From positions 248,001-312,000 of the forward strand of contig NC_135250.1 of assembly GCF_964204865.1 (NCBI RefSeq): a stretch of DNA of 64,000 nt, given 5' to 3'. Shown in pieces: positions 1-64,000 of this stretch (position 1 is its first letter; each line of letters begins with the position of its first letter). The DNA is from Styela clava. Lineage: Eukaryota. The notes beneath the pieces are model-generated. The model was not told where the DNA came from, made no database searches, and saw nothing but the letters and a program-made list of their open reading frames with translations. Made by a program: the position numbers and the translations under genes.

Positions 1-2225
1 GACAAGCTAGAGTCATTTGGGACTGGGACTCAAAGACTTGACCAGTGATTGACTCGACTTTAGACTCGAAACACAAGTGACTCGACTTGACTCGCGCGGG
101 GATTAGCGAAGCATTACGTGTTTGAGCAAATTATATTCAAAATTGATTGAGGCTCATTACAGCAATCTCGTGTTAGACCACTGGATGTCGCTAGATGGTG
201 AAAATGGCGAACGCTACTCTGCAGCCGAGGATGCGGAGCCGGAGTTGGTGAGTATTTATTGTAGTCTGAAGTGGAGTCGTGTTTACAATCTCCCGACGTC
301 AAAATCTGAATTCCTCGAAGTCGAAATTTCAGACTTTTCAAGGCGATAATCGTCGAGATTTCTTACAAAACTTGAAATGTATTAGATCTTGCATGCGACA
401 AAGTTTTTGACGAAAAATTTTGAAATGGTTTTCAACTCCGAGTTGGAGTTAAAATATTTGCCACTATTAGAAGACAGTCTGAGCTCAACACCACACCCGT
501 GTCTGTGTCCACTTAGATAAACTAAGGCAATCAATTATAACTATTATGCGCTATTGTTAAGTAAAACTATAAAGTAAATTAAGATATAATTTTTGCCCGT
601 CTTTCTCAAAAGCATGATAAAGCACTTTTCATTTTTGTTTAAAAGATCTGCATTTTCTATAGGAACTACTTGTATTTGGTGTTACGCAAGACTAACTACC
701 TCCCCTTGTCTCATGCCTATTTACTATTTGATTCAAGAGTCTTGCTGCGGACTAACACAAATGTATTTCTGTAACGTTTACCCCAGACATGAGCAAAGTA
801 CGACCCACGGGCCAAGTCCGGCCCGTTGGGTAATTCGATCTGACCCGCCTGATGCTGCCACTACCGAACTGAAACCAAATTTCGGTGTTTTAGCTAAAAA
901 TAAAAATAAAAGAATTTGTTGAGATTGGGGTTATTTTTAGTTTTCGCACAAGGCATATTGTTTTCGACCTTTGCTTTGTAACACTGTAAATATTGTTCAT
1001 AAAATGTAATTTTTTACGTCACACCTTCATTGACCGCCAGACTAGGTGGGTAAAATTCTGGCCCCTGGTTCAAAAACCTTTCCCACCCCTGGTTCAGCCA
1101 AAACGTTTGTTTACAACTTTAATATAATTGTGGCAGCTCCCGCCATGCAGTGAAGCGAAAGGCTGCTGTTTTGTAGCGTGGATTGTGAAAATATTGCTTC
1201 CAATATCCGATGTTAATATGTATCACATAAATATAAAATTGTCGCGATAAAGATAACTTGAACATGCCCGAAGCAATGTCTTGAAACAATTTCACAATAT
1301 GGATCAGGTCACCGGATACATACCATCAATTGAATGTCTATGTGTATATTGAATACCTTGGTAATACCGGCGATAAAAGACATTTCTAGGAATCCAATTC
1401 GGTCATGGTGTCGACTATAGAGCAGGGTTTATCAACCAGATGCCCCTGTTCCCCTCTCCATAAAAGGTTGGGAATCAATGCTGGTAGAACTTCCGCGTAG
1501 TCATAGCTCTAGGGAACGATTTTGAAACAAAAATTTGGCCTAAACGGCTGATAGTTCACGGTGATTTTCATCCCAGTAAAGTCGTAGTCAGTGGTCAATC
1601 AAATGTCAACCAACGCGGTACGAGCTATCGGATGAGCATCGAGTTTGCAGCGGACAAGCTTGGCTCAGTAAAATTTTTTTATATTCATTAATAAAGTGTT
1701 CCCATGGCATATATCATAAAATATGTTTCCATTTAGTTGAAATATTGGTTCTTATGAAAGATTTGAAAAGAGATAAACGACATAAGAGTCTCCTAACGGC
1801 ATCAACCATCTTCAAGTTCTCAATCTTTGTAATCAGTGGCTTCAATAATTGTGGAGAAAGGCGCTTTTTGAACAGCAAAAACAGGAATTTAACAACTATC
1901 AGAAAGGCACATTACGTATAACATCTGTAAAGTAAACATAGCAAGGCAACATGGCTGGTGGATATGCATGATAAATGAAAACTATTTTGGTGGATCATAA
2001 AGCTGTTTCGGTTCAGAGTGAGTTGATCCACTAAGCAGTAAGGCAGTTTGCAAATCATGAATTTTTTAACTTAGCCGAATTTATTCTCCTAATAATAAGG
2101 ATAGGCTTTGGGTATAGCGTGCATATTATATTCGGGCCACAACCGGCATTGTGAAATGTCACGGGTATAACACGACACACAGGAGGACGAAAAATTGGTC
2201 ATTTCCCGTTAGCATGGCTGACTTT

Positions 2226-2235
2226 CCTTATATGG
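2226..2235. promoter_or_regulatory. Upstream CArG box
   Basis: CCTTATATGG, perfect CC(A/T)6GG. Confidence 0.3.
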
Positions 2236-2595
2236 AATCGAGGTCTTCCTGTTCTTATTATGATTCATAATGTTATGCAGAACAGTGATTATTGCGACAC
2301 GTTCGAGTCATTGTTGAATCATAATACTGTTTGCATATCACCGTCCAGTTGAAATTTCCGCGGTAAATCCCGCGATGGTTGAACATTTTAAATTTTGTTA
2401 TCGAATAAAATTTTGTTGAATATTTTTTTACAAACGACGTTTTACTTACACTACTAAAGTTCGGAAGGACTGGATTCCGGTTCGGTATTCCCAATTCAAT
2501 TTATTGCTGAGTGAGGTGATATCCTTGATTTCCCTCTCGATGGCTGAACATTTAGAGACCATTAACAAATACGTTTTGGTATAGTTTTTTTTTTT

Positions 2596-2816
2596 GGTAT
2601 TCTAGAATTATGTGAACGAAGATGGCGGACACCGGAACGTAGTATGTCTACCAAGTTAGGGTTAGGCCATAATTTCAGGTACAAATACTACGGGAGTCGT
2701 GATAGTAATTGAACTAAAATAGGGAAATTTGGAATAAAATTATGGCCTAACCCTGACCAGGTAGACATACTACGTTCCGGTATCCGCCAACTTAGTTCAC
2801 ATATTCATTGAGTACC
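2596..2816. mobile_element. Fold-back MITE, family 1 (long TIRs containing GTTAGGGTTAGG)
   Basis: ~65-bp inverted arms TATGTGAAC..GATGGCGGACACCGGAACGTAGTATG..GGCCATAATTT and its reverse complement; related copies at ~34770, 47601, 58944 and 63289. Confidence 0.85.
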
Positions 2817-5046
2817 GTTTTTTGTGTTTTATATACGTATTTCGACTTCTTCTTATGCGACCAATTGACATTAATTGCATAGCGCTGAAAGGGACCACCG
2901 TATTAGATGACTAACCTACTGGGTATTCCAGAAGTTCTGACCTTCAACCAAAATCAATGAACGGTCAGCCGATTAACCGTTAAAAAGGTTAATTATGAGT
3001 AACCGGTAACCGATTACCCATCACCAGTCCTAATAACCACGTGTTGTTCATGTAAGCTATTCGCCTCGTCGATGAGGATGATTGTACCTGATAAATGTCT
3101 AGGATCGGTTAACCGGTTGGGTAATTCCACCCCTAATAACCACATGTCGTAAAGTCACCGATTAACCGTGTCGATTTCGCAGGAAACAGACTAGATCTCA
3201 TTGAACATCTGCGCTTATCGTCAACTGTGACTCGTGTCTAGTTACCGACATTAATTATTAGTTCATAACAGGTGTAATCAGACGCATTATTAATTCATAA
3301 TGATTTGTCTATTGTTACAAAACAACATCGTATCATTTGAAAATACTTTTAAAATCCTTCAGTCAGTTAACTGTAATCTACTAGTTGTTCGATAAAATTA
3401 TCAGATATTGAGTAGATCCAAGGGTTCCCAATCGGAAGGTTTTTCTACACAGTGAGGAATTTTAATGTTCGTGGGGAGGAATACTTTGTATTTGGTGCAG
3501 TTTTACTAAACATGTTTAGTCATTTGATACTTTTGCAATGCGTATTTATGGGTAGAGTATAAACTGTTCGTGTTCGATTTATGATTTAAGTTATCAGATA
3601 TTGGCAATGCTAAACCATGAAGATATCGGTTGTTCAATAAAATGATGTATTTTTACTTATCGATTTATGCTTGTAAAACACGTATTTAAAAAATCCAAAA
3701 ATACCATCCAATAAATCAGGACATGTTTTCATTTACGTTTTTACTGCAGAGCGCAGATTTGGGATTGCAATATGTGATAAAAATAGTCGGGTTATTTGAA
3801 TGCCAAACCCTATTTTGCGTGAATCTTATTTATTTTATGTTCAAGAGGCACAATGACGTGTACTTTAATATATTGTGACCTTGAGTCTTTTAATTATGAC
3901 ATCATGTTTGGTGAGTAGTTACGTCAATTCAACTATAATGCGATTGACTGATCGCATAACCTATCGCAATTCTTAAGAGATTATCTCAAAGTAAGGCTAC
4001 GCGCACTGACCCAATAATAAGAGAGACTCATCTCTGAGCAAGTTTACGGTCTACCACTGGAATGCCAAGAGCCAAGGAAACTAGAGAATTATGGTGGTGC
4101 ATTATGCGCTAGTGAACGCTGATGAGCACAAGATTCGAACCCCCGCAGCAAGAAACAAAGAAAAACCAACTTTTTTATAGGAAAGAATTGGAATGAACGA
4201 AACGACTATTCAATGAACTGTCAGCTTCTGGCCGCAATTTTGCGTGTTCTATAGCATTGCGAGGTAACCGGATGAAATCAAAATCCCCGCATACAAAAGC
4301 CACGTCATCCTTCCCAAAGGAAGGAATTCGCACCTTTAAAATCTTAGGAGCTGCGGCGCCTATAAATCCTTCTCTGACACAAAAAATGAATTGATTGATT
4401 TTATAATGAGGAATAGCAAATAAAGCATATAAATGAAGTTAATATCAAATGGCGTCATTCGTTACGTATTGTATTATTCTCCCTCTTTTATTTCAGGGAA
4501 TAGAAAAGCCGATAAGACAACTTAATTATATATATGGAGAACCACGGCCATGTCGGGTACGGAAAAAGCCGTAACAGACCGACGGTTGTGTGAACCACCC
4601 ACGACAGAGATAAGTCTAGCAACCCTCTCTCATAGGTCCTGTGAACCCACACAGTATAACCAAGTGAGTAGCAAGCGTGTTACTTTTAATGCACAAACCG
4701 CCGCCAATCGTTGTATATTACACCAACCATAGCCTCCTTTAAACCCAAATTTCCAACCAATCCGACACTTTTTGAAAGAAAATTTGCCGAAAAGGTCACT
4801 CGCATACACTTATATATAGCCAACGGAGTTGATCTCCGTTCGAAGTTATGGGCGGTCACTGAAATTCTAAAATCTGCCGAAACTATGTAGAATTATGAAG
4901 TGCATCACACACACTCACTCAGAAGTAAAGAAGACTCACCTCTGGGCGAGGTTGCAGGCGAACACTGAAACGCCAAAAGCTATAAAGATTTATGGCGGAG
5001 CATCATGCGCAAAGAAAAGATACTCATCGCTAATTACAGTTTTGCA

Positions 5047-5327
5047 CACTCACTCAGAAATGAAGGAGACTTATCTCTGATCAAAGTTACGGGCACTCAC
5101 TCAGAAGTAAAGAAGACTCATCTCTGGGCAAAGTTACGGGAACTCACTCAGAAGTAAAGAAGACTCATCTCTGGGCAAAGTTACGAGCACTCACTCAGAA
5201 GTAAGGAATTCTCAACTCTGGGCAAAGTTACGGTCACTCACTTAGTAGTATAGGAGACTCATCTCTGGGCAAAGTTACGGGCACTCACTCAGAGGCAAGA
5301 GAGAATTATCTCCGAGCGAGATTACGG
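5047..5327 (+). repeat. 47-bp minisatellite, ~6 units (degenerate units from ~4796)
   Basis: Unit CACTCACTCAGAAGTAAAGAAGACTCATCTCTGGGCAAAGTTACGGG starting near 5047, 5094, 5141, 5188, 5235 and 5282. Confidence 0.92.
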
Positions 5328-5730
5328 ACGGCCACCGATTGGCCGAGAGCAAAACTTCAGAAAATTACATCTGTGAATTGCCCGTTATTGAATACTGATC
5401 GATCAGATAAATAAAATAAAATGTGATATATTTCTGTCAAAACCGATTCCATTGACCCGACTTATCAATCATGTTTTAAAAATAATTTCGCAGACCGGTC
5501 GCCAGATCTTATTTCACTATTTGATGTTTCTAATTAACATCAGATCATTAAACCATACATGTCTGTGCGACGCTTTGTAATCAATAAGTCACGCATGGCG
5601 GCGTAATTCACACTCTTTCATGCGCGACTTCCAAGCATGATCCTATGATAACACGTATCAAGTATGTATGGGCCTAGTATGGCGTTAGTTGCAACATATT
5701 CAGCCACAAATCTGCTTTGCAGGTGCCGCA

Positions 5731-5870
5731 CCAAATAAGGGCACCGGTATTGCGTCGTGCGTATTGCATTCTGATATCATAATAGCATTAGACTCCATAA
5801 AAGGGCATAAGTTATACGTCTAACCAATCAGAAACGAGCAAAACAATACAGGAAACAGGAAGTGACGTTT
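5731..5870 (+). promoter_or_regulatory. Actin-type promoter: two CArG boxes, a CCAAT box and an ETS-like site
   Basis: CCAAATAAGG 5731-5740 and CCATAAAAGG 5795-5804 match CC(A/T)6GG; CCAAT 5824-5828; CAGGAAGTG ~5857-5865. CArG plus CCAAT is the established architecture of cytoplasmic actin promoters. Confidence 0.65.
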
Positions 5871-5899
5871 CATGCGGGCGGCGCCTTGTTGCTGTCGAA

Positions 5900-6078
5900 A
5901 TTGCAGGCTTACTAGAAGCGTTCGTTTCATTTTGTGTCTGTCTATCGAAGAGAGTGCGGAGAGCCGGCTCGTCAAAGAGGAGTTCTTGGAAAAATCGCAA
6001 CACTTTGACAAAAATGTAACTTTTGAAAAATCGAAAGATTCGTACTAACAAGTGATCAAAGGATTGATGATACAGAAG
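5900..6078 (+). other. Probable non-coding first exon of the actin locus (start approximate)
   Basis: Lies just downstream of the CArG/CCAAT cluster and ends in donor AAG|GTTAGT at 6078/6079. The nearest strong acceptor ahead of an actin ATG is TTTCTCTATTTACAG| at 10967. Confidence 0.5.
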
Positions 6079-9000
6079 GTTAGTGTGGTTTACTTTAATA
6101 CTTGTCGCAGAAACTTTGTTCCGAATTTAAATTTATGAAATCTCTGTTGCACCGATGAACCTGTATACAGCTAGTCAGCTAGTATATATACATAGAGGAT
6201 AGTATTTTGTATTCAGTACTTCTCACAGAACATGGATCAAAATGTCTGGCATCCCTTTTGCATTAATAATTTCATATATATACAATTTATACCATTTATT
6301 TATATTGTATAATTAGGCGTTAAAAATGGTGGTAGCTTGATTTATTTTTAATCGGGAGTTCGGAACCTAGCTTCGAGCAAACTTATTTGAAAAACATATG
6401 CTAAAGTATTCCTCATGTTGGTTGTCGGTGATATTAAGTTTGTTCAATTTTTTACGAAACTCCAAGATTAATTGACAAGAAATTTATAGATTTTGCCAAT
6501 TCAAGAATAAAGTATATTGGATTTAAAAATCATAATCGAGAATAGAGATTTCTGTTATAGGTATATCACTGTGAGTTACTCTATAACATTTTAGTACATT
6601 ATGCCCATTGAACTGTTAATATCAGAATATAGTGATGAAAAGTGTTAACACACCTAGAATAACAATTACCAAGACCCTAGGGTGTGATATAAATGATTGT
6701 TCTACGTCAGACCTACAAATTTAGTCCTTAGAAAATATTAGCTCTTTACGTTCCAATGTCGGGTGGTCTAAAGCCATGTTCGTATTAGTTCGAATTAAAT
6801 TAACGAGTCTTCAAAAAAATTTGACTATTCTAATCGTTGACGTTTCTGGGTTAGACCAGCGCACCCAGAGAGTGATAAGTACGTTGCGTTTAGGTAGCCA
6901 AAATGTTTTGATACTTTTACAAATATGGTGGCTTTAACTTTTAAGCAGTGCTCACCAAGGGCCTTACTTGGAGTGAGTATGTGTGAAACATCAAAGTATA
7001 ATTCATGAATGGCCAAGCATGGGGGGCGTCATTTATCATCGGCCCGTTTTAAAAATAAAAATTTCGAAAATTTTATTATTTTAATTAACAGTAGAAGTTC
7101 AGAGCCTTGCGCATCGTGTCAATATGAAATAATATTCATTACCCGACGCAATGTTGTAAATCAGTAAATCATATTTTAACATATGGGTGTGAAAATCTAT
7201 TGTCAGTTATAAATATCATTTTAATGCTAAAGTAGGCATCATAAGAGAACCTACTAAATGGTATTCGTCTTGAATCAGAATATAAACAAGCAAGCATAAG
7301 GTTTGTATAAATCGTAGGTTCATGCAAAAGCAGGTAAAGCTCTTCCGTTTAATGTTTGCTCTGAACAAGAACCAGTAGTACGAGTAATATAATATCGGTG
7401 GGCTTTTTGCGGAACGGCCATTTGTAAGCGAGAGAAATCTCGGATACTATGCAATTTTACTCAATATATCGTTTTTAAACATCCCTTTTATTTGGGGGGA
7501 GGGAGGGATTTTTTCATAGCCCCACCTCGTCGCCCACCTGGGATATTATGACTTAACATTTTCGTATTATGACGTTGAGCTGTAAATTTTTTTACCATAT
7601 ACTCCCACTACCATCATGGCAATTTTTTTCTAGTATTATTTTTCTAGTATTTTCAAATACCTGAACGTCGACATTAGCCTTAGTAATAAATATCTTATGA
7701 ATATAGATATATAGCGGGCTGGTGTTACACGATAACTTCGAAAACTTAGTTGAAAGAGGGAGAGCGTTCTGAAAATTGTTTATATTTAGAAAATTAGCTG
7801 AGTGAAATGGAACAAAAATCTAAGTTAAATGCTAAATTGTATGCGCTGGTTTACGTTCTCCGATTCCCTAACCCAGAATGAATTCTTGTGAGCGTAATAT
7901 GCATTAATGCAAAAGTATTTTAGTCGTTTAATCTTCTGTTAGATTGTGTTTTTTGGATTAATTTGCAAAATTGATGACATTCACTATTGTAGAAAAGAAA
8001 GGGCGATCATGACGTTGTGTGGTATTTATTTCCGAATAATTGTAGTTACTCGTAAGTTATGACGTAACAGATACGTCACAATGAGTTATTTGAGCTTCCC
8101 GGCTGGATTTCCGCGCCAAATAAAGCACGGAACATCTACACTGCGAGATTTGTCTTCTGAAGTAAACTCAACCAAGTTTGGTTAGAATTAAGTCAGAGAT
8201 TATCTAAATCTAAGATTCCAACTTGAAGCCAAATCGTACTACGCCCAGAAACATGCATTAGTAATTAGTTATTGACCAGCAAATCGTGCTTCGTTGTCAA
8301 TATTTTTGTGAAAACTGAGATCCGTGATTTATGGTTTCGAGTTATTTCTTGAATTAATCTCCGACAGTCGTGTCTGTAGTTCGTTTCCAACATTAGCAAG
8401 GGTGTCTCAGACCATGAAAAGGGACTTTCTCATTTATATTAGACTTGTAGCAGATGCTTGTGAAGTAACATTAGTTTTATGAAGGAATTAATAGATAAAT
8501 AAATTCAATGAGTCCCGAAAATAAAAATATCATTAAGTGTGGAGAAAAGGGAAATTTTTTGTAATGAATGTACAATCCTTAACTTATTATAAACTATAAA
8601 AACGGGATTCAGGATTTGTTTGAAATTATGATTTTGGAAGCTTTTCTAAAATTTTGTGAGCGGCTAAACAAAACCTATATGCTCAACATCAGAATGTTTT
8701 TTTTTAATGGGAGACATTTAAAAATATAATATCGTATTAACTGTATGAGACACCTTTTACTTGCTGGCTTCGGGGCGAGGCAATATATCGTTAAAAAATT
8801 CCGGCTTTTTTAAAATTAGTTCCACATGTATCAGTGTATGCTTGTATAGAGCCTTGTTTGGAACTAAAGTCGTGATTACGTCGTTTAAAAGCGATGATTT
8901 ACTGTATTGATATCGGAATTCCCTTCCAAAATAAATTAATTAACAATTAATCCTATCTTAATCGTGCACGACGGAAAACAAACATCGGCATAATCCCAAA

Positions 9001-9125
9001 ACATCTGGCAAGTGTTTAAATCGATCGAGATTTCGTGGGGCGTGGCAATGTGTTTCCTTCCGTCAGATGGTGCAAGAGACACCAACAAACCGTGACAGCT
9101 CATTTCCGCGACCCGGTCTCTCATT

Positions 9126-9135
9126 CCATATATGG
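9126..9135. promoter_or_regulatory. CArG box in the presumed first intron
   Basis: CCATATATGG, perfect consensus. Confidence 0.4.
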
Positions 9136-10458
9136 CAACGATGCCTACTAGAGTCAGCACGTCTTGTGTATGACTAGCAGTCGCACTGTGGCCTAGCCCA
9201 GTGATACAGAAAGACATTAGTTAGATTATCATGCATTTGTGAGAGGACGGTAGCACTTATGAAAGATAAATCTCAGCTTGGTGTCAGTTAGTAGATATTG
9301 CTCGTACTAGCAAACAGTCTTCTATGAACGTATATTATATATCGTGCTACTCTTAGATATTGAGACACAAGATGGGCAATAATGGGGCAGCCATATTTTG
9401 ATGATATGATCAGCAATGCTTTGAGATATATATTAAAAGAATGAAATACAGCTTTTGGATTAATATTAGAAATGTCAGCTAAATTCAGTTTGACAAAATT
9501 CAATTCTTTATGGGGCTCAATCTGGTATATAGTTACTTCAATGAGTAAACTTAGAACATTCTAAATCGAAGAAAACCTGGTAAGGGAATCCTAGAACATT
9601 GAGCTATCGGGAAATATATAAAACCAGACATAGTTAAGTATTGCAGGCAAATCATGCTTATTGACATATTGACGCGACCTCACTACGTGAAATTGATTGT
9701 ATTATATCAGTCGTTTATCCCAAGGGATGTGATGGCTGGACAATGACCAGTAAACAACGAGCGCTGTATATGGCAAACAGACGTTATTAATGATTTAATG
9801 TCTCACGGCCTTGCTAAACATAATAGATTGACCACTTGTTCTCAGAGTGTTGTCAAGAACGTTTTTGATACGGGATCATTAATTAATATAATTGAAATAC
9901 TAATAAATTTATAATATATATATTGCCGCGATATATCAAAGCGATTGGAGCCATATTGAAAATGAAGCGTCGGGATTAAAAGGTAATTTTCGTCGGTCAA
10001 TGTAGCCTCCTGCTAATGTTGATGCCAGCGGATTACAATTTGTCCTATTTTTAATCTTACTAGATTCGTTTGCCCGTGATGAACAGATTCTTTTTCTGAG
10101 CGAAGTTTCTATCTCAAATATCTGTTACCAAGATTCAGGTGTAACAGCTAAGACTTCTTGACGGTCTGTAGATATCCGCTCAAATAGAAGTCTCGTCGTG
10201 ACGTTAAAATCACATAAAATCGACGTTTATTTTTAACAGCGTGCAGACGACGCCTTGCAAACGCTGCCAAAAATTTGAAATCGAAGCAAATTTCCTTCCG
10301 CACAAATCAGTTACGTAATGCCTGAGGCAAAGTAAAATCGATACCAAACATCTTGCTAAATTGCGCAGCGAGGCCAACTTCATTGTGATTAGTCTACCGC
10401 GATCAATCAGTGCAATTCAATAGTAACGTCTTCTAATGAGTTCGAAAGTGTCTGATTG

Positions 10459-10468
10459 CCTTTTATGG
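10459..10468. promoter_or_regulatory. CArG box in the presumed first intron
   Basis: CCTTTTATGG, perfect consensus, ~500 bp before the first actin acceptor. Confidence 0.4.
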
Positions 10469-11011
10469 AAATGGACGGTAAAGTGTATTGCGTATGGACA
10501 ACCCGACAAAGCACTATACTAGCTTCAGTTTAGAAGTATCCATAAGCGTCTTTGATAGGGCTTGAATAAGAAAGTGATCTAATGCTACAAACGCGCTGGA
10601 ACAATACACGCGATGAGGAAAGCCTACAAATATAAAAAAAAAACTTCACATTGTACCTGTAATACAGCATAAACCTTAACCCCATCGACAGCTTGAGTGT
10701 TGTCATATATATTAGCGTATATTGATAGGATCTTAGTGAGGGAGTGACTGAATGGGGAATAAATACTGTTTTGGGGCTTAAGGTGGGGGTAATTCAATCC
10801 TACAAATTGTTGGTATATTACACGCAAAAGCATGCCCTCAAATATGGAAAATGCTTCCTTTCCTATACTGACCCTTCCAAATGCATAAACTTCTTCGATG
10901 TATAGAATCCGCGATTCGATGGCTTTGTTTTTGCAACACGACTCACAAAATCTTTCTCTATTTACAGAAAATATAGAACAGTCCGCAGTGTGAATTGTTA
11001 GTTTCGACAAC

Positions 11012-14000
11012 ATGGCTCCAGCGATCATCATTGATAGCGGTTCGGCCAACACCAAGCTTGGCTCGACTGGCGATGAGGAACCACGAACAGTGCTCCCCAC
11101 GGTTTCCATCAGTGATAAGAAAACGGTAAGTGCACATTGATTTAATTAATTATCCGCGTGGGAATTGATTGTCGACTCCACTAAATAATTCAACTACACA
11201 GTTACCTGGATCTTTTATTGATTGAAAACTCATGGCGTTGAAAATTGTCGATTCATAATGTCCCGCCAGTACTTTGGAATCAGGTTTTCCAGACTTTTCT
11301 CGCAACAGTTCGATTATGGAATAGATTTTGACTGATATGCGACGTAATTTTGAGATTATGTTCCGATTCTATGATTGCTTGTCTTTTATTCAAAGCGAAG
11401 TTACAGCAAGCCATATAAAGAGCCTCCAGTATCGGCGAATACTGTGATTTATCAGTAATTTTACTGTTTTCTCACAGTGCAGCTGATCGAAATTTCTAAA
11501 TTATTTACAAAACCATTCCTCGGAGTTTCCCCCTGCGAGTGGTTACTTGGTTATGCAAGGATTCATATAGGTCTAAAATGAATTGGGTATTCGAATCGAG
11601 TCGGAAAAAATGTTACATGGTTCTTTCCGCGTTGAATACTTGACTTGGTTACGTCTTGGTTAATTACTCATATTTACCGCAAAACTCCAGTTAATTTAAC
11701 AATTTTTCACAGTTTTAGTAAATATAAACATCGTTACTGTTTTATATTGAACACTGTTATCCCCACACATGGCCCAACGTAAATCAGGCTTCAATTATCT
11801 CTTCCAACTATCACCCATGCTATATCGTGTGATAATGCAAACCATATCTCCTTAGGATGTTTATATTTAAAACAGAACAATCTCGATTTCCTTTCCAAGG
11901 GGGCGATTATACAGATGATGCTTTATCATTATAGATACGACCCTGATACAGTAGCTTCCTGTTACACGGACACTAGTTTCAATAATCAAAATTCCCAAGA
12001 GCAAAATTATCCCTTTCTATCACAGCGTTTGATTGAGCGAGGACTCGTCACAAACTGGGATGAAATTGAGAAATTCTGGCAACACTGTATTGAGAATGAA
12101 TTGAAGATGGATCCGACACAGAATCCGATATTTCTCACAGAGCCGCCTCTCAACCCACAGGTATGCAAGTGGTGCTAGGGATTTGTGGAGTCGGAATAAA
12201 GTTTTACTCAGAACTCCGGATCCGGTTTGATACGACTCGTGAATTTCATATAAATCCTAGCCCGATTCGGTGCTGTTCTGATATTGTCCCACCAATAATT
12301 TTTGATCTGCTTCCTTCGATTCTGTTTATGTTGGGTTGGGATAAGTGGGAAGATGGGATTAGACCTTTTCAAACCTAAGACAAACAGAATCGAGTAGAAC
12401 AGGTCAATAAAAATGGCGGTGGGCTAATATAAGAACAGTAACCTAACCCTGTCCGCGGCATGATGTAAATCTCAACTCGCAGTCGAAAAACTTTTTTAAG
12501 GTGGTAAAAAAAAATTTAAACTCTGACTTCAACATTGGCAGAGTAGCCAGCTTAGATTGCTCTATTATTCCCATCCAGCCAAATTCTTATCAGCGTTAAC
12601 TTATAAATGCGGTTTGCATACATGTTGAATAGGATAACTTCTCTCAACACCGTAAAATTAAGATTAGATGTTTGCTCAAAGTAAGGTCACACGTATTCTC
12701 TTCAAAGTAAAGGAGTGCCATCTCATGCGAAGTTGAAGGCAACATCTGAAATTACAAGAGCAACTTACTGAAACAATTTGGAATATTGTGGTGCAATGCG
12801 CGCCGATACACGAGATTTCAAACAACTCATATTAATATTAATACGACAACTGATGTCCTTCGCCACTAAGACGCAATACTTTATTTTCCAAAGCTTGCTA
12901 AAGTTTCAAATTTTTATCTAACGCGACTCTTTTTCAATTCTTAGAAAGATCGCGAAAGACAAGCAACAATGTTATTCGAGAAGTTCAACACTCCCAAGAT
13001 GTCTTTCGGATTCCAGCCTGTACTGGCACTCTACGCCTATGGAAAGATGGCAGGTAAATAATAGCACAAGTCAATAATTAACAAGAAAATAACGCCACCT
13101 CCCATATTAACAATATTAGTGAGTAAATGAAAAAAACCAACTAAAGGGGACTGCAGGGCATTTTCAAGAGTCCTAATTTTATTCGAAACCTAAAAAATAT
13201 CATACAATCTCATCTCGGAAATAAGCTTTCAAGTTTTTTCTAAATATCTGCAGTTTTTCGTTATTGCTGAATCTGCATCCACGGAAACTCTCAACCACCT
13301 CTTGTACTCATAATATATCACTATCTACGGCTCTCTAACGCCTCCTGTGTCCAACTTCATATCTGGTCTATAACCGTGATAACTCTCTACCACTTACCAT
13401 GTCTAATTTTGTTAATAATATTGATGAGGAGCTATATATTCAAGTATCTACCGCCTACTGCGTATGATTTTTTTAGATAATACTTTATCCCCATGTTGGC
13501 AACTCTCATTACTTACTGTACTTACTTGAAGTATACTTTATTATATACCACTCCTTATTTACCAGGTTTTGTGCTTGACATCGGGTACGGCACGATGCAA
13601 GCGGTTCCATGTGAAGCGGGATTCTTCGTTCCAAAATCCTACAAAAGATCCAACCATGCGGGACAGGATCTGGACTTCCGTCTCAAGGAGATGATGCAAT
13701 CAAAAGGATGTGACGTCAGTTTAGAAGGTAAATAGAGCGTAAAATTGTCAATTTCCAAAAAAAGATACCGCTGAAAAATCTCTATTCCGACAAGGAATTG
13801 GATGTTTAGAGATTATACAACTAAAACGGTCTTTCCTGGTTGTACTTGCTACTCAGTTTAGTTCTATCACGGACAAGTGTGGAATGGAAAATAGAAACTT
13901 TTTCGATCGAAAAAATCCAAATTACTAACAGAATTTCAACCTATTCCCAGTTGCGAGTGACATTAAGGAGAAGCTTTGTTACGCCACACAAGATTACGAT

Positions 14001-15244
14001 GCGGAAATGAAGAAAGCTGAAGACAACAAACAATACAAACTTCCTGATGGAAAGGTGAAATGTCACATTATTGTGGTTTTTTGAATACCTCATTAATTTT
14101 AGGCGGCCGACTTTCCAGGTTTGCATATAGGAAGATAGCCAATATTAGAAAAATACCGCATTCTGTCATATTTTAACATAGCCAAGTAAATATTCGATTT
14201 TTACAAAAGAAGAGTATCTCTTCCCAGCTTTAAATCTTTGACATCGTCACTCATACGTTGATGCCTCTTGTCACCCTCAACTAGCTACCTCAATACAAAA
14301 TGACCTAAAATCCGGGAAAATTTATTTTTCAGGAAATAGCTATTGGGAGGGAGCGATTCCAGTGCCCGGAACATCTCTTTCAGCCTCAGTTGGGCGGAAG
14401 TGACGTACCCAGCGTTCAGAAGTTGGTTTGTGACGCGGTGGAAACACAGGGCGACAAAACAATGTTCGAGAATATCGTGCTGACAGGAGGATCCACAATG
14501 TTTCCAGGTGAAGACATTTATAATTCAAGTACAAATGAATATAACCATCACGCCCTAAAACGAGCATTCTAGATTACAAGCATCAACTGAAGCGTTAAGC
14601 AACGTCCCTAACCATTTTTTTTTTGGTATATCACTCAAACTAATTCAAAATGAAAAAAAAAAACTTAAACAAAACAGGCCTAAAAGGATCACACAACAAT
14701 GAATCTACGGCTACGATCTAACATATTCAAGGGCACTGGCCCACCAAATCTCTTGTCATCAAATTATTTTGTTGGTCATGTTAAAAAATATTGGCGTATT
14801 GGCACTTGAACTATAGCCCCGTGAAGATATCATGACGTAACTTTTTGCATTTTGGTGTTCGATTTGCAATACGAAATCACTTCATTATTTATTCCGATTT
14901 TGAGACCTCCCCATCAATTTTTTTTATATTGTGACAACATGTGTCTAGCTCTGTGTAACGTAAAAGTTTGTAATTTTTGATTTCAATTAACCCCATCAAG
15001 TTCTTCAAACAACATCACGATAAAACTTTGTTTCAACTTTACAGGAATAAAAGAGCGGATTGGAAAGGAAATAACGGCGTCGTTGCATTCACAGAAAGTG
15101 ACAATCCAAGCCCATGATACCCGGAAGTTCAGTTCGTTCATCGGTTCTGCGATTCTAACCGCCCTTCCGACCTTTGAACCCCTCTGGATCACAAAACAAC
15201 AGTACGAAGAGATCGGCACTGGCGTTGTCGCAAAGATCGAATAA
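11012..15244 (+). CDS. Highly divergent actin-like protein, 7 coding exons (332 aa, or 374 aa with the upstream exon-2 acceptor)
   Basis: Exons 11012-11125, 12026 (or 11900)-12160, 12945-13053, 13566-13727, 13951-14054, 14333-14507, 15045-15244; all GT-AG; short model 999 nt in frame. Motifs [70 protein letters not shown]. Same six intron positions and phases as the neighbouring actins. Confidence 0.88.
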
Positions 15245-16073
15245 TTCTTAAACTTATGAACCCAAAGTTATGAACATATACCTCAAACAACGACACATTT
15301 ATTCCTTTATTTTGGTTTTTCTCTAACCCGATCAACGACAAAACCTTCGCATGATTTTGATAGACAAGTTTAACCAGTCTTTGAATGGCTGTCTACTTTT
15401 GCTACAGAGATGTTCCAACATAAATGTGAAAACTATGTTTAAGAGTTCCTTGCGTTGACGTCACCATCTCATTACGTCATGTTCCTTTTTTCAAAAATGT
15501 CAGCATCACTAGTACTGGTATCTTTTTAGCATAGGAATTGGACAACTGGCTTTATAATCTTTACCATTGATCAAAATTAAATAGAAGTTTGCCTCCATAA
15601 CGCATCAAACCACATGCACTTACATTTGTTTCCAGATTTTCTATATTTCTCCTTAATTTCATATTAATCTCATATTTCATATTCACAATTGAATACCTCG
15701 AAGTATCACCGAGTATGAACTTGCAATATTGAAATTTGTCATATTTCATCTCGTCTCAATAGTTTCAAAACACCATCTAATGTTCATTTTTACTCTACCA
15801 ACAAGTGCCATGAATTTTTACTTTGTATAGCTTTTTGCCCGTTCCTGATTATGTTTTATCACACTGCATTCAAATATTTTACGTCATTGAGATGACGTCA
15901 TATGTCTACAAAATACTAATACATAACGTGATATCACGAATTCTATTTTGAACTACTCGGTACGTCGCTGTATATATCCCAAACAGTAAAAAATGACAAA
16001 CTAACTTTGACTAATCCGACCCATATTTTCTCTCTAATGTCACAGAACCTAACTTTTTACGTAAAATACTTAG

Positions 16074-19569
<3,496 letters not shown>

Positions 19570-20569
19570 GCCATCATAGCTTCAACTACTAATGTAGAGT
19601 AGACCGTGTCAAATTATTTCAAGAAAACTAAAATTGTCTTCTGAATTTTTTCCGATAAGAAGATTAGTTTAGATTTTGAAAAATTTGATGCTTTCTGCGC
19701 TACTTGGTAGTAATGAATTTTTCCTCTATCATCTAGTCAACTAACATTATATCCATCATGTATTTCCAAGAGTAATATCCATGCATTAGGTAGTTTCAAT
19801 CCTGAACCATCAACCGTACCGATATTATATATGGAAATTGTATTATTATCAAACAGGACTCGTGCAATCTGTTTGTTGATCATATCTGAGTCTGTTGTAA
19901 AATACTTGTTGATACTGGCATACCGTAATGTGTTCCATGTTTTATTCTTACTCGGATGGTACAAAATTTAAATTTTTGATATTTGCCTAAAATTTAGCAA
20001 TTGCGTTTTATATATTTCTATTGTTGCAAATTCTTACCCATATACTTAACTTTTCTTTGGGCAAGCTCGGACCATGAATAAATTTACATGTTATCCACGG
20101 TCCGTGTTTGTCCTTGGATAACAGAATGTATCAAATATACTTAGATGTCACGTGAGCAACAAAGGTTCATCATTGTGAATATTACATTGTGTTGTGTCGC
20201 AGTTATGACGTCATTATTGAATTTAGTCATGCTAGAATATGACATCATAATTACTTAAAATGAAGTTTTTATGGCGTCACTTCTTCGATTATGACGTCAT
20301 AACTATTTTTAGCTTCATTGTATTATAATACTATACTCAGTGTGCAACTTTACCATCATTGTGTTATAAATGTCGAAAACCCTTTTACATTCCGTCCAAT
20401 CTTGTCTTCAACGCCATTTTTTGTTACCCGCCATTATTGTCTTTCCCTATCCCTACGTCATAGTACTTTACTTGAACTATATGTTACCTAACAGTACTAA
20501 CTTGCCCTTGTTTTGTTTTAGCTATCACAGGTTAAATCCTTAGTTATTCTAACTTAACTGTAAATCTAA

Positions 20570-23814
<3,245 letters not shown>

Positions 23815-25060
23815 GCACTCCAAGATCAAATTCGCTTTTGCGCTAAGATGATCCGTCATCTAATTTTCGTACTTGGATAAAACATGTGAAATAAACTTAT
23901 AAATTAGCACGAAATAATAATAAAAAACCAAATTAGATGATATAATTTTTCGTCTTGTATTTCGGTTCTTTTAACTTATTCTTGCTACGTGTACTAACTC
24001 TTACGATATTTGTTGATAAAACAACAAAGAGTTATTGCTAAATTCAAGTTTATTTCACATATTTTTCAAAATTAAATTGGTGAAACAATATATTTTATAT
24101 TCATTTACTCGGGATATCAATATTAGAATTATAAAAACGGTCTAGAAATTGTTTCAAAATTATAATGAAAATAATCTCGTTGGTGTAAAAATGACTCTAC
24201 TTTATATGCACTGTCAAAGTATGGGGAATATTTCAAACGAAATTGTTTTAATTTAAATGAAATATTCACAAAAATTGGTTATTTTGGTGTTTTTAATATT
24301 ACCATTTTAGCATGTTGCTTCAAACGACGTATCGTTGAAAATGTTTCTGCTTACAATCTTCAAACAACGTTATATTATTTCTTTACATGTAAATCGCGCT
24401 GACAAGGCTATTCCGGCCAGAAGGTAGTTCCCAATGCGGTTGTGTGTGAATTTGGTTACATATAACAAATGCGGTCACGAGTGGCCTTTCATTCATAACA
24501 TCACATTCGTGATAAATCTTCTGACTGGATCGTCTCGGTCATTTTTTATTTTTTTCAAAATGTTTCTACATTCCGAATGGCATTGTGTTTAGATTACGTC
24601 GCACACTCCAACCTTTCCGTACTTTATTGAAATTATATATTTGGAACTTTTATGCCCGGTGAAGCGTTTTCATCTGATAATCCTAATAGTTTTATTCCCA
24701 ACATATCATAAAATGTAATGTGTCATTATGTGAATGCTGAAAAATAAAGTGGCGATATCCCACATTCCCTTTCAAACAACGTCGTCAGCTATATTTAACG
24801 AAGTATTGTGATGTATAAGTAACAGTGCTACTACATATTGTGATGGAATTTAATACGACGATTTTCAATTGTGTTGTCATTGTGACGTTATTTTGCACAG
24901 CATTTTGTTTGAAACATTTTCTTTCATTCTCACCCCGCCCCGTGGTCACCATTGTTTATATATCAATTATTTAGTTGTGTGCTGGTTCTTACCTGTACTG
25001 TATTTGTTTTAGCTGTCACAGGTTAAATCCTTAGTTATTCTAACTTAACTGTAAATCTAA

Positions 25061-28365
<3,305 letters not shown>

Positions 28366-28952
28366 TTTAACAATAATGTGTGCGTTCGCGCTTTTACTAG
28401 TCCCCCGTCACCGTCCAGGAGTTAATTTACATAATGCTACATCATTCAGTCTAAGAGTATCTTGTTTGAATACGATTTTATGTGTTTTTTAGTTATTTTC
28501 TAGGTTAGAGTTGTGCAGTATTGTGTCATAGTCATAGGAGATTAAAATAACCCGATTTCTTCAAATTAAAGCATACTATCTTCAGTATATAGATATTTCT
28601 TTAGAACATTTTATCGTTATTGTTACTTGATAATGAAATGTACAATTCTATTGTTATGTCACGTTTGTGATATTTCCAATTATTATGCAATCACAATAAT
28701 CAAAACAATATATCTGGAGAATTAAACACTACATTGTGGCACTTACAAATAACATTCCAATTTCATCATAACCGTTTTTTACTTTCCGTATATTTAAATG
28801 GATTCAAATTCGAAGAGAAATAAAAAAGTTATTAACAGAATGTGTCAATGAATATGAAAGCAGTGCCGTTGTGCGCAAATAGCTCACTTTAAGTCTAGTG
28901 TATGTAGATAAAGTGGATTTGATGATATGTCGCGGGGGATAAAAGGGTAGTT

Positions 28953-29396
28953 CAGGGGTCGGCAACCTACGGCCCGCGAAGTAGTATCACTGAATTATAG
29001 TAACAAAACAGCTGTTTTGGCGATTATATTCTATACGTATAATATTTTATTGTGAGACACATGGAGACTAAATTATATTATAACCTAAGAAGTATATAAT
29101 TCACAATTACTCGTTTAATGAGCCTAAAATTTAATTATAATTAGACAAAAAGCGGAAAAGTTGATGCTAAGTGCAAAGAGTCCAATGGCACCGAAAATAT
29201 TCAAATGGAAATATTTGAGATGCAATGCAGCGAGAAAATAAATCTATATTATATTCGAGAGATGTATCACTGCTTGATTTTTATTATAAAAAGTATCATC
29301 CGTTCGGTTTTCTACTTTCTAAAAATATGTGCGGCCCGCCAATGACTTGCAACCCTTAGTTTCGGCCCGCGAGCGACAAAAGATTGCCGACCCCTG
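28953..29396. mobile_element. hAT-like MITE
   Basis: TIRs CAGGGGTCGGCAA / TTGCCGACCCCTG with subterminal GGCCCGC motifs; no clean TSD seen. Confidence 0.75.
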
Positions 29397-31214
29397 AACT
29401 AGATATTAAGCTTAATGCAAATAGTTAAAGAAGGCTTCGCCAATATTATACATAAGGTTTTCTAGAATATATGAGATGACACAATTCAGTAAATATGACA
29501 ATATGCTTCGCAGCTGCCACAGGCAATGGTATGCACTTTGCAGTCCTTCAATATTTCAATTCTTATTATATTTATCCCAGGAGATGAAAGACGATAAGAT
29601 ATCTTAATGATATGATATAACACGCTTCTCGTCCGGTTACCAGTTCATGTCGGGTATGAGATTAGTTAGCCACTAAGTTGTTTCAGATACATGGACTTAT
29701 TTTATTCTTTTGAAGGGCGCAGTCCCGTTTTAGAAAAGGCATTAATGCTCTTACACTTGGACGCCTTTGATGTTCAGATTAGTTTAAGTTCAAATCGTCC
29801 ACCCGTCGGCTTAGAATCGGTAAATTCTAAAATCAGCTACCGGTAACCCGTCTAATGTACGGTACTGATGTTGTAATGCATAAACTTATCGATTTTCCGA
29901 CTCTTTTTCGTTTCGCTGTCCTAATAGTATCGCCTGAACAAATCGTACGGAGATGGGCATAACCAAGATCCAGATGTACGTACTTATAGGCAAACCGGTT
30001 TAGAATCGGTAAATTCTAAAATCAGTTATCTGTAGCGAGTCTAATGTACGGTAATGCATAAACGTGCTCAATTTTTAGACTCTTTTTGGTATCGTACGGA
30101 GATAGATGGGGATTCGTTCAAATAGAATTGTTTTGAAACAATTATTTTAAATCAAGTCTTTTTTTTGCCTGTTTTATTCAAAATGGCTGTACTATTTGAT
30201 TTTGTATTAAATAGGTTGAAGGAAAATGGATGTAAAAACTCGCCAAGCGCTTCTTATTTGCAATAAATCTTTCAAAACGCCACAAATATCGAAAGAGGCT
30301 CATGCACACCTTCTCAAGCTGTAGTTCAGTGGTTGGCGCAGTAAGACGCAACAGATAAGCCATTACATGAACGACCCTGTTGCGATAAAACCACCTTGCG
30401 AATTGAAATGCGATCGAATAAATGAGTTTGTATAACCTTGAAAAACTCTATCATTTCAACCTTAAAAACAAAGTATGCTAAGCATAAATTAAGTACAGTA
30501 TTACCCGTAATAATGCCTTCATTTTATGAGAAAAATGTCAATACATGAACTCGAAATCCATATTATGGCGCCATAACAGATTAGTTGAGGCCTCTTTGCA
30601 TCAGGGACTCTTACAATTAAAATAGGCTAAGCTAGGGTGTCTCATCGTTTATATTAGTAAATTACCGCCGATATAAACATATTCTTCATTATCGACATCA
30701 ACTCGTTTTGTCGAAGGGCTGCACTTCATCTAATTGCTTTTGTAGTAGGCTCGTGAGCTAATTTTCACCAATTTTTCTTACTCAAAACGTCTCTCTGATA
30801 TCTCGGCTAAACATTCCGGAGTATACCTTATGACTTTGGTGGAGATACAAACGTGGTGATAAATGTACGCAATAGAAGTAAAAGTCAAAATAGAAATTTT
30901 TTTTCACATTTTTCAAATTATAATTCCGGCTGCGTGTGAAGCTGCCAGAATTGAACCTTTTTGGCATAGTTTCGCAGCAATGCAAGGGGTATTTCTATAA
31001 AAAATACAGAAAAAAATTGATTTAAAACGAGCCCTTGTTTTAAAACACGATGTTTCATTTAAATTGATAAAAAAACAAAACACTAGAGATAGACATAAAT
31101 AAAAAATCCAGACACACGTACTTGTACGATCGCCGGTCCAGAAATCAAGCAATTCTCAAATCAGCTACCGCTAACCAGTCTAATGTACGGTACTATTCTT
31201 GTAATCGTGTAATG

Positions 31215-32321
31215 CAGGGGTGGCAAACACGTCGATCGCCACGTCTCGAGTAGTCGATCGCGTCTGATGTTAAGTCAATTTACTAACATACACCAAAAAT
31301 TGTCTTGAACCATAGGCATGAAGCGCATGCGTGTGTTTTAAAACAGTAGGAAAACAGTGCTGTACCGTCGATATACAATACACTTACAATATTTGAGTCT
31401 GTGCAAGTCCGATAGAGCATATTATTACGTAACAAATAAAAGTTTCGCTGCTGCCAAAGTTTAGGAATCAACGTGCGATTATCGTTCGTCTTGACTGACA
31501 AACGATCCTACAATAGCTTCCGCAGTAGGCCTACAAAAAAGTTATTGTCTCCCTCCAAGAGCAGTGCGATAAATTTTATTCACAAAGGTAGCAGTGGCAT
31601 CAGAATACCCGATTTTTTCTAATTCTATGCGAGCAAAGGGTCAGGGGAGGAAATTAGTTTGATTAGGAAAGCTTGATTAGTCATGTAATATTTATTATTT
31701 GAAAATAATTATTTTTTGCATTTAGATATTACACGGATACTTAGCAAGGTTTTATAAAAAAATTTTCGACAACTTTAAATTAAGCAGGCCTTAGATTGGA
31801 ATTGAATTATTTGTATAAATTTTAAATAAACGATGAAACCTCACTCTGGGTGCAATTACATAATGAAATTAACAAATTAAATGAAGCATAAAAAATACAA
31901 ATTTTTGTGGCGATTTCATTAAGAATGCGACGAGCTCATTAACAGCGGTATAATTTTTATATATGTGCAGTTATCTGCATATACTCAATCGTTTTTATGT
32001 TTGACCTTATTGGACACGTAGTGGACATAACGATCGTTTCAATATTATGTTGTTGTTGTTGTTGTTCATGTTCTTTGACACGTTTTTAAAAAGTCGCTTT
32101 TCTCTTCGAATACTGGACCAATTGCTTTGAAATTTTCAGTGGTTAAAGATAAAAATTTTCTCCAGAAGGCTATTACTTTTTTTTTCGCTATGACGTCATC
32201 AAAATTATGTGACTCTACGTGTCCATATATTTGAACATAGCTTTCTTGTTACCGATCAGCTGATCGCGAGCTATTTTGAAGATTTTAGTCGATCGCTTTC
32301 AGAAGCAGGTTTGCCACCCTG
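31215..32321. mobile_element. Non-autonomous hAT element with nested insertion (32009-32250)
   Basis: TIRs CAGGGGTGGCAAAC / GTTTGCCACCCTG; perfect 8-bp TSD GTGTAATG at 31207-31214 and 32322-32329. Confidence 0.88.
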
Positions 32322-34769
32322 GTGTAATGCATGACCTTGGTCAATGTTTCTACCCTCGTTATTTGCATGGTCTATCTCTAGTTAAATGAGAACTGATCCT
32401 ACTGAAATAGTACTCAGACAACGTCTACTCGCCCGCGCACTTGTTTAGAGATAGGGGTAGTTATAAGAACAACTACCGGCACATCGGTACTAAATCTGAT
32501 GTATCATTGCACAGACAGGTTTTATAAAATTCGACTACATCCTAATATAGAGTCCAATTTTTGGTGAAATACTGCTATTGTCCAACCACGAATTGATATT
32601 TTATTCTTATCAGTTATATATTATATCTTATCCTAATCTAAACTAATATTAGATAAGTTAGGACATGGAGCAATGAGCTATCTTCTAATCAAAATTAAGA
32701 TAAACAGAATTGCAGAAAACTATTCGAAAAATAACTGGCAGTCCAATAACTGAATAACACTCTTTTACCCTATTAAAATTTTTAAAAAGACGCACCTTGA
32801 AATCGCAGACATCAATCTATGGAAGTCCTTCGTCCTAGACTAGATGAATAGTCATGTCCCTGCTGTCTCCGTAGACTGGTGGATGAGTGAAAACTCATCC
32901 TGCGGAATGGTGATCTTTTCTAACGGTGTTTGACTCCAGGAGTGTTCTATTTTGCACCACATTGTAAGACACGAACCAATACTTTTTTCCTCTTGACATA
33001 TTATCAAAAAAACTACTTTGTAAATCCCAAACATCTATGAATTGAAATTAGATTTCTAGAATAAACATTGTTGCCTACCGGTATCTCGTCTATAACATAA
33101 AGACCAATCAGTATAATCTCTCACTGCAGGGTCGCAGTTGACCCCTGATGAATCTTGAGTTTCAATGACGTTGGATCGTCCTAATTCAACTAAAAACACT
33201 TTATTATTTTGAAAATTATAAATACTTGAATTCAGCGGCCTACGGAAGAATAGAGCTTAATGCCGTGACCGGTGTGACACAGCAAATTTACGTTACCAGA
33301 TTTTGAATAGCGACAACTTGTATTAGTTTGCATCTAACAACCAAAATATCGTTTCAAGATTCACGAAGTTTCTTTCGTAAGCATGATGATTATTCGATAT
33401 CTGGTATTTTTCCCAGAAGACTTGTTTTAAATTGAGTCTTGCCATTGAAGCCAGGGATGCTTCCGTTACTAGAACCCATGCTGAAAATATTATTTTATAT
33501 CATTAATATTGTTTAAATCATCCGAGAAATGTACCATTCAGAAGAGCAGATTACACAAACAAATTCTATCCACATATGCAAAGTTAATAGTCATATTTGA
33601 ATCCATTTTGTAACTTAGCTAAAACCCAATAATATTCTGTAAAAGATTCAGTCAACCCCCCAACTAGTACCTTATTTATACAATGTTCATATACATTAAC
33701 TGTGAATCTTAATAATGAATTTGGGGGGAGCTGACTCTGATGACCTTATGGTCGCATCGCTTCCTCCAGTCTATACCGAATTAACTTGTATATTTTGTAT
33801 ATATTTTATTGTACCATTTCTTGTTTTTTGGTTGATGAAACAATAAATCTCTCTCTTTCAAGGAGACTCTCACAGTCTGGTATCAATAATTGTATGTTAG
33901 AACTTTTGTGTTACGTCATAATCACCACACAATTTACTAATATGGTATCTAAATTTCGTAAACTTATGCTGTAGCCAATACGGATCTTTTGTACAAGACC
34001 CCCGCCAACGCTCGAAAAGGAAAATTAGTAATAATCCAGTCAAGGTTAGGATTGCACTGGAAATTCAATCTTTCAAACCATTCCTAACCCTAAACCTACC
34101 TGAATAATCATTAATTTTTTATTGCAAAACGTGGCGGGGGTTATGTTATTCAAATATTTATTTATATTAGTGTCGTGGGCTTTGTGCAAAAAATCCGCCA
34201 ATACAGAATACATGGTATGTCAACGGTATGTCATTGATTTACAAGAGTCTTGGGTAACAGCGTCTTGTAGTTTAGGTGCTAGTGTGACGGTGCTAGTTTT
34301 TGTTTTCTTTGAAGCGGAATCATAGCCGTGGTTTCGATTAAAATATTTTTACCCCGCATCGGAGTGTGGGCCACTCTTACGTTTTTTCAAGAACTATTTT
34401 TTTTTTATTCTTAAACGATTCACTGAAAAGTGACTTTTCCTGGTTTCCTCCGAAGGTAGTTTTTTGCAAATGCCACATCTTTGCATTTAGTGGTTGAAGC
34501 TTTCCACAAAAGATTCTATATTTCTGCTGCGTAATGAAGTTCTTTACTTGTGTCATTGTACTGTCGAACATATTCTATGACTCTGCGTCTCACGAATTCT
34601 TCTAAAGATTTTACTGATTTGGCGAATACACTCAAATAAAAGAACGATACAGCTGCGAATCTCATCCTAAATCAGGGGGTCGCAACCACGCAGAATACCA
34701 TTGTTAACAGGCTCTACATAATATTACTTTTTTATCGAATATCTCATTTTGAAATCTATTCTTCAGAAC

Positions 34770-35006
34770 CTGCGCCTCTAAGTAAAATGAACCAAGATGG
34801 CGGACAACGGAACGTAGCACGTGTACCAGGTTAGGGTTAAGCCGTAATTTCAGGTACAAATACTATGGGAGTCTCTTGACTAGTCCCGGAACTCGTAATA
34901 GAACTAAAATAAGGACAATTGGAATAAAATTATGGCCTAACCCTAACCTGGTACACGTGCTACGTTTTGGTGCCCGCCATCTTGGCTCACATACTTCGGG
35001 AACATC
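34770..35006. mobile_element. Fold-back MITE, family 1
   Basis: Arms CCAAGATGGCGGAC..AACGTAGCACGTGTACCAGGTTAGGGTTA and reverse complement; same internal sequence as 2596-2816. Confidence 0.85.
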
Positions 35007-35339
35007 AAAAAACTGGTACCAATATTCTCCCACTGACAAATATCCTGGTCACCACCGCCATCAATAGTGAAAAACACGAATATGACTTCTTTTATTTATT
35101 TACAAAAATGGTCCAATATGTTACAATCAATTTTGATTCGTTGTCATCGACCTCAGAAAACGACGACGTTTGAGCTGCAACCGTACATGATGCGGCAGAT
35201 TACACACAGCATGTATTGTCCTGGAAGTAAAAAATTGTAGATTAGCATCGGGTAAGAGGATATAGTGACCAGGTAAAAACACGGGGATACGGTGAATAGA
35301 AACTATTATATGTCCTTGCTGTTTAGCTGTCATTTAGAA

Positions 35340-36840
35340 CAGTGATTCCCAAAGTGGGCGATATCGCCCCCCGGTGGGCGAAAACGATACAGAGGAGGGC
35401 GAAAAAGTCGGAGGGGGCGATTTCGCGAAACCTGGTTTTGTTCGGCGCATCGTGCACTTGATTACCGTACTCTGCGTGCTTTCGTAGGTTTGAATCACGT
35501 GGGCGATTATCACACGCGAAAGAATTGCTGGACTCGTCTTCGCAGTAAGGCACGGTAGTTTGCGTATCCCAGTGGTCAAGAAAATACGGCCGGAGTAAAA
35601 TAATCTAACCCGGGACGCTTCACTGAATAGACCTTTCCCCGACCTTTGACCGCGGGAAATTCTCCTTATACTTTACCATTTTAAAATTTTCGGTGCTTAT
35701 TTTAAGAGTGGTTTCGCGAGTTGTCGACTTTAAAATGGGGTATTTCTAACTATCATTCTAATTCATACCATTCACCAATCTGTTTTTTGAAATTACCGGT
35801 AAAATTTTTTAGCCTAGTCTATCACAGCTATTTCTACTCTAATTTTTGATTACGACAATCAAACTGAAACTCATAGGAAGACAAAGTGTTCAATAAATTA
35901 TTTGATTATTAGGTAAATTTTCGAAACACAATTAAAAACAAACGAATATAATTTGAAAACCGAGAAATTGAGGTAATGTTTACTCTACGACCACGCTTGA
36001 AAATCAGTCTGAGCGAGAAAAGCGTCTGAGCGGATGTGAAAGGGGGACATTGTAACGTTTATTTTTGCATCTTGCTGATTGGCCAATGTCACGAAGTAAA
36101 CAAGGAAGTCTATGCCTGGGGAATCATCTAATATACACACAAAACGGCGTTTTTTAGATGAAATAATTTTATTTATAATCTACGCTCGAGGAGCAAATTA
36201 CATTTTTTACGTAACAGAACTTATCGTGAGACACGTTTAGACTAAATTATATTATATCCTAACAATCTGGTGAACAGCTGCTACTCGTTTAACGAGCCTA
36301 CAATTCAATTATAATTAGACAAATAGCAACACGCAGAAAAGTTGATGCTGGGTGCAGGGATTCAATATCGCAGTAAATATACAAAAATCCTTATCAAAAG
36401 TTTGGGAAAATTAACTTTGTTTTCATTAGTTTAATGTGAAATGTGGTGAATTCGGGGGAGGAAAATGCAATGAGGTAGGTACACGGCGGTTTTTGAGGAG
36501 GTAGAACCCTGGATTCTTTCATTCCCGACCTCTTATATATATGATAAAAAAGGGGTTTTCAGCCGTGCTACTATTGCTATCAAAACAACGAAATCGCCAT
36601 CAGTAAACGGGGTGATTTAAGATTGTGTCTGACGAAAATGCCACCTAATAATAATTAAAACTCGCTGAAGAACACCAAGCTCATTCATCTCATTAAAAAC
36701 ACTATAAAATATGATTTGTCTTCTTATTTGGTCTGTAATATATTCGTTTCTGACTTCACATTTTTTGCAGTGCCGGGGGGCGATGAAGTTGTATGAACTA
36801 CTGTAGGGTGGCGATGGTCAATAAAGTTTGGGAACCACGG
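35340..36840. mobile_element. Non-autonomous hAT element (~1.5 kb) containing a SINE-like segment and a probable nested MITE (~35628-36111)
   Basis: TIRs CAGTGATTCCCAAA / TTTGGGAACCACGG; 8-bp TSD ATTTAGAA / ATTTAGAC (one mismatch). Confidence 0.8.
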
Positions 36841-37096
36841 ATTTAGACAGTAATGTAGGAGTATGAGTAAATATATAGTCCCAATCGCATATAAATGTCG
36901 TTTTTCAATAGTGCTGTTGGGCTGTTATATAGATAGCAGGTTAGGAAAATGGACTGATATATGTTTCCAATCGGCATTTGAGTAGTTTCCTCCAGCTTAG
37001 GAATAGGAAAGAATATATGGTCCCAATCGCCATTTGAATGGCCTCCCCTCTAGAGAGCTGCCAAACTGATGATGGTAGGATATGGATAGATATATG

Positions 37097-37271
37097 CAGT
37101 AGTGGGATTCAGCCGGTTCGTACCGGTTCTATAGAACCGTCTCACGGAATTTTATGAGACCAGCGAACCGGTTAGCGTTACTGGTTACTGTCAATGACTT
37201 TTTGTTACATAACCGGCTGGAAAATATGACTTTTGTGATGGAACTGGCAAAAAATTTGAATCCCACCACTG
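37097..37271. mobile_element. Small hAT-type MITE
   Basis: TIRs CAGTAGTGGGATTCA / TGAATCCCACCACTG; perfect 8-bp TSD GATATATG at 37089-37096 and 37272-37279. Confidence 0.9.
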
Positions 37272-37715
37272 GATATATGGTCCTATAACCTATTTGTATG
37301 ACCTCTTCCGCAGCGGGTTATTGAGCTGCCATACAGTGGCGTATCTAAGCCATGGGCGCTGTTTGGAAAGTGGTGCATGATGTTTTAATCGTAAAATTTC
37401 AATTTCATATCGGAAACAACTGAAACGTACAAGTATCTCGATTCAACCAACATCAGTCAGTGAAAATTGTCAGTCAACGATGAAGGGGATGCATCTTTAA
37501 AAACTTTACGTAGCTACTCCACTGTTGTCATGTATACACCGATTGGGAATGGGGGATAGAAAATGGCCCCGGTCGACACTTGAATAGTCGCCTTGTTAGA
37601 AGGCCATTGTGATACAATATAGAAAGCAGCATTGATTGTTAGGGCATGAGATGTGAATTGCCTATTCAGTGAAAAGTTTCATATTGACTTGTTTTTAGAA
37701 CTATTTGACACTTAC

Positions 37716-40700
37716 TCTTATCATTACGGTTTCCACAATTCACGATTCTCTCTCCTCTGGCATTGTGAGCGCATGTTCTGTAGCAATTTATCTTGTGGCT
37801 TGGAGCTCTACCTAGACCGGGTTCGAAAACATTGACTCCTTCCACATCCATGTAGTAATGCGCAACTTCTGCTGTTGAATAAGGGCAACGTTCATCTTCC
37901 TATAAAAACAATGTCAAAAGAATTATAGTTGAAAGAATTGATACAGAAAAATCCTTTCACAAGAAACAACAGCATTTATGCTTCAAGATAGAAAAGTAAT
38001 TTCTAAATAAAAACTTTGAAGCAGTTGCTTTCTATCTTTGGCTACTGAAATTGTGAAATCAATGGGTGGGTAGTTGAGAGAAAAGACAAACCAACAATAA
38101 CAGCGCAAGTAACAATAACCAAAGCAAATCACTTTTAAAGAAATATCACGTACCGTGTATTCATCAAAATCGTAGGAACATTTTTTTAATAAATTCTTCT
38201 TCGGCTGGCATTGAATCATACCCTCCCAGTGACCGTTTTCACAGGTTAAATTTTTGCTGAAAACAAGAAAATATTCTATTCAATATTTTCTCTCAAATGT
38301 TCTATTCACACTCCAGTGACGTCATATTTGATGACGTAATTTTCGTTTATTTTTAATCGGGTTCGGCTTTCGCTTTGGAAGTATGTACCTTATGTGAGGT
38401 CGCGTAAGATTACAGAACCACTAGGTACACCACTGTACAAGCTGTTGAGCGAGCTATGTCATTATATATGTTTTTTTAAATACGGATTTAGATATTTTAT
38501 TTACGGGGGCCATGAAATATTGTACCGACACAAGTAATAAAAAAAAGGTAACAATAATATCAATTGAAATAAAGAGACTACCAGAGTCGGCAGATAACGT
38601 CAAACAAACGTCAAATAGAATCAACTAAATATTTTTCAACAAAATCGAGAATACAACAAATCAAATCGAGAGAGTCAGGAGATTAGTGATTAGATAAGTT
38701 AGTTGATCTTAGATAGTTAGTTATATTAGTTAGTTTAGCAAACAGAAGGGGAATTCCCAGCAACTGCCAAAGGAAAAATATAAAAATATTTGGAGTTTTG
38801 GTACGTCAACAATCTGTGCTCATTCACGCCTCTTACTCCAAACAAGCCGCCAACTTTATCTAACAATATGTAACGGGTTACTGGTATGTGGAGGGACCGA
38901 AATCTTCTCGGTCCGCAATGCCTACCTAATTTATTGAACCCGTGGGGCATGGAATTTGAACCCGATATGTTTAACCTACAATGCCAACACAGCTAACGGC
39001 CGTCGTTCCGCCTGTTCACATCAGCGTACAAAGCCAGGTCTCTCTCGATATAGACAAGCAAAGACCAACTATAGCACGACAACGTAACATCAGATATGAG
39101 AATTCAACTTCCAGATATCAATCCAAACAGGGTCTTTGAACTCCAGAGAGCTAATGCAATCCCCAAAAATAAGCACTAGTGGTATTTTTTGAAAGAAAAT
39201 TGAAATAAGACCCTGTCTTATATTCGGGGAAACACGGTACTGCATACCTGTACTGCTGATAGATGTCAGAGCATTGAAGCGTGACGTCACATTGTGAAGC
39301 AACAGGGCTTAAATCATCCGAATCGCACTCAACTCTCAATTCATTGCTGTAGGTGTTATGAATATCCTCCTTGTGGCAAGACGTAGGCGAGCTGTCCGAA
39401 AAACCTGTTGAGAAGAAATAATAGTGTATCTAAGTATATGTCCACAGTAGGGCACAAACTTGCAGTAGTCTTTCTACTTTTAGTGTTGAGGGAACCGGGC
39501 TTTGAGCAAACTTGCAGCTTGAAAGCTTTGGGCCATTCTCAGATGAAGCTTGTTTTTGGTGCATCCGGGGCATTTCCAATTATACCGTCAGTAATCTTTT
39601 TTCACTTTTAGTTGAGGGCTCGTGACCTTACTTTAAGCAAAGTTCTGCAAAGAAAATAGGCTTACTAACTTGTGTAATGAGCAACAACTGTTCCTGCTCC
39701 CTTCTTTATAATGATCAGCTTCCTGGTCTGCGTTTCCATGACGATAGGAAGAATTGCTTTTGTTGGCGATCCATCCCTGAAATAGAGTTGCTGTATAATA
39801 ACTTCCTTTCAAGTGTAATTCGCAAAGCCGCTCATACGTGTAGTTGGGATCGGAATAACACAGGCAGATTATCTAGATATCAGTAATTTATTTTTCCACC
39901 AATGCTGAAAATGTGTACCGTACAAATATGATGTGGATCAGAATAAGGGTGGAGGGAGATGTGAACAAAATCAACACTGGTTATTGAGCAGCGACACCAT
40001 AGATGAGGTCTAACACAGCTTGAAAAAAAATAGGAAGGTTAAAATAGATAGCGGCAATATGAATGTAGCAAACATGTTACTCGGATCTAGTGTTTTCTAA
40101 TGTATCCTTACCCGTTGGTAGGGTCCAAGAGGTTCGCGCTTACACGTTCTTGTATTTGTTTTATGTCAGTTGACTACAGTGAAAGCAAAACTTGCACAGC
40201 TGCCGATGACTTTCGTCATATTAGTCGTTTCGGAACTTATGTATTAGATTCATGTAAAGCGTGCTATGTTAATGTAGTAATGCAGCTTACTCAGCGCCAT
40301 ACATGCGTTTTTTGAATTGTTAGTGAGTTCGATACAAAATATGGAATCCAATCCCTGCCTTTATCGATTAATTCTCATCGGCTTTAGGTCGCTTCAAAAT
40401 TAACACTGAGCTTTGATTTATTGGACTCGAAGTGGGCCTATGGATCGTTTTTTATTTTGTTGTTGTTGTTGTTCGAAATTTTCAGTGGTTAACAGTTGTT
40501 GTCGCTAAAAAGGTTTTCCTCTCATAAACTTCAAAAAATTTTGTGTGCTCTATGAGATTCGTTTTTTTTGTGCTATGATGTCACCAAATTGAAAAATTGC
40601 GTTCCTTGTGGCGGTTCTGCATTCGCATCAGTGATCTCGTGGTCCGACGAAATCGTGAACACTGGGCATGGGAAGCTACTGTGACAGACTGTATACCCGT

Positions 40701-42403
40701 GCTATTTCGTGTCGCTAAATTTGAGCTTTGCTCTATTATATTATTCTTACCTGTTCTGCATGTAGATGTACGACCCAAACTTCTTGTATAAGCGTTCTTC
40801 TCCAGATTTGCCGTCTCTTAGCTGAAAGATTTTGAAAAAATTTAAATTATCTGGAACATTAAAGTTGATATATTCTAGAACCCCTCCTTTTCTCATATAA
40901 AACCTATTTTCAGCTTCTACACCAAATTTACTTTTTTTTAACTTCAATCGAAGGAATAAAGAGTTCTTTTGTGCTCAGTAAAAAGGAGATTCCTATTTAG
41001 GAAATAAATCTAATTTCGAAATTTAATTCAACATGACAAACCGACCCTAATTGATCAATTTCGGATGCTCACCATGATTCTTATAATTACTACTCCAGTT
41101 CTGCGTTTAAAAAATAATAGGGGTGTGTATTAGGTATTTAGAAAAATTGAATTCACTACAAATTCCGTCGTTTTACCATTGCCCTGAACAATATATTCTA
41201 GATTCATTGGAACCTATCATGGCGTGGATTCATTTCTAATAGAGCAGAAGCGGAAATTGTATTTGACAGCCAGTTGTATTATGTAATTGTACTATCTTTT
41301 TTTTCGGATTTTCGAGGTGAAGTTTGAGTCAAAACTTATTTAAATGGCATTCTATGTCGGAGTCGTGTTTTAAATATCTCAAGAGTTGTTGTCAAAGTCT
41401 ATGCTCCGAAACAGGTAGTCGCGCCGTCATTAACATGCGCTTTTAAACTGATGTCATTCCAGCACTTGGGACACGCGGATTTACGGTTGAAATACTCACC
41501 TTCAGAGAAGCTCCTGATCCAAGTGTCACGTCCGTGAGTGAAACAATGATTTTCATTCCTTTTTCCATTATTATCTTGTTCGTTTCTGAGTTTGCCGTAA
41601 TACCTATGTCACCGGTGGCTGCTTTGTACACTTAAAAATAAAAATTCGTATAATATCACCACCAATACTAGGGGACGACAAATTGGGGTCACCGAAGTGT
41701 TTCATTTCTGCTGAAATTACGAATATAGTTTTTATGGATATCAATTTCCGTTGAGAATATCGATTAGGAAACGTCATAATAAACCCGATTGTTACATTGT
41801 GTTTCTTATCATTATATAAACGTTAGTCTAGCTGTTGGGAATAAACCGTTTTTATTCATACTTTTATATATTGAGTTTGATTCTCTGGCCCAGTAACCAA
41901 GTCTCTTATATGTAATGGACCCACTCAGAAAAGTAATTGCTCACCCCTGGCCAATACTCTCCCGACAGATTTGCGCGCGGCAAGATTAAACAGACACCTC
42001 AAAAGTACATAAGACTGATCTCTGGGCAGAGTTGACAGGAGATAATACCGATTAATGATATTTTTTAACCGATACCGATATTTTTTAATTTTTTTTTCAA
42101 CCGACCAATCGTTGAAGCCGATCTTTCAAATTTTCCCCAAATCCGCCGCCCTGTATCACATACTAGGTTGGACGGTCTATCAGGATGCCAAAGGAAAATG
42201 TACGGACACACATACATCAAAATTAACAATTATGAAACTTAGTCTAGGTGTCAAACAAAGCGGCGTGGTTATCCGGTTATTCCCTAATATTTCAACCACT
42301 ATTCTGTATTTGAACTTGAATAATAATGACACTCACCTTCGGCTTGGCAGTTGAAAACGCCAAGTATAATAAATAAAGCAATAATCTTCCAGTGACAAGC
42401 CAT
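37716..42403 (-). CDS. Secreted protein with degenerate CUB-like and sushi(CCP)-like segments; model incomplete, possibly a pseudogene
   Basis: GT-AG exons 42403-42337 (signal peptide MACHWKIIALFIILGVFNCQAE), 41630-41500, 40821-40751 (LK|LRDGKS, CUB-like), ~39404-39248 (Cys-spaced), 38256-38222 (LTCENGHWE, sushi-like), ~37895-37716. Phases across 40750-39405 could not be reconciled. A possible last exon lies at ~35220-35127 with AATAAA. Confidence 0.5.
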
Positions 42404-44454
42404 TTTATTTACTATTATTTTTCACTGAGAAAATAAACAGAATAAAAAATAAAGATCAAAATTGTATCGTCCAAGTAAATGTGGGCAATGCGATCAGGAA
42501 AACAGCGCGAAGCAAATTTCGAACGCACTCGTCTTTACCGATCATAACTAAATGTAAGACTACTCGTTCAGCTGGTTTATACATCAGGTATCGACGATTT
42601 CCGGCAATTGAAACTCAGGGAAATTTCCATAAGTTAGCAAGTCGTATCGGGTGACGTCATTTTCTGACGCAATTAGAACGTCTTCAAAGTTTCGAGTCGG
42701 TTTTGGAAAATTTATTGCACACATATGTAATTTTATATTAAATCTAATTTGCAAATTCATCGCAGACTTGCGCTTAATATTTTCAAACTGTCATTTAGCA
42801 TTTACATCCAAGCATCATCGACATGTAAGCTACCGTAATTGGAAATAACTGGAAATTTTTCGATTCGCCATTGACTGCACGAGAAAACTCCCTGTTCTTC
42901 CTAGTTCTATTGCTTGATAAGATTATTTTGGAGGATGTTTTCACTTGTTGAGCTTGAATTGTTTGAACATAATGGATTTGGAATCTACCAATCAAAATAA
43001 CACTATAAATATCAATTGAATGATAAACAAGGGCTACCACGAGTTATAAAAGGTTAAGAACCACTGGCCTAGAGTATTGCTGCACCCTGGATGAAAACCC
43101 ATTGGTCAGATCCAGCCTAACGTGTCTACATTTTATTTTACAGTGCCGCCCATTTTTTTCAACTCAAATCTACTTTGTTTATTCACGAAGTATAGAAAGC
43201 CCAAGTGTGATTGCGAACTGTGTTGCTAGTAATTACCCTGCTCCTGTTGCCATTAAAACATCCTTTTTGATGAGTTTAATTTCTCAAATAAAGAGCACTA
43301 ACACGACTTGATAAATCATTTCTTTCATTCACTTTTATCCATGCTCAGACACCAACAAGCATAGAAATATGTAAAAATGCAGGAATAGGGAGTGGGGTAT
43401 GCATGGCACAAACTTAACAGAAAACAACAGAATTAAATTTAAAGCTTTTTAAACTGCCAGAAGTATTTCCGCAATCGTATGACGAACCGGAAAATTTCAA
43501 AGTAAACAGAAAACATTCATTCAAAACTTAAACGTAATGTTCAGAGTGCACTTCTATAAATAATCAGTCAAATCTAATATCAGTTCACAGCTTTTTTGAT
43601 ATAATTCGAATTGCCACGCTTACTCGTTCAAAAGTAAAGAAGATTCATCTCTGATCAAAGTTACAACTGGAATGCCAATAATGACTGAAACTATAGATAT
43701 ATTTATTTTGGTGAATAACGCGTCAATAAAACGCCATTTAAGATAGGATTATATATTTATCCGGGGGAAGACGTCTATCGTTCGGTCACCAATCCATGTC
43801 GGTTATAGGAATAGTCAGCCTGTCATTTATTTCGGATGCATGGACTTCATGGTGGAGGAAGCATTTGGCGCAAGATATGAAGCATTTCAAGTCTATACGG
43901 TTACAAAGTAATTATTTGAACTGCACAACTGAAGTTCTAGAAAACACTTCGGTATCACACATTACTAGAAACAACTCCTATCGCTTTTATTCGACGCAAT
44001 CGTAATTTTTGAGAGGTTGAATTTTTACAAAGTAATAAAGTAAAAGGTAATGTTTAGATCTAAAACGTCATACAAAAATTAAAAACATAAGATTGAATGT
44101 GGTGAATACATGACATCCTCCTAACAGTGAATCAGCTGCTGAAAACCGCAAAATTTGAGCTTCTTTTTCAAATGGAACCTCGTTTCCTTAAGCACGAATT
44201 TGAATAACCGTCAAATTATAAATATAAGATCCGATGGATTCAGAACCTGATAAAAGTTTTTTTTCTTGAAATTCTCAATAAACGCTTCTATACTGAGCTG
44301 TTTTACCTAAGCACAATTTCAATTTTAACTCCGGTATTCTGATTCATAAATCTGTTTTTTGTTTATTTATTCTTTTATCTCGAACACGATTTCAAATCCC
44401 AACTTTATATAATCACTAACTATCTGTGACACCCTTTAAAAATCGATGAAATAA

Positions 44455-44552
44455 GTTCGAATATTCCAAGTCGATGCAATAGGTTTGAATATTCTAATTC
44501 GCTGCAGTAGGTTTAAATATTCTAATTCGCTGCAGTAGGTTCGAATATTCTC
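44455..44552. repeat. ~29-bp tandem repeat in the 3' UTR region of the fibrillin-like gene
   Basis: AATATTCTAATTCGCTGCAGTAGGTT repeated, with degenerate flanking units. Confidence 0.7.
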
Positions 44553-44681
44553 ATTGGAGTTTTATCAACTATTTTACCTCAAACACAGATTCAAATTTGG
44601 ATTCAAAATTTCTTTAATTGCTAAATATAGAATATCATATTTGATAGATCGTAATTCGATAATACTTTTGAAATTGTTCAT

Positions 44682-47600
44682 TTACTCTTCAATATGAAAC
44701 ACAATTTCGATTTTGAATTTGTTTTTCATTGTTGCTTCCATCTCTTGAATACCAAGGCTCGCTTTCTTTGCCGCCTTTCTTCCGATTTTAGGTTTCACTT
44801 TGAGTTTGATGTTGTATTTCCCTGGTTTTATATCTTCCCTATAATGAATAGAATGAACGCCATCTTGTTTTTTAATCCTGAACATTCTGCCTTTGTTTCC
44901 TCCGAAGATTTTGTACAATGTGTGATCCTTCAATGTCTGGATAGCTGGGATAAGTTGGATTAATTGTTGGCGTTGGTTCAGGTTTTGTAGGCTGAGATGC
45001 ATAATGATTGGAACAGATGTATTAACTGGTGGACGGTTCTCATCATCCCCGCTTATCATTTCCATTTGTGCTGACTCAGTGGAATTAAGTGGATCGCAGT
45101 CGTAGCATTGCCCGGTTGGTTGCTGGAATCCACTGATAACTTTTATGCATTGACTGAAAAACGAAGAACTGTGTCAAGTACGGAGAATGAGATTTGTTTT
45201 CGGTGCATGGGATATCACGCTTCTAAACTTTGTTGATGAAATAAACTCTAAGAGAGGTGATGCGAACTCACTCAAAAGTAAAGGAGACTCGACTCTGAGC
45301 AAAGTTACGGGCGACCAATGAAATGCCAGGAGCTACTGAAACTGCGGTAAATAAAATTGTGGTGATGCATTACTCCCTTAAAACGAAAAAAAAATTCATT
45401 TCTGAGAAAAGTTACAGACTCTCACTCAGAAGCAACGGGGACTCATCTCTGAGTAAAGTTACGGGCACTCACTCAGAACTAACGGGGACTCATCTCTGAG
45501 TAAAGTTACGGGCACTCACTCAGATTTAACGGGGACTCATCTCTGAGTAAAGTTACAGTGCAATGAAAATATGATGGTGCAATGTGCGTTAATAAATGCT
45601 GGTCAATACGAAACTAGAAGAAGTTCAAGACAATACGAATAGAGAAACAGTTATGATCTGATTTTATACTTGTAGTATTGGGCAGAAGTGCTTAAATAAA
45701 AAGGCAAGTATGGCAATCCACCCACCTTCCACCTAGACCGAAGTATCCTCTCGGGCATCCACATTTGAATTCACCATATGAATTCTGACATTGATAAGAG
45801 CAAGGATTGTTCTGGAATCTGCATTCATCGATGTCTCCACATCCTCTACCTCCCATCATTGCGAAGCCCCTGAATGAAAGTGTGTAGGTAATCTAACTGA
45901 GGTAGAAGGTACTCATGTTTTTCAATCAATAAGAATCACAATCTGCGATCTTTCGGGCATTCGACAAATACATTATAATAAGAATAACATAATCTCTTGC
46001 CACTTACTTCTTAACACAAAACAATACATAACTTAATCATACAGACTTGATTTTGACATAAGTAAAACCACATATCCTTTATCTAATTTTAATAAAAATC
46101 ACAAGTGTGTGTTTGACTGCTGCATTGATTGCATGTGACATCAGAATAATTCGGAGAACATCACATTATGATACTGATAAATCACATAAAATGTGATGAC
46201 CTTGGCAATATATAACACATAAAAATATCTGACTTTATCTTTGATATTAATCCATACACATGAACATATGAAACTTCGTATGTGACCTAAAAGAAAGCAC
46301 ATAGAAATACATTTACCTATCGTTTGACCTTGGTTAAAATCACATAAACATTTAAGACCTTGCATGTTAACACATACAGTACAGCACACAATATAGTACT
46401 TTTGTGTGACATTGAAAAGATCACATAACACATAAAAGACATTGCATATCTCTTGATCAGACACATGCACTTAATGTGGGACCCTAATCAAAATCACATA
46501 AGACATTAAATGTGGTATTGAACAAGACACATGTAATTTATATGTGATCTTAAGCAGAGTCATATGAAAAATACACAACTCTAATTCTACATCCATTCGG
46601 ATTTGACAATACTTTACACAATATCTATCTACCTTCCGCATCCATCCCCAGTGCATCCGTATTGCCCTTCAGTAGTAGGAACACATCGATCGCCAGTTTT
46701 GCAAGGGTTTGCTCTGCAGTCGTTGATGTCTATGTATAAAGAATCAGCTATAGTATAAATATTGGCATTATGGTCTGGCAACATTTCCCAACACATTTCG
46801 GAATCATTTCCGAGAGCACAGTATGATCGTATGACATTCTGGGTATCCCACTGAAGATTTTGTTTTCTAGAGCACCCTGTATTTTCAAATCCGACATGGC
46901 ATGGCAACGGGGCACGAAGACGTGGTTGCTCATTCTAACAACACAGCAATGAAATGAATATGCGGTTTCAAGTGATAATATGTGTATGATTATGTTGGTA
47001 AGCCAATAATTACCTGTTGTCTCAGGTTTTCCGCCTGTACTTCCGGTTTTGCCAAGCGGGCAAAGTTTATCGAATTCTGCAGTTCCTTCTACCGGGCATC
47101 CTCCACATGCATTGGAGTCATGACGCCAGCCTTGTCCCACGGTGCAGCAACAATCAGGCTTTTGCATAACGGCACCGAAAGTTGGGTTGCTACATTCGTT
47201 TGTGCTCTCTTCAAAATTGTGAAAGCAAGTTCCAACACGAAGATCTGAAAATAAAAGTATACAAGTTTTCGACTTGCAGATTTGCTGGGTTTGTCTGAGA
47301 AACCATTGTGGCTTAGACATTCCCATCGTTACACCTCACCCAAGTTTCGGAAAAAGAGAAAAATGCTAAAGCATATGGCCCAGGTTGGTCAACTGCCTGA
47401 TTTTGTTAAATAAACTTCCATCTAAAAATGTTCTTACCTTGACAGACAGTCCCCGTCTTATCCAATGTAAGATGTTCTGGGCAGACAGGATCAAAATGGC
47501 CGTGAGAAACTGAGATTTCAAAGCAGGTATCGGTAGCAACATCGTACGTGAATCCTTCCGGGCAGCTCAGTTCTGCAAATAAAATGAAGTATAGGATTGT

Positions 47601-50600
47601 GGGACCTCCTGAAGTATACGCTCTAAGATGGCGCACAACCTGAATTCAGGTTGTGTACCAGGTTAGGGTTCAGGTTATGCGACATCTTGGTGCGCATACT
47701 TCAGGAGTACCGGATTGTGGATGAATTATAGGATTTTCATATTTACCACAGGAAGGAGTCCGGTGAGACGGCCTGATCATATGACAAATCCCAGTAACAA
47801 ATTCATTCAATACAACATGTAACAAATCCATATAAGGCAGGGTTTCCCAAACTGTTGTCCGCGGACCCCTGTGCAGGCATTACTGACTGCTCCCATGTGG
47901 TACATAGGAAAAATCTATTCGTTGGTAGGTGGCGAAAATGCTGCCTTACACATGTAAATCATTTCCCAACCTGGCGTCCGTCCCAATGTTTGTAATGACT
48001 GTACTAGGGGGTCTGCAACAATGTGGAAAGGGTCTGATTGATCTTTATTAATTGATTCGAAGCCATTGCATTTATTTGGTTTAGCGTTGCAAACAAATAT
48101 CCATTGCTGTCAGAAAAGACAATCAAAATTGTATTGCCTTTTGCAACAACCTTCATGTGTGAGGCAGCATTTTCAGCACTTACAATGATGATGACAAAAT
48201 ACAGGTCAATACTTGCTGTAGAGTCGGACCTGATGTAGGTTATGGAAATAGTTACTTATTTCAGATACATGGAGTTGAGAGTGGAGCATGTTACTATTTT
48301 CACAGAGCTTCCATGAAGAATAGCTCTTACTTATGGCTTGACCAGGGCTTTGGAACCGAAGTAAACTCATAACCGACTCTCGACTTCGAGCAGAAAATAC
48401 AGGGTGGTATCAAACTCCTATTCCAGCTCCGAACTCTATAAAAATCCAATACACAATCTCGACTAAATGAAGTTTGAATACACGGCTTTTTCTCATCGTT
48501 GTAGTGCTGTCTTTGTTCGACTTGTAACGAGTATTTTTGCACACTTTGCATCATGATTATGACATCATCAATTACGTATGTGTCATCTCAATTAACTTAT
48601 ACATTTTATTTCAATATAAGAATTTTCTTAATTACAGTATTTTATTTCTCACGCATTATAACTATGACTTCATCGATTACGTATACGTCATCTCAATGAA
48701 CTTACCAACCACAATGCATGGGCTGCAGCTTTCGTTTCCCCAGGCGGCACCACCAAGGGAGTTACAACAATCCTCGCCTGTTGTTATTCTGAAGCTATCT
48801 GAGCAAGTATCGTTCTCGTATGATTTCCAACATTTTTGCAGCAGGGCTAAAATATAATTGAAAAGTTATCGTCAGTGATATGACTATCCCTCAGAAAAGC
48901 CCTCCTTTGCCTGTTTCAGAATATTGTGTATTTAACTTGGGTTATGTAGTAACCCTTCATTTTCGTTTGAACGGATTCGAATAATGTTTGATCTCATACC
49001 CACGCCCTATTCCAACAAAACGTCCTGTATTACGGAAACTTCTGAGTTAAAATCATGAACAAACGAAAGTTCAAGTGTAAATAAACAAACTATGCCATAT
49101 TCATAAAAGTGATCAATAGTTTTATAGATTCTGTTAACAAGTGTCGTCATCAACATTCTGTCCAAATAGGATAACTTGGTTCTAATACTATTTCTTTAAC
49201 TGACCAATGAGAGCACAGTATGATTGTATGGCATTGTGGGTAACCCACTGGAGATTCTGTTTTCTAGATCACCCTGTATTTTCAAATCCGACATGGCATG
49301 GCAACGGGACACAAAGACGTGGTTGCTCATTCTAACAACACAGCAATGAAATGAATATGCGGTTTCAAGTGATAACAGATGTAAGATTATGTTGGTAAGC
49401 CAATAATTACCTGTTGTCTCAGGTTTTCCGCCTGTACTTCCGGTTTTGCCAAGTGGGCAAAGTTTATCGAATTCTGCAGTTCCTACTAGCGGGCATCCTT
49501 CACATGGGTTAGAGTCATGACGCCAGCCTTGTCCCACGGTGCAGCAACAATCAGGCTTTTGCATAACGGCACCGAAAGTTGGGTTGCTACATTCGTTTGT
49601 GCTCTCTTCGAAATTGTGAAAGCAAGTTCCAACACGAAGATCTGAAAATAAAAGTATGCAAGTTTTTGACTTGCAGATTTGCTGGGTTTGTCTGAGAAAC
49701 CATTGTGGCTTAGACATTCCCATCGTTACTCCTCACCCAAGTTTCGGAAAAAGAGAAAAATGCTAAAGCATATGGCCCAAGTTGGTCAACTGCCTGATTT
49801 TGTTAAATAAACTTCCATCTAAAAATGTTCTTACCTTGACAAACAGTCCCCGTCTTATCCAATGTAAGATGTTCTGGGCAGACAGGATCAAAATGGCCGT
49901 GAGAAACTGAGATTTCAAAGCAGGTATCGGTAGCAACATCGTACGTGAATCCTTCCGGGCAGCTCAGTTCTGCGAATAAAATGAAGTATAGGATTTGTAA
50001 CAAATTAACCAATAATTTGGATAATGGAAGTCAAATTCTATATAATAATTGACGTAATCGAAATATTGAAGAGATCTTTCTAGTCTTTCTCGTGTATGAG
50101 AAAATGGATATTTTCCCATGTCGGGTGACCCATAAACAACCGAAATATTGAAGAGATCTTTCTAGATCATTCGAAATATTGAGTCTAGATCTTTCTCGTG
50201 TATGGGGAAAATAGATATTTCCCATGTCAGGTAACCTATAAACAAGTGTAATTATTGTAAGAAGGGTACCGAACATTCTAGATATGAGCAAAAATTGCTC
50301 CGTGGGAAACGAGATTTTTGGATAATAAAGAAAGGTACCGTTTTTGGCGAGCGAGATGAAAAAGATGTTACCGTTTAAATAGACATTTGATCGTGGTTTT
50401 CACGGCTTTTTCTATTTCAATTCGTTCGATACAACAATGCTAATTCATCACCGACTTGGTTTTCACGGCTTTTCTGTTTCAATTCGTTCTATACAACAAT
50501 GCTGATTCATCACCGACTTGGTTTTCACGATTGTGAGTGTGTTTTATTGTAAGTAAATTTATTGTGATAATTATCCGTGGAAATAAAAATCTTTACAGGC

Positions 50601-53600
50601 AAATTGGTCGATCCTTACTGTTATATAAAATTAACAGATATCTCAATTTGAACACGTAACCTACTATATATTCTGTTTTTGGAGTCAGATACTTCTCTAA
50701 TTCGCTTAATTAGAAAGCAAAGACAGCAGAAGTTACATTGGTGACCCCCGACGTCGGGATTATTATGGATCGTCAACAATCGTAGTCATTTTATTCTATT
50801 AACTATTCTGTGTGATTAATCAACTGTTGACCTGGTTTGTAATATCTCCTTACAATTTTGTACCTGTTATCGATAGTAGTAATAAAATATTGTTGTTGTA
50901 ATTTTGTACCTGGTTTTACTTAAGTGTGTATAAGGTTGTATGGTATATTGATTATTGGGTAAATAAATGTCCAAATTACAAAAAATGTTTACGCGAAGCA
51001 AAGCTCGTAAATCAGAACAATCATGTGTAAATCCATATCAATTAACACATATTACGCCTGAAATACCAAAACGTCGAGATATTGAAGACGAAACAGAGTT
51101 TGGACTTGAAAATTTGAATATTTCTGAATCAAATTCAATTGAACGTGAAGATGACAATTGTAATTGGCAAAGTTCGTCCCCAAGGGAAACAAAACCTGTT
51201 GTTGATATGGAGCTTACGCAGTGCGAGGATTTGGGAGGTGATTCTGGACAGAGAATAACTTTTCAATTGCCGTCGGTTAGGAAATTTAATGACACAAACA
51301 ACCCATTTTTGACCAATAAAGATAGAGTAGAAGATTCCGGACCGAATTACGGCATAAATTCCAGAATCTCTCAGATAACTGAACCTAGAACAATATTGTA
51401 TGAAAAGCATAGAATTCCCACGAGACCACTTTGGGAAAATTCGGTGAAAAATTGGATCTTTTTAACGGAAAACGAATTCGCTGAAAATCAAATAGTCAGC
51501 GATTCGCAAAAGAAAAACTATATACTAAGGTGTTTAAATTCTCCACAACTGGATCTTGTCAGGGCAAGGAAGCCGCTCGATGAACATAATAATAATTATG
51601 AAAAACTGAAACAAATTTTGGATGGACAATGGACGAAATAGAGACGCGCGAAGCAAAAACAGCGGTCGTCAAGGACAACGACGCAGCGAAGCGTATAACG
51701 TCATCCGAACCACAGACGCACGAAACCGGTGCAGCGAATAAATCAGTCGACGCAATGACGCACGTAACGTCAGCCGACGCAAGCAGACAGCAGACGCAAG
51801 GAACCGGTGAAGCGTGTAAAACCGTTGACGCGATGTCTGACATAACGCCATCTGAGCAACGTAACCGCGGAACTGATAATACGTGTGGAGTAGAGAATAA
51901 ATCTGTGATAGAAAATGGAAATGTTCTAGAAAATAAAACTGTAAATATTATTTATCAACAACAAGATGCCATTCCTTTAACGGAAATAGCTAAAGAGCAA
52001 GAAAACTGTAAAGAAATACAAAGTTTAAAAGCAAACTCTGGCCATTCACTCAAGCTTGCAGAAATAGCCATAGACAACATGGGTGGAGTTATTCTATGTG
52101 ACGTATCCTTGGAACATAAGAAAGCTAGACCTATAATACCCAAGATTTTACGTAGGAGAATTTTCGACAAAATACATGACCTTTGTCATCCAGGTATTAA
52201 AAGCACCAATAATTTAATTTCAGAACGTTACGTATGGCCACAAATGCATGCAGATATTACAAATTATGTGAAATCTTGTTTGAAATGTCAGAAAAACAGG
52301 ATCTTTAGACACACTGTATCCCAACTGTCATCTATTCCTATTCCTAATGAAAGATTTTCAGAGGTTCAAATAGATATTGTTGGACCATTTGTACCAAGCA
52401 AAGGTTTTACTTATATTTTTACTATGATTGACCGTACCACACGTTGGATAGAGGCGATCCCGATATGTGATCTGACCGCCTCAACTCTTATAGATACATT
52501 TTTATTGCATTGGGTTGCCAGATTTGGGTGTCCAACTCTCCTTAAGAGTGACAATTACTCCTCTTTCAGAAGTAAAAATTGGGCTCAATTTATGAATTTT
52601 TTAGGAATAAAACATAAATTTTCATTGCCATATATGCCGCAGGGAAACGGACAAATAGAACGATTTCATAGAAAATTGAAACTTGGTTTGAAGTGTCAGG
52701 AAAACCCTAGTGAATGGTCATCAAACTTGGGATACGTCCTTTTAGGTTTGAGGTCCATTCCGAAATTAAACGGATTTTCATTGTCCGAACTTGCATATGG
52801 GAGAACACTGAGACTCCCTGGAGAATTAGTGGAAAGTTCTGACATAACCCAAGATTTTGACCCTTACAGTTATGTTTCTAAATTAAAACGTTTTTTTGGA
52901 AATTTTAAAGCTCTTCCAACAAGAAAGAAATTAAGGTCTAATGTATATATTCCACCAAAGTTGTTCACTTGTAGTCATGTGTTTCAACGAATAGATCACG
53001 TAAAAAAGTCTTTGCAACCCAACTATCAGGGGCCATATGAAGTGATATTTCGAAATAAGACTGCTTTCACTATAAAAAAAAATAAGGGTATAGAACGAGT
53101 TTCTATTAACCAATTAAAACCTGCTGAAATTACTATTTTTGAAACAGATAAGGAAGAACGTCCTGAACAAAAACATGGCGTGGAAAACCAAAATTTTCTC
53201 ACTGAAATTGAAAAACCACCAATAAAAACAGTAATTACTCCCAAGAATAACAATGAATCTTTTATTTCAGAATTCACGAGTCCAACGACAAAGGACATCC
53301 TATGGAAGAAGGAGAACCAGCCCAAGACCAGATACGGCCGGACAGTACGTCCGCCAGACCGGTATGGACAGGCAGAGACGGAAGTCTAGAGGAAAAGGAA
53401 GAGGAAAATTCGGACAATGACGAAATAACCCGGACCGACAAATCCGATAGAGAAATCATTTATTTGAAACGTGGCAGGATGGTGGGACAAGAATTTTATC
53501 AAGAATTCAGGTATTTATCCATTATACTATTACTTCTAGTTTTTATGCAATTACCATGGCTATGTTTTGGAAATCCAGAGGTTCATGGCTATATCTGCCA

Positions 53601-56600
53601 AAATGACAAAATCAATCAAGAGTACGACATATCGGATGATAAGTCTTGCAAACAGCACAAATCCGAACATATAGTGAAATGTCAAGCTAAAGTCTATCAC
53701 GCACCTAAATTGCATACTAAAATTCCAATTAGAGCTTGCCAAACTAGTATAACTGAATGGAAAAGTCACTTTTATTTCTTTGGAGCTAAGACTCACTTTA
53801 CTAAAATAAAATCAGGAGTACCTTCGTCCGAACAAAATTGCAGAAACTGGTTTAAGACTCACGAATCGAATCAATTCGGTAAGTTTGTTCAGAAAACCAA
53901 TGATCTATCAACTATAAATGGCCTACAACTGATTTCGGAACAACTGAAAATATTGCCCTAATAACATCCTATGTAATGTATGACCATCTAAACTCAAAAA
54001 TTATTTTTCCTCTAGCTGACAGCGCAAATTGCTCTGTAAATCAATCCTCCTGCCAAATTGGTAGTTATACACTTTTATTTGACGATGCAAAATTCGAAAA
54101 ATGTCCAAACAAAGCGGAGGAAATAAACTCTTCGCTAACTGCACATGTAAACAACACTAATTACATATATGCTGTAGAACTAAACGATTTACATATGACC
54201 TTTCATTCCTTTTCAGTGTGTAACGAATTAACGACTGATTGCTTTGGCAGTATTTTCTGCCTTGAAAACGAACTTTTGGTTCAAGTCAAGAATTGTAGTT
54301 TATTAAAGAAAGTCAACGTGTTACGTGAGTTTGCTGATCACGCAGACATTTCGACGGCATTAACGTTGATGATACAAAATGTCGCAGACTCACAAACCGC
54401 TCTGTCCGCGAAATTACAGAGCCAAATCTTTAAATTGGAATGTGAGACCGAACGAATATTATCTAAAATTTATAGAGTTTTAGCGAAAACGTACCCGTCG
54501 GATGTGTTGAACGAAATTTTGGGAACAAATAATCTCTTTGCGGTTAACAGAGGCGACGTGCTGGGCACCCTTTTGTGTCAACCCATAAAAGCGAGTCTCT
54601 TAAATAGTCTAATATTACCTAACGAGTTATATTCTACTCGTCCCTTAGTTAACTATACTGATAACACTAACACTACAGTTATCGCCCAATACTTGTCTTC
54701 GGGAAGAATTCTTCCAGGTATAAACTTTTATAGTACCGAACCACAGGAGTTCGTTACCTTTAAAATGAATAACATTTATTATAGCTATCAAAAGGGAATT
54801 CTACAAAACAAAACCACAAACCCAAAGAAAATTCACCCTTACCTAACAACTAAGAAAATAAATCCTTACAATACAAATTATCTTACTTCATTGTCAAAAT
54901 TTTTCAAGAACGACGTACCGCGTTCTAACGACATAGATTCAATGCTAATGTCCATAAGCCAGAATTCCATATTTACTAAAAGTCTAATTGACTATGCCAA
55001 TTCTTTTAATGACGAACAGGAAACAACTAGTGCTAATCCTGCACTTCCCCTGAAAATACTAGCTAAACATATTAAAAAAATATTGATATCTTTTCTTAGT
55101 GGAATAGGCAATAAATTCCTTGCCATTGTAATACTGATCGGGCTAATTCTGTCTATTATTTTTGCTTACGGCAGGACTGTAACTTTGGCTGGAAGTGGAA
55201 TCCGAAGTTCTGTCGGGAGAAGAATAAGGGATAGAATTTTTGGGGGGCGTCCCTCTCCTCCCGACAGACGTACAAGCACTCCGAGAGAACAGGAAGGCCC
55301 CAGATATCGACGTACCCGCTTCCGTGAACCGAACGGAAATCATTCCAGACGTACGCATGTCCACCACCAACCGAGAGTCACGCGTACCCCAGTAAGGGAT
55401 AGATGGGACCGTCTCTGGTCGTCCCGTGGCGGAGCCAGAAGCCGAACCCCCATCGGCCAATCATCCACAGCTCGTCCTATGGCACCGATGCAAAGAGCTC
55501 CCCCAGCAAACGAGAGGGCCAATGCTATGCAACACCTCAGAAGCAATGGTGGAAATGTCGAGGTCATAAATCTCGTGTCGGATAGCGGAAGCGAATAAAT
55601 AAAAATTTATAGCGCTCGCGGCGATAAACAAAACTTATGACCTGATAAAAGACAATGACAGGTTACATAATCAAGAAATTATAATCAAGAAAATAAATAC
55701 CTTTTTTTAACATTTTTTTTTTTTGATCCAAAGGCTCACAAGTTTTTTAAGCCTTATTTTTTTTCCCTCAATCATTTTTTTCAACCAATGATTCCCCAAA
55801 TGGAGTACTCCAATCATTTTTTTGTTTTCTCCACCAAGTTTTATCTCCAAATAAAGTGCACAAAGTTTTCACAAAAGTTATCTTAATTCTTTCCGCAGTT
55901 TATTGAATTTATGAGATTAATAGGAAATATCACGGTACCGATGTCTCAAAATTAATTTTATTGTTGCATTCTTTTATTGGTTTTACAACGCTCGTCTATT
56001 TGTTGTATTTTTCAAATTTCATGACAAATTATTGTGTTTTACATCTAAATCTTTCCCCCCCCCCCCATTTTTATTGCAAATGGTACAGACAATTAAATGT
56101 AGAATGAGTAGTAACAATACTAGTTGCAATCACTGAAACGTAAAGACCTACCTAGTTGCAATCACTGAAACGTAACGACCTACCAAAAAGCCTTATGTTT
56201 AATAAGGTTTAACACTGATAACGTAAAGACCTACAATACAGTCATATTGTAAGATTTTTTTGTTTTTGGGAATCAATAAACCATCTTTTCTTCATTTTTT
56301 AAAGTCATTATCGCCTAATTTATCTAATAGTAAATCGTACATTAAACAAGTGCTCACAATTTTGAAAGTCGTGTAGGTGAGAAGAAGGTATAATAATACC
56401 ATTACTGTTTCACTGAATTGCACAATTCAAATGCCTTTCACAATACAAATGTCTCATCCTTATATTTTGAAAAGACCCCAAGTCAGAATCATAATAAATG
56501 GGGCTACAATGAGTTCTTAAGTTGTATGTTTTTAATTCTTGCATGTATAATTAGTGCTCAAATTTCATGTTTTTCTTCTTGTATATAAATCTTTCAATTG

Positions 56601-59600
56601 CCATTTTAAATAACCAAAATTAAGGAATTTGTCTTGTCGTTTCTGAGTCTTATGTCTTATTGATTAATTACACTCGACCATTTTTTCTTGCTCTTCGTAG
56701 TGGATGTTTTGCTCTTCATCCGACAGTTTTCGAACAAATTACTTTGACATTTCAAATTGCCATCTTCAAAAGTTACGAGATTTGATTACTGTCATGATAA
56801 TTTCGATTTCATCCTTATATTTCTACAATTATCGGTTAATTTTTAATATGTGCTTTTAAAATATTTCACTTGTGGTGCCAGGAATGTGTAACAAATTAAC
56901 CAATAATTTGGATAATGGAAGTCAAATTCTATATAATAATTGACGTAATCGAAATATTGAAGAGATCTTTCTAGTCTTTCTCGTGTATGAGAAAATGGAT
57001 ATTTTCCCATGTCGGGTGACCCATAAACAACCGAAATATTGAAGAGATCTTTCTAGATCATTCGAAATATTGTGTCTAGATCTTTCTCGTGTATGTGGAA
57101 AATGGATATTTCCCATGTCAGGTAACCTATAAACAAGTGTAATTATTGTAAGAAGGGTACCGAACATTCTAGATATGAGCAAAAATTGCTCCGTGGGAAA
57201 CGAGATTTTTGGATAATAAAGAAAGGTACCGTTTTTGGCGAGCGAGATGAAAAAGATGTTACCGTTTAAATAGACATTTGATCGTGGTTTTCACGGCTTT
57301 TTCTATTTCAATTCGTTCGATACAACAATGCTAATTCATCACCGACTTGGTTTTCACGGCTTTTCTGTTTCAATTCGTTCTATACAACAATGCTGATTCA
57401 TCACCGACTTGGTTTTCACGATTGTGAGTGTGTTTTATTGTAAGTAAATTTATTGTGATAATTATCCGTGGAAATAAAAATCTTTACAGGCAAATTGGTC
57501 AGATCCTTACTGTTATATAAAATTAACAGATATCTCAATTTGAACACGTAACCTACTATATATTCTGTTTTTGGAGTCAGATACTTATCTAATTCGCTTA
57601 ATTAGAAAGCAAAGACAGCAGAAGTTACAGATTCAACCTGAATTCAGGTTGTGTACCAGGTTAGGGTTCAGGTTATGCGACATCTTGGTGCGCATACTTC
57701 AGGAGTACCGGATTGTGGATGAATTATAGGATTTTCATATTTACCACAGGAAGGAGTCCGGTGAGACGGCCTGGTCATATGACAAATCCCAGTAACAAAT
57801 TCATTCAATACAACATGTAACAAATCCATGTAAGGCAGGGTTTCCCAAACTGGTGTCCGCGGACCCCCTGTGCTGTCATTACAGACTGCTCCCTTGTGGT
57901 AAATAGGAAAAATCTATTCGTTGGTTGGTGGTGACAATGCTGCCTCACACATGTACGGTAGATCATTTCCCAAATGGCTTGACCAGTGCTTTGGAACCGA
58001 AGAAAACTCACAACCGACTCTCGACTTTGAGCAGAAAATACCGAGTGGTATCAAATTCCTATTTCAGTTCTGAACTCCAATCCAGAATCTCGACTCAATG
58101 AAGTTTGGATACATTTGGCTTTTTCTCATCGTTGTAGCGCTGTCTCTGTTCGACTTGTGCCGAGTATTTTTGCACACTTTGCATTATATTTATGACGTCA
58201 TCAATTACGTATGTGTCATCTCAATTAACTTATACATTTTATTTCAGTATAAGAATTTACTAATTACAGTATTTTATTTCTCACGCATTATAACTATGAC
58301 GTCATCAATTACGTTTACGTCATCTCAATGAACTTACCAACCACAATGCATGGGCTGCAGCTTTCGTTTCCCCAGGCGGCACCACCAAATGAGTTACAAC
58401 AATCCTCGCCCGTCGTTATTCTGAAGTTATCTGAGCAAGTATCGTTCTCGTATGATTTCCAACATTTTTGCAACAGGGCTAAAATATAATTGAAAAGTTA
58501 TCGTAAGTAATATGACTATCCCTGAAGAAAGCCCTCCTTTGTTTCAGAATATTGTGTATTTAAATTGGGTTTTGTAGTAACTATTCATTTTCGTAAGAAC
58601 CGATTCGAATAATGTTTGATTCGATTTCTCAGCCCTATTCCCGACTCGTGAATCGATGCTCAGCAGTGTATGACATTTTCTCATATATGCAGGGTGTCCA
58701 TAAAAGCTTGACACATAATATAATTAGAAAGGTTTAGTTATGTAAACTAATATTATTTTCACTATTTAAATATTATAAATATTATTATTAATTTGTTTTA
58801 TTATTAATATTTCTAAATTCCATTTTTGTTATTATTTTAACTTTCTCGCAACCGGGAATTTGCTGAGGTCATGTAAAGATCATCAGTTGATAGAAAGTAC
58901 TTTACATAGGACTTACATGGACTGTATCAGGAAGACGTTTTTTGGTACTCTGGTAGTTTGTAAACCAAGATGGCGGATACCGAACGTAGTATGTGTACCA
59001 GGTTAGTGTTCGGTCATTGTTTTATTCCAGTTTTTCTTATTTTAGTTCTATTACGAGTTCGGGGACTGTCTGTGTTAGCCAAGTGACTCCGATGGTATTT
59101 GTACCTGAAATTATGGCCTAACCTGGTACACATACTACGTTCCGGTGTCCGCCATCTTGGTTCACATACTGCGGTAGTGCCCGTTTTTTGGTGACGTTCT
59201 GCATTAATTTTTTCTGAAATATTTTAGACATATTTTCCAAATTACTTCATGATTAGGTCCCAGCCTCCACATATATTGTTGAAGTTTTAAGTTTCTACCT
59301 TATCGAGTACATAAGGTTAGTTACTGTATGTTTCAATATTCTTCACCACGTATTGTTAATAGTGTATGTTATTTGCCTGGACAAAGGTCGATGCTCCAAT
59401 TCGTTTCCTTTATAATATTTTTCTCTCACCAAATATTACTCGTATTTATTGTTCTTTGTTTTGAGTGTATTTCGTTATCTTTTATTTGAATCAATTCGAT
59501 TGTGCAACTTAACAATATACGAACATCGGGCATTGCAATACATTGCGTTCTTATTGACTTCTGAAAGGGTCAGTTGGGGTTTTACTCCGCCAACGTGTGT

Positions 59601-62369
59601 TTAATAACACGCAGATAGGGTTAAATCTGTACCACATATCTCGAATTCTAGATCCTAGTATTTTGCGAGTTTTTCCAATATTTTTCAGAGGAGTTTCTTT
59701 GGGATGGTATATCCATATTAATTAGCAGACAGGTTTTTTTGTGGAATCTTCTACTATGATATCAGTTCGATTTGCCACAGTAGTTTTTTCAGTATGAACA
59801 GTAAAATTTCACGAAATTGTTAACTTTTCTGTCATAAATATTAATAATTATTTTCAATAAAAATATTTAATCACCCAGACTATGCAGACATCTTACGGAT
59901 ACATTATTGAGGATTAATATTTTAACAAGTTTTTTACCTTCGCAAACTCTGCTCGCAAAAAGTTTGTAGCCCTCTGGACATTCGCAGATAAAAGATCCGA
60001 AAACGTTGACGCATTTTCCATCTTGGCATAAACCTGGAAGCTCCGTACATTCATCAACGTCTTCCAAGTCCTCTGTGATCGGGTCGGATTCAAAATCATG
60101 GTTTTCATCTGATTATAAAGGTTGCAACATTCAAGTTATCGATGTAGAAGTCTTACTGTGTACAAGGCCTAATACTAGTAGCTAAAAAAACTTGTTGGTA
60201 CTAGGACTGGGCATTTTCGAATATCTGATGAATTCAGAATCAAATCGAATATTATTTTAAATTGAATCTCGATTATTTAGAATATATATAGTTGTCTTGA
60301 CTGTTTTTATTGTAATGGATTCTTTTCAAGCACATAAATTTGTGAAAGCATGTAATTTATTGGTCAGGCAGTTAGTTCACTGAGCGTTCCCACATATTAC
60401 GAAACATTTTCATCAATAACTCGGAAAAAAAAGAGTCATGCTTCAGAATTTGACTTTAAAAATTTTATATGAATAAAAAAAATGAAGGATTCACTCGACT
60501 TGACTAGGCGGGCAAAAATAAAACAAGATGGCGACAATTCAAAATTCCTGTCTTCCGTTTCAAATAATATACTATTTGATAAGATTCAAAAGGCCCTTCC
60601 CTAGTTGAGACGTTATGCTAGTTGTTTTCAACCACCATTACGTGACGCCCTGGGATTCCGCCGGTTTCCAGTCGAATTCGTGTCCATGTTAATATTGGCC
60701 AAAATCCTGTCTGACTAAAATTTGAACCCGATACCTTATCCGGATTGACTCCAACTCCGATTCAACTAAAATTTGTATTCAGGCAACACTCACCAATGCA
60801 TCCGACATGGACAGGATTATAAATAAACCCCTTTGGACATTGACATTCATAGGATCCGAAATAGTTGACACATTCACCGTTGATGCATTTGGCCACGTCA
60901 GTACATTCGTCAATGTCAATGCAGTTTAATCCTTGTTCGTCAATCTGCAAACTAAAAATAACAAAATGTTGTAAAATATTTCGTTCCTCTCATAAATAAT
61001 AGTAATTTATTGTAAGGCTCGGCGGTGTGCGTTGGAATACGCTCGTCACCACACCTCTGAGTACTCAGCGTGGGTTCGTAGGTTCGAATCCCATGCGGTT
61101 ATAGTTATGTGCAAGAGGATTGTTGGACCTTTCGCCACCATAGGCTGGCCAGTTACAACTTTCTCCACCATTAAGTCCATGCATCTGAAGCAAATAACTG
61201 GCTAACTAATGTCATACCAAAATTGAAATGGTAACCAGAAAAGAAGTCGAGGTTCGCCATATGTTTACGCCGTCTTGTCGGTTTTCTCTTCCTGAAGATA
61301 AATATGTAAATACTATCATACCCATCAAGGCATTCACAAGTGAATCCTCCTGGAACATTGATGCATCGACTGTTCACACAGATGTTCTCTTGGTCGCAGT
61401 TATCGATATCTGAAATAAAAAGGATTGCTCGACAAGTCGTGGCCAGTCAGAACATTTGAAATCTGAACCAGTCTAAACTTCTAGTAGACCGGGGCATTTT
61501 GAATCGTTGATATTTTTGTTTTTTGTCCTTCAACAGGTTGGGGGGGATCTTCACTTTTTTTTATTCAATTCATATTTTAAAAATTCAAGTCTGACATATG
61601 ACTAACTCCTTCCAAATTAGTTTGATGAAACATGTTTTGTATTGTTTTCTAACGCTCAGCAAACTGTCTGAGGGATGAATTCTATATTCTAATTTTACAA
61701 TGCAATTCTGACATATATATGACTTTTTTTCTTTCTAGTGAATAAATAATAAATAATGTTTCTCATTGTGTGTGAATGCTCAGCAAACTGTCTAAGTGCT
61801 AGATTACATGTTTTCACAAATTTAATTGCCTGATGGATCCATTACAATAAAACTGTCAAAACAACTACATATCTTCCAAGTATTTGATTTTCTTCGGAAA
61901 AAATATTCGATTCGATTCCGAAATCAAAATGCTGGGCGCACAACGGATTTTACTGTTCACTTTACAAGTAAACTCTTCCTAGTTTGATTGCTTGGTAACA
62001 ATATTTCACAGGGTGTTTTTTCACTCTGTTGAGCATGAATTGTTTAAACATAATGGGTTTGGAATCTACCAATCAAAATAACATTATAAATATCAATTGA
62101 ATGATAAACAGGGGGACAAGAGTGCTAAAGTCTACATAAGGGAGCCACGAGCCATAAAAGCTTGGAAACCACTGTCTTAAATTATATCGCGTTCTAGTCT
62201 AATAGAGAGTAGTAGCCTTGTAGTTTATAATGTGATATTGCTTATGTGGAGCCTGATTCAGAGCGAAGAAGGAGAAATGAACTAAATGTTGAATTTACTC
62301 ACATTTCCCTTGACAGTTGATGACGACGAATATAATAAGTAAACCGTTAATCTTCAGTCGTTCAGTCAT
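44682..62369 (-). CDS. Short fibrillin-family protein ('mini-fibrillin'), 13 exons, 736 aa
   Basis: Exons 62369-62303 (signal peptide [21 protein letters not shown]), 61409-61322, 60951-60794, 60108-59938, 58478-58338, 49969-49835, 49641-49411, 48846-48706, 47572-47438, 47244-47014, 46729-46633, 45869-45726, 45153-44682; total 2211 nt, in frame, GT-AG. Contains cbEGF motifs (DIDEC), TB domains (CCC triplet), CYDC and a fibrillin-type C-terminal domain. Confidence 0.82.
45265..45557 (+). repeat. Second array of the 47-bp minisatellite, in the last intron of the fibrillin-like gene
   Basis: CACTCACTCAGAA..GACTCATCTCTGAGTAAAGTTACGGG units; same family as 5047-5327. Confidence 0.88.
47601..47711. 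mobile_element. Short fold-back MITE, family 1 derivative
   Basis: Inverted arms CTCCTGAAGTAT..AAGATG / CATCTT..ATACTTCAGGAG; flanking direct repeat GGATTGT(GG); truncated copy at 57634-57709. Confidence 0.8.
48077..48232 (+). pseudogene. hAT (Charlie/Buster-type) transposase C-terminal dimerisation-domain remnant inside an element beginning ~47839
   Basis: Translates [52 protein letters not shown], matching the hAT W..YP.L..LPF.TT..CE..FS pattern; upstream terminus CAGGGTTTCCCAAACT. Confidence 0.8.
49996..50737 (+). repeat. 5' LTR (742 bp)
   Basis: TG...CA termini with a 6-bp inverted repeat; differs from the 3' LTR by about 4 substitutions and one 1-bp indel (counted by eye). Confidence 0.96.
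50739..50756 (+). promoter_or_regulatory. Primer binding site, tRNA-Trp type
   Basis: TGGTGACCCCCGACGT one base after the LTR; canonical Trp PBS is TGGTGACCCCGACGTGAT (one extra C here). Confidence 0.85.
50967..51641 (+). CDS. gag: Truncated Gag-like ORF (224 aa)
   Basis: First ORF after the PBS. Its C-terminal part [37 protein letters not shown] resembles the N-terminal capsid segment of CsRn1-type Gag; no Cys-His knuckle follows. Confidence 0.65.
   Translation: MSKLQKMFTRSKARKSEQSCVNPYQLTHITPEIPKRRDIEDETEFGLENLNISESNSIEREDDNCNWQSSSPRETKPVVDMELTQCEDLGGDSGQRITFQLPSVRKFNDTNNPFLTNKDRVEDSGPNYGINSRISQITEPRTILYEKHRIPTRPLWENSVKNWIFLTENEFAENQIVSDSQKKNYILRCLNSPQLDLVRARKPLDEHNNNYEKLKQILDGQWTK
51629..53389 (+). 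CDS. pol: Gypsy integrase ORF (pol remnant lacking protease, RT and RNase H), 586 aa
   Basis: HHCC zinc module (IHDLCHPG...CLKCQ), D-D35E triad (IDIVGP, SDNY, IERFHR), GPY module (YQGPYEV), C-terminal [13 protein letters not shown]. No YxDD or D(S/T)G motif in the element's ORFs. Confidence 0.93.
   Translation: MDEIETREAKTAVVKDNDAAKRITSSEPQTHETGAANKSVDAMTHVTSADASRQQTQGTGEACKTVDAMSDITPSEQRNRGTDNTCGVENKSVIENGNVLENKTVNIIYQQQDAIPLTEIAKEQENCKEIQSLKANSGHSLKLAEIAIDNMGGVILCDVSLEHKKARPIIPKILRRRIFDKIHDLCHPGIKSTNNLISERYVWPQMHADITNYVKSCLKCQKNRIFRHTVSQLSSIPIPNERFSEVQIDIVGPFVPSKGFTYIFTMIDRTTRWIEAIPICDLTASTLIDTFLLHWVARFGCPTLLKSDNYSSFRSKNWAQFMNFLGIKHKFSLPYMPQGNGQIERFHRKLKLGLKCQENPSEWSSNLGYVLLGLRSIPKLNGFSLSELAYGRTLRLPGELVESSDITQDFDPYSYVSKLKRFFGNFKALPTRKKLRSNVYIPPKLFTCSHVFQRIDHVKKSLQPNYQGPYEVIFRNKTAFTIKKNKGIERVSINQLKPAEITIFETDKEERPEQKHGVENQNFLTEIEKPPIKTVITPKNNNESFISEFTSPTTKDILWKKENQPKTRYGRTVRPPDRYGQAETEV
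53302..55598 (+). pseudogene. env: Envelope glycoprotein, gB-like class III fusogen, split by a frameshift near 53904
   Basis: ORF 53302-53961 has a hydrophobic signal ([20 protein letters not shown]) and Cys-rich ectodomain start. The second frame is open 53904-55598 (INYKWPTT...), with N-glycosylation sequons, the C..L.K.YP...GDV..C.P...NSL...YS.RPLV motif string, [21 protein letters not shown] and a long basic tail. Confidence 0.8.
56887..57629 (+). repeat. 3' LTR (743 bp)
   Basis: Direct repeat of 49996-50737, followed by TSD GATT. Confidence 0.96.
58944..59181. mobile_element. Fold-back MITE, family 1
   Basis: Same arms as 2596-2816, internal region in opposite orientation; flanking direct repeat CGTTTTTT. 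Confidence 0.85.
61015..61305 (+). mobile_element. tRNA-derived SINE-like element (degenerate)
   Basis: B-box-like GGTTCGAATCCC at 61081-61092. The body matches ~35455-35560, and the 3' part matches reverse-strand fragments at ~29570-29700 and ~43755-43860. Confidence 0.6.
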
Positions 62370-63288
62370 TTTATCTAACTTTTATTGCTAACAATATGAT
62401 CTAGGATACAAACAAAAAAATGAATAATACCTTTACTTTTCCGGTTTTCGTAAAGTTTGTTCTGATTTTCATCGCCTGACAATCTTCACTTGTTTTCAAC
62501 AAAAACTTAGGGGTTAGTGATTTATATTTAGAACATTTTTTGCTCATTATTTTTAGCATTGAGTAGCCGCTCTATAGCAATTGAATGGAGTAAAACCTTA
62601 GCGGTATCTATTTTGTTTAAGTCAAGCCACGCCACAATTTCAAAAATTCGCTAAGGGCAAACAAGCGCAGCTTTTCCACTTTAAAGTAACTTCTGGGTGT
62701 TATGTGAAAATGATTTTTTCAAATTGGTATTTAATTTTGCGACCATTAGAGCTCACCCCATGCCGTTTAGTATTTGAGCATACCCTTGGGTCGCGAGATT
62801 TAACATTATTTTTAAGATTTTTTTTATAAATTGGGTCTTTTGAAAAAGATACCAGCGATTCACGTAATTTGACTGTAAGAACGCACTGTTGTGCTGCTGC
62901 ATAACCAGCGAGCAATTATCTGAGCTAATTCTATCATATTTTCGATCGATTACCATCGTTCAAACGAGCCTCTCTTTATCAGATCTAGAATTAACCAATT
63001 TATAACCAGGCCAGATCACTCATTGGGAAGGGAAAGGCGTAAGATTAGTTGCCAAGACGCTCTGTTAAGCCACACGTGTGCTGCCAGCAAGGAAGTGCCA
63101 ATTTTGAATGGTGTGCGCCCGCTAAACGAGTTTTTAATTTAATTAAATCTAGTACATGCTAGTAATTCCAATTCCTTTACGTTGCAAAACCCATACCTGA
63201 GCTCATGCGTAGTGAACAACGCATGTCATTAGATCAATACCCAAAATGTTTGTGTCTGCAACTACTAGAAAGCATATGTTGAAATAGT

Positions 63289-63402
63289 GGGTGTTCCCGT
63301 GGTATTCGTACGTGGTATGGCGCACAACCTGAACATAGTATGTGTACCAGGTTAGGGTTAGCAGGTTGTGCGCCATATTGGTACGAATATTACGGGAGTG
63401 CC
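63289..63402. mobile_element. Short fold-back MITE, family 1 derivative
   Basis: Arms ..TATTCGTAC..ATGGCGCACAACCTG / CAGGTTGTGCGCCAT..GTACGAATA around GTACCAGGTTAGGGTTAG. Confidence 0.78.
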
Positions 63403-64000
63403 AATAGGTTTGCGGCCTGCGGTTTCACCCAGTTATTTGTATCTGGCCCTCCTGTATTAAAGATTGCACACTCTTAATATAAAGCGTTTATTTTACCAGA
63501 AATTACATCAAAGTGACAAAACTGTATTGTTTGCCATCAGCCATTTTTTGAAACCGTGGCGTGGCTTTACTTAAGCAGATTAGATGCTGCGAAGTTTTTA
63601 CGATTTCCTATTTCCCACAAATACAATTACTTCTAAGCAACACTCCAAAACAAACAATAAAATTTACTAGGAAATAAACCGAATAACTTTTAATTTTATG
63701 GTTGAAACAAAGCGACCTCAGGGGATTTCCACTGACCTAAAGCATGGGCTTCATAGATTTGCAAACTGCACAAAACGAGGTAGCGATCGAAGACCGCAAA
63801 ATAAAATTAAATAATCAATAAACGAGAATATCGGTCAGAGACCAAAGACTTATCGATCGAAAGTTAGGGGATCCCCAAAACAGCGCTCTTACTCCATAGT
63901 GACACCTCGTGTCCCATCACTAATTAATTAATAACTCGCTAATTATACGACATAATTGATCCAAAATCAATAGGCTTCTGGTACGACATATGATAAATGC

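What the first reader, a model, noticed from the sequence alone, without database searches (positions are those of the whole stretch)
11012..12160. Tandem actin paralog whose subdomain 2 (D-loop) is deleted or completely replaced, with alternative in-frame acceptors
Seen: after exon 1 (...VLPTVSISDKKT) similarity resumes only at RLIERGLVTNWD; the block [28 protein letters not shown] has no counterpart. Acceptor CCCTTTCTATCACAG|12026 removes it (332 aa). Acceptor TTTCCTTTCCAAG|11900 is in the same open frame and inserts 42 unrelated residues (GAIIQMMLYHYRYDPD...; 374 aa). Known: subdomain 2 and the D-loop make the longitudinal filament contact and bind DNase I. Inference: a non-polymerising or filament-capping actin that arose by local duplication (all six intron positions are shared with the neighbours), with the ORF kept intact despite extreme divergence.
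Basis: partly seen in the sequence, partly recalled or inferred. Interest (0 to 1): 0.75.

Follow-up and report, generated by a model that had tools for sequence, protein, structure and literature searches.

The report
Sea-squirt actin copy missing subdomain 2
Next to three ordinary actin genes, the sea squirt Styela clava carries an expressed and conserved actin copy that has lost the lobe actin uses to link up along a filament, so it probably cannot build filaments and instead binds partners through its intact opposite face.

Summary
The gene at 11012-15244 (+) has seven coding exons. It is 43.6% identical to the canonical actin beside it and shares all six intron positions and phases with it.

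Spliced contigs from 4 of 4 runs (3 studies) join 11125 directly to 12026. The mRNA therefore lacks 27 residues, alpha-actin 42-68: the D-loop and almost all of subdomain 2. The product is identical to RefSeq XP_039274621.2, "actin-like isoform X2 [Styela clava]", 332 aa.

A 332-aa orthologue from an unnamed source is 74% identical and has the same deletion. No other relative turned up. Polymorphism in the contigs gives pN/pS of about 0.18. AlphaFold models both proteins at pLDDT 95 as an actin fold.

It is closer to conventional actin than to every Arp compared; Arp2 was not compared.

The proposed in-frame acceptor at 11900 was not used in any run. The only alternative acceptor seen, 11935, shifts the frame.

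Between the two orthologues the barbed-face cleft is nearly invariant, while the hydrophobic plug has decayed.

My reading: a lineage-restricted, non-polymerising actin-fold protein that acts through that cleft. This function is inferred, not tested. Two earlier scan notes touch this array; neither covers this gene.

The parts
5795..5804 (+). CC(A/T)6GG (CArG-like) box CCATAAAAGG upstream of the 5' non-coding exon. A CCAAT motif lies about 20 nt further on.
   Evidence: Read. That this is an SRF-type motif is recalled knowledge. No function was tested.
5902..6078 (+). 5' non-coding exon. The start is approximate. It is followed by a 4.9-kb intron, 6079-10967.
   Evidence: contigs of all 4 runs carry 120-177 extra letters before about 10966; the 30-letter consensus matches 6047-6076 exactly and only once. 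GT follows at 6079-6080. The start is inferred from the longest loose end (177 letters) and was not verified letter by letter.
10968..11125 (+). Exon holding the start codon. The CDS runs 11012-11125, 38 codons, and corresponds to actin residues up to 41.
   Evidence: Pfam Actin, E 6.2e-06; contig pieces 10966-11124/5 in 4 of 4 runs.
11126..12025 (+). Intron 1, 900 nt. It holds the unused in-frame AGs before 11876, 11900, 11915 and 12002, and the minor out-of-frame acceptor before 11935.
   Evidence: the junction that skips these 900 nt (GT..AG) is present in 4 of 4 runs. The junction to 11935 appears in X6 only (29 letters on the short side). One search lists the AG sites.
11783..12025 (+). 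81 stop-free codons in the frame of exon 2, lying inside intron 1. Unexplained.
   Evidence: only about 1% of YAG| sites in the window have 81 or more open codons upstream. No RNA contig covers 11194-11928.
12026..12160 (+). Exon 2, 45 codons. It begins where canonical exon 2 would be 27 codons in, so actin residues 42-68 are absent.
   Evidence: (Actin, E 1.9e-11 for the longer 87-aa frame).
12945..13053 (+). Exon 3. It ends in phase 1, in the codon of G150.
   Evidence: (junction in 4 of 4 runs).
13566..13727 (+). Exon 4, holding the second phosphate loop DIGYGTMQ. It is the most diverged exon, 15 of 53 residues identical to the neighbour.
   Evidence: It is single copy in the genome.
13951..14054 (+). 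Exon 5.
14333..14507 (+). Exon 6. It ends in phase 1, in the codon of G308.
15045..15244 (+). Exon 7 coding part, with the stop TAA at 15242-15244. The 3' UTR runs beyond 15300.
   Evidence: One search shows this junction in 3 of 4 runs; the X1 contig stops 17 letters into exon 7.
16098..19569 (+). Canonical actin neighbour N1 (start codon to stop), with the same six introns.
20585..23814 (+). Canonical actin neighbour N2.
25076..28365 (+). Canonical actin neighbour N3.

Best explanation
This is a real, expressed and selectively maintained paralogue of conventional actin in Styela clava. It arose by tandem duplication at the head of a four-gene actin array. Its exon 2 now starts 27 codons later than in its neighbours. 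The loss begins exactly at the old intron 1/exon 2 border, so a downstream shift of the splice acceptor is the simplest origin (inferred).

The 332-aa protein keeps subdomains 1, 3 and 4 and most of the nucleotide pocket. Subdomain 2 is reduced from 37 residues to about 11, and there is no D-loop.

Mechanism I commit to (inferred): it cannot propagate an actin filament. Three things point that way: the D-loop contact is gone, the hydrophobic plug is not conserved, and the two residues H161 and D157 are replaced. It acts instead as a nucleotide-bound actin-fold module through its barbed face. The hydrophobic cleft between subdomains 1 and 3 and the C-terminal helix are the parts best conserved between the two orthologues.

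Two modes are possible:
(a) It binds, as a monomer, a helix or protein that normally docks in the actin cleft, acting as an adaptor or decoy, as nuclear Arps do. About 0.35.
(b) It sits on the pointed end of a filament, accepting the D-loop of the terminal subunit while offering none itself. About 0.2.

Shown: the gene, the splicing, the conservation and the predicted fold. Inferred: every functional step.
For: Splicing and expression:
- contigs of 4 of 4 runs (3 studies) join 11125 to 12026.
- The same contigs join four of the other five coding junctions in 4 of 4 runs and the last in 3 of 4.
- All 4 carry a spliced 5' leader that maps to 6047-6076.

Identity:
- P0124 (XP_039274621.2) equals the window's exon translations end to end. 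One search found every exon piece inside it, and one search gives the alignment.

Origin:
- Tandem position, same strand, 6 of 6 shared intron positions and phases.
- 142 of 326 aligned residues (43.6%) are identical to neighbour N1.

Constraint:
- P0005 is 74% identical, 332 aa, with the same deletion.
- Contig differences are 9 synonymous to 6 non-synonymous over 210.7 synonymous and 776.3 non-synonymous sites. Binomial P = 0.0013.
- Identity between the orthologues is uneven: SD1 119/139, SD3 59/95, SD4 53/80, chi-square P = 7.5e-05.

Surfaces:
- Cleft residues are 13 of 14 identical between orthologues and 9 of 14 identical to canonical actin.
- Residues 341-355 are 14 of 15 identical between orthologues; the plug 262-274 only 5 of 13.
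- Q137, K18, D154, G156, G158 and GGSTMF are kept. H161 is Q in both, and D157 is Y or R.

Fold:
- AlphaFold gives pLDDT 95.0, pTM 0.92 for P0124 and 95.2, 0.91 for P0005.
- Foldseek's top hits are actins with TMq up to 0.95.
- VIA-align gives actin Z 44.5, rmsd 1.2 over 322 residues.

D-loop role: passages read in PMC12472444.
Against: - No experiment or binding data exists, and tissue and stage of expression are unknown because the runs are coded.
- The runs are only guessed to be RNA. The splicing of their contigs is my ground for calling them RNA.
- Only two species-level sequences exist, so surface conservation rests on one pairwise comparison.
- No dN/dS between species was possible because the DNA of P0005 could not be fetched.
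- Against pointed-end docking: the parts of subdomain 3 that I recall contacting the next subunit (283-294, 322-328) and the lateral contacts (plug, 191-199) are poorly conserved. The C-terminal F375 is missing.
- K336 is N in P0005, so nucleotide binding is not assured in both.
- A common P-to-L change in the RFQCPE motif occurs in contigs of 3 of 4 runs, which speaks for looser constraint than in actin.
- High pLDDT partly reflects the deep actin alignment given to the predictor.
- The 81 open codons upstream of 12026 are not explained.
Confidence: 0.5

Rival explanations
1. The functional product is a long isoform, made in a tissue or stage not sampled. It would use an upstream in-frame acceptor (11876, 11900 or 11915) and carry a novel, replaced subdomain 2. 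The short form would be one of several isoforms.
For: The frame of exon 2 stays open for 81 codons upstream of 12026. Only about 1% of YAG| sites in the window reach that. The AG before 11900 follows a pyrimidine-rich tract.
Against: -: none of the contigs of 4 runs (3 studies) uses these sites or covers 11194-11928.
- The orthologue P0005 is also the short form, 332 aa.
- RefSeq models only the short form and the 11935 form.
- The 42 residues show no likeness to subdomain 2.
- 39 of the 81 open codons lie upstream of 11900, where no isoform needs them, so at least part of the open run is chance.
- Contigs drop rare variants, so absence is not proven.
Confidence: 0.1
2. It is a transcribed but functionally dispensable duplicate on its way to decay. 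The deletion would simply be a splicing accident that was tolerated.
For: - It is 43.6% identical to neighbours that are nearly identical to one another.
- Contig depth is low beside actin, though the tool warns that depth is a poor measure.
- There are six non-synonymous polymorphisms, including P to L in a conserved motif.
- Only one orthologue was found.
Against: - The 332-codon frame is intact in two lineages that differ at 26% of residues, with identical length and indel pattern.
- pN/pS is about 0.18, P = 0.0013.
- Conservation is concentrated in subdomain 1 and the cleft rather than spread evenly.
- All splice sites are used correctly in every run that covers them.
Confidence: 0.1
3. 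It still enters ordinary actin filaments as a rare subunit, as a co-polymerising isoform or a barbed-end terminator. In that case it would make its longitudinal contact through subdomain 4 alone.
For: The subdomain 4 tip KLPDGKE is identical in both orthologues (7 of 7) and 4 of 7 identical to actin. The overall fold is that of actin.
Against: - The D-loop contact is described as the stable longitudinal link (passages in PMC12713339 and PMC12472444), and here it is absent.
- The plug and the other lateral contacts are not conserved.
- There is a 4-residue deletion next to 200-204 in subdomain 4.
Confidence: 0.1
4. It is a member of one of the ancient, conserved Arp subfamilies (Arp1-Arp11) and was mislabelled.
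For: Identity to actin (about 44%) is in the range I recall for Arp1 and Arp2. In the tree it joins an ACTL7A sequence weakly (SH-aLRT 86), which the tool flags as long branches meeting.
Against: - S. clava has its own Arp1, Arp3 and ACTL6A/Arp4 elsewhere.
- P0124 is 34% identical to that Arp1, against 43.6% to actin.
- In the tree it is separate from Arp1, Arp3 and Arp4.
- Chains from Arp3, Arp4, Arp8, Arp7/9, ACTL6A and other remodeller or dynactin entries are 17-30% identical.
- The top 60 PDB sequence hits are all conventional actins.
- Intron positions and chromosomal place tie it to the actin array.
- Arp2 was not compared.
Confidence: 0.02

Closest known systems
Conventional (cytoplasmic-type) actin, i.e. 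the three neighbours in the window
   Same: - Actin fold: Pfam PF00022 hits every exon.
- Best PDB sequence and structure matches.
- Six identical intron positions and phases.
- Q137, the GGSTMF adenine loop, LPDG, and most hydrophobic cleft residues are kept.
   Different: - Only 43.6% identical.
- 27 residues of subdomain 2, including the D-loop, are absent from the mRNA.
- Four more small deletions (4, 4, 4 and 3 residues), plus single-residue gaps in exon 7.
- H161 is Q, D157 is Y or R, H73 is R, and the C-terminal F375 is missing.
- The hydrophobic plug is not conserved.
Ancient actin-related proteins (Arp1, Arp3, Arp4/ACTL6A, Arp8, Arp7/9 and others in solved complexes)
   Same: They share the actin fold with altered surfaces, and most do not form actin-like filaments. 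Nuclear Arps use the barbed-face cleft to bind a helix of their remodeller. That point is recalled, in line with the ACTL7 modelling passages in PMC10925299.
   Different: - It is not orthologous to those tested.
- It is restricted to two sources, not conserved across eukaryotes.
- As far as I recall, Arps keep or enlarge subdomain 2, whereas this protein removes it.
Lineage-specific actin/Arp duplicates, such as the obscura-group Arps of Drosophila (PMC7038667) and vertebrate ACTL7A/B (PMC10925299)
   Same: These are young or lineage-restricted duplicates of actin or an Arp that evolve fast yet keep the fold. For PMC7038667 I saw the start of the abstract in the search listing and two passages.
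   Different: - Those paralogues are reported as testis-specific; the tissue here is unknown.
- No removal of a whole subdomain is mentioned in the passages I read.
- This one arose by tandem DNA duplication with its introns kept. Arp2D arose by retroduplication (section heading seen).
Plasmodium actin-like protein Alp1 (bioRxiv 10.64898/2026.07.14.737759)
   Same: It is an actin-family protein with a naturally shortened D-loop (residues 43-48 missing relative to actin) and changes in subdomain 4 around LPDG (passages read).
   Different: Alp1 loses about 6 residues of the loop only. This protein loses 27 residues, so the helix and strand of subdomain 2 go too. The two belong to different lineages and arose independently.

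Membership tests
Actin superfamily fold (Pfam PF00022 Actin) | Sequence match to the Actin profile over the whole length | tested here: met
   7 of 7 exon translations hit PF00022 (E from 7.3e-15 to 0.0028). On their own, 3 of the 7 exceed the 27-bit cut-off. The precomputed Pfam entry for P0001 and P0005 is PF00022.
Actin superfamily fold (Pfam PF00022 Actin) | Four-subdomain actin/Hsp70/hexokinase-type ATPase fold | tested here: inconclusive
   The predicted models superpose on actin: Z 44.5, rmsd 1.2 over 322 residues, TMq up to 0.95. Subdomain 2 is reduced to about 11 residues, so three subdomains are complete and one is vestigial. This rests on prediction only.
Conventional, filament-forming actin | Very high sequence conservation (the neighbours are near-identical to each other and to actins of other phyla) | tested here: not met
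   142 of 326 aligned residues (43.6%) match neighbour N1. Identity to the database actins retrieved is 35-44%.
Conventional, filament-forming actin | Complete subdomain 2 with the DNase I-binding loop that makes the longitudinal contact | tested here: not met
   The mRNA junction 11125 to 12026 is present in 4 of 4 runs. The K18-W79 spacing is 33 residues, against 60 in 170 of 220 family members.
Conventional, filament-forming actin | Nucleotide-binding and hydrolysis residues (the list is recalled: S14, K18, Q137, D154, G156, D157, G158, H161, K213, E214, G301-F306, K336) | tested here: inconclusive
   S14, K18, Q137, D154, G156, G158, K213, E214 and GGSTMF are kept. D157 is Y or R and H161 is Q in both orthologues. 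K336 is kept in S. clava but is N in P0005.
Conventional, filament-forming actin | Polymerisation into F-actin | not testable with these tools
   Needs purified protein.
Ancient Arp subfamilies (Arp1-Arp11) | Orthology to one subfamily (closer to it than to actin) | tested here: not met
   - Arp1: 34% identity and a separate branch.
- Arp3 and Arp4/ACTL6A: separate in the tree and 25-30% identical by structure alignment.
- Arp8, Arp7/9 and other remodeller or dynactin chains: 17-25%.
- Arp2: not compared. Arp5, Arp6 and Arp10/11: compared only as far as unnamed chains of such entries appear.
Ancient Arp subfamilies (Arp1-Arp11) | Presence across eukaryotes | tested here: not met
   Only P0001/P0124 (S. 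clava) and P0005 (one unnamed source) were found in searches of 5.8 billion and 1.84 billion proteins. Those searches have stated limits: a word index, a length window and uneven tunicate coverage.
Lineage-specific actin-like paralogues (orphan Arps) | Derived from a recent or lineage-restricted duplication of actin or an Arp, fast-evolving, with the fold and ORF retained | tested here: met
   - Tandem array and shared introns.
- A long stem of 1.76 changes per column leading to a 100%-supported pair.
- Intact orthologue.
- pN/pS about 0.18.

The most novel reading that the evidence does not exclude
A natural "three-subdomain actin". It would be the first eukaryotic actin-family protein in which evolution has spliced out subdomain 2, kept by selection in styelid sea squirts as a dedicated terminator of actin filaments. 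It would dock by its intact barbed-face cleft onto the D-loop of the pointed-end subunit and offer no D-loop in return. That would make it a one-polypeptide pointed-end cap, made from actin itself by moving one splice acceptor.
Probability: 0.15. Interest if true: 0.8.

Novelty: new variant of a known kind. Interest (0 to 1): 0.55.

Why it matters
Actin is among the most constrained proteins known, and the D-loop of subdomain 2 is central to every model of filament assembly. A naturally selected, expressed actin paralogue with that lobe cleanly removed is an evolutionary experiment. It shows what the rest of the actin fold can do alone.

If it binds filament ends or cleft-binding partners, it would be a new kind of actin regulator made from actin itself. 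It would also be a ready-made non-polymerising actin scaffold for structural work.

It also illustrates how a shift of one splice acceptor can delete a whole structural element without breaking the protein.

If it proves to have little function, it is still a clear example of how far a tandem actin duplicate can drift while staying intact.

Tried and rejected
1. My own first reading was that the AG before 11900 is the true acceptor, because GAIIQM resembles GVMVGM, and that subdomain 2 is diverged rather than deleted. I rejected it. No contig uses that site, and the 42 residues score no better than shuffles against canonical subdomain 2.

2. A hidden exon in 11126-11899 encoding a normal D-loop is rejected. 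The contigs join 11125 to 12026 directly in 4 of 4 runs, with depth 0 over 11194-11928.

3. I wanted dN/dS against the orthologue. I used within-species contig differences instead and the uneven pattern of protein conservation.

4. The search for further orthologues found none:
- whole protein;
- N-terminal 90 residues only (4 hits among 49 candidates, 2 of them the family itself);
- profile of the family (4851 hits among 8000 scored, all others at 411 bits or less against 718-760);
- exon 4 against 1.84 billion representatives (4 hits, one at or below 1e-10, the other three a fused actin and two repeat proteins).

5. Paralogues in the genome: exon 4 is single copy, and the next matches are 30-35% identical with E of 0.3 or more.

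6. The tree has 42 rows: 37 hand-picked from the roughly 235 actin-family proteins then in hand, plus the two orthologues and three S. clava Arps. It used the quick method. 24 of 39 inner branches are unresolved. It shows only that the pair is separate from Arp1, Arp3 and Arp4. It does not place the pair within actins.

7. The protein atlas returned only generic actin clusters.

8. Literature. No paper describes this gene or a subdomain-2-less actin in these searches:
- ("Styela clava" + "actin-like"): 0;
- ("actin" + "lacks subdomain 2"): 0;
- nothing on point.
The S. clava genome paper PMC7540406 mentions actin only as a PCR and qPCR marker (2 passages). PMC12283931 and PMC2441452 were opened and were irrelevant. 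Papers outside the held library, and all supplementary files (closed, not requested), may hold more. The older ascidian actin-gene literature in subscription journals was not searchable.

9. The script stopped with an error after the local-alignment shuffles. Its global alignment and its intron-window control did not run and are not used.

The joined step was left out. All full-length work used database proteins returned by the tools: P0124, P0001 and P0005. P0124 contains every exon translation of the window.
Full report
WHAT IS THERE

The window carries four actin-family genes in tandem on the + strand. The finding's gene is at 11012-15244. Three canonical actins follow at 16098-19569, 20585-23814 and 25076-28365.

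The window is G000:C1:248001-312000 of a 377-Mb assembly. The protein it encodes is identical to a RefSeq protein of the sea squirt Styela clava, so I take the genome to be S. clava.

THE OBSERVATION

Exon 1 (11012-11125) encodes 38 residues and ends in phase 0 with a GT donor. Actin similarity resumes at 12026.

I aligned the gene exon by exon to neighbour N1:
- 142 of 326 aligned residues are identical (43.6%).
- 27 of the first 29 residues of canonical exon 2 have no counterpart.
- These 27 are alpha-actin residues 42-68. I numbered them as N1 index minus 1, which is a recalled convention.

All six introns lie at the same codon and phase as in the three neighbours: 41/42 phase 0, 113/114 phase 0, 150 phase 1, 204 phase 1, 246/247 phase 0 and 308 phase 1.

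Each of the 7 exon translations hits Pfam Actin.

The AG before 11900 is in frame and would add 42 residues. They are not like canonical subdomain 2: score 14, against a shuffle mean of 15.7.

WHICH ACCEPTOR IS USED

The look-up of sequencing runs listed nine small runs that hold 0.11-0.17 of the stretch's words, about the exonic share. They are labelled RNA only as a guess. I laid four of them, from three studies.

- In all four runs a contig joins 11125 to 12026 (GT..AG, skipping 900 nt).
- The same contigs join exons 2-3, 3-4, 4-5 and 5-6 in 4 of 4 runs and exons 6-7 in 3 of 4. The X1 contig ends 17 letters into exon 7.
- All four carry a 5' leader whose last 30 letters match 6047-6076 once and exactly. 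So there is a non-coding first exon and a 4.9-kb intron.
- Contigs spliced at GT..AG borders are what I take as proof that this is RNA.
- No contig covers 11194-11928, and none uses 11876, 11900 or 11915.
- One short contig in X6 joins 11125 to 11935 (29 letters on the short side). That adds 91 nt, shifts the frame and meets TGA at 11944-11946.

RefSeq's isoform X1 (P0125, 342 aa) is this same junction. It is rescued on paper by an out-of-frame ATG inside exon 1. Its first 17 residues equal the +1 frame of exon 1 and its next 31 equal the frame upstream of 12026. I regard it as a non-productive by-product.

Contigs can hide rare variants, so a rare long isoform is not excluded.

DATABASE IDENTITY AND RELATIVES

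Exon 4 alone, against 1.84 billion representatives, found one protein at or below 1e-10. This was P0001, 332 aa, "actin-like [Styela clava]". Its cluster holds three members:
- XP_039274621.1.
- XP_039274621.2 (P0124), which contains every exon translation of the window unchanged.
- Isoform X1 (P0125).

Searching with P0001 found P0005. It is 332 aa and 74% identical, and comes from one Logan contig of 3361 nt with no name. It has the same junction...DDKKT|GLIERG. The next hits are 40% identical actins.

Two further searches added nothing closer. In the genome the gene is single copy.

Of 238 actin-family proteins retrieved here, 220 have both anchors. The K18-W79 spacing is 60 in 170 of them. 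It is 33 only in these three sequences, and the next shortest is 46.

NOT A KNOWN ARP

- The 60 best PDB sequence matches are all conventional actins, at 262-282 bits.
- S. clava has its own Arp1, Arp3 and ACTL6A/Arp4 at other loci.
- P0124 is 34% identical to that Arp1.
- A quick tree of 42 rows puts P0124 and P0005 together (100) on a long stem, apart from Arp1, Arp3 and Arp4. It is otherwise unresolved.
- In a structure search over 48,161 representative chains, actin leads with Z 44.5, rmsd 1.2 and 43% identity.
- Chains from Arp3, Arp4, Arp8, Arp7/9, ACTL6A and other remodeller or dynactin entries are 17-30% identical.
- Arp2 was not compared.

IS IT MAINTAINED?

The two orthologues differ at about a quarter of positions. 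Yet they have the same length and the same indels relative to actin.

Within S. clava, the contig differences listed fall as 9 synonymous and 6 non-synonymous, on 210.7 and 776.3 sites. That gives pN/pS of about 0.18, binomial P = 0.0013. The numbers are small and include only the differences that the tool listed.

Conservation between the orthologues is uneven:
- subdomain 1: 119/139 (86%);
- remnant of subdomain 2: 9/11;
- subdomain 3: 59/95 (62%);
- subdomain 4: 53/80 (66%).
The chi-square P is 7.5e-05. The subdomain limits are recalled.

FOLD AND SURFACES

AlphaFold2, given actin alignments, predicts both proteins with pLDDT 95 and pTM 0.91-0.92. There are no low-confidence segments, and the short 30-40 link scores 92. 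The depth of the actin alignment surely helps that confidence.

Residue by residue (the residue lists are recalled from the actin literature):
- Kept: S14, K18, Q137, D154, G156, G158, K213, E214 and the GGSTMF loop.
- Replaced: D157 by Y or R, and H161 by Q, in both orthologues.
- K336 is N in P0005.
- The hydrophobic cleft between subdomains 1 and 3 is 9 of 14 identical to actin and 13 of 14 identical between orthologues.
- Residues 341-355 are 14 of 15 identical between orthologues.
- The hydrophobic plug is 4 of 13 identical to actin and 5 of 13 between orthologues.
- The subdomain 3 stretches 283-294 and 322-328 are changed.

The D-loop is described as the stable longitudinal link that inserts into the cleft of the next subunit (passages in PMC12713339 and PMC12472444).

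READING

Shown:
- a tandem duplicate of conventional actin;
- its mRNA lacks the D-loop and most of subdomain 2;
- it is expressed in several data sets;
- it is kept intact in two lineages;
- it is predicted to fold as actin.

Inferred:
- The loss came from a downstream move of the exon 2 acceptor, because it begins exactly at the old exon border.
- The protein cannot propagate a filament.
- It works through the conserved barbed-face cleft. Either it binds a cleft-docking partner as a monomer (my first choice), or it sits on the pointed end of a filament.
- The poor conservation of lateral and subdomain 3 contacts tips me towards the first.

Overall confidence in this reading is 0.5. That the gene and its short product are real is close to certain.

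UNEXPLAINED

The frame of exon 2 stays open for 81 codons upstream of the acceptor in use. Only about 1% of comparable sites in the window do so. This may be chance or may point to an unsampled isoform.

WHAT IS KNOWN

The protein exists in RefSeq only as an automatic "actin-like" model. I found no paper on it, or on any actin lacking subdomain 2, in seven searches. The library's limits apply, and supplements were closed.

The nearest known kinds are these:
- Lineage-specific actin/Arp duplicates such as those of the Drosophila obscura group (PMC7038667; abstract start and two passages).
- Plasmodium Alp1, whose D-loop is shortened by about six residues (bioRxiv 10.64898/2026.07.14.737759; passages).

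Two earlier notes of this scan touch the array:
- s1-817540 asks whether all four actin bodies hang off the first exon near 5.9 kb. I can only say that the diverged gene does.
- s1-810897 describes another diverged actin 3.7 Mb away. Its exon 4 equivalent is 30% identical to this one, so it is not close kin.

VERDICT

The finding is a new variant of a known kind. Interest is 0.55.

Noticed in passing
window 5795-6078: The diverged actin's mRNA starts in a non-coding exon that ends at 6078, 4.9 kb upstream of the start-codon exon. A CC(A/T)6GG box (CCATAAAAGG, 5795-5804) and a CCAAT motif lie just upstream. I did not test that.
   Followed up: partly
L003 425-1552 (+), L001 513-1751 (+), L002 479-1738 (-) = G000:C8, C13, C14: The S. 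clava Arp1, Arp3 and ACTL6A/Arp4 genes are each one uninterrupted ORF. Identity was confirmed against PDB chains at E 2.5e-216, 8e-253 and 3e-186. The actins in the window, by contrast, have six introns. Intronless Arps in an intron-rich genome may be old retrocopies that replaced the originals.
   Followed up: partly
window 11935 (acceptor) and RefSeq isoform X1 (P0125): RefSeq isoform X1 (342 aa) is built on a frame-shifting minor junction and an out-of-frame ATG inside exon 1. It lacks the first phosphate loop and looks like an annotation artefact.
   Followed up: yes
window 14367: A C>T change turns the conserved proline of the RFQCPE motif into leucine. It appears in contigs of 3 of 4 runs (X2, X7, X6), so it is a common allele in the sampled animals.
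   Followed up: partly
window 12506-12674, 12811-12957, 13105-13251: Low-depth contigs lie inside introns 2 and 3, with loose ends at 12924 and 13137 (X1, X2, X6). They may be unspliced precursor, repeats or other transcripts.
   Followed up: no
It keeps the profile region of subdomain 2 and is only 30% identical to this gene in exon 4.
   Followed up: partly
G000, many contigs: The genome holds dozens of actin loci with at least three different intron patterns: one intron near profile position 292-300, one near 144, and the six-intron pattern of this window, which also occurs at C1:20607907-20611880. Several are in tandem arrays on C6 and C8.
   Followed up: no
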